Assembly: GCA_965224085.1 (NCBI GenBank)
Contig: CBDCYI010000011.1
Coordinates: 832,001 to 896,000 of the forward strand
Direction: 5' to 3'
Origin: Candidatus Marinacidobacterales bacterium
Lineage (GTDB): Bacteria > Acidobacteriota > Vicinamibacteria > Marinacidobacterales > SMYC01
DNA: 64,000 nt
The translations under genes and the position numbers were made by a program. Below are positions 1 through 64,000 of the stretch, piece by piece (positions within the stretch are counted from its first letter, which is position 1; each line of letters starts with the position of its first letter). Below the pieces are notes generated by a model. It ran no database searches. It was not told where the DNA came from and worked only from the letters and a program-made list of their open reading frames with translations.

Positions 1-1
1 T

Positions 2-2092
2 CCCTTCGATATCGATCGCGGTATCCGCACCGATCAGCGTCAGGCCTCGAATAGAGACTGTCTCGCGGTTACCCTCGACGATAAACGGCGCCCCTGCACC
101 GAAGCCCACACCGCGGTAAGACCCGACGACCGTCTCCGCCTCGAGGCGATACGTGAACGCGCTCGGCAGAGAGAGCTCGCCGGAACCCTGCAAAAGGCCG
201 GCGAGATCGAGCTCGGTTTTCTCGAACCCGGGTAGCGTCTGGACGAGCGCTCCGATGGGGAGGCTCTCGAGATCCACCTCGACGTCGAACGCGTACGGAG
301 CCGTCGTCGCGACGTTTCCCTCGACAAGGCCGTCGCCACTAGGGGAGTGTGCCTCGAGCCGCACGCGGCCGGCGTCGAGCACGGCCTCGATCTGTGCGTT
401 CGGAAGGGAAACCCCACGGACCCGCAGCCCGTCGATCCGCGCGGAGATCGTTCCCTCGAGCGAGCGGATCGGTCCCTCGAGCGCAACCTGCATCGAGTTC
501 AGATTCGCCTCGAGCCGGGGACGGCCATCGAAGAAGAAGCCTTGGCCCACACCGCGCAGCGAAAGGGTGGCCGTCGAAAGATCGATACCGCCTCGAAAGG
601 TCATCACACCGCCTGCAGCGTGCCGCAACGTCAGCGCGCCGACCTGGACGCGCGGGGGCTTTAAGCCGAGCGACCCCTCGATGTCGAATGGAACCCCCGC
701 GAACAAGAGTCCTTGGGACACGATCGACATCTCACTCCGAGGTGCGTTCCACGGCCCCTCGATGGTGCCCACGATGTTGCTGCTTCCTTGAAGCGGGACG
801 TCCGCGAAACGCGCGCTCAGGATACCGACGTCGCGAACGTTGGCCCGGTAGTCGAGATGAAGTGTTTCTCCTAGCTCACCTTCGATCGAGAGCTCGACGC
901 CAGGACCTTCCAGAGCCGGCGCGTCGACGCGGATCCTCGCACCGCGCTCTAGGCGAAGCACCACCCGTCCCGAGAGGGAAACGCCTTCTCGAGCCTCCGA
1001 GGTCGACAGCTCGAGCTCCGCCTCCCCACTACCGCTCGCGAGATCCCAGCGCTCGAAGGATGCAGAAGCCTTGCCAGCGACACGGCTCGCGAGCGAAGGT
1101 GCAAGCTCGACCCCCTCGAACGACGCCTCGAGCTCCTGGTATCCGGATGGGAGATTCGCCGTCAGACTGACGCGCGCACGCCCGCCATAGCCCGAGAGAT
1201 CCCCGTTCTCGATGCGGAGAACGTCGCCCGAGAGCCTCCAGGGAAGCTGGATCCGCACGGGTTGAGACGTGCCGATCGTCGTTCGGCTAGAGCGCAGGAT
1301 CCCTTCGCCGTTTAAGCGACCACCCTCGACATTGATAGTCGCCTCACCCTCAAAAACGCCGTCCATAGGCGGGGCGTCCAAAAGCTCTCGTGCTAGCGAG
1401 CCTTCGAAGGCGTGGGACAACGTGGCTTCGGCCGTCAACGGCGCGTAGGACGCGATGCGGATCGTACCCGTTGCAAAGGAGCCTCCTTTTTCGAGCCGGC
1501 TTTCGGTGAGCTCGGCGCTCGTGCGACCGACACGGGCATGGGTGCGGGCCGGCCCGAGCTCTAGCTCGTCGAGCCTGGCCTTCCCGAAGGAAAGATGCCC
1601 CTTGAGCGATCCATCTCCCGCATCGAGCTCGGCCTCGATTGCCTCGATATCGAGGCTGCGATCCGCACCCTCGAGAACGAGGCGCCCATCCGCGATCGTC
1701 CAGCCGAAGTCGAACAACGACGAGGGCAGCGACGCGACAGCGATCACGGCTTCTCCGGATGCCGCCACACGAAGCTCCGGCGAGCGGATCTCGATCGTGC
1801 CTGCGCTCCTCACGGGTAGCCCGATCACGACCTCACTTGCGCGCCCGGACATCGTACCGGTCGCGGAGGTCCAGGCGATCCCGCGCACCCGAACCTCGCC
1901 GCGCCATAAGCGATAGTCCAGCTCATCGATGGAAACGACTCCGCCGAGACGGTCCTGCACGACGGTTCGGAGCGCACGCCGGACTTGCCCCTTGCCCCAC
2001 GGCGTGTGAAGAAAAGAGAACGAGACGACGAGGACGAGCGCAAGGGAGACGATCAGAAGGACAACCCATCGACGATTCGTGAGCGCTCGCAT
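2..2092 (-). CDS. TamB/AsmA-like translocation and assembly module protein, 5' part (runs off the left window edge)
   Basis: Not in the ORF track, consistent with no stop inside the window. ATG at 2092 reads MRALTNRRWVVLLIVSLALVLVVSFSFLHTPWGKGQVRR (N-terminal TM anchor). A sampled internal stretch reads as glycine-rich amphipathic beta strands (PLQGSSNIVGTIEGPWNAP). The frame was only spot-checked. Confidence 0.6.
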   Translation of the reverse strand, partial: MRALTNRRWVVLLIVSLALVLVVSFSFLHTPWGKGQVRRALRTVVQDRLGGVVSIDELDYRLWRGEVRVRGIAWTSATGTMSGRASEVVIGLPVRSAGTIEIRSPELRVAASGEAVIAVASLPSSLFDFGWTIADGRLVLEGADRSLDIEAIEAELDAGDGSLKGHLSFGKARLDELELGPARTHARVGRTSAELTESRLEKGGSFATGTIRIASYAPLTAEATLSHAFEGSLARELLDAPPMDGVFEGEATINVEGGRLNGEGILRSSRTTIGTSQPVRIQLPWRLSGDVLRIENGDLSGYGGRARVSLTANLPSGYQELEASFEGVELAPSLASRVAGKASASFERWDLASGSGEAELELSTSEAREGVSLSGRVVLRLERGARIRVDAPALEGPGVELSIEGELGETLHLDYRANVRDVGILSARFADVPLQGSSNIVGTIEGPWNAPRSEMSIVSQGLLFAGVPFDIEGSLGLKPPRVQVGALTLRHAAGGVMTFRGGIDLSTATLSLRGVGQGFFFDGRPRLEANLNSMQVALEGPIRSLEGTISARIDGLRVRGVSLPNAQIEAVLDAGRVRLEAHSPSGDGLVEGNVATTAPYAFDVEVDLESLPIGALVQTLPGFEKTELDLAGLLQGSGELSLPSAFTYRLEAETVVGSYRGVGFGAGAPFIVEGNRETVSIRGLTLIGADTAIDIEG

Positions 2093-2253
2093 GCTGCGTA
2101 GAAGTTTTTCCGGCCGGCAGGCCATTGTAGCGTGCTGGAGCTTGCGGGCCGTCGAGCCTCGCGCAACTACCCAGGCCAGAAAACCCAGCGTCTCAGGCCG
2201 TCTTTACGCTATTCTTATTTCGATCAACAGGATGGCAGCTACGGGATGAAGCT

Positions 2254-4026
2254 TTGAAACAGACGGTTTGGAAGGGCTACACGTTTGCTCCCGAGGAGCA
2301 CGAGCGGGAGCTTCTCGCGATTCTCGAGGCGGTCGAGGCCCTTCCTGAGGTCGAAGAACGCTCCGTCGACAGCATCCTCAGACGGCATCCCAAAAACGGA
2401 AGCTCGATCTTTTCGCGGAGCGAGCTCATCGCCGGCTATCGCTTTTTCGCCGAGCGCCATCAATGGCCGAAAGAGCGCTCATCGGTCATAGGGAAGTTGC
2501 GCATGAAGCCGGTGCGCTCGCTGAGCGGCGTCACGCCCGTTACGATTTTGACGAAGCCTTTTCCTTGTCCCGGGAAATGCATCTTCTGCCCGAACGACGT
2601 CAAGATGCCGAAGAGTTATCTCTCGCGCGAGCCCGGAGCTCAGCGCGCGGGCATGCATCAATTCGATCCTTACGATCAGACGCTTTCGCGCCTCGACGCG
2701 CTCTACCGGATCGGGCATCCCGTCGACAAAGTGGAGCTCATCGTTCTCGGCGGTACGTGGTCGTTCTATAGCGAGCCCTATCAGATTTGGTTTCTGACGC
2801 AAACATTCGAAGCGCTGAACGACTTCGGTGGCGGTGTGCGAACGCGTCACGGTGAACGGGGCCCGAAGCTCGATTTCGAAGAGGTCGAGGACACCGTCGA
2901 TGGTCGGCTCGGTGAGAACCGCTATAACGGGATCGTGGCCGATTTCGCGAAGTCCCAGGACGCGTCGGGAGCCATCGAAGCTGCCGAATCGGCGGCGTGG
3001 GATGCGCTCGAGCACGCACAGCGCGTGAACGAGACCGCAGGCGCGCGATGCGTCGGCTTGTCGCTCGAGACGAGACCCGACTACGTTACGGAAGACGAAG
3101 TCATCCGACTCCGTCGTCTCGGTGCAACGAAGATCCAAATTGGCTATCAGAGTCTTTCGGACGAGGTTCTCGCCCTCAATCAACGCGGGCACGACGTCGC
3201 CGCTTCGCGCAACGCAACCAAGCTTCTACGTCAGGCGGGCTTCAAGATCCAAGCGCATTGGATGGCGAATCTCTACGGCTCGACGCCCGAGGAGGATGTG
3301 CGGGACTTCGAGCGCTTGTTCTCGGATCCTGACTTTCGCCCGGATGAGCTCAAGCTCTACCCGTGCAGCCTCATTGAGAGCGCGGAGCTCATGGTGCACT
3401 ACGAGACGGGCCGGTACCGCCCCTACGAAGAAGACGAATTGCTGGAGCTTCTCATCGCGTGTATGACGAGCACGCCCGTCTATTGCCGGTTATCGCGCGT
3501 GATTCGGGACATCCCCGGGGACGACATACTCGCTGGAAGCCGTGTGACCAACTTTCGCGCCGTCGCCGAGAATGAGATGGAGCGGCGCGGACTCGTCGTG
3601 CGGGACATCCGTGCGCGCGAGATCCGGAAAGGGGACACCCCGGCGGAGGCGCTTCGTCTCGTGGTCGAGCGCTATCGGAGCTCGATTGGCGAGGAAGCCT
3701 TTATCCAATTCGTGACGCCCAACGACCGTATCGCCGGGTTTCTCAGACTTTGTCTTCCAGAGACGCCCGCCTATATCGACGAGCTCGCGGCGAGTGCGAT
3801 CATCCGCGAAGTCCATGTCTACGGCGCCGCCGTCGGCATTGGCAAGCGCGACGAACGTAAGACGCAGCACTTGGGCGTCGGCGGTCGCCTGATCGATGAG
3901 GCGAGAACACTCGCCCGCGCGAGCCGCTTCGAGCGGATAGCGGTCATCTCGTCGATCGGAACGCGCGAATATTACCGCCGTCAAGGATTCTCGGACGGCG
4001 TGCTCTACCAGCACCGCGCGCTTTGA
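2254..4026 (+). CDS. elp3: Elp3-family radical SAM/GNAT tRNA U34 acetyltransferase
   Basis: Motifs KPVRSLSGVTPV, PCPGKCIFCP (CX3CX2C Fe-S motif), GGTW, LETRPD, KLYP, RVIRDIP, IREVHVYG and the acetyl-CoA motif QHLGVG. Confidence 0.92.
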   Translation: MKQTVWKGYTFAPEEHERELLAILEAVEALPEVEERSVDSILRRHPKNGSSIFSRSELIAGYRFFAERHQWPKERSSVIGKLRMKPVRSLSGVTPVTILTKPFPCPGKCIFCPNDVKMPKSYLSREPGAQRAGMHQFDPYDQTLSRLDALYRIGHPVDKVELIVLGGTWSFYSEPYQIWFLTQTFEALNDFGGGVRTRHGERGPKLDFEEVEDTVDGRLGENRYNGIVADFAKSQDASGAIEAAESAAWDALEHAQRVNETAGARCVGLSLETRPDYVTEDEVIRLRRLGATKIQIGYQSLSDEVLALNQRGHDVAASRNATKLLRQAGFKIQAHWMANLYGSTPEEDVRDFERLFSDPDFRPDELKLYPCSLIESAELMVHYETGRYRPYEEDELLELLIACMTSTPVYCRLSRVIRDIPGDDILAGSRVTNFRAVAENEMERRGLVVRDIRAREIRKGDTPAEALRLVVERYRSSIGEEAFIQFVTPNDRIAGFLRLCLPETPAYIDELAASAIIREVHVYGAAVGIGKRDERKTQHLGVGGRLIDEARTLARASRFERIAVISSIGTREYYRRQGFSDGVLYQHRAL

Positions 4027-4484
4027 TGGGGGAGCCGAGCACGCTCTGGGACCGCGTCGTCAAGAAATCAGCCTCGGCGCTCGCGTCGGGAGCCCTTCAA
4101 CCCATCCAGACCCGTAGCGTCACGCTCGTCGACGGCGGCGTGCGCTTTCTCACCCGTATCGCCTCTTGTTCACTGGAAGACTGCGTCGACCGAGCGCTCG
4201 AGGACGCGGCGGAGGCGACGCGCAAGCGCTACCTTCAGTTGCTGGCTGACGTTGGCCGCGAAACGATCCGCGGGCCTACAACCTTCTCGCCACGCGTGAG
4301 AGGATGGTCGTTATCCCGAGGTCCCGGGAAGCGTGCGAGTCCATTTCGGGTCAACGCGCTCGGCTACGCGGGTGCTCTTTTCGTGCGTGACGAAGGCGAG
4401 CTCGAAAAGCTTCGTCGTATCGGCCCGATGAAGTTGCTCGGTGAAGTCGGGTTGCGGACGGGCCAACCGGGCGAGGCGCTTTAG
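4023..4484 (+). pseudogene. ATP adenylyltransferase / Ap4A phosphorylase remnant
   Basis: N-terminus SALASGALQPIQT is present. C-terminal motifs YNLLATRERMVVIPR (alternative frame, ~4275-4345) and VNALGYAGALFVR..GPMKLL are present. The central catalytic HxHxQ region is absent. Confidence 0.7.
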
Positions 4485-4523
4485 CGGAACGAGAATTTTG
4501 TAGACGCTGATGTTGCCAGCTGT

Positions 4524-4862
4524 TCACCGGCCCGAGGATGCTTGAGACGCCTCTAGTCGTGTCTCGGCCTGGACGGAGCGAACCGGAGAGGTCATGACGG
4601 CGCCGTTTTCGCGAAGAATCTCCAACGGCACCCCAAGCCCGATCCAGTGCATCTTGAGAAGACCGCCGCCGTAGCCGAGGCTGGCTTCGACAGGCTCGGC
4701 GAACGGTCCGCCCTGAACGAGCACTTTCGACTCCCCGGGACTGAGCACCGTCAAATGGTAGAGCGTGTTCTGCGTACGCACCTTCAGCTTCGTGAGCGGC
4801 TCCAGCCCGCTCACGTCTACCCCAGAATCCCGAAATGGGTCGACGTGTTTCGTCACAGCCAT
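4524..4862 (-). CDS. conserved-looking hypothetical protein (112 aa)
   Basis: GGAGGAGG RBS precedes ATG at 4862. MAVTKHVDPFRDSGVDVSGLEPLTKLKVRTQNTLYHLTV looks globular and beta-rich. Confidence 0.6.
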   Translation of the reverse strand: MAVTKHVDPFRDSGVDVSGLEPLTKLKVRTQNTLYHLTVLSPGESKVLVQGGPFAEPVEASLGYGGGLLKMHWIGLGVPLEILRENGAVMTSPVRSVQAETRLEASQASSGR

Positions 4863-5236
4863 GGGTTGTGGCCTCCTCCACTTTCCACTAAACGAGATTT
4901 GCGACGGATGACGGCCCCGATCATTGCCATCACCGTGATAGCCGCCGTAAGCGCACAGCCAGCGACCGATATTTCTCCCATCGACGTCCCCCTTCAAAAC
5001 GAAGATGTCACACTTCAATACTAAGGTCGCCGGTACGCGAGTAATCGTCACATCGGCTTGCACATTTTCCGGCAATCGGAATGGAACCATCGGGTGGTGC
5101 AACCCTCCTTGTCGTTTGATTCTCACCTTGAACCCCGCTAGATTGCTCTCCTAATGGCCCTTACCGTCGGAGCTTTGCCACGTCATAGCTGCTGCAATGA
5201 CCGCGGGAGTGGACCGGGCGTCACCGAGTCGGTGAG

Positions 5237-6193
5237 ATGAACTCCGAGCTCGCACGGGCCCATAAGGCAACGAACGCGCTCCACTCATGCGTTCTTCTAG
5301 GTGCGATGGGGATTGTCTTTCTCCTTTTAGGATACTTGCTCGGAGGTGTTCGAGGTGCCGTGCTGGTCTCTGGAGCGGGGTTGTTTCTGCTCTGGTTCAG
5401 TCCTCGCATCGCGCCAAGCGTCATCATGCGTCTTTACGGGGCACAATCGGTACGGCGGGGCGAGATCAGCCAGATCCAAGAGATCGTCCACTTGCTTGCG
5501 CGCAGGGCAGGTCTTTCGAGAGTTCCGCGACTCTATTACGTGCCGACGCGCTTGATGAACGCCTTTACTGTGGGCGACCGCGAGAACTCTGCCATTGGTC
5601 TGACCGACGGGCTCTTGCGGGCTCTGAATCTCAGGGAGCTGGCGGGCGTCCTGGCTCACGAAGTCAGTCACGTGAGGAACAACGACATGCGGGTCATGAC
5701 ACTGGCCGACGTGGTGAGCCGCGTCGCGTCGACGTTTCAAACGCTGGCGCTTTTGAGCGTCGCGTTCATGGCGCTCGCTGGAGCGCGTATCCCGTGGCTC
5801 GTTCTCATGGGTCTACTCGCTACACCGACGGTACTGGCCATGCTCCAGCTGGCTCTCTCCCGAACCCGCGAGTTCGACGCCGACGTGGGAGCTCTAGAAC
5901 TTACCGGAGATGCTGTGGGCCTTGCTTCCGCGCTCGGGAAGATGGAGCGGTATCAGCAACGTTTTCTCGACCGCATCTTGGCTACGGGAAGGCAAGTTCC
6001 GGCGCCTTCGATTCTGCGTTCTCACCCCAACACCGAGGAGCGGATACGTCGGCTTGTCGAGCTCGCGGATTCACCACCCTCCGAGCCCCGATACGCCGAT
6101 GCCCGTACGTTCGGTGGATCGTTCACGGTGCCGGACGCGCTCACACTGATCGATCGTGCGCCGCGCTGGCATGTGAGCGGACTCTGGTACTGA
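5237..6193 (+). CDS. htpX: M48 zinc metalloprotease, HtpX-like
   Basis: TM segments plus NAF, HEVSH (HExxH), SRTREFDAD and SHP motifs. Confidence 0.88.
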   Translation: MNSELARAHKATNALHSCVLLGAMGIVFLLLGYLLGGVRGAVLVSGAGLFLLWFSPRIAPSVIMRLYGAQSVRRGEISQIQEIVHLLARRAGLSRVPRLYYVPTRLMNAFTVGDRENSAIGLTDGLLRALNLRELAGVLAHEVSHVRNNDMRVMTLADVVSRVASTFQTLALLSVAFMALAGARIPWLVLMGLLATPTVLAMLQLALSRTREFDADVGALELTGDAVGLASALGKMERYQQRFLDRILATGRQVPAPSILRSHPNTEERIRRLVELADSPPSEPRYADARTFGGSFTVPDALTLIDRAPRWHVSGLWY

Positions 6194-6269
6194 CGAGGCG
6201 GAGAGCGTCCCGAGGGACGCCCGCCTCCGTAACCTACGTTGAGCTGGATCAAATACCTGCTGGACTGAT

Positions 6270-6493
6270 ATGGGCAACAGAGAAGACCGGTTCGTACTCT
6301 GTATCAGGAACGAGGGTTATCAGGCCTTGCTGGAGCCACGGAAGATCTATCGCGTCGTCGCGGATGCGAGGCCAAGGGCAGAGGCATGCTCCGTGTCGTC
6401 GACGAATCCGGCGAAGATTATCCATTCCCTTCCGATTTTTTCGTCGCTGTCGAGGTCCCCGCGGAAGCGAACATCGCCTTCGCTGAGCATTGA
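6270..6493 (+). pseudogene. frameshifted small conserved hypothetical protein
   Basis: FVLCIRNEGYQALLEPRKIYRVV continues in another frame as GMLRVVDESGEDYPFPSDFFVAVEVP, ending at TGA 6491-6493. Confidence 0.6.
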
Positions 6494-6659
6494 AGCGGAG
6501 CGTGCCCTAGATGCGGGGTGAACAGCCGGGAATGGCCTTTCTCTTCGGGTAGCATACTGCCATGAATAGCGTCGCGCGGCTTCGTGCTAGGGCGTGCTGG
6601 AGCCATACGAGTGGCCACACCACTCATCGCGGGGGTTCTACGTCTTCGTCCGTGCCCAA

Positions 6660-7043
6660 ATGAGAATAATCGATCGCGTCCGACCAACTTTGACTGAGGT
6701 TTTACGAAAGAACGAATCGCTTTCGTCCGACCTCAGCGGCGGAGGGTACTGTGCAACGTTCGAGCGTTCCGTCGACGGCGAGCCGTGGGTGCAGGTAAAA
6801 ACCGGCATTTTGAACTTTTTCTATCCAAGCGACGAACCCCCCGTGAAGAAGCTGAAAGCGGCGTCGGTTGAGCTTCCGACAAATGCATCGTGCGTAGACT
6901 GGAAGCCGTGGAGCTACGCGACGTTCGAATTCGAACCAGTGACCGCCGAGGAACTCGCCGAAACGGTGGAGCTTCTCTTTGTGAGGCTTTATGGATTTCC
7001 AGACGACCTCGAGCTTTCGTGCGAGTCGTCCGACATGCGCTGA
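6660..7043 (+). CDS. hypothetical protein
   Basis: ATG 6660 (MRIIDRVRP...), with natural amino-acid composition. The ORF track starts it at 6594. Confidence 0.55.
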   Translation: MRIIDRVRPTLTEVLRKNESLSSDLSGGGYCATFERSVDGEPWVQVKTGILNFFYPSDEPPVKKLKAASVELPTNASCVDWKPWSYATFEFEPVTAEELAETVELLFVRLYGFPDDLELSCESSDMR

Positions 7044-7059
7044 GCCGAACGACCTTTAT

Positions 7060-7236
7060 CTTCGCGACTGCGACCGAGACGGCTGCTCCGCCCTTCGCAA
7101 GCACGCGCGCGGCGTTGAGCCCCGTGTAGCCGCTTCCGATAATCGCGACATCCGCCCGCTCCGGCCAGTCGACCGTGACCGGCAGGTCGTCCGGCCGCGG
7201 GAATCGACTGCGCCAAAAGGGCTCCGTACTGAGCAC
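7060..7236 (-). pseudogene. FAD-dependent oxidoreductase (DadA/PuuB-like) N-terminal fragment
   Basis: ADVAIIGSGYTGLNAARVLAKGGAAV Rossmann motif; homology ends abruptly after about 55 aa. Confidence 0.75.
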
Positions 7237-7658
7237 GTCACAGATCCTAGGCGATGCCGTGCGGGACCACCACCTCTCATCCGACCGCGCGCCGGCTGCC
7301 GAGCCTCATTTAGATCCCGTGTTATTCGGATTCGCAGCCAGGGTACTGTGTCCGGAACGAGTTCGCTAAGGAGCTGGGCGAGTTTTCCGGTCGTCGGGAA
7401 AAACTCAACGACGTCCATCACGACGTCTCGGTATAAAATCGAGTTCATGACGAGATTCGAAGCGCGCTTCGGGAGTCGTGAGCTCTTCCCGAACCTCGAA
7501 TCACGCGCCTATTTGAACCACGCGGCGATGTCGCCTTTGTCGCTTGCCGTGTGCGAGGCGATGCGTGCATGCATGGACGATTACGGCCGACGAGGTCTCG
7601 GTGCGTTCTTCTCGTGGCACGAGCAACGGAAGCGGCTGAAAGACAAGCTAGCAACATA

Positions 7659-7784
7659 GACTCCTCAATCAACACCTTTCTCAAAAAAGTCTTCCTCAGA
7701 CATACGGTGACGAGGTCTCGGTGGGTCAGAGCTGCATATCTGGACTCCTCAATCAACACCTTTCTCAAAAAAGTCTTCCTCAGA
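7659..7784 (+). repeat. exact 42-bp direct repeat (duplicated IS right end)
   Basis: GACTCCTCAATCAACACCTTTCTCAAAAAAGTCTTCCTCAGA at 7659-7700 and 7743-7784. Confidence 0.95.
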
Positions 7785-7980
7785 GCTGCTCGTCCAAATC
7801 GGTGACGAGTGGGTCAGACTGCAAACATATCTACGGCCTCAGTGAGGAGCGTCTTGGGTGCTCCGGGCCATGACGGAAAATCCGCGCGCGAGGAGCCAAT
7901 CACTTTGAGCGACCTCTGAGGGCCAGTGTTGCTATCGGCTTGACCCCGCGCCGGTCCGACCGGTACGCCATCAGTTGGAT
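7785..7980 (-). ncRNA. putative bridge RNA / seekRNA of the IS1111-type element
   Basis: Lies downstream of the transposase. RNA-sense UAGCAACACU (7934-7925) is identical to the reconstructed target, and AGAUAUG (7832-7826) matches the donor junction. Boundaries are approximate. Confidence 0.75.
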
Positions 7981-8036
7981 GGGTATCGTCGCAGCCTCTG
8001 TTGGAAGGGAAGAAGGAAAACACGAAAGTGGAGCCT

Positions 8037-9055
8037 CTATGCGGCCGCGGGCACCGACTGGAATTCACTCTCGCGGGTGGAGACGGCCCAGACTATCCGG
8101 GCGAGTTTGTCGCGAGCGGTCCCCGCGAGCGGTGGCGGACCTTCCGCGCCCAGGCGCGGAGCTTGTCGGGCGGGCTCTTGCTGACGTTGGCCGCTCGGAG
8201 CACGGCGCGTCCGCCCTGCGTGAGGAGCGTACGGAGGTAGGAGTCGCCACGCTTGGTGATGCGCCCGAGGCGGCGAATGTCACCACTGGAGTTCTCTTTG
8301 GGAACGAGGCCGAGGTAACTCGAGAAGCGGCGTCCCGATGGGAAGCGGCGCAGATCCCCAACGAAGCCGACGATGGCGGTCGCGGTCAGAAGTCCGATGC
8401 CGGGAATGGTGAGAAGTCGTTGCACCTCAGGAAGCTGCTTGGCGAGCGCCTTGAGCTCGTGCTCGATGCCAGCGCACTTGTCCTTGAGCTCTCGAATCTC
8501 GGAGCACGCATCACGCAGGTGCGGACGGAGCACGTCGGGCAAATCAGAATCAGCGTCTTCGACGAGCTCGGAGATGGCGGGCACGACGAAGTGAGCGCCC
8601 TTGGGGATGAAGAGTCCGAGCTCGCGCAGGATCCCGCGTACGGCATTGATGCGTGCGGTCCGTGTGGAGAGCCATCCTGAGCGTAGGCGATGGAGCGCGG
8701 CGAGGGTGTGCTGGCGCACGGACTTGATGGGCACCGAAAGAATCTCCTCGTTCCGGTAAGCCTCGAGCAAAGCTTTGGTGTCCGCGCGGTCGTTCTTGCT
8801 CCCGCGTCGATACGGCCTTACGAGGTGAGGTGGGAGCAGGACGACGTCGTGTCCCAACCGTCGCAACGTCCTTGCCCAAAAGTGAGCCGAGCCGCAGGCT
8901 TCGAGAAGCACGGTGGCAGCGCTCTGTTTCGCAAAAAACGACACCAACTTGGGTCGACTCACACGGAGTTGCTTGGACACTTTCCCCGCTTCGCGCGAGA
9001 TGGCAATCTCGAAGACGTTCTTTGCAAGATCCACAGCGATCGTCGTATCTTTCAT
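8037..9055 (-). pseudogene. IS110 family transposase/recombinase, frameshifted near the C-terminus
   Basis: IAVDLAK, LEACG, KNDRAD and GLVPKENSSG motifs. The tail KLARIVWAV...PAAA* (stop 8037-8039) lies in a different frame after ~8110. Confidence 0.88.
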
Positions 9056-10132
9056 TCGGACTCCTCCTTTTTCGATGCGTTCTTTCGACTGACTTTGGCA
9101 CATCGATGCCGTCTATGTCAGCGGAGGAGTCCATCCCATCACTCGTCGGGGGAGGCCCCTAGGATCTTGCCTTCGTTTCGAGCACCACGGAGGGGCTCGT
9201 CAAAGTGGCGCTTTGTTTTCCATGGAGAAAAGGTGACCGCATCGTTGTTTTCGACGGTGAGTTCCCGACGAACGTCACCCCCTGGCAACGCGCGGCGAAG
9301 CTTTACGAGCTCGAGATCGTCATGCTTTCGGCGGCCGAGTTTCGCGAGGACGAAGAGCGGGCTCTCGCGAATTTTTCGGAAGCGCTCGAGCGAGGCATCC
9401 GTCTCGTTGCTGTGAGCACCGTCGAGTTTCAGACGGGCTTCCGCATGCCTGTCGTCGAGTTGAGCCGTCGGTGTCATGCGGCCGGGGCCCAGATTTGCGT
9501 GGACGCGATTCAAGGTCTCGGCGTGGTGCCGATGGATGTGGTGGCCGAAGGTACCGACTACCTCGTATGCGGCAGCCACAAGTGGATGATGGCCATCGAC
9601 GGGATTGCCTTCGTGTACGCGGCCGCGGACAAGGCGGCAGCTTTGCGTCCACACGTCGCGGGATGGCTCAGCCACGAGAGTCCGGTCGCGTTCTTGCTCG
9701 AAGGCCCCGGGAATTTGCGCTACGACCGGCCCATTCGTTCGGGCATCGACTTTTTCGAGTCGGGGAGCTTCAGCACGGTCGGTTGTGCCGCTCTCGAAGC
9801 TTCACTCGATCTGCTGCTTCAGCTGTCTCCCGAAGCGATCTTCGACCACGTGAACGACTATCTCGATGCGCTCGAGCCGAAGCTCGTGGAGCTCGGTTTC
9901 GAGAGCTTGCGCTCGGCGAAGCGCGAGCAGCGGTCGGGGATTTTAAGCTTGGCACCTCCCGCGAATATCGACGTCATGGCGATCCAAAAGGCGATCGGGG
10001 AGGCGGGCATCTTCTGTACGGCTCCGGACGGATATCTGCGCTTTTCGCCGCACTGGCCAAACGCGCTCGATGAGATAGAGTACGTGGTGGCGAGCGTCGA
10101 AGCTTCGATCGCCGTAGCATCGAGGGGTGCTC

Positions 10133-10172
10133 ACTGATGCACGGATGTATTGATGCACTGATGCACTGATAC
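10133..10172 (+). repeat. imperfect 8-bp tandem repeat (ACTGATGC)x5
   Basis: actgatgc acggatgt attgatgc actgatgc actgatac. Confidence 0.8.
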
Positions 10173-10184
10173 AATGATTCGAGG

Positions 10185-10706
10185 ATGCGGGCCAAAACGC
10201 TCTATGTAATCGCGATACTCGCGTTGTTTTGCGGTTCACCGGAGCCGTCCTGGCCGTCCGTCAAAGAGATGGTGCGCCAGGATTTTCCCGACGTCGAGCA
10301 TGTGTCCGCTGACGAGCTCAGCCGGCAAATGGCGACGGAGCACGAGAACACGCTCATCTTGCTGGATGTTCGCGAAGCAGCGGAATATACGGTGAGCCAT
10401 CTTCCGCGTGCCGTGCGGGTGCAGCCCGGAACCGATACGTCGGCCTTTCTCGACACGCTCGACCACGACGCACCCATCGTAGCCTATTGCTCCGTGGGCT
10501 ACCGCTCGGCGGAGCTCGTCCACAAATTGAGAGAACGCGGTTTCACGAACATAAAAAACCTCGAAGGCTCCATCTTCGAGTGGGCGAATGGCGGCCGCAG
10601 CGTCGAACGCGATGGCCGCAGCGTCGAAGAGGTCCATCCGTTTGACGAGCAGTGGGGCAAGCTCTTGAGGAAAGAGCTCCACGCCTACGAGCCCGGTTCC
10701 AACTAG
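10185..10706 (+). CDS. secreted rhodanese-like domain protein
   Basis: Signal peptide plus LLDVRE, SHLP, YCSVGYRS active-site loop and LEGSIFEW. Confidence 0.88.
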   Translation: MRAKTLYVIAILALFCGSPEPSWPSVKEMVRQDFPDVEHVSADELSRQMATEHENTLILLDVREAAEYTVSHLPRAVRVQPGTDTSAFLDTLDHDAPIVAYCSVGYRSAELVHKLRERGFTNIKNLEGSIFEWANGGRSVERDGRSVEEVHPFDEQWGKLLRKELHAYEPGSN

Positions 10707-10751
10707 CGCCGGGGCGTAGGGCGTCTCCCGAGCCATGCTAGTATGGCCTAG

Positions 10752-11696
10752 GTGAGGAGTCGAAACAGCTTGCGTTTTCACGTCTGGGTAGCCGCCGTGC
10801 TTCTTTCATGGGCCGCGAGCGCTCAAGAGAACCGTGTTCGGTTTGAGGTCAGTGTCGAATCCGTCACGCTGGACGTTGTTGTCGTCGACGATCGCGGGCG
10901 CTTCGTTCCCGGTCTGAGCGAGGAAGACTTCGTCATTCTCGAAAACGGGGAGGAGCAGGAGCTTGCGTTCTTTACGCCGGAGTTTACTCCCGTGACGACG
11001 CTGCTTCTTCTTGACTCTTCGTCGAGCATCCGCTCGAACTTGAGCGCCATCCAGACCGCCGCCTACTTGTTCGCCCGCAATTTGAGCGAGGGAGACATGG
11101 CGCGCGTCGGGCTGTTCTCGAATAGCGTGCGGTTGGGGCCGCGCTTCACGGCCGACGTCGACGAGCATCTCGTGATTCTCCAATCCATGAGGGCTGCCGG
11201 ACGCACGGCCCTATACGATGCCATCCTCACGGCCCTCGATGAGCTCTCCAGCATCGAAGGACGCAAGGCGCTGCTCGTGTTCACGGACGGTGACGACGCG
11301 GGGCCGGCACAGCAAGGCAGTCAGTCTACGAGCGACGACGCGACCGAAGGCGCCAAGCTCAGCGAAGTGACGATCTACACCGTGGGCTTCACGGGTTGGG
11401 GCCCCGACGGCAGCGAAAGCGTCGACGTCCCGTTTCTGACGACGCTCGCCGAAGCCTCGGGCGGGCGCGCCTTCTTTCCCGAGGATGTGGAACAAGTCAA
11501 AGAGGCCTTCTTGGATGTGCAAGAAGATCTGCACCGCCACTACCGCATGGCTTATATCCCGAGCGAGGCCCCTCCCGAAACCGCGGAAGCGATCGACGAA
11601 ACGTGGCGTCCTCTCGAAGTCCGAGTGCGCGACCGCGACGACCTCATCGTCCGCACTCGGCAGGGGTATTACGCGCGGGCCGCAGAGTCGCCATAG
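10752..11696 (+). CDS. VWA domain protein (Acidobacterial VWFA-related type)
   Basis: Signal peptide, VVVVDDRGRFV, MIDAS-like LLDSSSS, TALYDA, FTDG and C-terminal RTRQGYY. Confidence 0.88.
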   Translation: MRSRNSLRFHVWVAAVLLSWAASAQENRVRFEVSVESVTLDVVVVDDRGRFVPGLSEEDFVILENGEEQELAFFTPEFTPVTTLLLLDSSSSIRSNLSAIQTAAYLFARNLSEGDMARVGLFSNSVRLGPRFTADVDEHLVILQSMRAAGRTALYDAILTALDELSSIEGRKALLVFTDGDDAGPAQQGSQSTSDDATEGAKLSEVTIYTVGFTGWGPDGSESVDVPFLTTLAEASGGRAFFPEDVEQVKEAFLDVQEDLHRHYRMAYIPSEAPPETAEAIDETWRPLEVRVRDRDDLIVRTRQGYYARAAESP

Positions 11697-11709
11697 ACCC
11701 GAAATGCGG

Positions 11710-12379
11710 TTACTCGTATCCCAGGGCTACCGCTGGGTCTAGTTCTGAGGCTCTTCTGGCGGGGTAGAGGCCGGATAGCACGCCCACGGTGATGGATACG
11801 CCGGTCGACAGTAGGATGGATCACAGTGTTACTAGGGTTGGCCAACCTGCGTAGTAGGCGACGATGTAGGCGATGGCTAGGCCCATCAACACGCCGGCAC
11901 TTCCCCCCATGAGGCTAATCGAGAACGACTCTACGAGGAATGCCATTTCGGTCTTCTGCTGCTCGACGGCAAACGCCTTTTCCGCGGTCTCGGCTTTGGT
12001 CTGGGACTCGAGCTTCAGGAGTTCTTTCTGCGCTTTGCTGGCGGAGAGCTTCTTGTCCTCTAGATCCGCGGCAAACGCGGCATTCGCGAACTCGAGCACT
12101 TTTTGGCCTTTTCGGACGAAGGCACCGTCTTCCGCCATCCACCGAATCTGGAGCTGGCCGCCAGGTACACGTGGCGCCGTGATGGTGACAGCTTTTTTTG
12201 CTTCCACGGTTCCGGTGAGAAAAATCCGCTCGACGAGGCGTCCCCGCCGCACGTGCTGAGCGGCGGCGCGTTCGCCCGGGATTTTGGGAAGGTCCCGCTT
12301 GCGCGCCGGTGCAGGCATAGGTCGAGACGAGCAACAGCCATGCGGGAAGACACCGTTTGGGATTATCTCGGTGCTCCAC
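11710..12379 (-). pseudogene. collapsed MacAB-like efflux operon remnant (adaptor N-terminus fused to ABC permease C-terminus)
   Basis: LTGTVEAK..EDGAFVRKGQ (membrane-fusion protein) joins FLVES..GG.AGVLMG...GLYPARRASELDPAVALGYE* (FtsX-type permease tail). It contains an internal TGA and a frameshift. Confidence 0.78.
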
Positions 12380-12466
12380 GGCAGCTCCTCACGAACATGG
12401 TTGGATCGTAGTGCGCCGCGAGCTCGCGGGCAAATATGGAAACAATAGTAGAATCGCCTATCTCCG

Positions 12467-13225
12467 ATGGATGACGAGAGCGTCCCGCTTCCGAAGCTCT
12501 ACCATGAGCTGGCCTCGTGGTGGCCGCTTCTCTCCGCACCCGCGGAATATGCGGAGGAAGCGGGCGTCTACCAGAGCGCTCTAGTCGAAGCTTGCGCCGC
12601 ACCCCCGCAATCGCTGCTAGAGCTTGGAAGCGGTGGCGGCAACAACGCGTCGCATTTGAAAGCTCGTTTCGAGATGACGCTCGTCGACCGCTCTTCGGAG
12701 ATGCTTGCCGTGAGCCGAGCGATCAATCCTGACTGCGAGCACGTGCAGGGCGACATGCGAAACGTGCGGCTCGGCCGGACCTTCGACGTTGTCTTCATTC
12801 ACGACGCGATCGGCTACATAACCACCGCCCCGGATTTACGGGAGACGATCGCAACGGCCTTCATCCACTGCAAGCCAGGAGGGGCTGCTCTCTTCGCTCC
12901 CGACCACGTGCGCGAGAGCTTCCGCTCGTCGACGGACCATGGCGGCCATGACGGGGAAGATCGTCGTGGCCTCCGTTATCTGGAATGGTCGTGGGACCCG
13001 GATCCTGCCGATACGACCTTTCTCGTGGACTACGCCTATTTGCTGCGCTCGCCTGACGGCTCCGTGCGCGTCGAGCACGACCGCCATATCCAAGGCCTGT
13101 TCCCTCGCGCCGAGTGGCTCGATCTTCTGTCGGAAGTGGGCTTTACGGCGCGCGTCATCCCGTTCGAGCACACCGAGCTCGAACCGGGAGAGTGCGAGCT
13201 GTTCATCGCGAAGCGAAGTCCGTGA
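12467..13225 (+). CDS. class I SAM-dependent methyltransferase
   Basis: LLELGSGGG, VDRSSEML, GDMR and KPGG motifs. Confidence 0.9.
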   Translation: MDDESVPLPKLYHELASWWPLLSAPAEYAEEAGVYQSALVEACAAPPQSLLELGSGGGNNASHLKARFEMTLVDRSSEMLAVSRAINPDCEHVQGDMRNVRLGRTFDVVFIHDAIGYITTAPDLRETIATAFIHCKPGGAALFAPDHVRESFRSSTDHGGHDGEDRRGLRYLEWSWDPDPADTTFLVDYAYLLRSPDGSVRVEHDRHIQGLFPRAEWLDLLSEVGFTARVIPFEHTELEPGECELFIAKRSP

Positions 13226-13356
13226 GTTGACGCCATCGCGACCTCGTGGACCTCGTCGCCGTCACGACACGATAGAGAGCTGGGCGCGTGAGCTCTAGTT
13301 GGAGCCGACCGTCGTACCGTTTGACCTCCGTTGGCCAAGGCAGCTAAATTTCCCTG

Positions 13357-13566
13357 GTGGCCCTCACCGCCGGAGCACGTCTCGGCCCCTATGAAATCCT
13401 CGCGCCGATAGGTGTGGGGGGTATGGGCGAGGTTTATAAGGCCAACGACACACGGCTCGAACGGGCGGTCGCCATCAAGGTACTCCCCGAGCACCTTGCA
13501 GACAGTCCAGAACTAAAGGCCCGTTTCGAACGTGAGGCGAAGGCGATTTCACAGCTCAAGACGTGA
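13357..13566 (+). pseudogene. truncated Ser/Thr protein kinase (N-lobe only)
   Basis: RLGPYEILAPIGVGGMGEVYKA..VAIKVL..RFEREAKAISQL, then a stop next to the IS1182 end. Confidence 0.9.
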
Positions 13567-13747
13567 ACCGTCCAACCCGGCGCCGATCGTTCAACTCTGG
13601 ACGTGAGAAAGAATCCAGATTTTGTGCTGAGGGCGACGTCCAGGACTCGATGATGATCGCGCAAAGGCGGATTGGTCGGTGGCCTTGAGTTTCGATGGTG
13701 TGCAGTGAAACGTCCGGCTGGGTGGTCAATCGCCGATCAGTTGGCGC

Positions 13748-15316
13748 TTATGCCGGTGCGAGTTTCGATATGAACTTCGGCCTCCATCTGAGGCGATTCC
13801 ATTGCTGGATATTGTAAGTGAGGGCGGTCCACAGAGATTCGGTGCGCACTTTGGTGATTCCGCGCACGCTAAACTGCCGCAGGCCGAACTTGGTTTTGAT
13901 CCAGAGGTTCGGAAACTCGGCCACCTGCGAGCGTGTCTTGTAGATTTCCTTGGCCTCGTCGGTCTGCATCTTGCGTCGGAACTCGACGATGTCGGGCAAA
14001 GGTTCACTCCGCTCGATCGAGCGGCCGTGCCGCGTACGAGGACAACATTGATCTTTGGCCGGACAGCTCTGACAGTCTTGCTTCGACGCCTTGTATCGAT
14101 AGCGCATCGAGCTATGGCTTTCGAGCTTAGCGTCGTAGCGTAGGTGCTTGCCCTGCGGGCACACATACGTGTTCGTCCCCTTATCGAAGACAAACTTCGA
14201 CGCCTCGTATTCCTCACTCACTCCGTGGTGCTTATACGACTTACCCCGATTGAGCACTGCTGCCTTGTTGTCGGATTGGGGGCCGATAAGCTCGATGTCA
14301 CGCTTCGTCATCTCCGTAATGTTGTTGTTACTGATGTAGCCCCCATCCACGACCATCTGCTCGGGTGCACGCTGCATGCTCTGTTCAATCCGCTCTATCG
14401 CTGGTGTCAGCTGCCGATAATCGCTGCCCGCCTGCGTGGCTTCGATGTCGACAATCAAGCCATGCGCGGCATCCGTTGAGACCTGCACGTTGTAGCTAGG
14501 GGCCGAGCCGCCCTCGGCTTGCTTCATCACACGCGCGTCCGGATCGGTCGTGCTTGCGCGGTCGACCCGGCTTTTCGCCGCTTTCAGCTTGTCGTATTCC
14601 TTCAACGCTGATTCCAGATGCTCCTTTCTCTCTCGCGCGGCGCGTTGATGTGCAGCTTGTCCCTGGCGCGTTGAATCTTCCTCCGTCTGCTTTTCAAGAG
14701 CCTCGACTGCCTTACGCGCATGCTCCAGATATTCCTCGACTCGACCCTTCGTGCGGAAACTATTCCCCGATGCGTTCGCCCGAATCCGCGTCCCATCCAG
14801 CATGACTCGCTCGAGCGTGATCAATCCGTCCGCACTCAAAAGACCCAACGTTTGTACAAACAATTCGTGCAGCGCCTCGGCATGGGTCACCCGAAAGTCC
14901 GATAGCGTATGGGCACTGATGCTCTGCATTCCCGTCAGCCATTGATACGCCGGGTGATGCTCGCACAGCCGCTCAATCGCGCGCGCCGAACTCACCGACT
15001 GACTGTAGCTGTAGACCCAAAGGCTCACCAGTAGATGCGGATCGAATGCAGGCCGCCCTGCACCACCCTCGACCGAGTGGACCTGCTCCGTATACCCGCT
15101 GAGGTCCAGCCGACCCACGAACTCCCAGATCGCTCGCGCTGCGTGATCCTCTGGAATCAACTGCTCAACGTCCACCGTCCGCAACAGCAGCTGCGCCCGA
15201 TCCACAACCTTCAACCGAGCTTGTGTCGCGCGCGCTCCTTCATCACCGTCATCGCCACGTTTTCGCGGACTCGGCATACCAGGTAGCGATGCTTGCTTCT
15301 CACCCACGTTTACCAC
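13748..15316 (-). CDS. IS1182 family transposase
   Basis: GRPAFDP, SSARAIERLC, LDGTRIRANAS, TDPDAR, YNVQ, DGGY, Cys cluster and R....E..N..IK motifs. Confidence 0.92.
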   Translation of the reverse strand: MVNVGEKQASLPGMPSPRKRGDDGDEGARATQARLKVVDRAQLLLRTVDVEQLIPEDHAARAIWEFVGRLDLSGYTEQVHSVEGGAGRPAFDPHLLVSLWVYSYSQSVSSARAIERLCEHHPAYQWLTGMQSISAHTLSDFRVTHAEALHELFVQTLGLLSADGLITLERVMLDGTRIRANASGNSFRTKGRVEEYLEHARKAVEALEKQTEEDSTRQGQAAHQRAARERKEHLESALKEYDKLKAAKSRVDRASTTDPDARVMKQAEGGSAPSYNVQVSTDAAHGLIVDIEATQAGSDYRQLTPAIERIEQSMQRAPEQMVVDGGYISNNNITEMTKRDIELIGPQSDNKAAVLNRGKSYKHHGVSEEYEASKFVFDKGTNTYVCPQGKHLRYDAKLESHSSMRYRYKASKQDCQSCPAKDQCCPRTRHGRSIERSEPLPDIVEFRRKMQTDEAKEIYKTRSQVAEFPNLWIKTKFGLRQFSVRGITKVRTESLWTALTYNIQQWNRLRWRPKFISKLAPA

Positions 15317-15491
15317 GCTTCACCCGCGGCGTCCGACGAACTATCAGTGTGTTCCGATCCTCGACGACCCACTCAAGCTCCTCGCCAGGCTCCATCTCCA
15401 GCGCCTGCGCCAAAGGCGACGGGCAAATCACATAGAACTGACGCGTATCGTTGGCTCGCTTTATCACCTGCAGCTTCGTCACGTATCCCAT
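15300..15491 (-). CDS. small AbrB/SpoVT-like protein inside the IS1182 element
   Basis: 63 aa; QFYVICPSPLAQALEMEPGEELEWVV fits the swapped-hairpin pattern. It overlaps the transposase start. Confidence 0.7.
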   Translation of the reverse strand: MGYVTKLQVIKRANDTRQFYVICPSPLAQALEMEPGEELEWVVEDRNTLIVRRTPRVKRGKRG

Positions 15492-15580
15492 GATGGGCTT
15501 ACGCTAAAGCATAGCGATAACACTAGTCAAGTATTAATTTTTTCTCACGTCCTCGGTCCGGACCAAGTTGCCTCAGTAAG

Positions 15581-17011
15581 TCACACGACTCTCTGATTTT
15601 CTTCGAGAAGCTCTCCTAGATCGAAGCTTTGTCCGAGCGTGGGTGTGTACGTGCGCGATCCCAGCTTGCTTTGAAGCAAGGTCGCGAGCGCGCTCGAGGA
15701 CTTTGGCTCACCATGGGTCACGAAGATCGTCTCCGGCTGTTCGCGGCTTCCGCCCGCCGAGCGGACCCAACGCAGCAGCTCCTTCTGGTCTGCGTGCGCG
15801 GAGAGCCCGCTGATGGAGATGAACGCTGCTTCTACCGCGACGTTCTCGCCGTGCACGCGCACCGTCTTTTTCTTTTCCATCATCGCGCGGCCGCGGGTGC
15901 CCGCCGCTTGATAGCCGACGAGCATGATCAAGTTGCGCTTGTCCGGGAGCAGACGCTTCAAGTGATGCAACACCCGTCCCGCGGTGAGCATGCCGCTCGC
16001 GGAGATGACGATGCGCGCCCCGGGCAGCTTGTTCAGATGTTTCGATTCCGCGACGGATCTGTGAAATTTTACGTTGTTCGGGAACAAGCGGCTCCGGCCG
16101 TCCTCCGTCAGCGATTCGTCGAGGCTCAGGTCCTTGATATGGCGAGAGTAGAGTCGCGTCGCGTCGACGGCCATGGGGCTATCGATATGGATGGGAACAT
16201 CCGGCAGACGTCCCGCGCGGATGAGCTGGCGGAGGCAAAGCGTCACGAGCTGCGACCGCCCAACAGCGAAGGAAGGAATGAGCGCGGTGCCCTTGCGGTC
16301 GAGGCAGTCGATGAGCGCATCGCGAATCTGGTCTTCCATCGAGCTTGCCTTATGCTCGCGGTCTCCATAAGTCGACTCCATCACGAGGAAATGACAGTCG
16401 GGTAGCGGGTCCGGATCGGAGTGCAGGGGGACGTCGTAGCGGCCTACGTCGCCGCTGAACACGATGCGCATCGTGCGCACGCCCGTCGCTAGATGGACCT
16501 CGACCATCGCAGCGCCGAGGATGTGTCCTGCGTTCAAGAAACGGGCGCGAACGCCCTTCGCGAGCTCCAGCCATTGTCCGTACTCGACAGTCTCCATCAA
16601 CGCGAGCGCCCCGATCGCGTCCTCGGTCGTGTAAAGCGGGAGCGCCGGCTTGTGCTTGCTGAACCCTTTCCGGTTCGCGTATTTCGCGTCCTCTTCCTGA
16701 ATCCGCGCTGAATCGCGCAGTAGAAGTCGCGCGAGGTCGAACGTCGCCGGAGTGCAGTAGATGGGGCTTCGGAAACCGTCTTTCACGAGCCGCGGGACAT
16801 AGCCGGCGTGATCGATATGCGCGTGCGTTAGAAGGAGGAAATCGAGTGCCTCGGGGTCGAAGCCGGGATTCCTCCAATTCCTCTCCCGGAGCTTCTTGAG
16901 TCCTTGAAACATTCCCGCGTCGACGAGAAAGCGTGCCGTGTCGGTCTCGACGAGGTAGCGTGAGCCTGTCACCGTGCCCGCGCCACCGTGAAAGGAGAGT
17001 TTCGGGTTCAT
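15581..17011 (-). CDS. MBL-fold beta-CASP ribonuclease-like hydrolase
   Basis: GGAGTVTGS, THAHIDH, AGHILG, SGD, ESTYG and SAHAD motifs. The ATG at 17011 overlaps the thrC stop. Confidence 0.9.
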   Translation of the reverse strand: MNPKLSFHGGAGTVTGSRYLVETDTARFLVDAGMFQGLKKLRERNWRNPGFDPEALDFLLLTHAHIDHAGYVPRLVKDGFRSPIYCTPATFDLARLLLRDSARIQEEDAKYANRKGFSKHKPALPLYTTEDAIGALALMETVEYGQWLELAKGVRARFLNAGHILGAAMVEVHLATGVRTMRIVFSGDVGRYDVPLHSDPDPLPDCHFLVMESTYGDREHKASSMEDQIRDALIDCLDRKGTALIPSFAVGRSQLVTLCLRQLIRAGRLPDVPIHIDSPMAVDATRLYSRHIKDLSLDESLTEDGRSRLFPNNVKFHRSVAESKHLNKLPGARIVISASGMLTAGRVLHHLKRLLPDKRNLIMLVGYQAAGTRGRAMMEKKKTVRVHGENVAVEAAFISISGLSAHADQKELLRWVRSAGGSREQPETIFVTHGEPKSSSALATLLQSKLGSRTYTPTLGQSFDLGELLEENQRVV

Positions 17012-18291
17012 GGCTTCAGAAATACTTTCAGCGATTCGATGGCGACGTCGATCTCTGTGATGGTTTCCGGCCGCTCCGCGCAAGCTGCGATGGTGGGCGG
17101 GAGTGGGACGGGCGTCTTGATGACGGCTTCGACCGTCTCTTGAAACTTCGCGGCGTGCGCTGTGGCGAGAAAGACTGCAGCTTTTTGACGATGGTCACGA
17201 GCGCCAAGATAGCCGATAGCGGAGTGAGGATCGAGCACGTAGCCGCGTCGCTCATACACGTCCAGGATCGTCGCGCGCGTCTTCTCGTCAGTGTAGGCCT
17301 TTCCGGCCACGTCGGCCCGGACCGCGTCGAGCTCGCCGTCATAGAGCCAAAGAATGCGGGCGAAGTTGCTCGGATTACCGACGTCCATCGCGTTCGACAA
17401 CGTAGCTGTGGATGGCCTCGGTCGAAAACCACCCGAGGCGAGATATTCCGGGACGACGTCGTTCACGTTCGTCGCCGCCACGAAGCGTGCGATCGGAAGG
17501 CCCATCCGTTTTGCGATGAGCCCGGCGGTGAGGTTTCCGAAGTTACCGCTCGGCGTCGCAACGGTGAGGCCGTCACGAGACGCCCGCGGAAGCTCGGCGA
17601 ACATGTGAAAATAATAAAACGTTTGGGGAAGCAAGCGCCCGACGTTAATCGAGTTCGCCGAGACGAGCGTTTGATCGGCGAGCTCGGGATCGGCGAAAGC
17701 TGACTTCACGAGGCGCTGGCAGTCGTCGAACGTACCGTCGACCGAGAGCGCGAACACGTTATCCCCGAGCGTCGTGAACAGACGCTGCTGGAGAGCGCTG
17801 ACCTTTCCCTTCGGGAAGAGCACGACGACACGGATTCCGTCGAGACCGTAGAAAGCATGGGCGACGGCGCTTCCGGTATCGCCCGACGTCGCGACGAGCA
17901 CGGTCGCGTGCTCGTCTCGGCTGTTCAAGAAGTGGAGCATCAGCTGCGCCATGAAGCGCGCGCCGACATCCTTGAACGCGTGGGTCGGACCGTGGAAGAG
18001 CTCGAGGCTGAAGAGCTCTTGCTCGACCGCGACGAGTGGGATAGTGAAATCAAGGCTGCCGCGCACGATGGATTCCAAAGTCGTGGGATCCAGATCGTCG
18101 TCGAGCAAATGTTTCGCGACGCTGAGAGCTGTGTCGGCGAGCGAGCCTCCAGAAAGCGCGTCGAGTGCGCCGGCGTCCAGAACAGGAAGTGTCTCGGGGA
18201 CATAGAGTCCACCATCCGGCGCCGGGCCGGCGAAAAGAGCTTCTTCGAGAGAGGCCCTCGGGGAGCCGCCTTTCGTGCTTACGAAGTGCAC
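17008..18291 (-). CDS. thrC: threonine synthase
   Basis: DGGLYVP, ELFHGPTHAFKD (PLP lysine), ATSGDTG and PSGNFGN motifs. Confidence 0.95.
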   Translation of the reverse strand: MHFVSTKGGSPRASLEEALFAGPAPDGGLYVPETLPVLDAGALDALSGGSLADTALSVAKHLLDDDLDPTTLESIVRGSLDFTIPLVAVEQELFSLELFHGPTHAFKDVGARFMAQLMLHFLNSRDEHATVLVATSGDTGSAVAHAFYGLDGIRVVVLFPKGKVSALQQRLFTTLGDNVFALSVDGTFDDCQRLVKSAFADPELADQTLVSANSINVGRLLPQTFYYFHMFAELPRASRDGLTVATPSGNFGNLTAGLIAKRMGLPIARFVAATNVNDVVPEYLASGGFRPRPSTATLSNAMDVGNPSNFARILWLYDGELDAVRADVAGKAYTDEKTRATILDVYERRGYVLDPHSAIGYLGARDHRQKAAVFLATAHAAKFQETVEAVIKTPVPLPPTIAACAERPETITEIDVAIESLKVFLKP

Positions 18292-19250
18292 GACTGGATC
18301 TCGACTCGTGCCCCCTCCTTGCTGACGAGCGAGACATGGACGTCGGTATCGACGCCGGCGGCGTCGGTGAAGGCATTTGCCATCGCTTGCGATGCAGCAT
18401 CAGCCGTGTCACGGTTGCGGCAGAGGGCAAACATCGTCGGCCCGGAGCCCGAAAGACTGCATCCGAGCGCGCCACTCTCGAGCGCCGCGCGCGTTACGTC
18501 GGCAAAGCCGGGCACGCGGAGCGAACGGATGGGCTCGGCGATGACGTCGACGAGCGAGCGCGCCATCAAATCCCAGTCTTCCCGATACAGCGCGGCGACC
18601 AACCCGCCTAGATTTCCCCATTGCGTGACGGCATTGTTTAGGCGCACTTCGTTTCCTAGAAGCGTGCGCGAGTCTCTCGTCGACAGCTCGAGCTGCGGGC
18701 GCACGAGAGCGACACAGAGTCCTTGGGGGATGGGTAGCCGTACGACATCGAGCGAGGGCGCGGTGCCGCGCACGAGCACGAAGCCGCCATAGAGACACGC
18801 AGCCGCATTGTCGGCGTGCGCGGTGCCGGCGGCGACGCGCTCGCCTTCGAGAGCGCAGGTCAGCAAATCTTCGAGTGCCGCCCCGACGCCGAGCAGTTCG
18901 TTGACGGCCACGACGGCGGCGACAGCGCTCGCGGCGCTACTCCCCATGCCGCTCGCGAGCGGGAGGCCTTTTCCGAGCTGCAACCGGACGGACGCGTCGG
19001 GAGCGTAGCGGTCGAGAAACGTTGTGGCCGCGACCGAGGCCGTGTTGCGCTCGGGCTCTCTCGGCAGCCGTCCCGAGTCACCTTCGACTTCGAGGCTAAC
19101 CTTACCGGGCGTACCCGACTTACCGGGCGTCCCAGAACTATCGGCGAGCTCAGCGGTCACGATGTCGCCTGGCGCTTCGACCGCGAGGCCGAGAACATCG
19201 AAGCCGCAGGCGACGTTGGCGACGGTCGCCGGCGCAAAAGCCTTTGTCAT
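18279..19250 (-). CDS. thrB: homoserine kinase
   Basis: APATVANVACGFDVLG, PLASGMGSSAAS, HADN and SGSGPT motifs. Confidence 0.95.
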   Translation of the reverse strand: MTKAFAPATVANVACGFDVLGLAVEAPGDIVTAELADSSGTPGKSGTPGKVSLEVEGDSGRLPREPERNTASVAATTFLDRYAPDASVRLQLGKGLPLASGMGSSAASAVAAVVAVNELLGVGAALEDLLTCALEGERVAAGTAHADNAAACLYGGFVLVRGTAPSLDVVRLPIPQGLCVALVRPQLELSTRDSRTLLGNEVRLNNAVTQWGNLGGLVAALYREDWDLMARSLVDVIAEPIRSLRVPGFADVTRAALESGALGCSLSGSGPTMFALCRNRDTADAASQAMANAFTDAAGVDTDVHVSLVSKEGARVEIQSCTS

Positions 19251-20329
19251 GTCTCGGCGCCCACCGTGCGGGCGCCTTCATGTTCGAGCAGGCCTTTGGC
19301 CACGGCAAGCTCTGCAAGCAGCAAAGCGCCGCCCGCCGCACCGCGAAGCGTGTTGTGCGACAGCGCGGAAAACTTGTAGTCGAGAATGGAGCAGGGGCGA
19401 AGACGTCCGACGCTCGCCGCCATGCCGCCGTCGAGATCGCGATGCAGGCGCGGCTGCGGCGCGTCGGCTTCCTCCAAGAAATGTACGGGGTGTCGAGGCG
19501 CGCTCGGCAGCGCTTTCGCTTGAGGCTCGCCCGAGAAGCGCTCCCAGGCGTCACGAAGCTCGGAAGCTTCCGCTTTTCTTCCGAGCTCGACCGAGACGGC
19601 GAGCGAGTGGCCGTCCAGCACGGGAACGCGGTGGCATTGTGCGCTCAGCCGAATCTCAGCGTCCCGCACAACGCCGCCATCAAAGGTGCCGAGAATCTTC
19701 CGTGTCTCGGACTCGATCTTTTCTTCCTCGCCCGGGATGTAGGGGACGACGTTGTCGAGAATCTCATAGCTCGCTACGCCAGGAAAGCCTGCCCCTGAGA
19801 TCGCTTGCATGGTGACGACCGAGACTTGTTTCAGACCGAACGCGTCCCATAGAGGCTTCAGCGCGAGCACGAGCCCAATCGTCGAGCAATTGGGGTTCGT
19901 GAGGATCGCGCCCCCGCCGCTCGTCGATGTGCCGGCGAGTTGCAAGTGATCTGGATTTACCTCCGGAACTACGAGCGGCACGCTGGGATCCATTCGATGG
20001 GATTTGGCGTTCGAAACGACCACGTGGCCCCTCGACGCGAAGGCCGTCTCGACGTCCCCGGCGGCGCTTGCGTCGAGAGCCGAAAAGATGAGCGGGCACG
20101 GGATGGGGGGGGCGCTCGGCAGGACCTTCATCCGCGCGAAGCGCTCGGGAAGAAGTGTGGACTGCAGCCAGTTGGCCGCGTGTCCGTAGGCTTTTCCCGC
20201 CGAGCGCTTAGACGCCGTCAGTGCTTGGACGTCGAACCACGGGTGCTCGGCGAGAAGCGTCAAGAATCGTTGGCCTACCGAGCCGGTCGCTCCGAGGACA
20301 GCGACGGGAATCTTGTCTCGCGACGTCAT
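19247..20329 (-). CDS. asd: aspartate-semialdehyde dehydrogenase
   Basis: LGATGSVGQ, NPNCST, QAISGAG and HNTLRGAAG motifs. Confidence 0.95.
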   Translation of the reverse strand: MTSRDKIPVAVLGATGSVGQRFLTLLAEHPWFDVQALTASKRSAGKAYGHAANWLQSTLLPERFARMKVLPSAPPIPCPLIFSALDASAAGDVETAFASRGHVVVSNAKSHRMDPSVPLVVPEVNPDHLQLAGTSTSGGGAILTNPNCSTIGLVLALKPLWDAFGLKQVSVVTMQAISGAGFPGVASYEILDNVVPYIPGEEEKIESETRKILGTFDGGVVRDAEIRLSAQCHRVPVLDGHSLAVSVELGRKAEASELRDAWERFSGEPQAKALPSAPRHPVHFLEEADAPQPRLHRDLDGGMAASVGRLRPCSILDYKFSALSHNTLRGAAGGALLLAELAVAKGLLEHEGARTVGAET

Positions 20330-20336
20330 TTCGGTC

Positions 20337-22733
20337 TCACCTGCATTCGAGCTCCGCGCATGCTTTCAGTATATCGGCAAAAACGCCGCCTGCAGTAACC
20401 GCGGGTCCCGCGCCGCTGCCGCGGATGACGAGCGGCGTCTCGCGGTAGCGTGCGGTGGTGAAAGCGAACAAATTGTCCGTGGCGTTGAGAGACGCGGCCG
20501 GGTGCGACGCCTCGACGGCTTGGAGACCGACCGAGGCCTGCCCATTCGCGAGCTTGGCCAAGTAACAAAGCGTTGCGCCTTCGGGGGCTCGGCGTTGGGC
20601 GTCGGCGACGGCGTCTCCGAAACGCTCGATCTCGCCCTCCGGAACGAGCGACTCGACCGAAACCTCCTTCGGCTCGATTGCGATCCCCGCGGTGCGAGCG
20701 AGTATCAGGAGCTTCCGGACGACGTCCATCCCGCTCAAGTCTTCACGAGGATCGGGCTCGGTATAGCCTTTGTCGCGTGCTTCCTGAAGTGCGGCCTCGG
20801 GCGGGATCCCTTCCCGGATTCGGTTGAAGAGATAGCTCAAGGTACCCGAGAATACACCTTCGATGCGCTCGATGGTGTCCCCAGTGTCGACGAGACCGCC
20901 GAGCGTTCTTATGACAGGAAGCCCCGCGCCCGCAGTCGTCTCGTAGTAGAGCCGTGCGTGTCGGTGAAGTGTTTCGAAGTCTTTCATCGGGCCGCCGAGC
21001 GGGAGCTTGTTCGCGGTGACGACGGCCACGCCTTGGGTGAGAAGCCGCTCGTAGAGATTCGGAACGTCTGGGCTCGCGGTGACGTCCACGAGGATACGCG
21101 GACCCCGAGTCGCCTCGATGAATCGGGCGAGCTCGTCAAGATCGTTCGCGGACCCGTCCTCTAGCAATCCTTTGCCTTGTCCAAGATCGAGTCCCTGGCG
21201 CGACAGGCGCATCGTCCGGCTGGCCGCGACGCCCGAGAGGCGCAACCCGAGCCCTTTTGCTCGAAGCGTTTCGCTTTGGGCGTTTATCTGTGAGAGTAGC
21301 TCACCGCCGACGCCGCCCGCGCCGAGGACGAACAGGTGTACGATGCGTCGCGGCTCCCCGAGAAGGGCTTCGTGGATCGCGTTGAGTGTTTTTTTTTCAT
21401 CGTCGCGGGCGATCACGAGTGAGATGTTGAGCTCGGACGAACCTTGCGCGATCGCGCGGACGTTGACGCTTTCCGAGCCGAGAACGCTGAAAAGCCGCCC
21501 GGCGATGCCGCGGCGCTCACGCATGCCTTCGCCGACGGCGGCGACGATGGACAAGTTGCGTTCGATGATGAGCGGGTTGACGAGACCGGCGCGCTGCTCG
21601 AGCGTGAACTCTTCGTCGACTCTCCGGCCGGCTTTAGCGACATCGTCCGGCGCGACCGCGAAGCAAATGGAGTGTTCGCTCGAGGCTTGTGTAATGAGAA
21701 TGATATTGATGTGCTCGCGCGCGAGAGCTTCGAACAGACGGTGCGCTGTCCCGGAGACGCCCAACATCCCGTCGCCCTCGAGCCGCAAGAGCGCGATGTT
21801 GTGGATCGACGCGATCCCGCGGACGGGTCTCTTGCTCGGCGCCGCGCGATCGTTGATGTGGGTCCCGGTAAAGCTCGGGTCGAACGTGTTCCGAATGACG
21901 AGAGGGATGCGCCGGGCGCGCGCGGGGTGGATCGTCGGCGGGTAGACGACTTTGGCGCCGAAATGAGAAAGCTCCATGAGCTCTTCGTAGCTGAGCTCCT
22001 CGAGAGAGAACGCGTTCGCGACGAGCCGTGGGTCGGCGCTCATCACGCCGTTCACATCCGTCCATATCTCGATTCGATCCGCCGCGAGCGCCGAGCCGAG
22101 AAGAGCGGCCGTGTAGTCTGAGCCACCGCGGCCGAGCGTCGTTGTTTCACCATCGACACTCGCGCCGAGAAAACCCGTGACGACTTGAAGGGCCCTGTGA
22201 CTGTCGAAGTGGTCTCGGATCCCCCGCTCGGTCGCTTCGAGCTCTACCCGCGCGCCACCGAATTTCTTATCCGTTACGATGAAGCCGCGCGCGTCAGCGT
22301 ATTGCGCGTCGACGCCTCGTTTTCGGAGCGCGGCCGCGACGAGATCGGTCGAGAGCCTCTCGCCATAGCTCGATATTTGATCGAGAGTGCGTGGCGAGCA
22401 CTCACGCACGAGCGAGACGCCGTGGAGAAGGTCGGTTAGCTCCCCAATCCGGCGTTCGATGCGGCCGACGAGTGTTGGGGCCTCGGTGGTTTCGCCGAGC
22501 TCTAGAACGGCCGCGCGGTGGCGTGCCTCGATTGACGCACAGGTGTCGCGATAGGTGGCGAGCCCTGACGCGGCGACCCGAGCGGCTTCGGTCAAGGCAT
22601 TCGTCACTCCGGACATGGCGGAGATAACGACCACGAGCTCGGAGACAGGCTCCTGGCCGCGAACGATGTCGATGACCGCGCGGATGCGCTCCGGATTCTC
22701 GAGCGAAGTCCCGCCGAATTTGAGAACTCTCAT
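20337..22733 (-). CDS. thrA: bifunctional aspartate kinase / homoserine dehydrogenase I
   Basis: VLKFGGTS, LGRGGSD, two ACT domains (QASSE, QGSSE), ANK, EPDPREDLSGMD and GAGPAVTA motifs. Confidence 0.95.
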   Translation of the reverse strand: MRVLKFGGTSLENPERIRAVIDIVRGQEPVSELVVVISAMSGVTNALTEAARVAASGLATYRDTCASIEARHRAAVLELGETTEAPTLVGRIERRIGELTDLLHGVSLVRECSPRTLDQISSYGERLSTDLVAAALRKRGVDAQYADARGFIVTDKKFGGARVELEATERGIRDHFDSHRALQVVTGFLGASVDGETTTLGRGGSDYTAALLGSALAADRIEIWTDVNGVMSADPRLVANAFSLEELSYEELMELSHFGAKVVYPPTIHPARARRIPLVIRNTFDPSFTGTHINDRAAPSKRPVRGIASIHNIALLRLEGDGMLGVSGTAHRLFEALAREHINIILITQASSEHSICFAVAPDDVAKAGRRVDEEFTLEQRAGLVNPLIIERNLSIVAAVGEGMRERRGIAGRLFSVLGSESVNVRAIAQGSSELNISLVIARDDEKKTLNAIHEALLGEPRRIVHLFVLGAGGVGGELLSQINAQSETLRAKGLGLRLSGVAASRTMRLSRQGLDLGQGKGLLEDGSANDLDELARFIEATRGPRILVDVTASPDVPNLYERLLTQGVAVVTANKLPLGGPMKDFETLHRHARLYYETTAGAGLPVIRTLGGLVDTGDTIERIEGVFSGTLSYLFNRIREGIPPEAALQEARDKGYTEPDPREDLSGMDVVRKLLILARTAGIAIEPKEVSVESLVPEGEIERFGDAVADAQRRAPEGATLCYLAKLANGQASVGLQAVEASHPAASLNATDNLFAFTTARYRETPLVIRGSGAGPAVTAGGVFADILKACAELECR

Positions 22734-22839
22734 GACGAGGTGCTTGGACGATCGTCCAAACTCAATATCGTACTACACAAAAGGATCCCGTTTGCTTTTT
22801 AACTCCCGGGCGATAACACTCTCCCCCTAGGTGGTCTAG

Positions 22840-23631
22840 ATGCGATTTACGACTACCCCGAAGCGCTGGCTCTACCCGATTGTGGGTCTTTTTCTGGCGG
22901 TCGGTGCGCCGGGGGGACTTCTCGTCATGCGGGCGCTCGTCCACGGAGAGCTCGGTAATTGGGACTGGGCCGTGGAGGAGTTCTCGAGCCGCGCTTTGAC
23001 TTATGGCTACATTGCCGGCGCGACGGCCCTCCTGTTCGTCGGCCTCGGCGCCATTCTCGGTTCGCACGAGGACCTGCTTCGCCGCGTCTCGCTGACCGAC
23101 CCTTTGACCGGGCTCCCGAATCGTCGCCACTCGGACCGCCGACTGCTTGACGAGCTCGCGCGGGTCGATCGGTACAAAACCCCGCTGACCTTGATGCTGA
23201 TCGACCTCGACGGGCTCAAAATGGTCAACGACGTCTCGGGCCACGAGGCCGGCGACAACGCGATCCGCGCGGTGGCGCGCACGCTTCAGCGCACGTGCCG
23301 AGCGACCGACCTCGCGGCGCGCATCGGCGGCGACGAGTTCGTCGTCCTCGCGCCGAACATTACGGAGCTCGAAGCCCGGACGCTCGCCGAGCGCATCCGC
23401 AAGGCGCTGAGGACCGAGGCGAGCTGGGTCGCCACGGCGCTCCCACCTCTGACGCTTTCTATCGGGGTCGCTGATACGCGCTCTGTGGACGAGCTCCGGC
23501 CCGATCGGCTATACTCGGCGGCAGATCAAGCCCTCTACGAAGCGAAACAAGCCGGGAAGAATCGCGTCGCGCTGGCGCCGGTCTTCGAGGGCGATCCGGA
23601 CGAAGCCGGAGACGCCACCGCTCAAGCGTAG
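22840..23631 (+). CDS. membrane-anchored diguanylate cyclase
   Basis: Two TM helices, TDPLTGLPNRR, GGDEF and an RATD I-site. Confidence 0.92.
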   Translation: MRFTTTPKRWLYPIVGLFLAVGAPGGLLVMRALVHGELGNWDWAVEEFSSRALTYGYIAGATALLFVGLGAILGSHEDLLRRVSLTDPLTGLPNRRHSDRRLLDELARVDRYKTPLTLMLIDLDGLKMVNDVSGHEAGDNAIRAVARTLQRTCRATDLAARIGGDEFVVLAPNITELEARTLAERIRKALRTEASWVATALPPLTLSIGVADTRSVDELRPDRLYSAADQALYEAKQAGKNRVALAPVFEGDPDEAGDATAQA

Positions 23632-23702
23632 CCTACCTAGATCGTCAAACGAGAGACCAACGAGGAACCGTGTCCGAAGGATCTGAAGCCCGCTCGGACG
23701 CG

Positions 23703-23867
23703 CTAGTCCCCTGGAACAAAGGTTCGTGGCCTAAAGCTCGAGGTCATTTTGTGGGCTGGCAAGGCGTGACGACGAAGTCATATTGGGATATTTCGAGGAG
23801 AAACAACGCAGCCAGCGCGCAAAAGGGCCCGAGATTTAGGTTACGAATCTCTGTTCCAGGGGACTAG
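23703..23867. repeat. 165-bp CTAG-bounded imperfect palindrome (MITE/REPIN-like)
   Basis: CTAGTCCCCTGGAACA...GCTGGC pairs with GCCAGC...TGTTCCAGGGGACTAG; the arms are about 58 bp. Confidence 0.85.
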
Positions 23868-23873
23868 TCCCGG

Positions 23874-26800
23874 CTAATTCTCCGGACCGTCGATACTGCT
23901 ATAAGTGTCGTCGATGACGGACTTCAGCGAATCGATCTTCTCATCCTTCTTTTCATCTCCGTCCTCCACGAAACCGTACCCGGATCGTGAGAAGTCGTGG
24001 ATGACTTCTTTCAGAGAATCGACGATCTGCTGGTGCTCGGCCGCCTTCCGGGAGTGGGACTGGATGGTCGTGTCGCGCTCGACGATTTCGTGCCTTGCTA
24101 CGGAAAGCTCGGTCTCGAGCTTCTCGAGTTTTGCGTTCAAAGTGCTGAGCTCGCGCGAAGCCGCGTCGTAGGATTCCTCGATGGAGCGAGCTTGCTCCGA
24201 TCCACGGGTAGCAGTGGCGAGCTCGAGCTCGAACTCCTTCCGCGAGCTCTCGATCGTTTCTTCGTATTGCCGCCGCACCGATTCGAGCTTTCCTTTCCAT
24301 TCCTGCTGCGCGGCGACAACGGCCTTTTCGGCTTTAGCTCTCAAGCTCTTCTCCAAGTGTTCGAGCTTGTCCGTCCAGTCGTTTTCGACGCGCTCGATCC
24401 CCAAGCTGTGGCGGGTCTTGAGCTCGTTCACGCGCCGCTCATATCTCTCCCTCGTCGCCTCGTGAAGCTTCTTTTCGTGATCGAGCGTTTCGTTAGCTTG
24501 TTTGAGCTCGCTGGAGGATTCGCGTTTGAGCTTCTCGATCGATGCGTTGAGCGCCTGTCGATCCGATTCGATCCGTGATCGGGCGGACTCGAACACCTTT
24601 TTGAGCTCCCTGGCCTCGGCATTGTGCGCCTCTTCGGAGACCTTCATGTTCGAGCGGTGTTTCGAGGACATCTCGGCGATCTCGGCCCGGAGGCCGTCGA
24701 GCATGATCCGGGATTCATCGCGTTCTTCCTCGACCGCGCCGAGAGCCGTAAGGGCGGATTGCTCCTGGATCGCGAGCGCGCTGCGGTGAGCTTGCTCCGT
24801 GGTTTGGAGCTCTTTCGCGTGCTCGCTGCGAAACGCGTTGACCATTTTCGCTTGCTCGTCGCGCATTTTCTCTAGATGACGGCCGTGGTCCTTCTTGAGC
24901 TGCTCGACCGTGTCGCGAAGCGTGTGCTGCGCGTCGAGGTCGATGTCGGCGAGGACTTTCATGTGGCTCTGACGGAGCCGTGCGACGTTTTGTTCGTTCT
25001 TTCGACGCGATGAAACGAGCTCGTCGGCGTGCTCGCGCCCCATTTTTTCTAACTCTTCGTGATGCGAAGCGCCTTGGCGCTCGAGCGCTTCTTTTTGCGA
25101 TTGCATCGCGTCGCGAGTCTTTTGCTCGCTGTTATTCTCGTGCAACTTGTCGCGTCGTCCAAGCTCGTCCTCATGCTGTGCCTTGAGAGACACGAGAGCC
25201 TCCGCGTGCTTTGTTTGTTGGTCGGCTGCCGTCTCCTGCCACCTCCGCCGTTCGACCTCGAGCGCGGCCGTGCGGTCCTCCTTGAACTTGCGCGACATGC
25301 CGGCGAGCGCCGCGAATCCGTCTTGCTCCGCGGTCGCGAGATTCTTCGTATGGCTTTTCTGGAGCTCCGCCATCTCGTTCTCATACCGCTCGCGCGTCTC
25401 GTAGTGTGCGGTGCGCTCCGCCTCCCAGCTTTTCAACACGTCCTGGACTTTGGCGGTGACCTCTTCGAGCATCTGCTCGTTCGACCGGATCGCGGCTTTG
25501 GCCTTCTCGTCGAGCGCGCTGGTCTCAGTGGCGTGGAGTTGAGTGAGCGAGGAGAGCCGTTTCGCATGGCGTTTTTTAAGAGATGAAACTTCTGCGATGC
25601 GCTTGTTTTCCGCATGCAGGAGCCGGGCGGCGTGCTGTTCGTCCGACTGCTTGAGCGCCGCGGCGTTTTTTTTGGATGCTTCCTCGAGAGCTTGTTGGGC
25701 CTCCCCGGCGGCGCGCCCCATCGCATCGCTATGACTCGAATGGACGGAGGCCAACTCCTTCGTGTGCTCGTCTCTCGAAGCCGCGAGTGCTTTGGCGTGG
25801 CTCGTTTCCGACTGTAGGAGCGCCGTGTCGAGCTTCGATTTGAGCTCCTTCATCGCCGCGGCCTTTTCTTCCGCGAGAGTCTTCTCGAGCTCCTTGATTT
25901 CCGCCTTCTGGTTCGCTTTTTGCTCCTGAAGCTCGTGCGCGTGCTGTCGCTGCTGCTCTGACAGGCCGGTCTCGAGCTCGACGCGCAGGCGGGCGGCGCC
26001 GGCCGTCTCCGTGGAGACTTTCTGCTCGAGAGCTTCTCTGTCCTGTTCGTAGCGACTTTGCGCCTGGCTGGCCTCTTTGGCCACCTGGGCGAGCTTGGCG
26101 TTCGCTGCGTCGAGACGTACGGCGAGCTCGGCGGCTTCCCCTCCGATCTTGTCGCGCTCCCTCTTGCCGGTGACGATTTGCTCGTCCAGCTCAGCGACGT
26201 CGTGCTCGTGGTTGCTCTGTGACTCCTCGGCTTCTTCCGCGTGTTGTTCGAGCTCGGCCTGGACTTGGGTCACCACGCCTCGAAGCTCGGTGGCCTCTTT
26301 GCGCCGTTCGTCTCGATCGCATTGGGTCACTACGAGCCGGTTCGTCAGATCCTCGGTCTCCTGCTCGTGTTTGGCACGGGTCGCCTCGACATCTCCGGTG
26401 AGCTTTTCGAGCTTCGCGCGGACACCATCGAGAAGTCCACGAACTTCAGACGTCTCCTGGCGCGCTTCGTCCCGCGCTTTCTGACTGGCCTCGAGCCGTT
26501 CGGTGAGCTCCGCGCTCTCGCGCTCGTGCCGGCTTTGGATCGCGACCATTTGCTCGGTGAGCTCATTGTGCTTGACCTCAAGACTCTCGAAGAGTCCCTT
26601 GAGCTCTTTCGCTTCTTCGCGACTTCGGTCCCGGTCGCGCTGGGTGGAGACGAGCCGCTCCGTGAGGTCTTTTTTTTCACGACGCTGGTGGTCGCTATCT
26701 TTGTCGGTTTGCTCGGGTAGCTCTTCGGGCGTGGAGTCGGCGTTTTCGAGACGGCGTCGGAGCCCGATGGCCTCGTCGCGAGATCGGTCGCGGTCCCGCT

Positions 26801-27470
26801 GCGTGTTGACGAGTCGTTTGGCTATATCGTCGATTTTTTGCTTGTGCTCGCGCTCGATGGCATCGACGTGCTCGGCTATATCTCGAAACTTCGCCCGTGA
26901 CGCGTCGAGCTCTTCGGTGAGCGCCTGATTCTGTTCTTCGATGTCGGACCCTTCCGGCCCGGCGAAGCGCTTTACGAGTTCGGACCGCTTGCGCCTAACG
27001 ACGAGCACCTGGGAGTCGAGGTCGACGCTGCGGCTCTCGCGCACGTCGTCCGCGGAGCCCGCCGGCTCGGCTTGTGCGTCGGCATCTCGAGAAGTGAGCT
27101 CGAGACGGCCGGCGTCCGCGATCGCATCCAGGAGGTCCGAGTCAGAGAGCTCTTTATGGAGGTAGTGCTTTGCGTGCGATGGCTGCGTCTCGTGTCGGCT
27201 GAGCTCGGCCTTGGGTAGCGTCGCAGTCGTAAGGATGACGGGAAAGTCGAAGTTCGCCTTCTTCACTCTACGAAAAAGAGCGAACCCATCCTTGTCGCGA
27301 AGCTCTACCGCTAGGATCACGAGAACGGGACGCCGATCTTCGATGAGTGACTGGATCTCTTCCAAGTCCGTCGCGCCTATCACAGCGATCTTGAGCGGCG
27401 TGAGGAGCACGGAGACCCTGTCACGAAACGTGGTGTCGTCATCGATGACGAGGACGTAGCGCTCGGCCAT
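23874..27470 (-). CDS. pseudo-receiver domain plus ~1000-aa coiled-coil protein
   Basis: ATG 27470 (MAERYVLVIDDD...LVILAVELRDKDGF), followed by a long E/K/Q/R/A-rich heptad region. Confidence 0.85.
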   Translation of the reverse strand: MAERYVLVIDDDTTFRDRVSVLLTPLKIAVIGATDLEEIQSLIEDRRPVLVILAVELRDKDGFALFRRVKKANFDFPVILTTATLPKAELSRHETQPSHAKHYLHKELSDSDLLDAIADAGRLELTSRDADAQAEPAGSADDVRESRSVDLDSQVLVVRRKRSELVKRFAGPEGSDIEEQNQALTEELDASRAKFRDIAEHVDAIEREHKQKIDDIAKRLVNTQRDRDRSRDEAIGLRRRLENADSTPEELPEQTDKDSDHQRREKKDLTERLVSTQRDRDRSREEAKELKGLFESLEVKHNELTEQMVAIQSRHERESAELTERLEASQKARDEARQETSEVRGLLDGVRAKLEKLTGDVEATRAKHEQETEDLTNRLVVTQCDRDERRKEATELRGVVTQVQAELEQHAEEAEESQSNHEHDVAELDEQIVTGKRERDKIGGEAAELAVRLDAANAKLAQVAKEASQAQSRYEQDREALEQKVSTETAGAARLRVELETGLSEQQRQHAHELQEQKANQKAEIKELEKTLAEEKAAAMKELKSKLDTALLQSETSHAKALAASRDEHTKELASVHSSHSDAMGRAAGEAQQALEEASKKNAAALKQSDEQHAARLLHAENKRIAEVSSLKKRHAKRLSSLTQLHATETSALDEKAKAAIRSNEQMLEEVTAKVQDVLKSWEAERTAHYETRERYENEMAELQKSHTKNLATAEQDGFAALAGMSRKFKEDRTAALEVERRRWQETAADQQTKHAEALVSLKAQHEDELGRRDKLHENNSEQKTRDAMQSQKEALERQGASHHEELEKMGREHADELVSSRRKNEQNVARLRQSHMKVLADIDLDAQHTLRDTVEQLKKDHGRHLEKMRDEQAKMVNAFRSEHAKELQTTEQAHRSALAIQEQSALTALGAVEEERDESRIMLDGLRAEIAEMSSKHRSNMKVSEEAHNAEARELKKVFESARSRIESDRQALNASIEKLKRESSSELKQANETLDHEKKLHEATRERYERRVNELKTRHSLGIERVENDWTDKLEHLEKSLRAKAEKAVVAAQQEWKGKLESVRRQYEETIESSRKEFELELATATRGSEQARSIEESYDAASRELSTLNAKLEKLETELSVARHEIVERDTTIQSHSRKAAEHQQIVDSLKEVIHDFSRSGYGFVEDGDEKKDEKIDSLKSVIDDTYSSIDGPEN

Positions 27471-27576
27471 AGAGAATCGCTCGGGTGGATCCGCATCGAG
27501 GCTCGCGTGCGCGGGAAGACCCCTCGCCGAACGGGCACCTTTCGAATTGGTTCTGGAGCTACTATTAGAATAGCAA

Positions 27577-28155
27577 ATGAGCGGGGTCGCGCTAGGATCG
27601 ATTTCCGGGAGGTTGTCTCGAGTGTACCTGGGAGGACGCGTCGAAATCGTACAGGGGGACATCACAGAGCTTACGGTCGATGCCATTGTGAACGCCGCGA
27701 AGTCGAGTCTTCTCGGCGGCGGAGGCGTCGACGGCGCCATCCACGCTGCCGCCGGCCCCGAGCTCCTTCTGGAGTGTCGGGGATTGGGAGGTGCCCGGAC
27801 CGGCAAGGCGAAGATGACGCGTGGCTATCGACTGCAAGCGAGTCACGTGATCCACGCGGTGGGTCCGGTGTGGCAGGGCGGAAGCGCCGGGGAGCCCGAG
27901 CTTCTCGCGAGCTGCTATCGAAACGCTTGCGAGCTTGTGGAACGTCGCGGGCTCCGCACGGTCGCCTTTCCAGGCATCTCGACCGGTATCTACGGATATC
28001 CCGTCGAGCGGGCGGCAATCGTGGCACAGTCGACGGTGCGCGAGTGGCTTTTGGGTCACGGGGTGCCAGAGCGCGTCCTATTCTGCTGTTTTTCCTCGTC
28101 GGACCTTGCAGTCTACGAACGGATCGCGGCCGTCGAGCTTGTCGAAAACCCATGA
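27577..28155 (+). CDS. ymdB: macrodomain O-acetyl-ADP-ribose deacetylase (YmdB-like)
   Basis: GDIT, IVNAA, GGGGVDGAIH, VIHAVGP and ISTGIYGYP motifs. The true start may be GTG ~27623. Confidence 0.9.
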   Translation: MSGVALGSISGRLSRVYLGGRVEIVQGDITELTVDAIVNAAKSSLLGGGGVDGAIHAAAGPELLLECRGLGGARTGKAKMTRGYRLQASHVIHAVGPVWQGGSAGEPELLASCYRNACELVERRGLRTVAFPGISTGIYGYPVERAAIVAQSTVREWLLGHGVPERVLFCCFSSSDLAVYERIAAVELVENP

Positions 28156-28787
28156 GGCTGCCACCCGGCCGGGAGCAAGCCGTGATCTTATTGCACGGGA
28201 TGGGCCGTACGTGGATGTCCATGGCGGTTCTCGGGCTGCGCTTGCGGCGCGCTGGCTACGAGGTGCATTGGTTTGGCTACAGCCCGCGCAAATCCACACT
28301 CGACGAGCTCACGAGCCGACTTCGGGAGCTCGTCGAGAACAAAGTAAAGGCACCCAACTACCACCTCATCGGTCATTCGCTCGGGAACATCATTGTTCGA
28401 AACGGCTTCAAGGGGGGCTACCGCGCTGGCTTGAAACGCATCGTTATGCTCGCGCCTCCGAACGGGCCAGCCGCTCTAGCGAGCACGATGCGCCACGTGC
28501 GCGTCTATCGGTGGCTCACCGGTGACAGCGGACAAAAACTCGGCGATGACGAATTCTATCGAACGCTTCCCGTACCCGATGTCGAGTTCGGCGTCATCGC
28601 GGGCAATTGTGGCCACCGCATCGGGTTCCACGATGCCAATGACGGAGTCGTGCGCGTCGAGAATACGAAGCTCGACGGCATGCGCGATTGGGTCGAAGTC
28701 GAGCGTACCCACACGTTCATCATGTTCTCCGCCGAGACGTTCGATCTGTGCCTGCACTTTCTCGACAAGGGCTCCTTTCGTGCCTGA
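28152..28787 (+). CDS. alpha/beta hydrolase (lipase/esterase-like)
   Basis: LLHGM, GHSLG nucleophile elbow, NDGVV and HTFIM. The ATG at 28152 overlaps the upstream stop. Confidence 0.88.
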   Translation: MRLPPGREQAVILLHGMGRTWMSMAVLGLRLRRAGYEVHWFGYSPRKSTLDELTSRLRELVENKVKAPNYHLIGHSLGNIIVRNGFKGGYRAGLKRIVMLAPPNGPAALASTMRHVRVYRWLTGDSGQKLGDDEFYRTLPVPDVEFGVIAGNCGHRIGFHDANDGVVRVENTKLDGMRDWVEVERTHTFIMFSAETFDLCLHFLDKGSFRA

Positions 28788-28866
28788 CGGCGTGTCCCGC
28801 CTGACCGATTCAAAAGAGTGCGCGATCACGAATCATTAGCTACTACAGTTTCGACGAGGAGCCCAA

Positions 28867-30816
28867 TTGACGAAGAACGAGCGCGGCTACACATTGCTCG
28901 AGGTGCTCATAGCGCTCGGGATCACGCTCGTTGTGATGGCGCTCGTCGCGAGAACGCTCCAAGATGTCGCGCGCATCTTTCGCGCGCAAAGTGATATCGC
29001 TGTTGCCTCGTCCAGCATCACACGTGCGCTCGACGACATCGGCTACGAGCTCACGCTTGCCGGGCAAGGAATAGGTGAAGGCGTCGTCGCGGTAATGCCG
29101 CGCATGCCGGGCGGCGAGGTGAGCTCGTCCGTCCTGACCGTGCGCTCGAACCCGAACCTCACCGCGGGCTATCTCACGTTGGGCCCCGTCGAGACAGACA
29201 CGGAGCTCGCTTTCACGGGCGCGGACGCTTTCGAGCCGGGCGAGACGGTGTTGCTGACGGATGCGCGACGGACCAACGAAGTCGCGGAGGTCGTCCAGCG
29301 GTCGCCGCTTTGGATGAAGCTTCGCTCGCTCGAGACGACGAGTGGCGACTTCCGTTACCGTTTCACCCAGAACGCGGCCACCCGTGCACTGGGGCTGCGC
29401 GAAGTTCGCTATTATTTGCGTGCGTCCGGGGAGGGTGAAGGGAAGGAGCTCGTCAAGGACGTTACGGGTGTGACGAGCCGTGTGCTCGCGCGCGACATCA
29501 TTGGGCTGACGTTCGTCTATCTCGACGCAAACGGGGAGGTCATTACCGCGGCCAAAGTCGAAGATGAGTATCCCGAGCTCGAGACGATAAGGTTGAAGCT
29601 CCAATACTCGGTTAAGACGGGCGCGCTCGAGCCGCTCTCGATTGTGACCGCCGTTTCTTTGAGACCCGCGTCGGGCACGGTGGATCTTGAGCGTCCTGAT
29701 ATCGGGTTCCGGCTGTCGCGGATCATGTACCCGCTCGACCATCCCATAGCCGTTGTGTCTCGTCCCGCCGCGGATCGGGGCGCTGTCGTGGCTGCGGGCA
29801 CGAATCCGCGCCAAGATCCGAGCTATGTCTACACATTCCAAATGGAGCAGCCGTTCATGGGCGCGACCGTGGACAGCGTTGCTTTTTTCGAAGACGTACG
29901 TGGACCGGTCGCGGCGGTTCTCGGGCCCGAGCGAGGACCGCTCGCGGGCTCTTTGTTCGTCGCGGCGGCGGGCTTTCGAATCGGCCACATTACCCGAATG
30001 GTGCCCGACGAGAACGGAGACTTCTCGAGCGAGTCCGAGGTCATTCCGTTCGATGGAACGGACGCCATCGCCCAGGCTTCTGGGATGGCCTTCGGCGTCG
30101 AAGGCGCGCTCTATGTGATGAGCCAGGAAAAAGGGGCGATCTATCGCTATCGATTCGACGGCGCGGGAAAACCTGGAAAGCCCGAGCGGCTGTTCGGCTT
30201 GACGGGAACGCCAGGTCCGGTCGTCGAAGGCAGCGACGGGCATCTTTACTTCCTCATGCAACACGGTGAGCGCGGGAGTGTGTGGCGGATGGCGTTTGAT
30301 GAAACGCTCGAGCCGGTCGAGCCCGAGCTCGTGGGTAGGCTCGATGGAGCGGGCGTTTCGCTAGCACGCGATCCTGTGGAAGGCAGCTTGGTTTGTCTCG
30401 TGCGCGTCAAGAACGGTGACTTCGTGATCTTGGAATTGAGTCGCCTGTGGCTCCGTGAGGCCGACGTTTCGGAGAGAGTGCCGCGGGAGGATCCGCCGGT
30501 GCTCTTTTCGCTACGTGACTGGGTGACGAAGCTCGAAGAAGGCCGCCTCGAGCCGGGCGAGATTCCATTCTCGCTCGGTGAGCTTGCTCAAAAAATGGGC
30601 GTGCTGCGCATCGACAGTCTCGACTTCCTGTCCTTCGACTCACTCGGCTCCCTGTACATGGGAGCGATGGAGGAAAACCTTGTTCTGAAGTTCCAGCTCG
30701 CACGGCCTTCGCGCCGCTACGCAGTGGGTGTCGCTGCCGGCGTGGTCGAGCGCGGCGCGGGACTGAGCCCCATGGTTCGGATCCATGCTTGGCGCGAGAG
30801 AGTGCCGGGGCTCTAG
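28867..30816 (+). CDS. PilW-like prepilin with a long C-terminal beta-propeller-like extension
   Basis: Class III signal ERG|YTLLEVLIAL; repeats such as GMAFGVEGALYV, VEGSDGHLYF and SFDSLGSLYM. Confidence 0.8.
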   Translation: MTKNERGYTLLEVLIALGITLVVMALVARTLQDVARIFRAQSDIAVASSSITRALDDIGYELTLAGQGIGEGVVAVMPRMPGGEVSSSVLTVRSNPNLTAGYLTLGPVETDTELAFTGADAFEPGETVLLTDARRTNEVAEVVQRSPLWMKLRSLETTSGDFRYRFTQNAATRALGLREVRYYLRASGEGEGKELVKDVTGVTSRVLARDIIGLTFVYLDANGEVITAAKVEDEYPELETIRLKLQYSVKTGALEPLSIVTAVSLRPASGTVDLERPDIGFRLSRIMYPLDHPIAVVSRPAADRGAVVAAGTNPRQDPSYVYTFQMEQPFMGATVDSVAFFEDVRGPVAAVLGPERGPLAGSLFVAAAGFRIGHITRMVPDENGDFSSESEVIPFDGTDAIAQASGMAFGVEGALYVMSQEKGAIYRYRFDGAGKPGKPERLFGLTGTPGPVVEGSDGHLYFLMQHGERGSVWRMAFDETLEPVEPELVGRLDGAGVSLARDPVEGSLVCLVRVKNGDFVILELSRLWLREADVSERVPREDPPVLFSLRDWVTKLEEGRLEPGEIPFSLGELAQKMGVLRIDSLDFLSFDSLGSLYMGAMEENLVLKFQLARPSRRYAVGVAAGVVERGAGLSPMVRIHAWRERVPGL

Positions 30817-32575
30817 ATGCAAAAAAGTGAACGCGGTAGTGCTCTCATCGTCGTGCTTCATCGCGTCGAAACGATGTCGCGAACGCGATCTGGTTATCGC
30901 CATGATTGCCGAGCAACTCATTCATCCCAGCTCGAAGTTGGGCACGACACGACTGTGGCACACGACAACGCTGGCGCAAGAGCTCGGCGTGGTCGATGCG
31001 GACGAAGATGATCTCTATGCGGCAATGGATTGGTTGATCCAGCGCCAGTCTCGGATCGAAAAGAAGCTGGCGAGTCGACACCTTTCCGAGGGTGCACAGG
31101 TGCTTTACGATGTGAGCAGTAGCTACTATGAAGGACGCACCTGTCCACTGGCTCTTTTCGGCTACGGCCGAGATGGTAAAAAGGGCAAACCCATCGTTGT
31201 CTATGGAGTGTTAACGGACCACGAAGGACGTCCCGTGGCCGTGGAGGTCTACCCGGGGAACACAGGGGATCCGACGACACTGCCGGATCAAGTACAAAAG
31301 CTTCGTGAGCGTTTTGAGCTTCAACAGGTGGTGCTGGTTGGTGACCGGGGCTTGCTCACTCAGACTCAGATTAAGGCTCTAAGGCAATACCCAGGACTTG
31401 GCTGGATCTCAGCCTTGCGTTCGACAGCGATTCGCAAACTACTGGACACGGAGTGTTTGCAGCTGTCGCTGTTCGACCAAAAAAACCTGGCGGAGATCAC
31501 TTCTATTGATTTTCCCGGTGAGCGACTGATTGCTTGCTACAACCCTCTGCTGGCCGAAGAGAGGCGAAGGAAGCGCCAGGCCCTGCTTGAAGCGACCGAG
31601 GCCAAGTTCGACAAGATCCGCCGACAGGTTGCCCGGCGAACGAAAACTCCTTTGGACAAAGCTGAAATTGGCAAGAAGGTCGGAAAGGTGCTCAACCATT
31701 ACAAAGTGGGCAAGCACTTCACACTGAAGATCGAAGATAGCCTTTTTAGCTACAGCAGACGCGAGGAAAGCATTCGCCGAGAATCGGAACGCGACGGCAT
31801 CTACGTAATCCGCACCAGCGAGCCGCTTGAGCATCTCTCGGCCGAGGACACCGTGCGCAGCTACAAGCGGCTCTCTCAGGTTGAACAAGCCTTTCGTTGT
31901 TTGAAGGGCATCGACCTGTTAGTACGACCCATCCGCCATCGCGATGCCCAACGCGTGCGGGCACACATCTTCTTGTGCTTGCTCGCCTACTATGTGCAAT
32001 GGCACATGAAAAAGGCCCTTGCTCCACTACTTTTCGTCGACGAGCAACTTGACGCCGACCGCGAGACCCGAGACCCCGTCTTGCCAGCTCTGCCCTCGAC
32101 TTCGGCCAAAAACAAAAAGAGCGTCCGTCGCACATCTGACGGATTACCTATTCACAGTTTCCCCACGCTTCTTGCCGAGCTTGCTACCCGCAGTCTCAAC
32201 CTTTGCCAACTCAAAGCCGACCCGACCGCTCCACCATTCCAGATGGTGACCGAAGCCAACTCAACACAACAACGCGCAATGCAACTGCTCGGTTTGTTCC
32301 CAGTGCCGGGAAACCTTCCCTGATGAAAAACTCCACGCGTTCAATACATTACGTCTGGCCTAAGCCGGGAACTTCCGCCTAGAGGTTGCGGGAATCAACA
32401 GCGAGGGCCGCTTCGTCTACCGCTATCGAAAGCTCGAGATCTACGTCGTTCGGATCGACGTCTCCCGCCGCGCCCGACGCTTCCCGCTGTCCGTCTCTAC
32501 GGCGTTGTTGCGAGGCTCCCGGACGACACCTTCGAAACGTTGGGCGTCACGGTGAAACGCGGCTATTTCGATTAA
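30817..32575 (+). pseudogene. PilX-like gene disrupted by IS1634 and a deletion
   Basis: MQKSERGSALIVVL at 30817-30858, then transposase sequence. A coding-like tail (GINSEGRFVYRYRKLEIYVV...VKRGYFD*) resumes after ~32383. Confidence 0.6.
30859..32382 (+). mobile_element. 5'-truncated IS1634 family element
   Basis: Transposase with LYDVSSSYYEG, GYGRDGK, VGDRG, DGIYVIRT, YKRLSQVEQAFR and VRAHIFLC ends at 32323. The N-terminal part and left end are missing; the putative right end is AACTTCCGCCTAG. Confidence 0.85.
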
Positions 32576-33898
32576 GGAAATGCCCACCGCAACGTCATCA
32601 AAAACTCGTCATGCCCGATCTGTTTGCTCGCTTCGATATCGTTAAACGCATATTCCAACAGAAGGTCGACGTTTTGTTGGATCGCAACGCGCATGCCGAC
32701 ATCGATCTTCGTCCAATCCCACATGATGCTCGGTGCGACGAATCCACGCGGCGCTCGAAAATCGTTCTCGAGCCGGCTCACGCGCAGGACGGGCTCGATG
32801 GCCGTAAAGAGCGCGCCGGGGTCACCCGCATCGCCCGTAGCGATCTCGTAACCGAGCTCGAGCTCGATCCCCCTTCTCGGAAGTGACGCAACTTCCTCGT
32901 CGACATATTGCAAGAACAAACCCAAGCCATTGAATTCCGCGTCGATGTTAAAGCCCCATTCACGCCGTCTATCACCTTCGATAGGAAGGCTTGCGCCGCT
33001 GCCGTTGAGAAGATCCAAGTCGCCTTCGTAAAACGTTCCGTTGAGGTGCGCGGCCTCCGAAAGCGTCGTTTGGTAGTAGAACCCGAGCACGTCGAGCCCT
33101 CTTCGCTGATCCTCGGATACGAAGCGGATGCCCGCACCGAAACCGCCTTCGAGATTCTCGCCGAAACCGATCTCCTCGACCTCGGCGTGATACAGAATCG
33201 GGAAGCCTGATTCGAGAGTGATGTCCGGGTTCGGCGGAAGCTCGACCCCGTTATCTCCCGCGAGCGCGTTTGGATCGCGAAAGAAGGTCGGGTTGCCGCT
33301 TGAGACTTGAGCACGAAAGTACACAAGGCTTCCGAGACTCCCGCCGACTTGGAGCTGAACGTCGTTGAAGCGATTGAACGACGTCGCGACGAGCCCATAG
33401 CTCTCGAGGCGACGGATCAGTTGGCGTTCGACCTTGGGAGCCTTTCCGAACAAAGCGTAGAGATGGCTCCCCGGGACGGGCTCGAGCGACTCGTATTTAG
33501 CCCCGAAACGGAGATAGGCCTCCTCGACGTCGACTTTCTGGTCCGAGCTCGTCGGGTTACGGTTGTAGATGTCGATGAAATCGATCCGTACGCGCCCGAA
33601 GATGGCGCGCGGAAAGTCGGCCTCGATAAAAATCGTTGCACGGCTCAGCTCGAGGGACGAGCCGGGCGAGACCGTGCGCATCGATACGTGGTCGCGCCCC
33701 TGGGGCGCGAAGTTGGGAGGAAAAAACGGGAGGATGAGCTCGTCATCCTCGGACCATCGATAGTGCGCATTGATCTCGCCAGAGATACGAAAGTCGATGC
33801 CCTCCGGCTCCTGAAAGGGCTCTTCGTCATCGTCTTGCGCAAAAAAGCTTCCCAAAAACCACAAAGAGCGTGAGCAGCAACACCAATAATGGACGCAT
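32572..33898 (-). CDS. outer-membrane beta-barrel (porin-like) protein; signal peptide offset by one base in a T-run
   Basis: Amphipathic strands and C-terminal MTLRWAFP. Removing one T near 33855 gives MRPLLVLLLTLFVVLGSFFAQDDD from ATG 33898. Confidence 0.7.
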
Positions 33899-34172
33899 GG
33901 TTTTCAGGGTTCGGGCAAGAACAAATGCCGATTCTTGGGCCCAATCTTATAAAGGGCGCCCGTATGGCAGGGTGCGAGAGCAAATAATATCGAGATATGT
34001 GCTTGTCAACCAAGAGCCGAGCAACGAAGCCAGACGGCATAGAGTGTCCGAGAATCGGTAGTTTTTCGTGCCCGCTCCCTTAGGGATGGTATGGTTAGCG
34101 CGTGGCGCCGTCAAGTCGCGCGCGCACGAGCTTGTGCTACCATGTAGCACTTCTTCCGACGGGGCGTGATCG

Positions 34173-34842
34173 ATGCACCGATATTTCTTCTTCTTTCTTT
34201 TCGTAAATGGCGTTGGGTCCGGAGAGGCTCGCGGCCCAAATCTCGGGCCGCGTCGTGCTTCTCGAGAAGGACGGCGTCGAGCGCAAAGCTTCGACAGACG
34301 TCCTCGTTTATATAGAGGACGCCGGCGTGCCCGCTCCTTCGGAGGCGAGCGCGCGGACGGTCACCATCAGATCCAAGAACAAGAAATTCGAGCCTCACGT
34401 GACCGCGGTGACGGTCGGGATGGGCATCGAGTTTCCGAATCTGGACAACATCATGCACAACGTGTTCTCGATCTCGAAGGGGAACAGGTTCGATCTCGGC
34501 CTCTACAAATCGGGAGCCAAGAAGGACTTCGTGTTCGAGAATACCGGCCTTGTTCGGGTGTACTGCAACATCCATCCGCACATGAGCGCCTTCGTGCAAG
34601 TGTTGCCGAACGCGTATTACGCCTGGGTTGCCCCTGACGGAAGCTTCCGCATCGACGATGTGCCACAAGGTACTTTCTCCCTCGCCGTGTGGCACGAGCA
34701 AGGCTCGACGCGGCAACCCGTCGTCGTCACCGATCAGGGGGCGAGCGGTGTGCGCATCGAGCTCGACGTCTCGAAATACAAGAAGCGCCCACACTTGAAC
34801 AAATTCGGCAAGCCTTACAAGAGGAAGCGTGGCAAGTACTGA
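34173..34842 (+). CDS. periplasmic cupredoxin-like (MauL-like) protein with a carboxypeptidase-regulatory-like domain
   Basis: FPNLDNIMHNVFS...YCNIHPHM (His/Cys/His/Met). The main frame starts at 34207; the hydrophobic leader from 34173 is offset by one base. Confidence 0.8.
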
Positions 34843-37486
34843 TTCGTTCTGGTCTCGCTTGGGCCTACAGGCCAAGATCTTCCTTCTCTCACTGCTGGTA
34901 GTGGTCGGGCTGACCGGATCGCTTCTGCTCTTCTCGTTTCAACGCGCGGACGCTTTGGCTAGGGAATCACTACGCACTGCGCTCGCGAGCACCCGCGGTC
35001 TGTTTGAGAATCTCGAGGCTGATCGCATCGACAAGCTCTCGCTCATCAATTCCGTCATCGTGGAGAGCCCTTATTTCAAAGCGGCCGTGGCCGAGTTGGA
35101 CGAGGCCACGACGCTCGATACCGCGAGAACGATGATGGACCAAGTCGGGAGCGACTTCATGATCGTGACCGACTATGAAGGCCTCGTGGTGGCCCGCACG
35201 GATCTTCCAGCGTCGGCCGGATTGGATTTGTCCGAAGATCCGCTCGTGGCTTACGCGCTCGGCGGCGAAGAGGTCGGGGGCGTCTGGCACGAAGGCGAGC
35301 GGCTCTATCACGCAGTGTCGATTCCGATCCTTATCGGCCCCGAGCTTCTCGGGTCGGTCGTTTCGGGCTACGAAATCGGAGACGTGCTCGCCGGGGATAT
35401 CAAGCGGTTCGCCAATAGCGAAGTCGTCTTCTTCATGAAAACCGCGAGTGGCTTCGAGCAGGCCGGCTCGACGCTCGCCGAGAACACAAAGACCCTCGCT
35501 TCCTGGCTCGACGCGGAGACGATGCCGACGGACGCTGAAGATGTGCGCATCGAGCTGACGGGCCAGACCTATCAGGCTGTCTTCGCTCCGCTTCTCACCG
35601 CGGAAGGAGAGAGTGCGGGAGTCTTTGCCGCGCTCCGCTCACGCGACCGTGAGCTCGCGGCGTTTCGAACGTTCCAGCAAAGTGTCGCGCTCGCGGGCCT
35701 TCTCGGCATCGGCCTCGCCGCTCTCGCGAGCCATCTCGTTGCGCGGGGCCTCGCACAGCCCATTCGTGACCTCGTGGAAGTGACCAATCGGATCCGGGAA
35801 GGCGACTATGCGAGCGACGTCGAGATTCGCTCGGCCGACGAGATTGGGGCACTCGCCAAATCCTTTCGCATTCTCTTGCGCGAGCTTCGGGAAAAACAGG
35901 AAATGGAAAAGTTCATTTCCCAATCCGCGGCCGAGATGATCCAGCGTTCGGGAGCCAATATCGGCGCCGGGGAGCGTCAGCCGGTCACGGTCTTGTTCTC
36001 GGACTTGAAATCACACGCGGCGTTTCGCGATGGTACCGAAAAGCCTGTCGAAGTGCTGTCGCGAGTGAACGACGCTTTGAGCGGCCAAGCGGAGCTGGTC
36101 ACACGCTATGGCGGTCTCGTCGACAAGTTCATCGGCGATCGGATGATGGCTGTTTTCAAAGGCGGGGATCGTGTGTGGCCCGCGGTCCGCTGCGCCATTT
36201 CGATCCAGCACTTGATGGAGCTCGACGACAAAGACCCGGATAGCGTGCTCGTTCCAGGTATCGGCGTGAGCGCGGGCGATGCCGTCTTCGGAGCCGTCGG
36301 GAGCAACGATCGTCTCGACTATTCGCTGCTCGGCCCGGCGGTCCACATCGCGGGACGGCTTGCCTCCGACGCGCTCCCCGGGGACGTATTGCTGTCCCAA
36401 GACGCGTTCGAAACGGTCAAAGATCGGATGTCGGGCGAAGCGCTAGCGCCGATGAAGCTGCACGGCTTCGACGAGCCAGTCGGCGTGTTCAGCCTCGCCA
36501 CGGGAACGACGCGCCAGAGCCAAATCTTCGAGGCGCGCTCGGCCGCGGCGCCGGATGGGGAAGTGACGTGGGTAGCGGGCGCCAGGGGACAAGAGGATCC
36601 AGACCGGCCGGCAATGACGCTGAGCTCCCTCGAGCCCGGGACGATCCTCGCCAAGCGCTACGAGATTCGACGCGTTCTTGGCAGCGGCGGGATGGGTATG
36701 GTCTTTCAAGCCCATGATCGCGATTTGGACGAGCCGGTGGCGCTCAAAGTGTTGCGTCCGGAGACTTTGTCGCTGGACCCGAGCATTCTCGAGCGATTCA
36801 AAACAGAGATTCGCGTCGCACGGCGCATCGCGCATCGCAACATCGTCCGCACGTACGATTTCGGGGAAGCGGACGGCATCCAGTTCATCAGCATGGAATT
36901 CGTGCAAGGCATGACCCTCAAGCAGCTGATCCGGAGCCGCGGCCGTTTGCCGCTCAAAGTGGGTCTCCAGATTGCGAAGCAGATGTGCACTGGCCTTGCA
37001 GCCGCTCATGAGGCCAAAGTCGTGCATCGCGACGTCAAACCGCAGAACATCATGCTCACCCATCAGAGCGATGTAAAGCTCATGGACTTTGGCATCGTGC
37101 GGGAGCAAGAAAAAGTCAGCAGGACCCAGACTGGGCTCGTGATGGGCACCCCGGATTACATGTCGCCCGAGCAAGCCCAGGGAAAGAGCGGTCTCGATTT
37201 CCGGAGCGACATCTATTCGGTCGGGGTCGTGTTCTTCGAGATGTTCACCGGCGGTCTGCCGTTCTCGGGCGATTCCGCTTTCAGCGTCGCTTTGAAGCAC
37301 GTCCAGGAATTGGCTCCGACGCCGCGCTCGGTGAACGCGAAAATCCCCGAAGCTCTCGACGGTATCATCGTCCGCTGCATGGCGAAAGATCCGGCGACGC
37401 GCTTTCAACAGATCGGCGAGCTCCAGGCGGATCTCTATCGGATTTCGAACACGGCCAGCGTCGCCGCAAAGTTGACCCCCGCGTAG
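34829..37486 (+). CDS. TM-Cache-like-TM-HAMP-class III nucleotide cyclase-Ser/Thr kinase fusion
   Basis: HAMP (DEIGALAKSF); cyclase (LFSDL, DKFIGD, GPAVHIAGRL); kinase (GSGGMG, ALK, HRDVKPQN, DFG, GTPDYMSPEQ). Confidence 0.9.
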   Translation: MASTDSFWSRLGLQAKIFLLSLLVVVGLTGSLLLFSFQRADALARESLRTALASTRGLFENLEADRIDKLSLINSVIVESPYFKAAVAELDEATTLDTARTMMDQVGSDFMIVTDYEGLVVARTDLPASAGLDLSEDPLVAYALGGEEVGGVWHEGERLYHAVSIPILIGPELLGSVVSGYEIGDVLAGDIKRFANSEVVFFMKTASGFEQAGSTLAENTKTLASWLDAETMPTDAEDVRIELTGQTYQAVFAPLLTAEGESAGVFAALRSRDRELAAFRTFQQSVALAGLLGIGLAALASHLVARGLAQPIRDLVEVTNRIREGDYASDVEIRSADEIGALAKSFRILLRELREKQEMEKFISQSAAEMIQRSGANIGAGERQPVTVLFSDLKSHAAFRDGTEKPVEVLSRVNDALSGQAELVTRYGGLVDKFIGDRMMAVFKGGDRVWPAVRCAISIQHLMELDDKDPDSVLVPGIGVSAGDAVFGAVGSNDRLDYSLLGPAVHIAGRLASDALPGDVLLSQDAFETVKDRMSGEALAPMKLHGFDEPVGVFSLATGTTRQSQIFEARSAAAPDGEVTWVAGARGQEDPDRPAMTLSSLEPGTILAKRYEIRRVLGSGGMGMVFQAHDRDLDEPVALKVLRPETLSLDPSILERFKTEIRVARRIAHRNIVRTYDFGEADGIQFISMEFVQGMTLKQLIRSRGRLPLKVGLQIAKQMCTGLAAAHEAKVVHRDVKPQNIMLTHQSDVKLMDFGIVREQEKVSRTQTGLVMGTPDYMSPEQAQGKSGLDFRSDIYSVGVVFFEMFTGGLPFSGDSAFSVALKHVQELAPTPRSVNAKIPEALDGIIVRCMAKDPATRFQQIGELQADLYRISNTASVAAKLTPA

Positions 37487-37562
37487 CCAGCCCCTATCAT
37501 TAGAGAAATCCGAAAATGCGTCACTGAGTGGACCGAAGCTCGCGTCGTTTCGCGCGCCGGTC

Positions 37563-38693
37563 GTGAATCTCGTCCCGGAGACTTCCAACATCGTGTCCAT
37601 AGAGTTGGGATTGAACAGAAGAAGCTCGGGAGAGCTATTGGCTCTCGTCGGCCGCGAAATCGAGTCGCCTCTCGCGGCGCTCTTGGCCAAGGTTCGCGCC
37701 TTCGACCAGAAACATGAAGAGGGCGGCCGCGCGGCCGAGCTCGTGGAGCTCGGACGCGTGCTCGAAGGCGTCCTCGAGCCGCTCATAGCGCTCGCGGTTT
37801 ACGAGCGAGCCGCCGGGCCTTCGCTGCTCGAGCGCGTTGCTCTGACTGCGATGCTCGAGACCATCGCCAAGAAACCGCGGCTCGCCGGTAGGTTCCGTTT
37901 GTCGATTCGGGGCGAGCTCGGGACGAGTATCGTAGATCCGAAGCGTCTCGAGCAAGGGCTCGAGCTCTTCATGCAGCTCGTGTCGGGGATGTCGTCCGTG
38001 AACACACGGCTCGAAGCGCGCCGCGAAGTGCATGCTTCGACCGATCACATGGTCCTCGTGGCGCGCACGATGGACGGTGCTGCGAGAGCGAATGATATTC
38101 AGATCGCACTCGTGCAGAGATTGGCCGAATTGATGCACGGAGTCCTCGAGATCGAGAAAGACGATGGCGAGGTCACGCTACGCCTGTCCCTTGCTGTCAG
38201 TCACTCTCCGGCAGCCTCTGACGATGAGGTAGCGGTGAGAGCTCCCGTACTCGCTTTCCCCCCGCCGAGTTCGGCCACAGCCAAGGAAAAGGAAGCAGAA
38301 ATCGCGCCCAAGGAGCTTCCGCCCGTCATACTCGTCGCAGATCGCGAGCCGGCCGCGCGGGACTATATGTCCCGACTGCTCGTCGTCGAAGGCTACGAGG
38401 TCGTGACAGCTTCAACGCTCGAAGAGGCCTACGAGCGCGCTCGCGCGATTCGCCCGGACGTCATCACGCTCGATCACATGCAGCTACGGCTGGACGCAGT
38501 CGATTGGTTTAAGCGCTTCAAGGACGATCCTGCGGTCGCGAACATCCCTATCGTGTTGATCCGGAGTCCGGACTTCGAAGAATCGGTCGGACCCCTACGC
38601 GCTGCAGAGCTCGTGGACAAACCCATCGAACCCGATGAGCTCGTGCGCGCAATCGAACGGCAGACGAGAGCACGTCTTTCGACTAACACCTGA
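37563..38693 (+). CDS. degenerate histidine-kinase-like domain plus C-terminal receiver
   Basis: GREIESPLAAL at the H-box position, no G-boxes, and a receiver with DVITLD and KP. Confidence 0.7.
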   Translation: MNLVPETSNIVSIELGLNRRSSGELLALVGREIESPLAALLAKVRAFDQKHEEGGRAAELVELGRVLEGVLEPLIALAVYERAAGPSLLERVALTAMLETIAKKPRLAGRFRLSIRGELGTSIVDPKRLEQGLELFMQLVSGMSSVNTRLEARREVHASTDHMVLVARTMDGAARANDIQIALVQRLAELMHGVLEIEKDDGEVTLRLSLAVSHSPAASDDEVAVRAPVLAFPPPSSATAKEKEAEIAPKELPPVILVADREPAARDYMSRLLVVEGYEVVTASTLEEAYERARAIRPDVITLDHMQLRLDAVDWFKRFKDDPAVANIPIVLIRSPDFEESVGPLRAAELVDKPIEPDELVRAIERQTRARLSTNT

Positions 38694-38705
38694 AAAACAG
38701 CGGGC

Positions 38706-39581
38706 TCACTTGTGTCGCGGAGCGCTCGGGTAATTGATGCGGATGTTCACGATCCCGAGCTCGACCCGCCGGTTCTTGGCACGCGCGTCGTCGGAAGTGC
38801 CTTGAACGAGAGGCTGCTTCTTGCCCCAGCCTTGGACGCTTAGAATTTCTTCGCTGATTTTGGCCTCGACGAGGTAATCGCGAACGGCGGCGGCGCGGCG
38901 CTCCGAGAGCCCGTCATTATATTCGTCGCTGCCGACGTCGTCGGTATGTCCGTTGATCGCGATCGTGTAGTCCTGCGACGTGAGAAGGATTCCGGCGATT
39001 CGGCTCAATAGCTCTTTGTCCTCCGGCTTCAAATCCGCTTTGTCGAAGTCGAATTTGAGCGTATCCTCGCCGAGATTCATCACGATCCCGAGCGCCGTGC
39101 GCCGTGTGTCTGCGATCTTGCCGAGTGCTTCTTCGAGACGGTCGAGCTCCGCTTGCGCTTCCGCGCGGATACGATCGGCCTCCGCGCGCGCGCGGGCGGC
39201 TTCCTCCCGCGACGTGACGGCATCAGCTCGCGACGTGGCGGCATCAGCTCGCGACGTGGCAGCATCTTCACGAGCGGCCAACACGTCTTCCTCGGCGCGG
39301 GCCGCATCCGCTTCGGCGAGCTGGCGCCCTTCCGCGGCTTGGCGGGCCGCCTCTTCCGCACGCACGGCACGCGCCAGCGCGCGCTCCGAGGCATCGGTCG
39401 CCTCGATCGCTTGCGTGCTCAAATCTCCGATTTGCGATTCGATGGCGTCCAGTTGACCTAGAACCTGTAATCCGAGAAAGCCCACCGCGGCGAGCAGCAA
39501 AACGAAAGCGACCAGCACGAGCGACAGCTTGGGGCTCTTGCCGCCCGTCGTCGTCGATCCGGTATCCGTCGTAAGACTCAT
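38706..39581 (-). CDS. OmpA/MotB-like peptidoglycan-binding protein with TM anchor and coiled stalk
   Basis: FDFDKA, GHTD, LSERRA and NRRVE motifs; Ala/Glu/Arg-rich stalk containing a 21-bp tandem repeat (DAATSRA). Confidence 0.9.
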   Translation of the reverse strand: MSLTTDTGSTTTGGKSPKLSLVLVAFVLLLAAVGFLGLQVLGQLDAIESQIGDLSTQAIEATDASERALARAVRAEEAARQAAEGRQLAEADAARAEEDVLAAREDAATSRADAATSRADAVTSREEAARARAEADRIRAEAQAELDRLEEALGKIADTRRTALGIVMNLGEDTLKFDFDKADLKPEDKELLSRIAGILLTSQDYTIAINGHTDDVGSDEYNDGLSERRAAAVRDYLVEAKISEEILSVQGWGKKQPLVQGTSDDARAKNRRVELGIVNIRINYPSAPRHK

Positions 39582-39735
39582 GCTCTTCCTATCTTTGTTC
39601 GTTCGAAGCTTGTTGGTGGCTCGTTAGCCTTGCGCGCGTTGCTTCCAGCTTAGCGCAAACGACGTCAAGGGACTATCAATGTGTATCAATATGTATCGAT
39701 ATGCATCGTGGAGAGGAGACGGTCGCGTGTGGACG

Positions 39736-41841
39736 CTAGAGCGCGAAGTCCTTGAAGCTCTTGCCTTCCTTGGCGAGCTGCGTAAGAAGAGGCGCGGGCT
39801 TCATCCACTCACCTTGTTCGTCGTGGAGGCGCACCATAGTCTCGTGGATCTTGTCGATCCCCACCGTGTCCGCGTAGAACATTGGCCCGCCGCGATAGCG
39901 CGGAAAACCGTACCCGTAAATCCAAACGATGTCGATGTCGCCCGGCCGAAGTGCTACCCCCTCCTCGAGTATCTTCGCGCCCTCGTTGATGAGCGGGAAC
40001 ATGCAGCGCTCGACGATCTCCTCGTCGCTGATGGCGCGCCGCTCGAAGCCGAGCTCTTTCGAGACCTCGACAACGAGCGCTTCGATCTCTGGATCGGGGA
40101 TGGGGGTGCGGCTGCCTTCTTCGTAGCGGTACCAGCCCGCGCCTGTCTTCTGGCCGAAGCGCTCCATTTCGCAGATGCGGTCCGGGATGGGGGAGTAGCG
40201 CAGCTCTTTCGGCCGCGTTGGCGCTTGTCGTTTGCGGATGGCCCAGCCGATATCGAGCCCGGCGAGATCCGCCATCGCGAACGGACCCATCGGAAGGCCG
40301 AAATCGAAGAGCGCGCTATCGACTTGCCGCGGAAGAGCGCCTTCTTCGAGTAGGAAATCCGCTTGCCGGCGATAAGCGTAGAGCATGCGGTTGCCGACGA
40401 AGCCGTCGCATACACCGACGAGCACCCCGACTTTCCCGATCTTTTTCGAGAGCTTCATGACCGTTGCGATCGTCTTTTTCGATGTCTTCTCACCACGCAC
40501 GTTCTCCATCAGCTTCATGATGTTCGCGGGGCTGAAGAAATGCGTGCCGATGACGAGCTCCGGGCGCTTGGTCGCGTCGGCGATCTCGTTGACGTCGAGC
40601 GTGGACGTGTTCGTCGCGAGGATCGTGTCGTCTTTGCAGATTTCGTCGAGGCGGCGGAAGATATCTTTTTTGACGTCCATCTCTTCGAAGACCGCTTCGA
40701 CGACGAGGTCCGCGTCCGCGAGCTCCGAAGCTTCGAGCGTTCCGTGAAGACGCCCCACGCGTTCGTCCATGTCGTCTTGCGACAGCCGGCCTTTCGAGAC
40801 GCTCGATGCATAGAGCCCACGGATCTTCTCGAGGCCGCGCTCGAGGAACGCCTCGTTGCTCTCGAGAACGATCACGGGGAAGCCGGCATTCGCGAAGCTC
40901 ATCGCGATACCGCCTCCCATCGTGCCACAGCCGACGACACCGACACGGCCGATCTCTTGCGCCGGCGTGTCCTTCGGAACGTCGGGGATCTTAGCGATTG
41001 CGCGCTCGGCGAAAAAGACGTGCCGTTGCGCTTGCGCCTGTATCGAATTGACGAGGCCGATAAAGATCTCGCGCTCGCGCGCGAAACCTTCTTTGATCGG
41101 AAGCTCGACCGAAGCGCGCACCGCGTCGATGGCCGCGTACGGTGCTTTGAAGCCGCGCGCTTTCTTCGCGATGCTCTTTTTTACTCCGTCGAACAGAGCG
41201 TCGCCCGCTTCGACGGTCCCTTCGGAGGCCCGGCGGAAAGGCTTGTCTCCCGCGACGATGGCTCTCGCGTAGTCTTTGGCCGCGTCGACGACGTTGACGT
41301 TGACGTTGTCAGTGACGACTTGGTCCACGTAGCCGAGCTTCTCGGCTTTCGGTGCGGGCACGAGCTTCCCGGCGACGATGATGTCGAGCGCGGCGCCAAC
41401 GCCAATGAGCCGTGGCAAACGCTGCGTGCCGCCCGCGCCCGGGATGATGCCGAGCGTGACTTCCGGGAGGCCAAGGCGTGCGTCGACGGTGGCTACGCGT
41501 CCGTGACAGCCGAGCGCAAGCTCGAGCCCACCGCCAGCGGCGACACCTTGGATGGCGGCGACGATGGGTTTTGTGGAGGCTTCGAGCGCGTCGATGACGT
41601 CGGGAAGATGCGGCGTTTTCGGAGGCGGCTCTTTACCGAACTCCCGAATGTCGGCTCCCGCGCAAAAGAGCTTTCCTTTCCCCCCGACAACGATGGCCTT
41701 GACGCCGTCATCTTCTAGAGCTTTCGTGAGCTCTTCCGCGAGCGCCGTCCGCACGGCGGCCCCGAGCCCGTTCACGGGAGGGTTTTTAATCGACAGGACG
41801 CGAACGTAGCCGTCCTGAGTCACTTCGACCACGCTGCTCAT
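39736..41841 (-). CDS. enoyl-CoA hydratase / 3-hydroxyacyl-CoA dehydrogenase (FadB/FadJ-like)
   Basis: GADI, GGGLE, PGAGGTQRLPR, GCGTMG, ATNTS and HFFSPA motifs. Confidence 0.93.
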   Translation of the reverse strand: MSSVVEVTQDGYVRVLSIKNPPVNGLGAAVRTALAEELTKALEDDGVKAIVVGGKGKLFCAGADIREFGKEPPPKTPHLPDVIDALEASTKPIVAAIQGVAAGGGLELALGCHGRVATVDARLGLPEVTLGIIPGAGGTQRLPRLIGVGAALDIIVAGKLVPAPKAEKLGYVDQVVTDNVNVNVVDAAKDYARAIVAGDKPFRRASEGTVEAGDALFDGVKKSIAKKARGFKAPYAAIDAVRASVELPIKEGFAREREIFIGLVNSIQAQAQRHVFFAERAIAKIPDVPKDTPAQEIGRVGVVGCGTMGGGIAMSFANAGFPVIVLESNEAFLERGLEKIRGLYASSVSKGRLSQDDMDERVGRLHGTLEASELADADLVVEAVFEEMDVKKDIFRRLDEICKDDTILATNTSTLDVNEIADATKRPELVIGTHFFSPANIMKLMENVRGEKTSKKTIATVMKLSKKIGKVGVLVGVCDGFVGNRMLYAYRRQADFLLEEGALPRQVDSALFDFGLPMGPFAMADLAGLDIGWAIRKRQAPTRPKELRYSPIPDRICEMERFGQKTGAGWYRYEEGSRTPIPDPEIEALVVEVSKELGFERRAISDEEIVERCMFPLINEGAKILEEGVALRPGDIDIVWIYGYGFPRYRGGPMFYADTVGIDKIHETMVRLHDEQGEWMKPAPLLTQLAKEGKSFKDFAL

Positions 41842-41927
41842 GAGACCTCCACCTGATATTCTTTTGAAACCGCTGGACGAGGGCTTGCTACTTTAGCAGA
41901 GCTTGCCGAGGAACGTTAGAAGAAAAA

Positions 41928-42370
41928 TGACCGACCCCGTGCCGTACGACGCCTTCGCCGAGATCTACGACGCCTGGGCCGAGAGCGCTCCCATCACTCG
42001 CGAAAATCAGGAGTTCTACGTAAAGCGCCTCGTGGAAGCGGAAGGGCCCGCGGTCGAGCTCGGTGTCGGCAATGGCCGCATTTGCGTCGAAGCGGCCAAG
42101 CGGGGCAAAGCTGTCATCGGTGTCGACTCATCCGAGAAGATCCTCGACCTGTGCGAGTCACGCGCACGCAGCGCTGGCGTCATCGACCGCGTGACGCTCA
42201 TCAAGGGCGATTTTCGCGATTTCGAGCTTCCCGAGCCGGCTGCGCTCATCACGATCCCCTTCCACAGCATCGGTCATTTAATAAAGGAGGAGGACAAGCG
42301 CCGGGCGCTCGCGACCATCCCGCGGGCAGCTGCGGTCCGCCGGTTATTTCATCTTCGACCATTTCATCTT
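41928..42370 (+). pseudogene. truncated class I SAM methyltransferase
   Basis: VELGVGNGR, GVDSS and GDFRDF motifs; the sequence breaks down after ~42320. Confidence 0.75.
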
Positions 42371-42371
42371 T

Positions 42372-43425
42372 CACGCTGGCGTCCGGCGCCCCGGCGGCCG
42401 AGGACAAATGGTATCGCGATGCCGCGGCCAGCTATCTCGATGCGCGTGCTTCGCTTTGGATGGAGCGCTCGCGCCCTCGTCAAGAGCTGGAGCAAGCCTG
42501 CGTGTCCTGTCACACCGGGATGCCATATCTTCTTTCACGGGCTTCGATCGACGGCTCGCTGTCGGCGCCCGCACGCGAATTTTTTGCAGATGTAGAAGCG
42601 CGGGTCACGGGCTGGAAGGATGCCCGGGTGTGGTACGAGGCTTCTCGCGGTGCGGAGAAACCGGATCAATCGCGGGGGACGGAGTCGGTGCTCAATGCTT
42701 TGGTGCTCTCGTTTCGGGACAGCCGTGCGGGTGAGGCGTTCAGCAGTGAGGCGAAGTTGGCGCTCGAGCACATGTGGGCGGAGCAGAAGGACGACGGGAA
42801 GTGGTCGTGGCTTCATTTCGAGCTCGGGCCTTGGGAGGCGGATGGTAGCGAGTTCTGGGGCGCCTCTTTGGCGGCGGTGGCGGCCATGTCGGCGCGGGAC
42901 GCGGTCACGCCTCCGGCGGGTGAGCTCTCGCGGCTTCGCGGTTATCTTCGGGGCGGGCTCTCGGGTGATTTGATGCTTCACAACCGTCTTGCGCTTCTTT
43001 GGGCGGCGAGTACTTGGGATGGTCTCTTGTCGGAGGCCGAGTTGTCGGGGCTGGTGGGCGGCGTGGTCGAGCGGCAGCGCACCGACGGTGGGTTTCGGCT
43101 CGTGGATTTGGGGCCGTGGCCTTCGTCGGACGGTTCTGTGCCTCATCAAAAGAGCGACGGCTATGCGACCGCGTTTGCGACGTTCGTCTTGCAGCAGCTC
43201 GACGACGCGCGTTTGGCGGCGCCTGTCGCGCGTGGCGTGGCTTGGCTTCAGCTGAATCAGAAAGCCGACGGTCGTTGGGAGACGCTTTCTCCGAACAAAG
43301 ATCGGAGTGAGGAAGAAGACTTCACCCGGCTTTTGGCTTCCGATATTGCGACGGCGTTTGCGGTGCTCGCGCTCACTACGGCGGAGTCCGGTGCGGATCG
43401 TTCCACGGATTCTTCCGTCCCTTAA
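42372..43425 (+). pseudogene. prenyltransferase/squalene-cyclase-repeat protein with CxxCH, N-terminus missing
   Basis: AAASYLD, CVSCHT and QW-like repeats (QKDDGKW, QRTDGGF, QKADGRW). No proper start or RBS; it abuts the methyltransferase fragment. Confidence 0.65.
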
Positions 43426-43438
43426 TCACGGCGGGCTA

Positions 43439-44152
43439 TCAGCTGGAATGGAGCGCTCTCGCCAGCGCGGCGGCGAGGCATGCGCCCGCAAGAGGCCCGA
43501 GAACCGGGATCCACGCGTAGCCCCAGTCGCTGTCGCGCTTTCCGTGAATCGGCAGGAGCGCGTGCATCACTCGCGGCGCCAGATCGCGCGCCGGGTTGAT
43601 CGCATAACCCGTCGTACCGCCGAGCGATAGGCCGACGACGAGCACAACGATCGCGACGGGCAGAGCGTCCATCGCGCCGAGTCCCACGCCGGGGGCGGCC
43701 ATCATCAGCACGGCGAAGGCGAGTACGAAGGTCCCGACCGCTTCCGAGATGAAGTTGTCGAGCGCGCCACGGATCGCGGGGCAGGTACAAAATGTCGCGA
43801 GCGTCGCGTCGCTGTCTTCGGTGATCGCGTAGTGCTGCCGGTAAATGAGCCAGACGAGTGCTGCCCCGAGTGCGGCGCCGATCATTTGTGCCGTCCAGTA
43901 GAGCGGGACGTCCGTCCAGGCAAATTTTCCGGCCACGGCCAAGGCCAGAGTGACGGCGGGGTTGATATGTGCACCGCTTATGGGCGCGACGACGGCGACA
44001 GCGACGAACACGGACGCGCCCCAAGCGAGAGTGATGACGAGCCAGCCCGCGCCTTCGCCTTTCGTGCCTTTCAAGAGCACGTTGGCGACGACGCCGTTTC
44101 CGAGGAGGAGCAGGATTGCGGTTCCCACGATCTCAGCAGTGAACGTCGACAT
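43439..44152 (-). CDS. glpF: glycerol uptake facilitator (MIP family)
   Basis: SGAHINPA and INPARD motifs; lies downstream of glpD. Confidence 0.92.
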   Translation of the reverse strand: MSTFTAEIVGTAILLLLGNGVVANVLLKGTKGEGAGWLVITLAWGASVFVAVAVVAPISGAHINPAVTLALAVAGKFAWTDVPLYWTAQMIGAALGAALVWLIYRQHYAITEDSDATLATFCTCPAIRGALDNFISEAVGTFVLAFAVLMMAAPGVGLGAMDALPVAIVVLVVGLSLGGTTGYAINPARDLAPRVMHALLPIHGKRDSDWGYAWIPVLGPLAGACLAAALARALHSS

Positions 44153-44162
44153 GCAGGTCCTT

Positions 44163-45722
44163 TCAGCGGGGTAGGTAGCTTTTGGCGAGCTTCTCGAATG
44201 CGTGGACTTGGGCCTTCGCCCAGGCGTCGTCGCGGCCGAGCTCCTCGGCCATGAGTGCCGCCACACGTGCGGCCATCGCGATCGCGATTCTCGCATCGAG
44301 AAGGAGGCTGCGCGTTCGTCGGGAGAGAAAATCTTCCACGGTGCGGGCCATCTCTTCGCGAACGCAGAAGACGACCTCGCCCGCTTTGACGTTCGCCTCC
44401 GGGTGCAAGAGCTCGCCGTAGCGTGCGTCGCCGCGGATCAAATCGCGCACCAGCGGGGCGTCGGCGCCATAGCGTTCGAGCTCGCCGAACTTTGCGGCAT
44501 CTTGATGGTAGCCGTGTAGTCGCAACGTTTTGCTCACCGAAGGCTTTTCTTCGAGCGCAGCCATCGTCGCGGCTTGGTCGATCGTGTCCGCGGCCATTTT
44601 TCGATAGGTCGTCCATTTGCCGCCCGCGATTGTCACGAGGCCGGAGCGCGAGATGTGTAGCGTGTGGTCTCTCGAGATCTCCGCGGTGTTGCCGTCGGGG
44701 CTCGCGCCCACGAGCGGGCGGATGCCCGCGAACATACTGAGGATGTCGTCGCGCGTCGGGTCTTTCGTGAGATAGCGCGCGGTGTGTTTCAGCAGGAACT
44801 CGATCTCCTCCTTGAGCGGGCACGGTTCGTAGGAGACTTTGTCGAGCGCTGTGTCGGTGGTCCCGACGACGACGCGCTCGTGCCACGGGATCGCGAAGAG
44901 CACGCGACCATCATCCGTGTGCGGCACCATGATGGCGCTGTCGCCGGGGAGAAAGGCGCGCTCGAGAACGATGTGCACGCCTTGGCTCGGGCGGATGATG
45001 GCCGGCGTTTCGGGCTCGTCGAGCTTTCGCACGGCGTCGGTGAAGGGGCCGGTCGCGTTGACGACGACGCGGCCTTTCAGCTCGTTCTCTGAACCCGTCT
45101 CTTCGTCTCTCGTCACTACGCCGGTAATGACGTCGCCCGTCTTCGTGAGTGCTACGGCGGAAACGTAGTTCAACACGGTCGCGCCGAGCGACGCGGCGGT
45201 TGCGGCGAGATGGATGGCGAGGCGGGCGTCGTCGAACTGTCCGTCATAGTAGATCACGCCGCCCCGGAGCCCCTTGGTTTCGATCGTGGGGAGCCGCTCG
45301 AGGGTCTCGCTTTTCGAAAGGTTGCGCGACGCGCCGAAGCCGAGCTTGCCTGCGAGGAGGTCGTAGACACGGAGGCCGACGCCGTAAAACGGCGCTTCCC
45401 ACCAGTCGTAGTTGGGCACGACGAACGGGAGATCGTGTACGAGGTGGGGCGCATTCGCGAGCAGACGGCCGCGCTCCTTGAGCGCTTCGAGAACGAGCGA
45501 GACGTTGCCTTGCTGCAGGTAGCGCACGCCGCCATGGACGAGCTTTGTGCTGCGGCTCGAAGTGCCGCGGGCGAAGTCGCCCGCTTCGAGCAAGAGCGTG
45601 CGGTAGCCTCTCGATGCCGATTCGACCGCACAGCCGAGGCCGGTGGCGCCTCCGCCAATAATAATGATGTCCCAATCTTGGCGGGAGGTCTCGAGCCTCT
45701 CAAACATGTTTGCGCGGTCCAG
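44163..45722 (-). CDS. glpD: FAD-dependent glycerol-3-phosphate dehydrogenase
   Basis: IGGGATG, GTSSRSTKLVHGGVRYL, FDDARL and GGKWTTYR motifs. The start is CTG 45722 or ATG 45707, after AGGAGG. Confidence 0.92.
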   Translation of the reverse strand: MDRANMFERLETSRQDWDIIIIGGGATGLGCAVESASRGYRTLLLEAGDFARGTSSRSTKLVHGGVRYLQQGNVSLVLEALKERGRLLANAPHLVHDLPFVVPNYDWWEAPFYGVGLRVYDLLAGKLGFGASRNLSKSETLERLPTIETKGLRGGVIYYDGQFDDARLAIHLAATAASLGATVLNYVSAVALTKTGDVITGVVTRDEETGSENELKGRVVVNATGPFTDAVRKLDEPETPAIIRPSQGVHIVLERAFLPGDSAIMVPHTDDGRVLFAIPWHERVVVGTTDTALDKVSYEPCPLKEEIEFLLKHTARYLTKDPTRDDILSMFAGIRPLVGASPDGNTAEISRDHTLHISRSGLVTIAGGKWTTYRKMAADTIDQAATMAALEEKPSVSKTLRLHGYHQDAAKFGELERYGADAPLVRDLIRGDARYGELLHPEANVKAGEVVFCVREEMARTVEDFLSRRTRSLLLDARIAIAMAARVAALMAEELGRDDAWAKAQVHAFEKLAKSYLPR

Positions 45723-45774
45723 CTTTCGCCCTCCTGGTCTCTTCGAGACGGGCGATAGGATAACATCTCGCGTA

Positions 45775-46476
<702 letters not shown>

Positions 46477-46510
46477 TGACAAGGCCTGCCCATTAGAATA
46501 CCCTTCCCAC

Positions 46511-46652
46511 CGTCACACGAACGCGTGCGGCTCAACTATCGGGTCACTCGCTGAATACAATACCCTCCCCATAGGGAAATAGGCGAGATCCTGCATGCTA
46601 CCGCATGCGTTTCGTGTGACGACTGGCCCGGTGACCAATTCACCGGGCCAGT
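46511..46652 (+). ncRNA. putative structured leader RNA within IS1595
   Basis: 46511-46530 pairs with 46601-46621 (about 20 bp). A perfect 13-bp hairpin follows at 46622-46652. TTGACA-17-TACCCT lies upstream. Confidence 0.5.
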
Positions 46653-46676
46653 AATCCACGAAAGGACGCTTCGAGA

Positions 46677-47145
46677 ATGCTCATGCGGAGATCAGCATTG
46701 TTTCTACTTATAGGTGTATTGGCTGGCTGTGGCGATGAGGGCGATAGTACACCAACGTCCCCAGCGCCGGCACCAACCACAACTCGTCAACCAACGCCAA
46801 GGCCAGCGCCAGCACCCAGACGCCCAGCCGATATCAGCTTGGCCGGTGAATACGAATGCACTACTAAATTCTGCGACTCTGCCGTGTTCAGTCTTTCGTT
46901 GACGAACACGGGGGGCGTGGGAGCCAATTTGAACTTCATCCGAGGCGAGAATCGAAACTTCGAGCCAATATGGGAGTATGGCGCGGATCATTTTGTCAAT
47001 GCGTTCGGTAACAACAGGCTGGAGGCTTGGCAGCACTAAAAGCTTCACATTCAGCGCACAGCTGGGCTTCTACATCGCTATCGGATATACAGACGACCTC
47101 AGAAACAGAGGGATTGTGAGGTTCTACACCAATCCGCCGAGGTAG
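46677..47145 (+). pseudogene. passenger lipoprotein with a Pro/Thr linker and a +1 frameshift near 47028
   Basis: Lipobox VLAGC and PTSPAPAPTTT linker. Removing one T continues EAGSTKSFTF...IGYTDDLRNRG...PPR*. Confidence 0.65.
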
Positions 47146-47170
47146 TGATAGAGTAGAGCCTGAAAAGCAG

Positions 47171-47200
47171 AAGCCCCGGGGAATTACCCCCGGGGCTTTT
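47171..47200 (+). terminator. intrinsic terminator, possibly bidirectional
   Basis: AAGCCCCGGGG-aattac-CCCCGGGGCTTTT. Confidence 0.8.
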
Positions 47201-47242
47201 AAATCATCACCGCGTGACAGCGCGGAGACAGGGAGAACTTCT

Positions 47243-47596
47243 GTGCTGGATTATAATGCAGACGGTCTATCGGATCAAGACATTGAAAGGCTTGCGGCTC
47301 TGATGGCAAAAGACCCTAAGTTCGCGCATGAACTGGCAGACGCAATCGCGACGAGGCTCGACGAGAAGTACGGGTTCAGGCAAGGAGAGATAATCGACGA
47401 CATCGAAAAAGTGTCGGGTAAAATCGACGGGCTGTCGTCAAAGCTCGACGCGATGGGTCACCGGTTCAGCACCCTTGAGCACAATTTTGGAGTATTCGGT
47501 CAGAAGCTAGACCTCATTGGCCGTAGGACCGAGAAGATGGATAAGCGGCTCGAACGCGTAGAGGACCGGGTCGGTAACATCAAGGTGAAGCTATGA
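47243..47596 (+). CDS. passenger coiled-coil hypothetical protein
   Basis: 117 aa with C-terminal heptads (MDKRLERVEDRVGNI). Confidence 0.55.
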   Translation: MLDYNADGLSDQDIERLAALMAKDPKFAHELADAIATRLDEKYGFRQGEIIDDIEKVSGKIDGLSSKLDAMGHRFSTLEHNFGVFGQKLDLIGRRTEKMDKRLERVEDRVGNIKVKL

Positions 47597-47678
47597 GACC
47601 ACCGATGATCATCCCCGAGCGCGACCTGGCCGGCGCCACGCCGGAGAGATTGGCCCGCGCGTTGCTGAGTCCCTTACG

Positions 47679-49047
47679 GGATCTGTCCCGGGTTCCGTGG
47701 AAATAAGAATGGCGTAACCTCCGGTTAACCAAAATCAAAACCGCGCCTGAAAAGGCGAGGAGGAGGATTACGCCATGAAGAAGCCTACCACCATATCCAA
47801 GGAGTCTGTAAGCGAGTACCGGGAGTTCGTCCAGCTTCGGTTGCGCAAGCGGGTACTGGAGGCGATCGAGGTTGTGCTCGAGGAGGAAGTGGACCAAGCG
47901 CTGGGTTGTGTTAGCTACGAGCGTTCGGAAGGACGCCGTGGTTATCGCAACGGCGCCGAGACCCGCCGCGTGACGACATCGGTGGGAACACGCGAGCTGC
48001 GAGTGCCACGAGCCCGTGTGCGAGACGAGGAAACGGGAGAGACGACGGAGTTCAAAAGCGAGCTGTTGCCCCGGTACGCGCGCCGTACTCGTGAGGTCGA
48101 CGAGGTGATCTTGGGGACGTACTTGTCGGGCGCGAACAGCCGTCGGATCCGCAGGGCGCTGAAACCGCTGCTTGGTGAAGAGCACTTATCGAAAAGCGCG
48201 GTGTCTCGCGTAGTTAGCCGACTAAAAGAGCGCTTCGAAGAATGGCAGAGCCGTGACCTTAGCGATGAAGTCTACGCGATCGTTTACCTGGACGGCTTCC
48301 ACCTGAAGGTGCGGATGGCGAAGCGTGTGATCAGCGTGCCTGTGCTGGCAGCGCTCGGGGTCGCGCCAGACGGCCAGAAACGGCTGTTGTCGTTGCGTCT
48401 GGCAGTGAGCGAATCCTCGACGCATTGGGGCTCCGCGCTGGAAGGACTCCAGGCCCGAGGACTACGGGCTCCCAAGCTGGTGATCAGCGACGGCCACAAG
48501 GGGCTGACGAAGGCGCTCGAGAAGTGGCCGGAGTGCCGGTTGCAGCGATGTACCGAGCACAAGCGCGCCAACTTGCTCGAACATTGTCCGGCGCACGCAC
48601 GCCGTGAGCTCCGGCGTGACTACAACCGGATCGTCTACAGCAAAAACGGTATCGATGCTCGCAAAGCCTATGACAAGCTCGTCGCCAAGTGGACGCCTCT
48701 CGCGCCGGCCGTCGTCCGAAGCCTAGAGGAGGCCGGCAATCAGCTGCTGACCTTCTACGAATTCCCTCGTGCCATGTGGAAATCGATTCGCACGACCAAT
48801 GCTCTGGAGAATCTCAACCGCGAGTTTCGACGCCGGACGAAAACCCAAGCGTCGTTCTCCAGCGAGGAGTCCGCGGTCGCTTTGCTGTTTGGGCTTATCG
48901 CCTCTGGCCAGATTCAACTGCGACGCATCGACGGCTACCAACGTCTGAGCGAGGTTCTCGAACACGCGGAGGTTGCCGCTTGATCTGATACCCTGATGAC
49001 GGAGTCGAGGTGCGCTGTTCTTTTTCCACGGACCTCGGGACACATCC
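47679..49047 (+). mobile_element. IS256 family insertion sequence
   Basis: IRs GGATCTGTCCCGGGTTCCGTGGAAA / GGATGTGTCCCGAGGTCCGTGGAAA. Perfect 8-bp TSD CCCTTACG at 47671-78 and 49048-55. Confidence 0.95.
47775..48983 (+). CDS. IS256 family transposase
   Basis: GYRNG, YLDG, ISDG, QRC..H and TTNALENLNREFRRRTK motifs. Confidence 0.95.
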   Translation: MKKPTTISKESVSEYREFVQLRLRKRVLEAIEVVLEEEVDQALGCVSYERSEGRRGYRNGAETRRVTTSVGTRELRVPRARVRDEETGETTEFKSELLPRYARRTREVDEVILGTYLSGANSRRIRRALKPLLGEEHLSKSAVSRVVSRLKERFEEWQSRDLSDEVYAIVYLDGFHLKVRMAKRVISVPVLAALGVAPDGQKRLLSLRLAVSESSTHWGSALEGLQARGLRAPKLVISDGHKGLTKALEKWPECRLQRCTEHKRANLLEHCPAHARRELRRDYNRIVYSKNGIDARKAYDKLVAKWTPLAPAVVRSLEEAGNQLLTFYEFPRAMWKSIRTTNALENLNREFRRRTKTQASFSSEESAVALLFGLIASGQIQLRRIDGYQRLSEVLEHAEVAA

Positions 49048-49050
49048 CCC

Positions 49051-50030
49051 TTACGACCTCGCCATCGAACTGAGCCCGTTCTTGGCGACGAGGTCACGGT
49101 AGAGAAGTCGGTGTCCGACAAGCCGAGCGACGGTGTCGAGCATTTGGTCGAGAGTTCCTAGGTCGCGGATGTTGTGCTTCTCAGCGAACTCATTAACGTA
49201 GCGTTGTAAGTGCTTGGGGCTCATCTTGTGGAACGCCCCCTTGTGCGCCCGCTTGAGCATCGACCAGAAGCTCTCAATCCCGTTGGTGTGCACCATTCCG
49301 TTGACGTACTCTTTGACGCTGTGCTTCACCGTCTCGTGATTGGGTAGACCGACATAGCCTCTGTGGTCGTCGGTGTAGAGCTTCGCGCTAGGATCGACAT
49401 TCTTCGCGACGAAGCCTTGGAGCGTCGGTTGGTCGGTGTTGCCGATGACCTCGGCGCTGACACGGTTCGTCCGGCGGTCCTTCGCGCCGATGACGGCCGT
49501 CTTCCCTGCGGATCCTCGGCCCTTAATAGCCTGCTCGCGCTTGTGGGCGTGCTGCATGTTGCGAGCCTTCCCGCCGAAGAAGGTTTCGTCTACCTCGACA
49601 GGCCCGGCGAACGATTTGCCGTTAGGACCGCTCCACGCTTCTCGAATCCGATGGAGCATGAACCAAGCCGCGGCCTGTGAGACGCCGATGTCTCGGTGGA
49701 GCTTCATGCTCGAGACGCCTTTGAGACTAGTCAAGCAGAGGTAGATGGCGATAACCCATTTGCGGAGCGCGATCTTAGAATGGGCAATAGGGGTGCCCGT
49801 GCGAACGCTGAAGTAGCTCCGGCAGGTGGAGCACCAGTAGGGCATCGGCTTTTCGTTCGGGACTTCGCTGGTGCTGAGGCTACCGCAATGTCCGCAGCAC
49901 CGAGTGCCATGCCAGATTGCAGCCTCGAACCATTTGGTTGCCGCTTCATCGGTCGGGAACATGTCCATGAGCTGAACAACGGTTATGCCTTCCCGGTGCC
50001 CTCGCCCTGGGGAGTTGTATCGCGTCATCA
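49051..50030 (-). CDS. IS1595 family (ISXO2-like) transposase
   Basis: Zn ribbon CGHC..CSTC, VEVDET, YTDD, HTNGIESFW and HLQRYVNEF motifs. Confidence 0.92.
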
Positions 50031-50037
50031 TGATCGT

Positions 50038-50066
50038 AGAATACACGATCACGGGCGCCTTGTCAA
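50038..50066 (-). promoter_or_regulatory. sigma70-type promoter for the IS1595 transposase, with the -35 inside the TIR
   Basis: Minus strand TTGACA-aggcgcccgtgatcgtg (17 bp)-TATTCT. Confidence 0.7.
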
Positions 50067-50286
50067 GCGTTTCTTATAATTACCCAATCTATTATCGTGC
50101 CGCCTTGATTCAGTAAATCGCGCTGCCCGACAGATCTAATCTAGTTTCGGACGAGGCTGTGATGACAACAGTGTTCACGGCCGCTCGAACAAAGTCATCT
50201 TCGACCGGCGACAACTAGAGTGCCTGGGTTTTCGACACTCGGAAAATGTTCCAAACTACTGAAATGAAAAAAAGTTGGGCTGCGCT

Positions 50287-50862
50287 TTACTTCTCTCGTT
50301 CCAACACGGCGGTGAGCCCGCTGGCTTGCGCGATATCGACGAACTTGAATCCCTCTTCCTCAATCGGCACCAGCTCGCTCTCCATCGTGCCGGTCTTGTT
50401 CGTCCCGAGCACCCTATAGTCGCATCGTCTCGTCGACTCTTTTGAGCGCACCATGAAAACGACGATCTCGGGGGGACCGAAAACTCTGTCTCTCGACAGC
50501 ATCGTTCCAGGGATCATGCAGTAACCCGCCTCCGCAGCTTCGTTCATCTCTTTCTGAACCGTGTCGACCTTCGTCGTCCCGAGCACGCGATAGCCGAATT
50601 CCTCTCCCTTCGGAGCGTTCCGTCTCAATAAAACAACTTGGCCACCCCCGCGCGATGTTGTAGCCAGAATTCGGAATCCTTCGACGATCGCTTCGTCCAT
50701 CTCTTTTTGCAACGTCTCCGTCTTCGAAGTGGACAGTAGCAGGTAAAGTTGACCCGGCTTGATCTCGGCCATCGCTGCGGTATCGAGGAGGAAAACGGCA
50801 ACCAAGGTTGAAAAGAACCGGAGGCAGCATCGTCTGAATCGGTTCGTGCCGACGAGGTTCAT
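50287..50862 (-). CDS. secreted hypothetical protein with three internal repeats
   Basis: Signal peptide; repeats YLLLSTSKTETLQKEM, YRVLGTTKVDTVQKEM and YRVLGTNKTGTMESEL. Confidence 0.75.
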   Translation of the reverse strand: MNLVGTNRFRRCCLRFFSTLVAVFLLDTAAMAEIKPGQLYLLLSTSKTETLQKEMDEAIVEGFRILATTSRGGGQVVLLRRNAPKGEEFGYRVLGTTKVDTVQKEMNEAAEAGYCMIPGTMLSRDRVFGPPEIVVFMVRSKESTRRCDYRVLGTNKTGTMESELVPIEEEGFKFVDIAQASGLTAVLEREK

Positions 50863-51049
50863 AATCGATCTCCCATATTGATCTGAAATTGGACGATTCG
50901 GAGGTGTGTACCGCGTTGGAAGGCCGCAGTCTATATCGATTATACGAAAGGATCACACACTGTATCTCCGTAAATCACCCGTCACGGCTACGCGGCTACA
51001 GGGTGACCATCCATCCGCCGAGTCTTCGATGAGCTACGGAAACAGCTGA

Positions 51050-51316
51050 CTAGCGCTTTTCGCGGAGCTTGTGGCTGTGGTTCGCGTCGAGGTCTAGGCT
51101 ATAGACCTTCTTCAAGTCATTGATGCGTTTGAGGCTGTCGCTTTCGAAGGCGCATTTGCCATCGAAGGCGTGGAGGACGATACCTTCCAACAGGTCGCCG
51201 AGGCTCATGTCGTGGTATTCGGCGAGACCTTTCAGTACTTTGAGCAGACGCCTCTCGATGCGGACGCCTGTCTGGACCCGCTCCACGATGGGGTCGGGCT
51301 GGCGGGGCTTGGCCAT
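51050..51316 (-). CDS. small ribbon-helix-helix-like conserved protein
   Basis: RVQTGVRIERRLLKVLKGLAEYHDMSLGDLLE. Confidence 0.75.
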   Translation of the reverse strand: MAKPRQPDPIVERVQTGVRIERRLLKVLKGLAEYHDMSLGDLLEGIVLHAFDGKCAFESDSLKRINDLKKVYSLDLDANHSHKLREKR

Positions 51317-51376
51317 AGGTACCAGTGTACCTCACGACCGCGGCTACGTCCTTGGGGGAAGGATGCTTGACTCGCG

Positions 51377-51532
51377 TCAGTTTCTGGAGATATCCAGCTT
51401 CGGTAGTTCTTTGGTGAAGGGCTCGAGCTCTTCGTCGTACGGAACCCCGTCGGCCTGAGCTTCGTGGTACAGGCCTTCGGAATCTTTTAGCGACTCGGGT
51501 TCGACTACCTTCATATCCCTGTTGCTATGCAT
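51377..51532 (-). CDS. small acidic protein (51 aa)
   Basis: AAGGA RBS before ATG 51532; a sigma54-like promoter lies upstream. Confidence 0.5.
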   Translation of the reverse strand: MHSNRDMKVVEPESLKDSEGLYHEAQADGVPYDEELEPFTKELPKLDISRN

Positions 51533-51599
51533 CGTTCGCTTCCTTGTGCGACTCTTGGTGTAGTGAGCGGAACTACGTTCTGCCCACGGGAGATTCGTA

Positions 51600-51616
51600 T
51601 GCAAAACACGAGCCAA
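51600..51616 (-). promoter_or_regulatory. sigma54 (-24/-12) promoter
   Basis: Minus strand TTGGCTCGTGTTTTGCA against the consensus YTGGCACGNNNNTTGCW (one mismatch). Confidence 0.6.
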
Positions 51617-51763
51617 CGCAAGCGGATTCCACGCATTTAGGAACGGCGCGTTTGGCGCCGGTTTACGGGCGTTCAGTAGAGTGTGTGCCTGCACGGGCGG
51701 TGAAAAAGCTGCACACCATGTAAAAAAGTATGGCACAAGACCCAAAATTTGGATCCTCGTCGA

Positions 51764-52070
51764 TTATTTTGGATTGTCGAGCCAGGCGAAGACCTCGAGC
51801 GTATACCCCTCGGGGTCTTTGAAGCCGAACGCCTTCACATGGCCATCGGCGCCGATGCGAGGGCCCTCGCCCACGTCGATCCCCTTGTTTTTGAGGTAAT
51901 CCCACCACGCGTCGACGTCTTTCTCCTCGACGGCAATGCTCACCATCACCGGTTTGTCGCCGGAAGGTTTGTGTGCGCCGCCCGACGCGTTGACGAGACC
52001 CACGGACGAGGTCGGTGAGAGCTTGTAAATCTTGACCCAGTCGAGGTCGAAGGCGAGTAGCGCGGCGATC
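51764..52070 (-). pseudogene. VOC/glyoxalase family protein lacking its N-terminus
   Basis: DLDWVKIYK...DVDAWWDYLK...FGFKDPEGYTLEVF; the upstream sequence looks unrelated. Confidence 0.65.
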
Positions 52071-52221
52071 CGGCGCTTCGTCTTCGAGCCCGTGGACAAA
52101 GCACCCTCGGGCTCGATCTGGATCATCGAGAGCGGGATCCCGCTTGCGGAAGCCTATACGATCTGAAGAAAATGGCTCAGGGGTCTAGAAATGCTGCAGG
52201 TTCTTTATACCGCTCGTCGCG

Positions 52222-52944
52222 GTGTGCGCGATGACGGAGCTCGATTTCGAGACGACGGTGGCCGCGATCCAGCGTGCGGCCATCGAGCAAGATCGCGAAA
52301 CGTTGTCAAGTTCGCGCGAAATCTTGGCCGAAGCTATCGAAGCCGCCGCCGCCGCGAACCAGCCGGCGCTTCGCTACGCGCACGCCTTTGCGAGCTGGCA
52401 ACTCGCGGCGGGCGAGCCGCGTGGCTCCAAAACGTACAAGGGCTATCTCAAAGATGCCGAGGAGCAGCTCGAGCGCGACTTGAAGCAGAACCCAAACGAC
52501 GCCGAAGCCCAAGCGCTCTATGGCACGGTGAATGGCTGGCTCGTGACGGGGATGTGGAGCGGCCTTCGGCGCGGGCCGCGTGCGGACAAGGCTTACAAAA
52601 AAGCTCGCGAGCTCGCGCCCGAGAATCCGCGCGTCGCGATGCATCAAGGTGTGAGCCGCTTGTTCCGCCCGGAGATGTTCGGCGGCGGGCTCGATAAAGC
52701 CGAAGCCGAGCTCACCGAAGCGCTTGAGTTGTTCGAAAAAGAGCCTGCCGAGAAGGAGTGGCCCAATGGCGGGCATGCCGAGAACTTCGGGTGGATGGGA
52801 CAAGTGATGTTCCGTAAAGGAGAAATGGACAAAGCGCGCGCATATTACGAGCAAGCGCTCGAGCTCGAGCCCGACTACCACTGGGTTTTGGAGGTGTTGA
52901 TCCCTGAGCTCGAGGCGGCGACGACCCAAGGTCGAGGCCGTTGA
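52222..52944 (+). CDS. tetratricopeptide repeat protein
   Basis: Helical repeats ending NPND, APEN and LEPDY. Confidence 0.82.
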   Translation: MCAMTELDFETTVAAIQRAAIEQDRETLSSSREILAEAIEAAAAANQPALRYAHAFASWQLAAGEPRGSKTYKGYLKDAEEQLERDLKQNPNDAEAQALYGTVNGWLVTGMWSGLRRGPRADKAYKKARELAPENPRVAMHQGVSRLFRPEMFGGGLDKAEAELTEALELFEKEPAEKEWPNGGHAENFGWMGQVMFRKGEMDKARAYYEQALELEPDYHWVLEVLIPELEAATTQGRGR

Positions 52945-52954
52945 GCGATTCCTG

Positions 52955-52983
52955 TTGACAAAAAATGCGATCTGGGCCATCGT
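52955..52983 (+). promoter_or_regulatory. sigma70-type promoter
   Basis: TTGACA-17-CATCGT (the -10 is weak). Confidence 0.5.
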
Positions 52984-52989
52984 GAGGTC

Positions 52990-53278
52990 AGTTCTACTCC
53001 GCGCGCCTCATAGGTAGGCGTGTGGCGGCTCCGTGGCGGGTTGTGGGCGGCCCCGAGAGCTGGACGGGCGGGCCCCGTCAATCGTTGGAACGTCCGGAAA
53101 GGGGGTGGTCCAGTGAGTAGTACTACAGTTTCCGTGGAGGTGGCGTCCCCTTAGGTGGAGCAGCACTCTTCGTGCGTAGCGAGGGTGCGTCCCCCAAGTA
53201 GATCTTGGAGGGGAAGCCCACGCCACCAAAGCGAAGCTACCGAGCCCCGGTTTCGCGGATGCGAAGCCGGGGCTCTTG
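52990..53278 (+). ncRNA. candidate structured ncRNA or sORF transcript with extended 16S-complementary motif
   Basis: Lies between a promoter and a terminator, has several hairpins and no long ORF, and carries AAAGGGGGTGGTCCAG at 53098-53113. Confidence 0.6.
53242..53278 (+). terminator. strong GC hairpin, likely an intrinsic terminator
   Basis: GAGCCCCGGTTTCGC-ggat-GCGAAGCCGGGGCTC-TT (short U tract). Confidence 0.7.
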
Positions 53279-53305
53279 CTATTTGGGTGTAGTAGGATCG
53301 GGGGC

Positions 53306-53833
53306 ATGAATTTTCTCGAAGGTTTTTCCAAGATCACAAGAACCGACGCGTTCGTGAACTCGGGCGTCGGACTCGAGCAGGAGCTCGACCCGTCCAAAAT
53401 CGATTTCGCCGTTGTCGGCGACAGCTTCCAGGACTTCTTCCGTCAAGGCGTTCGGATCAGCCCCACGCTTCTTACGATGCCGAAAGGCTGCGTGCAGCAA
53501 GGGCCGCATTGCCATCCGGGCGGCGAGTTCAGCTACGTCGTCGAAGGCGAATATTTCGACGGCGACATGGAGGGCGGCGTGATCCACGCGTATCCGGCTG
53601 GCTCGATCGTTTTCTACAGCCAAGGCTCCACACACCGGCCCCTGTCCAAGGAAGGCGCGCGCATCCTCTACATCCCGTTCGACGGAATCATCTTCGGCAA
53701 GGACCCGGAAGACCTCGCGCGCAAGATGGTCAAAGTCGGTACTGGTGAGGAAGCCGTCGAGTACGCGCTCCAGTGGATGGTGCCGGATGCCGGCGAGCGA
53801 CAAGAGCTTGCTGACGTCGTTTTGCGTTCGTAA
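53306..53833 (+). CDS. cupin domain protein
   Basis: PHCHPGGEFSYVVEG and YPAGS....GSTH motifs. Confidence 0.8.
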   Translation: MNFLEGFSKITRTDAFVNSGVGLEQELDPSKIDFAVVGDSFQDFFRQGVRISPTLLTMPKGCVQQGPHCHPGGEFSYVVEGEYFDGDMEGGVIHAYPAGSIVFYSQGSTHRPLSKEGARILYIPFDGIIFGKDPEDLARKMVKVGTGEEAVEYALQWMVPDAGERQELADVVLRS

Positions 53834-53843
53834 AAACGGTCTT

Positions 53844-55100
53844 TCAGCTTCCGATACAGATCAGCTCGCCTTCCGTCCTGAAGTACCAGCGTCCGTCCAC
53901 AAGTGCGGGCGAGGCGAGGGTGCGTGCGCCAAAGCGGTTCACGTGGAGAAGCTCGAACTCCGGACCCGCTTTGAGAACGAAAGTCTCACCCTCGTCGTTC
54001 GTGAAGAAGACCTTCCCATCGACCGCGACGGGCGAGGCTGAGAAGCCTTCTTTCGGCGCGTTTCCCAGTCTGCCCTGAAACAGCACTTTGCCCGTCTCGG
54101 CTTCGAAGCTGGTGACGATCGACTGCATGTCGTTGATCGTATAGAGCTGCCCGTCGACGATGATGGCCGAAGGAACGAAAGGCGCCCCCTTCGGACTCTT
54201 CCAGACGACGTGTGTGCCGGTGACGTCGCCGCTTCCGCCCGGACGGATCGCGAGCGTCGGACCAGCCCTTCCCGAAGACGCGAAGACGAGATCGTGCCCG
54301 ACGACCGGAGTAGGGATGACTTCGAACTTGTTGCCCGTGACGGTCCATAGCGCGCTGCCGCTGTTTGGGTTATAGGCGGTCACATTGCCTTGGCTCGAGA
54401 CAATGAGCTCATCCCGCCCGTCTGCTTGAATCACGACCGGCGTTCCCCAGCCGGTTCGCGTTTCGCGCTCGGTGCGCCAAACCCGTTCACCGCTTTTTTT
54501 GTCGAAAGCCGCGACGAAGGACTGCCCCTGGTGATCCTGGTACAGGATGACTTTGTCTTTGTAGAAAATTGGAGAGCCGGCCGACCCGTGATAGTTGTCG
54601 AGGGTCCCAACTTTGCTTTGCCACACGATCTTGCCGTCGAAATCCATCGCGACGAGTCCGTGGGTGCCAAAAGAAGCGTAGATCAACTGTCCATCGGTAA
54701 TCGGCGTCGCCGAGGCATGGCCGTTTTTGCCGTGGCCTCTCTCGACGCCTTTTTGCGCCGCGGCGGTCTTCCATAGCAGCTTTCCGCCTGAGCGGTCGTA
54801 GCTCAGAATCGACAGGCGACGCCCGCCGTCTTCGGCCGTCGTCAGAAAGAGTCGATCGTCCCAGACGATCGGCGAGGAGTTGCCCGCACCGGGGACGGCG
54901 ACTTTCCACACCACGTTCTCGGAATCCGACCAGCGATCCGGATAACCGGAGCCCACCACGTAGCCTTGGCCCGACGGCCCGCGCCAGCTAGGCCAGTAAC
55001 GCGCGCCCTCGCCCTCGACCGTAATCATGCTTACTTTGTCTTTGCCGAAACCGGCAGTGGCGATGAGCAAAAGGGTTGCGACCAAAGTTCTCTTCGACAT
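53844..55100 (-). CDS. PQQ-like beta-propeller protein (BamB-like repeats)
   Basis: Signal peptide, WPSWRGP, GNSSP and repeated G..LW blades. Confidence 0.88.
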   Translation of the reverse strand: MSKRTLVATLLLIATAGFGKDKVSMITVEGEGARYWPSWRGPSGQGYVVGSGYPDRWSDSENVVWKVAVPGAGNSSPIVWDDRLFLTTAEDGGRRLSILSYDRSGGKLLWKTAAAQKGVERGHGKNGHASATPITDGQLIYASFGTHGLVAMDFDGKIVWQSKVGTLDNYHGSAGSPIFYKDKVILYQDHQGQSFVAAFDKKSGERVWRTERETRTGWGTPVVIQADGRDELIVSSQGNVTAYNPNSGSALWTVTGNKFEVIPTPVVGHDLVFASSGRAGPTLAIRPGGSGDVTGTHVVWKSPKGAPFVPSAIIVDGQLYTINDMQSIVTSFEAETGKVLFQGRLGNAPKEGFSASPVAVDGKVFFTNDEGETFVLKAGPEFELLHVNRFGARTLASPALVDGRWYFRTEGELICIGS

Positions 55101-55135
55101 CGTTGTACTCCTCACGATGAATATTAGGCTGCGGG

Positions 55136-56543
55136 CTAGCGGCTCGCAAGAGCTTCTTGCGCTTCGCGCGTGACGTTCTGAAGCGTTCTAAGGTAGCCGT
55201 CGAACTCCGTCGAAAGCTCGTCGAAGACCTCGTAGTGCGCGCGGTTCGGCCGCCCATCCGCGCGCTGAATATTGAACAGGAGGCCCGCTAGCCGGTCGTT
55301 GAGATGGATCGGGAAGCGATCTTGTCCTTGGGGCTCTGGTTCTTGATCTGGTAGAGCTTCGCTTCGACGGCCGTCAAACGCTCGGCGATCGATGGGGGTG
55401 CCCCAGATGCGTGCAGCCTTAATTTGAGCGCCCGTATCGCGATCACGGCTTCGTTCGCTTCGCTCGTACGATCGCGGACGTGGCTTGCCAGGCGAAACTG
55501 TTCTTCGAGATCAGCGAGCGAAACGCGCTCGAGCCGCGGGTCTTTGAGGATCTCGAACGTTTCCGTGGTCGTGTGGCGGGACGTCTTCACCCGTGCGCGA
55601 TACGTGCCTGGAGGCGCCCAAGGGCCGCGGCGCGGGCTCGGGCTTTCGAGCACCATCCCGTCGAACACGGTGGCGCCGGGGTAGCGCAGACCCCACCGCA
55701 GCCGATTCAAGCCCGTCTCGAGTCCGTCGATCGACAAGCGACGCACGAGCTCGCCTCTAGCATCCAGAATCTCGACGGCATCCACGCTCTCCGAAGACTC
55801 GAGATAGATGAGCAGGTTCTGTGTTCCCGAGTCGCGAACGATGAGGTGGCCGCTCGAGACGTAGCGCGCGCTCGTGTAGCCCTCGAGCACCGTGCGCACC
55901 GTGCCCGTTTCGAGTGAAACCACGACCACGCGATCCTGATTTCGCCGAGCCAAAGAGACGAGCACGTCCTTGTTACCCGGCAGCACCTGTGGCCAGTAAA
56001 AAAAGCTATGTGGCTCCGTTTTGCCGATGGGCTCGGGCACACCCCATCTTCGGAGACGCGGGATAGTTGCGGGCCGCCGACAACGATCGTTCCGTCCGAC
56101 GCCCAACTCCCACCGTTCCCACCGCCATCGAGAATCCTCGTAGGCGCGCCCCCGGCGAGGGCTACCTTTTGCAGTCCGCGACCCGGGTCCCAATACACGA
56201 CGGATTGGCCGTCCGGCGAAAAAAAAGGCATCGTCCCACCTTCCGTGCCCGGAATTGCGACGGCCTCGAAAACTCCCACCCGGCGTAGGTAAAGCTGCGA
56301 AGCCAACTCGCTTCCCTGGGAATAGACGATGTTTCGGCCGTCCGGAGAGATGTCGAAGGACGCCAGAATTCCGTAGCCCTGGCCGCCGCTCATGAGTTGG
56401 TGTCCTACCGGAAGCGACACGGACAACCTCGTCGTGTCGGCGGTACCCGAACCCCTGAACAGCACACCGGCGCTCACAGCAGCCAGTAAAGCCAAAGTCC
56501 AAAGGAAACGCTCACCGATTCTGGATGCCGGCGCCATCGGCAA
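55136..56543 (-). pseudogene. chimera: kinase-associated PD40/TolB-like propeller fragment fused to the C-terminus of a sortilin/BNR glycosyl-hydrolase-like protein
   Basis: ISPDGRNIV and PFFSPDGQ repeats, then GLNRLRWGLRYPG..GPWAPPGTY..DPR..LYQIKNQS; multiple frameshifts. Confidence 0.7.
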
Positions 56544-56692
56544 GGAATATTCGGATGGTTGAGGCTCGAGACTGCGCGCGCCTCCTGCTCGAAACGCGGA
56601 AAGCCTAGGGACGGTGGTGTCGGTGGTGTAGGTGCCGGCCTTTTATCCTGGGGAACCAGATGTCGCCAGCCTCTCGACGACGGCGCGGGTCC

Positions 56693-58468
56693 CTACTGCG
56701 CCCATCGTTCCCAGCCGATTCGGTGAACGAGCTTGTGCACGCAGACGCAGCAGAAACCGGCGCCGCCGAGTGCGAGAAGCCCTCGGCTCGTTTCGCCGAA
56801 GAGGATGAGCCCAAGCCCTGGGATCGTCAGATAGACGACGGCCGTCGCGACAAAGGCAGCGACGAACGACATCACGACGTGCTGGTCGACGTCCACACCA
56901 GGATTCCGCGCCGCGACCGGCTTCCACCCCGCGCCACCCGGCCAAATTTTCTCGTAAAACCCGTCCAGCGTGCCGTCTTTCTCGGGCTTGGTAAGGAACG
57001 TGACGAGAAGCCACGTCGGGATCGTGAGCGCTGCTACGATCGCGAGCCGGTGCTCGTTCGACTCGACGTAGCGGCTCACGATAATGAAATAGATGAGAGA
57101 AGCGATCATCGCGCTGATCTCGGACCACGCGTTCACGCGCCACCAGAACCACCGCAGCATGAACACCGCGCCCGTGCCGGCGCCGAGGGCCGCGAGGAAC
57201 TTCCACGCTTCGTCGACGGCAATCCCGCGCATGAGCCAGGATGAGCCGGTGCAGACGACGATGACCCCGATCGTCGCCAAGCGTGAAACGCGCGTGAGGT
57301 GCTTCTCGTCCGCGTCGGGCTTCAAGAACCTCCTGTAGAAATCTCCGACGAGATACGACGCGGCCCAATTGATTTGCGTGCTGATCGTGGACATGAACGC
57401 CGCGAAGAACGTGACGAGCATGATGCCGCGGAGCCCGGCCGGCGCTAGGTCGCGGATCAGCATGGGATAGCCGACCCCGGGATCCTCGAGTTCACGAAGG
57501 TTGGGATAAACCGCGAGCGCCGTGAGCGCGACGAGAAGCCACGGCCACGGTCGCAAACAATAGTGCGCGAGTTGAAACCACAGGGTCGCGAGCAGCGCGT
57601 CCCGCTCGCTCCGGCACGATGCCATGCGCTGGACTGTCGAGCCGCCGCCACCGGGCTCCGAGCCGGGATACCAAGACGCCCACCATTGAACGAAGAGCGT
57701 GATCAGAAAAATGTTGAGGGGCATCCACGGATCGGCGGCAGAGAAGTCGGGTAGGAAGCGCAGGATTTGCTCGCCGCCTTCGTAGTTCGTCGCCAAGCGC
57801 TCGCGCAACGCGTCGAGCCCGCCGACGTGGCGTACGCAATAGACCGCGAACACGATGAAGCCTGCCATGGCGACGATGAACTGGAGGAAGTCTGTGATGA
57901 CGACGCCCCAAAGCCCCGAGAGCGTGCTGTAGAGGCCGACGATCGCGAAGAGCGCGAGGATGATGAGCCAGTCGCTTGCACCCGTTGCGGTCTGTGTCCC
58001 CGAGAACACGGTGAACTTGAGCACGTTGAGCATGGCGGCTGTGACCCAACCGACGATGATCGGGTTCACGAGAAACGCGATATAGATCGATCGGAAGCCG
58101 CGGAGAAAAGCGGCGGGCTTACCTCCGTAGCGAAGCTCGACGAGCTCGACATCGGTCATGACCCCGGCGCGGCGCCAGAGCCGCGCGTAGACGAAAACGA
58201 TCACCATACCGCCGAGCGCGAAAGACCACCAGAACCAATTACCTGCGATCCCGTGGCGTGCCACGAGGCCGGTGACCGCGAGCGGAGTGTCCGCGGCAAA
58301 TGAAGTCGCGACCATGGACGTACCGGCAATCCACCACGGGAGGGTACGTCCGGAGAGAAAAAATTCGGCGAGGCTCGACCCAGCCCGCTTGCGGAAGGCG
58401 AGACCGACCCCCAGCGCAATGGCGAAATAGGCGACGATGATAATCCAGTCGATGGTGGCGAGAGTCAT
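56693..58468 (-). CDS. sodium:solute symporter family protein
   Basis: FFLSGRTLPWW, SMVATSFAADTP and AAFMSTIS motifs; many TM helices. Confidence 0.92.
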   Translation of the reverse strand: MTLATIDWIIIVAYFAIALGVGLAFRKRAGSSLAEFFLSGRTLPWWIAGTSMVATSFAADTPLAVTGLVARHGIAGNWFWWSFALGGMVIVFVYARLWRRAGVMTDVELVELRYGGKPAAFLRGFRSIYIAFLVNPIIVGWVTAAMLNVLKFTVFSGTQTATGASDWLIILALFAIVGLYSTLSGLWGVVITDFLQFIVAMAGFIVFAVYCVRHVGGLDALRERLATNYEGGEQILRFLPDFSAADPWMPLNIFLITLFVQWWASWYPGSEPGGGGSTVQRMASCRSERDALLATLWFQLAHYCLRPWPWLLVALTALAVYPNLRELEDPGVGYPMLIRDLAPAGLRGIMLVTFFAAFMSTISTQINWAASYLVGDFYRRFLKPDADEKHLTRVSRLATIGVIVVCTGSSWLMRGIAVDEAWKFLAALGAGTGAVFMLRWFWWRVNAWSEISAMIASLIYFIIVSRYVESNEHRLAIVAALTIPTWLLVTFLTKPEKDGTLDGFYEKIWPGGAGWKPVAARNPGVDVDQHVVMSFVAAFVATAVVYLTIPGLGLILFGETSRGLLALGGAGFCCVCVHKLVHRIGWERWAQ

Positions 58469-58514
58469 GGCCAGCGGGCGGATGCTACCATAGGCAAGAT
58501 AGCGGGTCGTGGGG

Positions 58515-58925
58515 CTAGCTTTTGAACGGGTTCCTGACGACGACGCCGTCGTAGTCCTGCCCGTCGCTCAAGTCTTCGGAAACAACCTCCCCACATCGGA
58601 GTGAGCGCGCAGCCTCGATGATTGCCGCGTCCCAGTATGAGATTTGGAAGCGTGCTTTTGTCTCGAGACCGGCCGCCACGATCGCCAAAGTTGTCTCTTG
58701 AACCGGGAAGCGGAGGAACGCTTCGATAAGACCGACCGCGTCCTCGCGCTGCAATGCGTTTCGTTTCGTGGTGCGCGTGGCTTGAACGTAGAATTCCTCG
58801 ATGACTTGTACGGATAGCGCGAGATCGTTGGCGTCCAGGATTTCGCGTGCGATCCGCGCTTTTTTCTGCTCGTTGCGAGCCGTGCTCACCGCATAGAGCA
58901 AAACGTTGGTATCAACGAAGCGCAT
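58515..58925 (-). CDS. vapC: PIN-domain (VapC-like) toxin
   Basis: FVDTNVLLYA, QVIEEF, SYWDAAI, SEDL and NPF motifs. Confidence 0.9.
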   Translation of the reverse strand: MRFVDTNVLLYAVSTARNEQKKARIAREILDANDLALSVQVIEEFYVQATRTTKRNALQREDAVGLIEAFLRFPVQETTLAIVAAGLETKARFQISYWDAAIIEAARSLRCGEVVSEDLSDGQDYDGVVVRNPFKS

Positions 58926-59154
58926 TGCGTTCGTGGATCTTGTCGCGGCTCTCGCGATCACCGGCTCTGAAGGATGTGATCTTGGCGAGGATTTTGGATT
59001 GGAGTTTTTTTCGTCGCTCGAAATCAGAGGTGTCAGAGCCGAGCTCGATTAGGAACTCGCGCACGAGAGCGCTGACCGATGTATCGCGTTCAGCGGCCTT
59101 CACCCGGGCGCGGCGATAGATGTCCTTTGGAACCGCGACGGTTGTATTTTTCAC
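58912..59154 (-). CDS. RHH antitoxin
   Basis: MKNTTVAVPKDIYRRARVKAAERDTSVSALVREFL; overlaps the toxin start. Confidence 0.85.
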   Translation of the reverse strand: MKNTTVAVPKDIYRRARVKAAERDTSVSALVREFLIELGSDTSDFERRKKLQSKILAKITSFRAGDRESRDKIHERNALR

Positions 59155-59230
59155 ATATTCACGTTAACACAGGATCACAGCTACACAACATCTCGGTCGA
59201 CGGCAGCCTAGTGCTACCATAGGCGCCGTT

Positions 59231-60694
59231 ATGGATTTCGATTTGGTGATACGTGACGGCAACGCCGTCACAGCGACGGAAGAAGTGTTCTGCGATATCG
59301 GTATCAAGGGCGGCACAATTGCCGCGATCGGGAAGAAGCTCCCCAAGGGCGAGAGCGAGATCGATGCGGACGGGAACTACGTCTTTCCCGGAGGGATCGA
59401 CAGCCACACCCACATCGAGCAGCTCTCCTCTTCCGGCATCATGTGCGCCGACGATTTCTACACCGGGACCGTTTCTGCGGCACACGGCGGCACGACGACC
59501 ATTCTGTCCTTTGCGGCGCAGCACAAAGGCGACTCGCTGCGCGACGTCGTTTCGGATTATCACTTGAAGGCCAAAGAGAAAGCCGTTATCGACTACGGCT
59601 TCCATCTCATCATCTCGGACCCGAGCGAGTCGGTGATGCGGGACGAGCTGCCCGAGCTCATCCGAAACGGCTATACGTCGTTCAAAGTCTACATGACCTA
59701 TGACGCGCTCCGGCTCGACGACTTTCAGATGCTCGACGTCTTCCACCTTGCGCGGCGCGAAGGCGCTCTCACGATGATCCACGCCGAGAATCACGACCTC
59801 ATTCGATGGGTCACGAAGCGGCTTCTCGACCTCGGCGCGCACGCGCCGAAGTTTCACGCCGTAAGCCATCCGCGCCTCGCGGAAGGGGAGGCAACATCGC
59901 GCGCGATCTCGCTCGCAGAGTTTCTCGACACCCCGTGCCTCATCGTGCATGTTTCTGCCGAAGACGGCATGGCGGCGATCCAGCGGGCGCAGCGACGCGG
60001 GCTCAAAGTCTTCGCCGAAACTTGTCCCCAATATCTTTTTCTCACGGCAGAGGACCTCGACCAGCCGGGCATGGCGGGTGCGATGTGTTGTTGCAGCCCG
60101 CCGCCCCGGGACGAAGCGTCACAAGATGCTATCTGGCGCGGTCTCGCGAACGGCACGTTTCAAGTCTTCTCTTCGGATCACGCACCCTATCGTTTTGACG
60201 AGACCGGCAAGCTCTCGCAAGGCGAGGACGCACCGTTCAACAAGATTGCGAACGGCGTGCCGGGCCTCGAAGTGCGGATGCCGCTCCTGTTCTCGGAAGG
60301 CGTCGTGAAAAAGCGGATCGACCTCCATCAATTTGTCGAGCTCACGTCGACGCGTGCGGCCAAGCTCTATGGCATGTTTCCGCGCAAAGGCAGCATCTCA
60401 GTTGGTGCGGACGCGGATCTCGTCATCTGGGATGGGCAGAAAGAGGTCACCATCGCTTGGGAGAACCTTCATGACAATGTCGGCTACACGCCCTACGAAG
60501 GTCGCAAGGTGACGGGGTGGCCCGTGGCGGTGCTCAGCCGGGGCCGCGTTGTGGTGGACGCTGGCGAGCTCCAAGCCGAAAAAGGCAGTGGTCTGTTCAT
60601 CCCTCGGGAGAAGCCGAGCTCGGCTGAGCCGCTAGGGCGCGGCTCGTACGAAGCGGGTCTCCGGGCGCGCTACGGTTTTGGTGAGGCATGGTAA
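59231..60694 (+). CDS. hydA: dihydropyrimidinase / D-hydantoinase
   Basis: PGGIDSHTH, GGTTT, SFKVY, HAEN, ETCPQY and SSDHAP motifs. Confidence 0.92.
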   Translation: MDFDLVIRDGNAVTATEEVFCDIGIKGGTIAAIGKKLPKGESEIDADGNYVFPGGIDSHTHIEQLSSSGIMCADDFYTGTVSAAHGGTTTILSFAAQHKGDSLRDVVSDYHLKAKEKAVIDYGFHLIISDPSESVMRDELPELIRNGYTSFKVYMTYDALRLDDFQMLDVFHLARREGALTMIHAENHDLIRWVTKRLLDLGAHAPKFHAVSHPRLAEGEATSRAISLAEFLDTPCLIVHVSAEDGMAAIQRAQRRGLKVFAETCPQYLFLTAEDLDQPGMAGAMCCCSPPPRDEASQDAIWRGLANGTFQVFSSDHAPYRFDETGKLSQGEDAPFNKIANGVPGLEVRMPLLFSEGVVKKRIDLHQFVELTSTRAAKLYGMFPRKGSISVGADADLVIWDGQKEVTIAWENLHDNVGYTPYEGRKVTGWPVAVLSRGRVVVDAGELQAEKGSGLFIPREKPSSAEPLGRGSYEAGLRARYGFGEAW

Positions 60695-61620
60695 TGGCGC
60701 GCCACCTGAGGGTCGCCGCCGCGCAGCTCGGGCCGATCCATCTTGCTGATAGCCGCGAATCGGTCGTGGTCCGCTTGATCGATCTTCTTCGTAGAGCCCA
60801 TCGATCGGGTTGCGGCTTCGTCGTCTTCCCCGAGCTCGCGCTCACGACGTTCTTCCCGCGCTATTACATGGAAAACCGAGAAGACGTCGACGCCTATTTC
60901 GAAAAAGAGATGCCGGGCCCGGAGACGGCGCCTCTTTTCGAAGAAGCGAAAAGGCTCCGTGTCGGCTTTCATCTCGGCTACGCGGAGCTCGACGGCGAGC
61001 ATCACTTCAACGCTGCGATTCTCGTCGACGCGAATGGCTCGGTCGTCGGGAAATACCGTAAAATCCATCTTCCGGGACACGCCGATCACCGGCCGCACGC
61101 GCCCTTCCAGCATCTGGAGAAGCGCTACTTCGAGGTCGGCGATCTCGGCTTTCCCGTTTGGCGTGCCTTCGACGGCATCGTCGGCATGTGCATCTGTAAC
61201 GACCGGCGCTGGCCGGAGACGTTCCGTGTGATGGGACTTCAAGGCGTCGAGATGGTCGTGCTCGGTTACAACACGCCGACCGAAAACATCTATCACAGCG
61301 AGCCCGTCCATCGGCGCATGTTCCATCACCTTTTGTCGCTTCAAGCCGGTGCCTATCAGAACGGCACGTGGGTGGTCGCCGCGGCGAAGGCGGGGAAGGA
61401 AGACGGCTACGGGCTCATTGGAGGCTCCGCCATCGTGGCGCCTACCGGGGAGATCGTCGCGCAAGCGATCACGGAAGAAGACGAGCTCATCGCCCATGAC
61501 TGTGATCTCGATGTCGGGCGCGACATCAAAGAGAACATCTTCAACTTCGACAAGCACCGCCGCATCGAGCATTACGCAATCATCACGAGCCAGACTGGTG
61601 TTGTCCCTCCGCCGGAGTAA
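60688..61620 (+). CDS. N-carbamoyl-D-amino-acid hydrolase (nitrilase superfamily)
   Basis: FPELALTTFFPR, YRKIHLPGH, QHLEKRYF and CNDRRWPE (E-K-C triad). Confidence 0.92.
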   Translation: MVMARHLRVAAAQLGPIHLADSRESVVVRLIDLLRRAHRSGCGFVVFPELALTTFFPRYYMENREDVDAYFEKEMPGPETAPLFEEAKRLRVGFHLGYAELDGEHHFNAAILVDANGSVVGKYRKIHLPGHADHRPHAPFQHLEKRYFEVGDLGFPVWRAFDGIVGMCICNDRRWPETFRVMGLQGVEMVVLGYNTPTENIYHSEPVHRRMFHHLLSLQAGAYQNGTWVVAAAKAGKEDGYGLIGGSAIVAPTGEIVAQAITEEDELIAHDCDLDVGRDIKENIFNFDKHRRIEHYAIITSQTGVVPPPE

Positions 61621-61624
61621 AGGT

Positions 61625-63541
61625 TTACGTCTGTTCCCGGATGAGCTCGCGTACTCGATCGAGGAGCTGTTCTTCAGGGATGCTTCTCTTCTCGATGGTG
61701 TTCACCATCCACCCCTTTAAACGTTCCCGCTCCTCGTCGGTCAGGCTTTTTCCGGTAATAGCAACTACTGGGATGTCGCTGTTCTCGGGCGAGCTGCGAA
61801 GAGTCTCGACGACCTGAAAGCCGTCCATCTCGGGCATCATCAAGTTCAGGAGCACCAGAGACGGCCGGCGGGCGTCAACCTTTGCTAGAGCTTCCGCGCC
61901 GTTGGCGGCTTCCATGACCTCGACTCCTTCATGGTCCAGGATGCGCCGCAAGAGCTCGCGCTGATCGGGCTTGTCGTCCACGATGAGCACCGGGGCGGTC
62001 GTCTCCGCCGTTCGTCGATTGAGCACTGCGAGGAGTTGCTTCCGCTTTATCGGCTTCAAAAGATAATCGGACGCCCCAAGCGCGACTGCCGCCCCGCGCT
62101 CTTCCATTACGGTCAACATGATGACCGGGATCTCGCAGAGCTCGGAATCGGCTTTCAGCGCGGCGAGTACGGCCCAGCCATCCATCTTGGGCATCATCAC
62201 ATCGAGCGTGATGGCAGCGGGACGCAGCTCGCGAGCGAGCTCGAGACCTTGCTGGCCGCTTGTGGCCGTATGGACTTCAAAGCCATGGTCGCGCAACATG
62301 CGGCACATGAGGTCGAGCACGTCGTAGTCGTCGTCGATTGCGAGGATCTTGATGGCGTCGGAGCCTTTCGTGGAATTGCCGATAGCCGCGACGACTCCGT
62401 CGAGCACTTCGGTGGTCTCCGATCGGACCCTCGCTGGGAGCGAGACTTGAAAAGTCGTACCGACGTCAGGTTCGCTGTCGACATCGATCTCCCCGTTCAT
62501 CATTTCGCAGAACCTGCGCGTGAGCGCGAGCCCGAGGCCCGCGCCGCCAAACTTTCGCGATGTCGAGAAGTCGGCTTGTGTAAAGGGTTCGAAAATGCCG
62601 CTAATCCGTTCTTCGGCAATGCCGATGCCAGTGTCCCGAACCTTGAACAAGAAAGGCTCCTCGCCGTCGGGCTGCGCCGAGCGTACCGCTTCGATGGTGA
62701 TGACGCCGTCCGAAGTGAACTTGGCGGGGTAGGCGGACTCGGCGGCGTCTTTCGCAGCGATGAGCGCTTCTTCGGCGCACTTCCGCTCTGTAACGTCCTG
62801 TCCGAAGACGTAGACATAGTCGGCGTCCGTAATCGGCGTGATTACGAATCGAAAGACACGGTCCTTGACGTCGACCTCTAGCTCCCCGGAGGTCTGGGAG
62901 TCCAGCGCTTCCTGAAAAGCGGGCCGCCAGACCTTGGGAACGCGCAACTCGTATCGCGCGTCGAGTCGCTTCAAAAGCCGATGCGTCGACTCGTTCGCAA
63001 ACTCGATGATGCCGTTTGGTCCGACCCGCATGATCGGGTTCGGGTTCTCGAGCGTGAACTTCGCCATCGCGCGTGTCTTCGTCTTGGCGTCGCGCTCGGA
63101 GGAGACATCCCTGCCAAAGGCGTAAAGATAGCTTTCGTCCCGGACAGGCGTGATGTCGAGAAGGAAGAGACGGTCCTCTACTTCGAGCTCGATCTGCTGA
63201 GGTGTTCTGGTGCGTCGCGCCGTGTCGAAGGCCTCACGATGGGACTCGGATAAAGGCTTGCCGAGCTGCGAGCCCATCGCCTCGAGAAGCGGCGCGCTGG
63301 CGTCGTTGACGAAGTCGATCTTGCCGTCTTCCGCCACACGGATCAACGGGTTGGGGAACTCGCGCGGAAACCTCGCAAGTGTTCTTAGCTGCTCTAGCTC
63401 ATTGGCATCGGTCAAGCGGTCGTGGCCTCCGAACAATATACGAGCGGGCCCTTGGTTCGACGAAGCCGCCGAGCCGCGAGCTGATAAATATTTGATTTCC
63501 GTGTATCTTTTGATGTTACCGGCTGAGAAGACGTTGGGCAA
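61625..63541 (-). pseudogene. hybrid sensor kinase (PAS-PAS-HATPase-REC-REC) with an in-frame loss of HisKA
   Basis: AKDAAESA joins directly to YPAKFT, with no H-box. DTGIG and GAGLGL are retained. The 5' end is uncertain. Confidence 0.75.
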
Positions 63542-63660
63542 GGGCTCTAGATGCCCTCGAGGGCGCGGTCAATGTCCGCGGCGAAACACGGTGGGAACCT
63601 CGGTGAAACGATCCGAGGTCAAGTTGTACGGGCTTGTCTCCAGCGTATGGCTTCCTCGGC

Positions 63661-64000
63661 CGCTTCGACGCCATGGAACGGGTACTGCAGGAAGTCGACG
63701 GAGGCCCCGACGCCTATTTCGTCTCGATCGATGTCAGCGTCGTTAACCCTGCCGAGATGGTTGCGGCTGGGCGTGCAACGTACAACGGCTTGCGTCTCGA
63801 GGAAGTGACCCAGGCCATCCGCCATGTGTGCGCGGCGAAAGAGATCGTCGGTTTTGAAATTACGGACATGGCCCCGATGCTGGATTACTCTCGACTGTCG
63901 GTAATGCATGCGAATGCCGTGCTGAATGCTTGCCTGGTTGGCATCGCGGTGCGCAAGGCCGGCCTCGACCCGGACTACGTTCATCCTTTGGCGCTCGATC
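63661..64000 (+). pseudogene. agmatinase/arginase-family C-terminal fragment (runs to the window edge)
   Basis: AMERVLQEVDGGPDAYFVSIDVSVVNP...IVGFEITDMAPMLD...GIAVRKAG; no N-terminal half is visible. Confidence 0.65.

Follow-up and report, generated by a model that had tools for sequence, protein, structure and literature searches.

The minus strand of positions 7735-9141 in the window, the whole 64,000-nucleotide stretch of DNA that was analysed, is one copy of an unnamed insertion sequence (IS) of the IS1111 group in the IS110 family, and this element most probably encodes a guide RNA that reads both target and donor, with recombination at a shared TG. The anatomy of the element, the flanks of its copies, the covariation within the RNA structure, the covariation between guides and flanks, and the homology to the non-coding region of ISPa25 were all directly observed; we infer that the RNA is made, binds the transposase and directs recombination. 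The element is a clear but ordinary further example of the known RNA-guided bridge/seekRNA recombinases, and leaves the current picture of these elements unchanged.

In the proposed mechanism, a DEDD/serine recombinase would be guided by an RNA of ~160 nt whose gene lies after the transposase stop codon and before the right end of the element. A small hairpin would form at the 5' end of this RNA, followed by two stem-loops that each open into a large internal loop. Of these, loop 1 would read the target, its 5' side (UAGCAACACU) pairing with the top strand AG-TG-TTGCTA, and loop 2 would read the abutted element ends in the same order as loop 1, its 5' side pairing with the left-end TG-ATGGGA and its 3' side with the right-end AGATA-TG. 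Recombination at the shared TG would insert the circularised element without a longer duplication. No junction of the form right end-TG-left end was found among the right-end junctions of the assembly.

Element boundaries, host gene and transposase

The extent of the IS was defined from 7 aligned full copies and their flanks. With the TG/CA dinucleotide counted at each end, the window copy is 1407 bp long, and the other 6 full copies are 16 bp longer. As all sites share AG as the last two bases of the target, the BLAST blocks overrun the IS by 2 nt, to 9143. An earlier note on this DNA had placed the element at 7657-9141. The end at 9141 agrees with the copies, whereas the end at 7657 does not: all other copies end at window position 7735, so that the IS proper is 7735-9141, and 7657-7734 (minus strand) is a separate, degenerate right-end remnant of 78 bp, here called fragment A. 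The tip of this remnant is short by 4 nt, and the remnant itself has gained 7 nt by insertion and lost an internal segment. It separates the IS from the true right target half, which lies at the outer edge of fragment A.

The left junction dinucleotide (9140-9141, minus strand) is TG in the transposase sense and CA on the plus strand, and TG precedes the left end at 11/11 left junctions of the IS in the genome. The right junction dinucleotide, as set by the copy flanks, is likewise TG in the transposase sense (7735-7736, minus strand). The subterminal inverted repeat TGGACTCCTC is read in the transposase sense 8 nt inside the left tip (9124-9133, minus strand) and on the plus strand 6 nt inside the right tip (7741-7750), and the motif is also present in homologues and in ISPa25. 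Its length of 10 bp is within the range of 7-17 bp that, according to the accessible text of PMC11208160, distinguishes IS1111 from IS110.

The plus-strand flanks read ...gctagcaaca up to 7656 and ctcgtcgg from 9142. Seen from the transposase strand, the right target half corresponds to plus-strand ctagcaaca (7648-7656) and the left target half to plus-strand ctcgtcg (9142-9148), of which only GAG-TG fits the consensus TCAAG-TG. The interrupted host gene encodes a class-V aminotransferase, the 5' part of which ends at 7656, while the 3' part spans 9142-10137 on the plus strand. The open reading frame at 9205 matches this family (PF00266, E 2e-31), the upstream host frame ends in ...KDKLAT, and 9142 is 63 nt (21 codons) ahead of the frame at 9205. 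The earlier proposal that removal of 7657-9141 gives CTAGCAA-CA-CTCGTC was read directly in the sequence, and the host frame is continuous: the two halves of the aminotransferase rejoin in frame with a single CA, leaving one extra in-frame TAG at 9160-9162. Judged from this frame, the empty site contains a single copy of TG/CA. The flanks shared between copies, together with the in-frame rejoining of the host gene, show that the insertion is sequence-specific and occurs without a multi-base target duplication.

The transposase gene (8093-9055, minus strand) has its likely start, MKDTT, at 9055, and the frame remains open further to an upstream ATG at 9103. The N-terminal DEDD, RuvC-like domain matches PF01548 at E 5e-11 in the window copy and E 4e-11 in an intact copy (profile positions 2-152 of 155), and the C-terminal domain matches PF02371 (E 1e-25). 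The NCBIfam equivalog NF033542, 'IS110 family RNA-guided transposase', was reached with 306.8 bits against a cut-off of 140, and the C-terminal domain aligns to the transposases of ISCro4 (E 4e-8) and IS621 (E 7e-8) in the PDB. In the 344-aa protein of the intact paralogue, GLVPKENSSG fits the motif GL-P----SG, and its SG aligns with the SG of ISCro4; IS1111 transposases are described in the accessible text of PMC11187229 as proteins of 330-350 aa with a GL-P----S(t)G motif. The BLAST-defined copy has 302 nt between the stop codon and the right end and ~88 nt before the start codon, which places the longer non-coding region downstream of tnp. The earlier assignment to the IS1111 type is thus supported by PF01548, PF02371, NF033542, the 10-bp subterminal repeats and the long 3' non-coding region.

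The frameshift reported earlier for the window transposase was also found. Sixteen additional bases are present at element columns 1015-1030 in 6/7 aligned full copies, with the surrounding stretch rearranged, and the corresponding 16-bp net deletion and local rearrangement in the window copy lie at approximately 8100-8135 (minus strand; alignment columns 1009-1050). This change, near the 3' end of the gene, shifts the frame and takes out a conserved C-terminal helix, and the frame of the window copy stops early with a different tail. At 8119, a contig from an RNA library has a loose end with the canonical sequence. Among the 6 other full copies, 5 have an open 344-aa frame and one is otherwise interrupted.

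These observations raise the question of whether the window locus is a dead relic, namely a non-autonomous, decaying copy that no longer moves, with fragment A being an old rearrangement and not a sign of ongoing activity. The chances of this are, in our estimate, about even. The frameshifted transposase and the degenerate state of fragment A are in its favour, and the extra stop in the host gene suggests an old insertion. Conversely, the RNA gene and both ends of the window copy show no difference from the other copies' consensus, the covariance-model score of 141.8 bits is the same in 11 other copies, and the 5 of 7 aligned copies with an open 344-aa frame could act in trans. Such a relic is compatible with, and not opposed to, the guide-RNA explanation. 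With its own transposase frameshifted and its RNA gene of consensus sequence, the window copy could be movable only with the transposase from intact paralogues.

A predicted structured RNA downstream of the transposase

The bridge/seekRNA-like non-coding RNA was located at 7809-7968 (minus strand) by its match to the covariance model R1. It comprises a 5' hairpin (CCGG / CCGG; 7951-7963, minus strand), in which 92.7% of cells are paired and 2 pairs have a compensatory change, followed by two stem-loops. Stem-loop 1 (7886-7951, minus strand; helices 2-4), the predicted target-binding loop, comprises two stems (outer and inner), a large internal loop and a hairpin cap. Stem-loop 2 (7821-7885, minus strand; helices 5-7) is the predicted donor-binding loop. 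The structure with two internal loops was obtained from the minimum free energy (MFE) fold, the consensus fold and the pair counts on 24 distinct sequences.

Across the 41 pairs in these 24 distinct homologues, 84.9% of the cells are paired, and compensatory changes are seen in 20/41 pairs. None of 500 shuffles reached any of the five measures, and all the slid controls were far lower. The variable positions fall exactly in the internal loops of this conserved, covarying scaffold. In addition, G-U pairs on the transposase-sense strand are conserved at columns 35/83 in 23/24 sequences and at columns 112/175 in 22/22, which argues for an RNA read from that strand.

A long-range helix enclosing both loops, which was present in the MFE fold and was built into R1, is poorly kept, with 63.6% of its cells paired. 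The RNA is described here with the local 5' hairpin because this hairpin is better kept than the long-range closing helix.

In an Rfam 15 scan of 7400-9400 with E up to 10, no family matched the RNA, and the four hits obtained were unrelated and far below their gathering scores. The scan of the relevant strand of 7600-9250 gave 0 sigma-70-like promoters and no intrinsic terminator, a scan that is uninformative for an acidobacterium; the two terminator-like sites in this region are both on the plus strand, and are as many as shuffles predict. Logan contigs from 3 metatranscriptome runs in 2 studies hold parts of the IS, in contigs lacking ends or strand and with DNA carry-over possible, and one metatranscriptome contig of 161 nt, for which carry-over is equally possible, spans 7819-7979. 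The libraries X17-X20 were taken as RNA runs, X20 only by guess, and contig gaps over the IS in these libraries are uninformative. RNA production from the IS is thus only hinted at.

Guides, insertion sites and the junction dinucleotide

All four RNA matches quoted in the earlier note are present on the minus strand, at 7925-7934, 7901-7909, 7871-7877 (UCCGUCA) and 7826-7832 (AGAUAUG). Guide 1, on the 5' side of loop 1 (7925-7934, minus strand), is complementary to the target top strand, and matches the rejoined window site at 10/10 positions. The chance of a junction-spanning 10-mer in 300 nt is ~0.005 by a hand estimate (~9 registers x 2 strands x 300 / 4^10). Guide 2, GCUCAAAGUG, on the 3' side of loop 1 (7901-7910, minus strand; CUCAAAGUG at 7901-7909), has the sense of the left target half plus TG, with one extra A. 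At the window site guide 2 matches only GAG-TG, and even its match to the consensus TCAAG-TG requires a bulged A.

For loop 2, the 5' side, UUUUCCGUCA (7871-7880, minus strand), pairs with the left end TG-ATGGGA; within it, UUCCGUCA forms 8 bp including two G-U pairs, giving a run of 8 with wobble and 3 without. The 3' side, UAGAUAUG (7826-7833, minus strand), reads in the sense of the right end AGATA-TG, to which its AGAUAUG is identical (7/7). All four guide segments of the window element agree on TG. The guide complementary to the top strand is 5' of the guide complementary to the bottom strand, and this is the order given for IS1111-family seekRNAs in the accessible text of PMC11187229.

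Guide-target covariation, which the earlier note had expected among homologues, was observed most strongly for guide 1. For 16 distinct guides, the summed longest complementary run between guide 1 and the right flank was 109, compared to 68.3 +/- 5.0 after permutation, and this value was reached in 0/20,000 permutations, counts that overstate independence inasmuch as the homologues are mutually related. The test left out rows repeating an already counted guide, 4 rows (three of L028 and the window) in which the right tip is followed by IS-internal DNA or fragment A, and 5 rows with the right flank absent or shorter than 20 nt (L074, L079, L049, L090, and L060). The fit of guide 1 to its own flank was poor in 3/16 pairs (L078 and L088, with a run of 4 and a better fit to 8 to 13 other flanks, the number varying with whether wobble is allowed; L066, with a run of 5 and a site with a 1-nt insertion). 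The other three segments also covary with the flank or the ends, more weakly than guide 1 but positively: guide 2 with the left flank (327/20,000 permutations, a modest result), the 5' side of loop 2 with the left end (400/20,000 with Watson-Crick pairs only and 35/20,000 with wobble), and the 3' side of loop 2 with the right end (99/20,000).

These results bear on a rival explanation in which the 3' non-coding region has no guide role, being instead a structured 3' UTR or a site that acts as DNA, such as a recombinase-binding or stability element, and the matches arise from chance or from mis-set ends. This explanation would account for the short matches of guide 2 and loop 2, which need a bulge or wobble, and for the lack of a detected promoter or terminator, and both the transcript and its binding to the transposase are predictions. 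However, it does not predict that guide 1 varies together with the right flank over 16 distinct guides, or that the variable positions coincide with the internal loops of a covarying scaffold. Furthermore, 7 full copies and the in-frame rejoining of the host gene fix where the element ends, and the RNA has a homologue in the non-coding region of ISPa25, an IS1111 relative. We regard a region with no guide role as exceedingly improbable, and the guide-RNA explanation is preferred.

In the source genome (6.9 Mb, from a sponge-associated acidobacterium), the IS is present as 7 full and many partial copies, at 25 BLAST places. The element also occurs in the DNA sequencing runs X1-X16. The insertion sites of these other copies, where the earlier note had said in advance that its reading could fail, carry the target motif in both their left and right junction contexts. 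Each of the 11 left junctions ends in AG-TG, in 7 cases extended to TCAAG-TG, and almost all of the ~40 distinct left-junction contexts of the lineage in three genomes read ...CATCAAG-TG. On the right, flanks other than IS-internal DNA show TG-TTGCT or a close variant of it. The natural target is formed by the end of a repeated sequence, GGTGCTTCCGCCATCAAG-TG-TTGCTA..., and nearly all sites of the lineage fall in this one repeat family. The window copy is instead inserted in a coding gene, with a full guide 1 match and a guide 2 match only over GAG-TG. It is a natural off-consensus insertion, for which a full match of the top-strand guide and only ~5 nt on the other half were enough.

The concentration of sites in one repeat family would also be expected if the target were chosen mainly by the protein, through recognition of a repeated palindromic host element, with the RNA serving as a scaffold or processing signal and its complementarity being secondary and non-essential. 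Flank conservation beyond the guide footprint could reflect such recognition of the site by protein or by structure, and a preprint describes, in its abstract, a 'sequence-structure dual-match' for ISPpu10. In contrast, the window copy and several others are inserted away from the repeat and have nothing but the guide footprint in common, with 3 unique TCAAG-TG contexts and, in the window, the complete guide 1 match. Copies of the repeat with TTGGTG in place of TTGCTA are unoccupied in the source genome (6/6), and relatives with different guides occupy correspondingly different sites. A choice made mainly by the protein is thus very unlikely, and target reading by the guide RNA remains the favoured explanation.

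The CA core of the earlier note (TG in the transposase sense) holds for the window element but not as a general rule, since the left and right dinucleotides of its relatives differ. Among the relatives, the left dinucleotide is TG in 17/19 junctions, whereas the right dinucleotide is mostly CG (14/26), and both 3'-side guides end in CG. A symmetrical 2-nt core for the whole clade was rejected on this junction table. The clade-wide difference between the left TG and the CG of the right end and the bottom-strand guides may point to a crossover that is asymmetric, in contrast to IS621 with its symmetrical CT core. Relatives of the window element occupy sites that end in ...GTTAGGC or ...GTTAGCC, which presumably resemble integron attC core sites.

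Related elements and right-end arrays

The closest comparison is with ISPa25, to which the protein is 47.4% identical and whose 3' non-coding region matches model R1 with 84.7 bits (E 4e-18); the subterminal repeat motifs are also the same. According to the accessible text of Siddiquee et al. 2024 (PMC11187229), the non-coding region of ISPa25 holds a predicted seekRNA like that of ISKpn4, and the ISKpn4 RNA co-purifies with the transposase. As described there for ISPa25, ISKpn4 and ISPst6, the window element has its longer non-coding region downstream of tnp, the same guide order, and a transposase in the range of 330-350 aa with GL-P----SG. It differs from these three in its guides and target (TCAAG-TG-TTGCTA, the end of a chromosomal repeat) and in its host, an uncultivated sponge-associated acidobacterium. 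The ISPa25-like lineage is thereby extended to uncultivated sponge-associated Acidobacteriota.

The two-loop RNA, with one loop for the target and the other for the donor, is shared with the IS621 bridge RNA, as far as the accessible text of Durrant et al. 2024 (PMC11208160; structures 8WT6-8WT9) describes it. By the same text, the IS621 RNA is in the left end, whereas the window RNA is in the right end downstream of tnp; the guide order within each loop is reversed in the window element, and the window element, in contrast to IS621, has long subterminal repeats. The protein similarity to IS621 is detectable only in the C-terminal domain, and the difference between left and right junction dinucleotides in relatives of the window element also sets them apart from IS621. 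Supplementary Figs 6-7 of PMC11187229, or Supplementary Table 5 and Extended Data Fig. 10 of PMC11208160, both papers being accessible in part, may already model this RNA clade.

Recombinases of the RNA-guided IS110/IS1111 kind can be programmed to insert DNA, and every natural orthologue whose guides can be read contributes a data point to the design rules. The present element supplies many natural insertion sites, and 16 homologues in which guides and sites change together.

The RNA gene is more abundant than the left end of the element: in the source genome, 17 matches to the RNA model were found versus 11 left ends of the IS, and a tandem series of four RNA genes occurs in a related genome (L028). 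In addition, 11 of ~21 right tips of the IS in the source genome run directly into the interior of other copies; the joins fall exactly at ...CCAGATA + TG (or AG), and the internal sites match in the dinucleotide. It is possible, though on balance doubtful, that the right-end module, consisting of the bridge-RNA gene and the right tip, propagates semi-independently of the transposase gene. If so, the recombinase would repeatedly use as insertion points either internal pseudo-sites or the right junction, which keeps the 8-10 nt that guide 1 reads in the right half of the target. Guide-RNA genes would then accumulate in arrays, and the bridge-RNA gene would be a selfish sub-element. The formation of these arrays as minicircles at internal sites resembling the left end was considered and rejected, as the join points share TG/AG but have little likeness to the left end or the target.

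A comparable excess of a downstream RNA module over the transposase gene, with partial modules alone or in arrays, is described for ISPpu9 and Ssr9 in the accessible text of Pares-Guillen et al. 2025 (PMC12288879). In comparison with the module described there, the RNA of the window element carries guide-like loops, and its arrays consist of right-end pieces in tandem, with the joins falling precisely at the right tip.

The element and the gene that it splits

The minus-strand ORF of the element encodes 336 aa with the domains PF01548 (DEDD_Tnp_IS110) and PF02371. BLAST located 25 places related to the element in the host genome (6.87 Mb, 12 contigs), and both ends are present in seven copies. 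Five of these seven full copies hold an open 344-aa frame, from MKDTT to ...VPAAA, and one further copy is interrupted. The intact transposase scores 306.8 bits, against a cut-off of 140, with the equivalog model of NCBIfam for an 'IS110 family RNA-guided transposase', and its C-terminal domain can be aligned to the solved ISCro4 and IS621 transposases. In the window copy, 16 bases that are present in the six other full copies are missing and the region is locally rearranged (alignment columns 1009-1050), so that the copy is out of frame and lacks the conserved C-terminal helix. The frameshift described in the earlier note is therefore right, and the window copy is non-autonomous.

The plus-strand flanks read ...gctagcaaca up to 7656 and ctcgtcgg from 9142, and removal of 7657-9141 therefore restores the target CTAGCAA-CA-CTCGTC, as the earlier note had claimed. 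The IS itself, however, spans 7735-9141 rather than 7657-9141, because all other copies end at the position corresponding to 7735. In the transposase sense, its left end reads TG-ATGGGA-TGGACTCCTC... and its right end ...GAGGAGTCCA-GATA-TG. Both ends carry 10-bp subterminal inverted repeats, a hallmark of IS1111 elements, with a length within the published range (PMC11208160). Thus, the original observation is confirmed with one boundary corrected.

The remaining segment, 7657-7734, is a degenerate right-end remnant that separates the IS from the true right target half; four bases are missing from its tip, 7 nt have been inserted and an internal stretch is deleted. A 15-nt string of the remnant (7709-7723) is repeated without mismatch in the interrupted host gene, at a distance of 120 bp (7589-7603, within 7583-7607), and has no other exact copy in the 6.9-Mb genome. 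The identity stems from the 7 nt that are inserted compared with the canonical IS, and it suggests templated repair or template switching.

The host frame upstream of the insertion has ...KDKLAT as its last residues, and position 9142 shares its frame with the ORF that begins at 9205. This ORF encodes a class-V aminotransferase, with PF00266 matched over profile positions 65-336 (E 2e-31). The insertion splits this gene, which has decayed further since, with one extra in-frame TAG at 9160-9162 in its downstream part.

A predicted RNA with putative guides for target and donor

About 300 nt lie between the transposase stop codon and the right end. In the predicted fold, this 3' non-coding region forms two stem-loops, both of which have a large internal loop and a capping hairpin. 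A search for homologous loci yielded 60, with 45-99% protein identity, in metagenome-assembled genomes of acidobacteria and, in a few cases, of other organisms. The consensus fold of 16 distinct well-aligned RNAs (MAFFT/RNAalifold) showed covarying stems, and the covariance model that the earlier note had proposed was built from this alignment (157 positions, 41 pairs). The model matched 17 places in the window's genome, including 7809-7968, gave 31 matches (24 distinct) in the homologous loci, and had matches in 4 of 150 other sampled genomes of the phylum. For the 24 distinct sequences, 84.9% of cells were paired and 20 of the 41 pairs showed compensatory changes; these counts come from an alignment fitted to the model and are thus biased toward structure, and the independent MAFFT/RNAalifold run gave the same stems. 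None of 500 shuffles attained any of the measures, and slid controls were all far lower. Pairing is weak in the long-range closing helix (63.6%) and better preserved in a local hairpin at the 5' end (92.7%). G-U pairs conserved in the transposase sense favour an RNA with this orientation. No family of Rfam 15 matched the RNA in a scan of 7400-9400 at E values up to 10.

The variable positions of the RNA are located in the internal loops. Direct reading of the minus strand recovered all the strings that the earlier note had quoted: UAGCAACACU (7934-7925) and CUCAAAGUG (7909-7901) in the first loop, and UCCGUCA (7877-7871) and AGAUAUG (7832-7826) in the second. The first of these, guide 1 on the 5' side of the target loop, lies 10/10 within the rejoined site and is complementary to AG-TG-TTGCTA.

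For the 16 distinct guides 1, the longest complementary runs against their own right flanks summed to 109, compared to 68.3 +/- 5.0 when permuted, a sum attained in 0 of 20,000 permutations; counts of this kind overstate independence because relatives share ancestry, and the guide-1 signal is far larger than this concern. With wobble allowed, the sum was 123 against a permuted 80.4. The own flank fitted equally or best in 13 of 16 cases, the exceptions being loci L078, L088 and L066. These results show guide-target covariation in homologues and support the reading of the element as a programmable recombinase.

L088 and L092, both in one other genome, occupy the same site type, ...GAGGGGTTAG, with guides 1 that differ at a single base. 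One of the two consequently mismatches its own flank, which may reflect guide drift after insertion.

Guide 2, on the 3' side of the target loop, reads in the same direction as the left flank and the dinucleotide, and its three bases adjoining the dinucleotide follow the flank (AAG, CAG, ATG, ATC and CAT). Farther out, a bulge of 1-2 nt is required in several elements, including that of the window, and the gapped-alignment permutation test is modest (327/20,000). T and C at -5 and -4 are kept in three unique contexts of the host genome, which supports a bulged pairing UC(A)AAG-UG.

The second loop, which corresponds to the donor ends, mirrors the first in layout. Its 3' side, AGAUAUG, matches the right end at 7/7 positions, and a switch between AGAUA and AUAUA follows the right end across clades (99/20,000 permutations). 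The 5' side is complementary to the left end over 8 bp, including two G-U, in the window element and at 8/8 Watson-Crick positions in a 95% relative (L028). Permutations of this side against the left ends attained the observed score in 400/20,000 cases with Watson-Crick pairs only and 35/20,000 with wobble.

Target sites, junction dinucleotides and known relatives

The motif expected at other insertion sites is present there. Left junctions in the host genome read AG-TG in 11/11 cases and TCAAG-TG in 7/11, the latter comprising four in one repeat context and three in unique contexts. With two closely related genomes added, almost all of ~40 distinct left contexts read GGTGCTTC(C/T)GCCATCAAG-TG with unique DNA beyond, and right flanks, except those lying within IS DNA, are TG-TTGCT(A/G/T) or close variants. 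The window site has a perfect right half and an off-consensus left half (CGACGAG-TG). The preferred target is the terminal part, the first ~25 bp, of a ~110-bp repeat, with unique DNA upstream. Six copies of this repeat are unoccupied in the host genome (contig positions C4:505282, C4:1952466, C5:703068, C5:1866534, C9:866873 and C9:842503) and read ...CATCAAGTGTTGGTG..., with TTGGTG where occupied sites have TTGCTA. The repeat may be REP-like, a MITE or attC-like.

The CA core proposed in the earlier note holds for the window element, whose dinucleotides are all TG in the transposase sense, but is not general among its relatives (L048-L092), in which the left dinucleotide is TG in 17/19 and the right is CG in 14/26 and otherwise site-dependent. 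The 3'-side guides of relatives end in CG, in 24/31 for the first loop and 26/28 for the second. This pattern fits the convention that the left dinucleotide is the element's and the right the target's, without duplication (PMC11187229). A C-A clash is left in relatives between the second-loop guide and the TG circle junction; it is absent for the window element because all its dinucleotides are TG.

Among the named relatives found, ISPa25 is the closest: its transposase is 47.4% identical across 99% of the protein, its subterminal repeats and the layout of its ends are the same, and its 3' non-coding region is matched by the covariance model (84.7 bits, E 4e-18). In locus L108, ISPa25 is flanked by a blaOXA-17 cassette and qacEdelta1. 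Relatives at L048, L051, L055-L066, L083 and L108 occupy sites ending ...TGTTAGGC or ...TGTTAGCC. These sites and the cassette context would fit the attC-targeting IS1111 subgroup.

A seekRNA has been predicted in the ISPa25 non-coding region and resembles that of ISKpn4, for which co-purification of the RNA with the transposase is reported (PMC11187229). In IS1111-family seekRNAs, the complement of the top strand lies 5' of that of the bottom strand, with the reverse order in IS110-type elements (PMC11187229), and the window element has the IS1111 order. It also shares the left/right, bottom/top strand logic and the overlap at the core with the IS621 bridge RNA (PMC11208160), and 93% of IS1111 elements have a bridge RNA predicted in their right end (PMC11208160). 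From the guide order, the IS621-like logic and the ISPa25 homology, the window element thus belongs to an already described kind.

Possible expression and right-end arrays

The element is present in sponge-metagenome runs, and parts of it occur on contigs of three metatranscriptome runs from two studies, in which DNA may be included in the libraries. One 161-nt contig corresponds to 7819-7979, close to the model match, although such contigs show neither strand nor ends; another joins the right end to flanking DNA of a different copy. These contigs give only a hint that RNA is made from the element. No sigma-70-like promoter was found on the relevant strand of 7600-9250, a scan that is uninformative in an acidobacterial host. 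The junction of the circular form is expected to supply the promoter for transcription (PMC11187229).

Eleven of ~21 right tips in the host genome are joined into other copies at matching internal dinucleotides, exactly after ...CCAGATA and TG (9 cases) or AG (2 cases). The result is tandem arrays of right-end pieces, some with the RNA gene, each ending in a proper right target half (host contigs C9:514556-517319, C5:1163413-1163743, C4:1232216-1232928 and C9:653254-653820; L028:2609-3852). The host genome holds 17 matches to the RNA model and 11 left ends, and the related genome with L028 has four RNA genes in tandem.

What the first reader, a model, noticed from the sequence alone, without database searches (positions are those of the whole stretch)
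52955..53278. Stand-alone structured RNA with 16-nt complementarity to the 16S rRNA 3' end and a 13-codon sORF
Seen: a TTGACA promoter, about 285 nt with no long ORF, and a 15-bp closing hairpin. AAAGGGGGTGGTCCAG (53098-53113) differs from AAAGGAGGTGATCCAG, the reverse complement of the canonical 16S 3' end, only by two A>G changes that still form G-U pairs. This is much longer than an ordinary Shine-Dalgarno and would reach into the helix 45 region. It runs into GTG..TAG (53113-53154, MSSTTVSVEVASP). A second SD-like GGAGGTGG (53136-53143) can be sequestered by GGTGGCGT/ACGCCACC pairing (53139-46 with 53220-27), enclosing the hairpin TCCCCCAAG..CTTGGAGGGGA. I do not recognise it as tRNA, SRP, 6S, tmRNA or RNase P. 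Inference: a ribosome-binding regulatory RNA (30S decoy, hibernation or maturation factor) or a conserved micropeptide locus.
Basis: partly seen in the sequence, partly recalled or inferred. Interest (0 to 1): 0.8.

Follow-up and report, generated by a model that had tools for sequence, protein, structure and literature searches.

The report
Structured small RNA with perfect ribosome-binding site
This is a real, stand-alone small RNA, conserved in many Acidobacteriota and distantly related to two uncharacterised sRNA families of other phyla, that pairs a maximal ribosome-binding site with a tiny conserved reading frame folded into a long helix; what it does is still unknown.

Summary
Window 52990-53285 (+) is an independent transcription unit: promoter, about 290 nt of structured RNA, and an intrinsic terminator.

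- **Anti-16S motif:** it pairs over 18 contiguous positions with this genome's own 16S 3' end. It is the only such site in 6.87 Mb apart from the rDNA antisense strand.
- **Distribution:** homologues, one locus each, were found in 22 of 40 relatives and in 24 of 151 sampled genomes of the phylum.
- **Structure:** across 48 distinct sequences, 22 of 40 modelled base pairs show compensatory changes. These include a 5' pseudoknot and a long helix (P3) that pairs the 3' half of the sORF with a strand just before the terminator.
- **sORF:** it is intact in 48 of 48 sequences (13-15 codons), whereas the other two frames carry stops in 37 and 35. The peptide itself is poorly conserved.
- **Not a leader:** the cupin gene follows the RNA only in the window's own genus.
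- **Not wholly new:** a short form in a sister family, and bridging metagenome sequences, link it below threshold to Rfam Ms_IGR-5 (Actinobacteria). The 5' module is shared with CC2171 (Alphaproteobacteria). Both are validated sRNAs of unknown function.

Best reading: a translated mini-ORF RNA in which ribosome transit opens P3. Function is inferred, not shown.

The parts
52955..52983 (+). Promoter: -35 TTGACA (52955-52960), 17-nt spacer, weak -10 CATCGT (52978-52983). Predicted start is near 52990.
   Evidence: Sequence read. TTGAC lies at the equivalent place in 34 of 48 homologues, mostly followed by 17 nt and an nAnnnT hexamer. The simple promoter scan did not call it.
52999..53025 (+). 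P0, the 5' hairpin. It is variable in sequence between homologues.
   Evidence: Present in the MFE fold. Different sequences form a hairpin at this place in alignment A1. It was not counted formally.
53026..53096 (+). 5' pseudoknot domain.
- Pa: 53026-31 with 53057-62.
- Pb: 53037-40 with 53052-55. Its loop carries the P1 5' strand.
- P1: 53044-49 with 53091-96. It crosses Pa and Pb.
- P2 hairpin: 53063-67 with 53075-79.
   Evidence: In one search, Pa has 4 of 6, P1 2 of 6 and P2 4 of 5 pairs with changes on both sides. Pb forms a stem of at least 4 bp, with different sequences, in 48 of 48 homologues. The domain is missing in the short form of family f5.
53096..53113 (+). SD1, a maximal Shine-Dalgarno. 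GGAAAGGGGGTGGTCCAG is complementary to the last 18 nt of the genome's own 16S rRNA.
   Evidence: Using the own 16S tail as proxy, 47 of 48 homologues keep at least 13 contiguous pairs.
53113..53154 (+). sORF: GTG start, 13 codons (MSSTTVSVEVASP), TAG stop. The start lies 7 nt after the GGGGG core of SD1.
   Evidence: The frame is open in 48 of 48 homologues, against stops in 37 and 35 of 48 in the other two frames. Length is 13-15 codons. The stop is always the third codon after GAG-GTG-GCR.
53133..53146 (+). P3 5' strand, inside the sORF. P3b is 53133-53135. A tandem G-A loop follows. P3a is GGTGGCGT at 53139-53146. It contains the invariant SD-like GAGGTG.
   Evidence: In one search, helix 4 has 5 of 12 pairs with compensatory change. 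These include G-C to A-U at a synonymous Ala third codon position.
53163..53214 (+). Variable hairpins enclosed by P3. P4 is 53163-69 with 53182-88. P5 is 53190-98 with 53204-14.
   Evidence: Present in the MFE fold. This region varies in length and sequence among homologues, with insertions of up to about 100 nt. Covariation was not tested here.
53220..53233 (+). P3 3' strand: ACGCCACC (53220-27), then AAA, then GCG (53231-33).
   Evidence: This strand varies by pair-preserving changes, while the coding strand GAGGTGGC stays invariant.
53242..53285 (+). Intrinsic terminator: a 15-bp stem (11 G-C pairs) with a GGAT loop, followed by TTGCTATTT.
   Evidence: Called. In one search, 7 of 11 pairs show compensatory change.

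Best explanation
Window ~52990-53285 (+) encodes a stand-alone, structured small RNA of about 290 nt that is also a mini-mRNA. It is a divergent, 5'-extended acidobacterial branch of the sRNA group that Rfam holds as Ms_IGR-5.

**Proposed mechanism**
- A compact 5' pseudoknot ends directly at a Shine-Dalgarno that pairs with the whole free 3' tail of 16S rRNA.
- A GTG start 7 nt downstream opens a 13-codon ORF. Its first codons lie in an unstructured A/U-rich stretch.
- Its last six codons form one strand of a long helix (P3). The other strand lies about 70 nt further on, just before the terminator.
- A 30S subunit can dock and place the start codon without melting P3. Elongation must then unwind P3.
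- The invariant internal GAGGTG sits 6 nt before the last sense codon, so a ribosome at the stop codon could re-pair its anti-SD there.

The conserved property is therefore the act of translation through P3, a ribosome-operated conformational switch, rather than the peptide sequence.

**Shown:** the transcription-unit anatomy, conservation, the structure, maintenance of the reading frame, and SD complementarity.

**Inferred:** that it is translated in this organism, that translation opens P3, and that the open or closed state or ribosome occupancy is the functional output. That output could be a read-out or buffer of free-ribosome capacity, or gating of a trans-acting region.
For: **Independent unit**
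- The -35 element is conserved in 34 of 48 homologues, and the terminator shows covariation.
- The downstream cupin is found only in genus g1. Several homologues have convergent downstream genes, and no neighbour is conserved across the phylum.

**Conservation**
- Convincing single-locus hits occur in 22 of 40 relatives.
- They occur in 28 of 151 genomes of the class with model R1, and in 24 convincing of 151 in the phylum with R2.

**Structure**
- 93.3% of cells are paired, and 22 of 40 pairs have changes on both sides.
- 0 of 500 shuffles reached these values, and slid controls gave 37-44% paired and at most 9 such pairs.

**Reading frame**
- Sequences with an in-frame stop: 0 of 48, against 37 of 48 and 35 of 48 in the other frames.
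- Lengths are 13, 14 or 15 codons only. Starts are GTG (44) or TTG (4).
- Two hits not used to build the models (L127, L128) obey the same rules. So do four short-form f5 loci and four Ms_IGR-5-like acidobacterial loci.

**SD**
- It is unique in the genome.
- Predicted duplex energy is -31 kcal/mol, against -9 for AGGAGG.
- Variant cells are mostly pair-preserving A>G or C>U: 63 keep the pair and 25 break it. None of the seven G positions ever changes to A.

**Core module:** family f5 lacks the 5' domain but keeps the SD, sORF, P3 and terminator.

**Relatives and expression**
- Ms_IGR-5 homologues carried significant ribosome-protected reads in M. abscessus and M. smegmatis (PMC4974804, passage seen).
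- RNA-library contigs cover 53004-53184.
Against: - No direct evidence of transcription ends, translation or a peptide exists for this organism. The RNA-library evidence is contigs only, and the tool warns that DNA can be present.
- The peptide is weakly constrained. The synonymous to non-synonymous ratio among single-nucleotide codon variants is 19:62, about neutral. A purely structural reason for part of the frame conservation therefore cannot be excluded.
- A very long SD with a stable helix just beyond the initiation footprint could trap ribosomes rather than allow elongation.
- No convincing trans target was found by complementarity to the P3 3' strand.
- No antiterminator alternative is evident.
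- The link to Ms_IGR-5 is below Rfam's threshold: 9.6 bits for the window, 29 for f5, and 42.5-43.8 against a cut-off of 45 for other Acidobacteriota.
Confidence: 0.55

Rival explanations
1. A non-translated ribosome decoy or hibernation-type RNA. The maximal SD captures the 16S 3' tail of 30S or 70S particles, and the stable P3 helix blocks elongation. The RNA would then sequester or protect ribosomes or the anti-SD, and the ORF would be incidental.
For: - An 18-nt complementarity that is unique in the genome.
- A predicted duplex energy of -31 kcal/mol.
- One-sided, pair-preserving variation of the motif.
- P3 begins just beyond the expected initiation footprint (sequence, inference).
- The peptide is poorly conserved.
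- Ribosome-protected reads on Ms_IGR-5 homologues (PMC4974804) fit binding as well as they fit translation.
Against: - The frame is open in 48 of 48 sequences, against stops in 37 and 35 of 48 in the other frames. Indels occur only in multiples of three.
- The start is always GTG or TTG (ATG in some Ms_IGR-5-like forms).
- All three stop codons are used at the same position, always the third codon after GAG-GTG-GCR.
- A decoy needs none of these features.
Confidence: 0.15
2. An ordinary small protein gene. The 13-15-residue peptide is the functional product, and the RNA structure serves only for stability and high expression.
For: - ORF maintenance.
- Subgroup-level peptide conservation with synonymous wobble. 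Examples are x-S-D-K-H-G-L-x-E-V-A with GAC/GAT, CAC/CAT, GGC/GGT and TTA/TTG across families f21, f39, f61 and f68, and MDSCHKPREVADA in f5.
- Within one genus, 4 synonymous and 0 non-synonymous differences.
Against: - Across the phylum only E-V-A is constant, and those codons are invariant at the nucleotide level inside a helix.
- The N-terminal and last two residues change freely. In f1/f2, codons 2-5 vary more at positions 1 and 2 than at position 3.
- The overall syn:nonsyn ratio is about neutral.
- The RNA outside the ORF (pseudoknot, P3 3' strand) is as conserved as the ORF.
Confidence: 0.2
3. A cis-acting 5' leader of the downstream cupin gene, either a riboswitch or a leader-peptide attenuator.
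For: - The cupin ATG (53306) lies 31 nt after the terminator stem on the same strand.
- The layout of sORF plus terminator resembles attenuators.
- The 5' pseudoknot could be an aptamer.
Against: - The cupin follows the RNA only in genus g1 (4 of 4), with one weak further case among 22 loci tested.
- The stop-to-stop ORF listing suggests convergent downstream genes in G012, G013, G016 and G025.
- No neighbour is conserved across the phylum.
- The P3 3' strand and the terminator 5' half are both C-rich, so no antiterminator pairing is evident (by inspection).
- There is no run of regulatory codons.
- The f5 forms lack the 5' domain.
Confidence: 0.03

Closest known systems
Ms_IGR-5 sRNA (Rfam RF02471; Mycobacterium smegmatis IGR-5, also Streptomyces)
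   Same: - The order of parts is the same: SD-rich GGAGGUGGUCC near the 5' end, a short ORF ending GAG-GUG-NNN-NNN-NNN-stop, that segment paired to a distal ..CAGC..ACC strand, then a terminator (consensus and alignment).
- A bona fide member (L160, 53.5 bits) carries the exact 19-mer, a GTG start and a 15-codon ORF ending EVIVT.
- Bridging sequences score with both models. L144 scores 52.5 bits with R2 and 32.9 bits with RF02471.
- Its function is unknown: 'validated but yet uncharacterized' (bioRxiv 10.1101/2021.12.14.472595, passages seen).
- It is ribosome-protected (PMC4974804).
   Different: - The window scores only 9.6 bits, on the terminator alone.
- Most acidobacterial forms carry an extra 5' pseudoknot domain of about 100 nt.
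- Some Ms_IGR-5-like forms use ATG at 11-13 nt from the SD.
- I found no passage describing the maximal SD or sORF logic for Ms_IGR-5 in the papers I could search.
CC2171 sRNA (Rfam RF01867; Caulobacter, Methylorubrum and other Alphaproteobacteria)
   Same: - The 5' module GAAAGGAGGUGAUCCAGUG is identical (consensus).
- It has a short ORF, a long-range helix from the ORF to a strand before the terminator, and a terminator.
[quoted passage not shown]
- The exact 19-mer occurs in more than 120 metagenome contigs. 7 of 20 tested loci reach RF01867's gathering score of 75 and 9 more score 33-73 bits (16 of 20 in all).
   Different: - The window scores 15 bits against a cut-off of 75, and 0 of 151 acidobacterial genomes hit.
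- The ORFs are longer (18-25 codons) and often begin MSHC (30 of 73).
- The E-V-x-x-x-stop rule holds in only 13 of 73, and stop codons are used evenly.
- The long-range helix uses codons 3-5 rather than the ORF's 3' end.
rnTrpL / peTrpL of Sinorhizobium (attenuator-derived dual-function sRNA with a 14-aa leader peptide)
   Same: It is a small terminated RNA carrying a roughly 14-codon ORF whose translation determines RNA conformation. Both the RNA and the peptide can act in trans (abstracts of PMC6614838 and PMC7298713 seen in listings).
   Different: - rnTrpL sits upstream of trpE(G), has Trp regulatory codons and a terminator/antiterminator alternative, and is leaderless.
- None of these applies here.
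Downstream-peptide / glutamine-II riboswitch with short ORFs (yfr6)
   Same: A pseudoknotted 5' RNA domain lies directly upstream of a conserved short ORF. There, coding was inferred from synonymous changes and 3-nt indels (PMC2864571, passage seen).
   Different: - There is no Rfam match to that family at E up to 10.
- Here the RNA downstream of the ORF is conserved too.
- The 5' domain is dispensable in f5.
Extended SD with weak start codons (S. aureus)
   Same: In S. aureus, extended start-proximal SD/anti-SD helices accompany non-AUG starts (PMC13009471, passages seen). Here, 48 of 48 starts are GTG or TTG, each with an extended SD.
   Different: Those are ordinary mRNAs with a few extra pairs, not 13-18 nt covering the whole 16S tail.

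Membership tests
Ms_IGR-5 (RF02471) | Covariance-model score at or above the gathering score of 45 bits. | tested here: not met
   - Window: 9.6 bits, E = 10, terminator only.
- f5 relative L131: 29 bits.
- Four other acidobacterial genomes: 32.7-43.8 bits, none over the cut-off out of 151.
Ms_IGR-5 (RF02471) | Architecture: SD-rich 5' motif, a short ORF ending GAG-GUG + 3 codons + stop, that segment paired with a strand before the terminator, then a terminator. | tested here: met
   Compare the window parts with the consensus alignment and with member L160. Linking sequences are recognised by both R2 and RF02471.
Ms_IGR-5 (RF02471) | 5' end about 10 nt upstream of the SD, with no 5' domain. 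| tested here: not met
   The window has about 100 nt of P0 plus pseudoknot before the SD. The short layout is seen in f5.
CC2171 (RF01867) | Covariance-model score at or above 75 bits. | tested here: not met
   The window scores 15 bits, E = 0.7. 0 of 151 genomes of the phylum hit, while the Caulobacter control rings.
tmRNA / 6S / RNase P / SRP RNA | Match to the family model at this locus. | tested here: not met
   There is no hit in the window. Each of the four is found elsewhere in the same genome above its cut-off.
Leader-peptide transcription attenuator | A conserved regulated gene downstream. | tested here: not met
   The cupin follows only in genus g1, and no neighbour is conserved.
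Leader-peptide transcription attenuator | A mutually exclusive antiterminator, and runs of regulatory codons. | tested here: inconclusive
   By inspection, the P3 3' strand and the terminator 5' half are both C-rich, and no codon runs are present. No systematic search for alternative folds was done.
Riboswitch | A conserved aptamer controlling an adjacent expression platform. | tested here: inconclusive
   A covariation-supported pseudoknot abuts the SD. No ligand or known class matches, and the domain is absent in f5.
Type I toxin mRNA | A hydrophobic peptide of about 19 aa or more, with a cognate antisense RNA. | tested here: not met
   The peptides are 13-15 aa and hydrophilic. Antisense RNA was not examined.

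The most novel reading that the evidence does not exclude
The maximal-SD sORF RNAs (this acidobacterial family, Ms_IGR-5, CC2171) form one ancient, cross-phylum class of ribosome-operated RNAs. They would read or buffer the pool of free anti-SD tails and 30S subunits.

In this reading, the RNA captures a ribosome through full-length pairing with the 16S 3' tail. It is then driven through a fixed-length ORF that unzips P3, and parks the terminating ribosome on the internal GAGGUG. Ribosome availability would thereby be converted into an RNA conformational or occupancy signal. Examples are storage or protection of ribosomes in slow-growing cells, or gating of a trans-acting strand.
Probability: 0.2. 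Interest if true: 0.85.

Novelty: new variant of a known kind. Interest (0 to 1): 0.62.

Why it matters
**Known families, overlooked logic.** Two Rfam sRNA families have been validated by Northern blot or sequencing yet have stayed functionally blank for more than a decade. This locus shows that Acidobacteriota carry a third, 5'-extended branch. It also exposes a common logic that I did not find stated in the papers I could search:
- a Shine-Dalgarno complementary to the entire 16S 3' tail;
- a non-AUG start at optimal spacing;
- a short ORF whose frame, rather than its peptide, is conserved and which is zipped into a long-range helix.

**A testable hypothesis.** This gives a concrete proposal, ribosome-operated RNA switching or ribosome capture, for a widespread RNA class. 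The exact 19-mer alone occurs in more than 120 metagenome contigs. The proposal can be tested in tractable hosts such as M. smegmatis and Caulobacter.

**Annotation.** The alignments and models offer a way to annotate this gene in Acidobacteriota, where no Rfam family currently reaches its gathering score.

Tried and rejected
**Searches and tests that led nowhere**
- **Rfam on the window.** Nothing reached gathering score. At E up to 10 there were only terminator-like hits plus weak CC2171 and Ms_IGR-5 hits, whose meaning I saw only.
- **tRNA/tmRNA scan.** No gene in the window.
- **Second copies in the own genome.** None.
- **CTGGAC/GTCCAG pairing.** I considered a pairing of 53060-65 with 53108-13 that would sequester the end of the SD. 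Inspection of the alignment showed that homologues with GCCGGAC break it, so I rejected it.
- **SD1 pairing with the P3 3' strand.** Only 5 of about 24 sequences with A at the relevant SD position have the matching U (read). Not supported.
- **Trans-target search.** BLAST-short of the P3 3' strand and linker against the own genome gave a best hit of 14 nt, E = 0.54, which is chance level.
- **Conserved neighbour genes.** Only lineage-level synteny was found. The neighbours are unremarkable: TPR, cupin, BamB-like propeller and glyoxalase.
- **Stop-codon bias.** TAG 38, TAA 9, TGA 1 in the family, against TGA 47% in long ORFs of the genome. I make no claim from this. The sequences are related, the G of TAG pairs with a C in 38 of 48, and the wider CC2171 set uses all three stops.
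- **False model hits.** L129, L130 and L133 were judged false on inspection.
- **SEP1 of S. meliloti.** I looked at this sORF, which has the highest translation efficiency among the novel ones there, as a possible CC2171-type ORF. It is acidic, and nothing seen links it.
- **RNA contigs.** Parts of the window without contig cover in runs X1-X3, and the common contig start at 53004 in three runs of one study, are no more than a weak hint. X5 contigs also cover the promoter and the cupin gene and may be DNA.
- **Literature.** Searches found no description of this acidobacterial RNA, nor of the SD/sORF logic of Ms_IGR-5 or CC2171. Subscription papers are not in the library (for example Landt 2008 and Li 2013, cited from recall and from the passages).
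- **Unpublished genome.** G027 gave only a chance-level match.
Full report
**What is in the sequence**

- TTGACA at 52955-60;
- AAAGGGGGTGGTCCAG at 53098-53113;
- the sORF from GTG at 53113 to TAG at 53154 (MSSTTVSVEVASP);
- GGTGGCGT (53139-46) facing ACGCCACC (53220-27);
- the hairpin at 53190-53214;
- a 15-bp terminator stem at 53242-75 followed by TTGCTATTT.

The 306-nt stretch folds at -151.5 kcal/mol, with z = -4.0, and 0 of 100 shuffles fold as well.

The genome's own 16S gene ends ...CTGGATCACCTCCTTTCT. The complementarity is therefore 18 contiguous pairs (53096-53113, three of them G-U). In the whole 6.87-Mb genome, on both strands, the only other 18-nt run is the rDNA antisense strand itself. 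The next best run is 15 nt.

**What it is not**

Rfam 15 gives no match at gathering score in the 64-kb window, and ARAGORN finds nothing. The same genome has 6S, RNase P, SRP RNA and tmRNA elsewhere, each above its cut-off. There is no second copy of this RNA in the genome.

**Homologues**

blastn finds one convincing locus in each of 22 of 40 relatives: family f1 17 of 18, f2 5 of 8, f3 0 of 14. Titles of matching public contigs place the group in Acidobacteriota, with labels such as Vicinamibacteria and 'Ca. Marinacidobacterales'.

I built two covariance models of the P1-to-stop segment.
- R1, from 23 sequences, finds the RNA in 28 of 151 genomes sampled from the class and in 22 of 151 from the phylum.
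- R2, from 35 more diverse sequences, finds 26 of 151 in the phylum. On inspection, 24 of these are convincing and two (L129, L130) are false.
- R2 finds 38 of 151 in the class. These include 10 weak hits among 39 genomes of family f5.
- Of the five f5 hits I fetched, four are genuine and one (L133) is false.

Many families gave no hit, for example f3 0 of 27 and f37 0 of 10. The RNA was 'not found in those searched'; that is not proof of absence.

**Structure**

I collected 48 distinct sequences into alignment A3 and counted a structure I specified.
- 93.3% of cells form standard pairs, and 22 of 40 pairs show changes on both sides.
- 0 of 500 shuffles reach any of the five measures.
- Sliding the partners by 1-3 columns gives 37-44% pairing and at most 9 such pairs.

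Compensatory changes per helix:

| Helix | Window coordinates | Pairs with changes on both sides |
|---|---|---|
| Pa | 53026-31 / 53057-62 | 4 of 6 |
| P1 | 53044-49 / 53091-96 | 2 of 6 |
| P2 | 53063-67 / 53075-79 | 4 of 5 |
| P3 | 53133-46 / 53220-33 | 5 of 12 |
| Terminator | 53242-52 / 53265-75 | 7 of 11 |

A further hairpin, Pb (53037-40 / 53052-55), forms with differing sequences in 48 of 48. Its loop carries the P1 5' strand, so P1 is a pseudoknot helix whose 3' strand ends exactly where the SD begins.

P3 pairs the last six codons of the sORF with a strand about 70 nt downstream. In family f39 the Ala codon changes from GCG to GCA, a synonymous change, and its partner changes from C to U (6 sequences, column pair 155/327).

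The coding strand GAGGTGGC never varies. Its partner strand drifts through pair-preserving variants such as CGCCACC, CGTCACC, CGTCGCT and TGCCACC.

**The reading frame**

All 48 sequences have an open frame from a GTG (44) or TTG (4) start located 7-8 nt after the GGAGG core.
- Lengths are 13 (21), 14 (26) or 15 (1) codons. The stop is always the third codon after GAG-GTG-GCR and is TAG (38), TAA (9) or TGA (1).
- Sequences with an in-frame stop number 0 of 48, against 37 and 35 of 48 in the other two frames.
- Two hits that played no part in model building (L127, L128) obey the same rules, and L127 shows two more compensatory changes in P1.

The peptide is weakly constrained. Single-nucleotide codon variants split 19 synonymous to 62 non-synonymous, which is roughly neutral. 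In f1/f2, codons 2-5 vary more at positions 1 and 2 than at position 3.

Some subgroups do show peptide-level conservation with synonymous wobble: x-S-D-K-H-G-L-x-E-V-A across f21, f39, f61 and f68, and MDSCHKPREVADA in f5.

My reading is that the conserved property is translation of a fixed-length frame through P3, with some lineage-specific constraint on the peptide.

**The Shine-Dalgarno**

With the own 16S tail as proxy, 47 of 48 homologues keep at least 13 contiguous pairs, and 33 keep 17.

Variant cells in the motif are mostly A>G or C>U, which still pair with the rRNA. 63 preserve the pair and 25 break it. Of those 25, 12 lie at the outermost position and 4 are the GTG>TTG start-codon change. 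None of the seven G positions ever becomes A. Cells are not independent events, so this is suggestive only.

The predicted duplex energy is -31 kcal/mol, against -9 for AGGAGG. The last four pairs would reach into the 3' strand of helix 45. That rests on my knowledge of E. coli numbering and was not tested.

**Stand-alone status and expression**

The cupin gene (53306-53833, Cupin_2) follows the RNA only in genus g1. The stop-to-stop ORF listing suggests convergent downstream genes in G012, G013, G016 and G025. Clustering of flanking ORFs finds no neighbour conserved across the phylum.

A TTGAC -35 element is present in 34 of 48 homologues, usually with a 17-nt spacer and an nAnnnT hexamer.

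In RNA libraries, three runs of one sponge-metatranscriptome study each hold a near-identical contig covering 53004 to 53161-53184. One marine-sediment run holds 85-95%-identical contigs across the locus. Contigs cannot show ends or expression levels, and DNA may be present in such libraries.

**A core module, and the link to known families**

In family f5 the promoter (TTGACA, 17 nt, TACACT) sits about 15 nt before the SD. The 5' pseudoknot domain is therefore absent. The 18-nt SD, the GTG start, a 13-codon ORF, the stop at the third codon after GAG-GTG-GCT, P3 (with compensatory GCUG/CAGC) and the terminator all remain.

This short form matches Rfam Ms_IGR-5 (RF02471) end to end at 29 bits, E = 9e-5, below the cut-off of 45. 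It matches CC2171 (RF01867) over the 5' module. In hindsight, the window itself had given 15 bits to CC2171 and 9.6 bits to Ms_IGR-5.

I tested 20 of the 80 loci returned.
- 16 match CC2171 at E up to 0.01; 7 of them reach its cut-off of 75 bits and the other 9 score 33-73 bits.
- L160 matches Ms_IGR-5 above its cut-off (53.5 bits), and L144 matches it at 32.9 bits.
- Run over all 80 loci, R2 scores six at 46-56 bits, L144 among them, and the Ms_IGR-5 members L160 and L211 at 22 bits.

L144 is therefore recognised by both models. RF02471 also finds near-threshold forms (32.7-43.8 bits) in four acidobacterial genomes that R1 and R2 miss. All four have the SD and an ORF ending E-V-x-x-x-stop.

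The wider CC2171 set differs. Its ORFs are mostly 18-25 codons, 30 of 73 begin MSHC, only 13 of 73 follow the E-V rule, and stops are used evenly. I therefore claim kinship with Ms_IGR-5 with moderate confidence. With CC2171 I claim only a shared 5' module.

**What the literature says (passages seen)**
- IGR-5 is a 'validated but yet uncharacterized' NAD-capped sRNA of M. smegmatis (bioRxiv 10.1101/2021.12.14.472595).
- It is expressed in S. lividans (PMC8079986).
- Homologues show significant ribosome-protected reads in M. abscessus and M. smegmatis (PMC4974804).
- CC2171 is confirmed by Northern blot in M. extorquens, with no known condition or function (bioRxiv 10.1101/2022.01.24.477521).
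- None of my seven searches found a description of the acidobacterial RNA or of the SD/sORF logic.

**How it most likely works**

What is shown is the anatomy, the conservation, the covariation, the frame maintenance and the SD complementarity. What follows is inference.
- A 30S subunit can bind SD1 and place the GTG in the P site with its downstream footprint ending before P3. Initiation would then need no unwinding, but elongation must open P3.
- The invariant GAGGTG lies 6 nt before the last sense codon. A ribosome with the stop codon in its A site could therefore re-form an SD/anti-SD helix there and dwell at termination.
- While the ribosome occupies the sORF, the conserved C-rich P3 3' strand is unpaired.

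The output could be ribosome occupancy itself (capture, buffering or protection of ribosomes), a translation-dependent conformational signal, or the peptide. I put 0.55 on the translated-switch description, 0.15 on a non-translated decoy, 0.2 on a plain micropeptide gene, and 0.03 on a cis leader.

**Novelty**

This is a new, 5'-extended acidobacterial variant of a known but uncharacterised sRNA kind. The more interesting point is the shared logic across phyla, which makes these orphan sRNAs testable.

**Limits**
- E-values from my models are rough.
- Related sequences are not independent observations.
- Supplementary files and subscription papers were not available.

Noticed in passing
window 53103: Near-identical RNA-library contigs from runs X2 and X3 read T where the window has G, at the A>G position of the SD core. 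More distant contigs read A, as most homologues do. This could be a strain variant or a low-depth assembly error.
   Followed up: no
L131, L132, L134, L135 (family f5): These are a short form of the RNA that lacks the whole 5' pseudoknot domain. The promoter sits about 15 nt before the SD, and the peptide is MDSCHKPREVADA-like.
   Followed up: partly
window 53116-53127 and homologues of f1/f2: Codons 2-5 of the sORF almost always end in T or A (mean pairwise difference at position 3 is 0.12, against 0.46 and 0.38 at positions 1 and 2). They are rich in Ser and Thr, in a genome with 60% G+C. This could reflect rare codons or a need for an unstructured A/U-rich stretch after the start.
   Followed up: no
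L148, L165, L201 (metagenome): In the clade encoding MS(Y/F)TKRCHLAGIAR, the CC2171-like RNA (44-45 bits) lies about 150-170 nt from a tRNA gene on the opposite strand. The acidobacterial locus L083 also appears, from its sequence, to have a tRNA gene just downstream on the opposite strand.
   Followed up: no
L088, L090, L094, L098 (f21) and L099-L104 (f39): These homologues lack the TTGACA -35 element. Within each family they share other upstream motifs, for example GTGTATCTTCCC in f21, which hints at a different promoter type.
   Followed up: no
L080-L085 and others outside f1/f2: A CCTCC-like anti-SD mimic lies 6-12 nt after the stop codon. It appears to pair with a downstream GGAGG, forming the base of the first variable hairpin. 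It was read by eye and not counted.
   Followed up: no
window 53844-55115 (-): A BamB/PQQ_2-type beta-propeller gene on the opposite strand is syntenic with the RNA in 10 of 22 loci tested (strongly in 6). It is probably only local synteny.
   Followed up: partly
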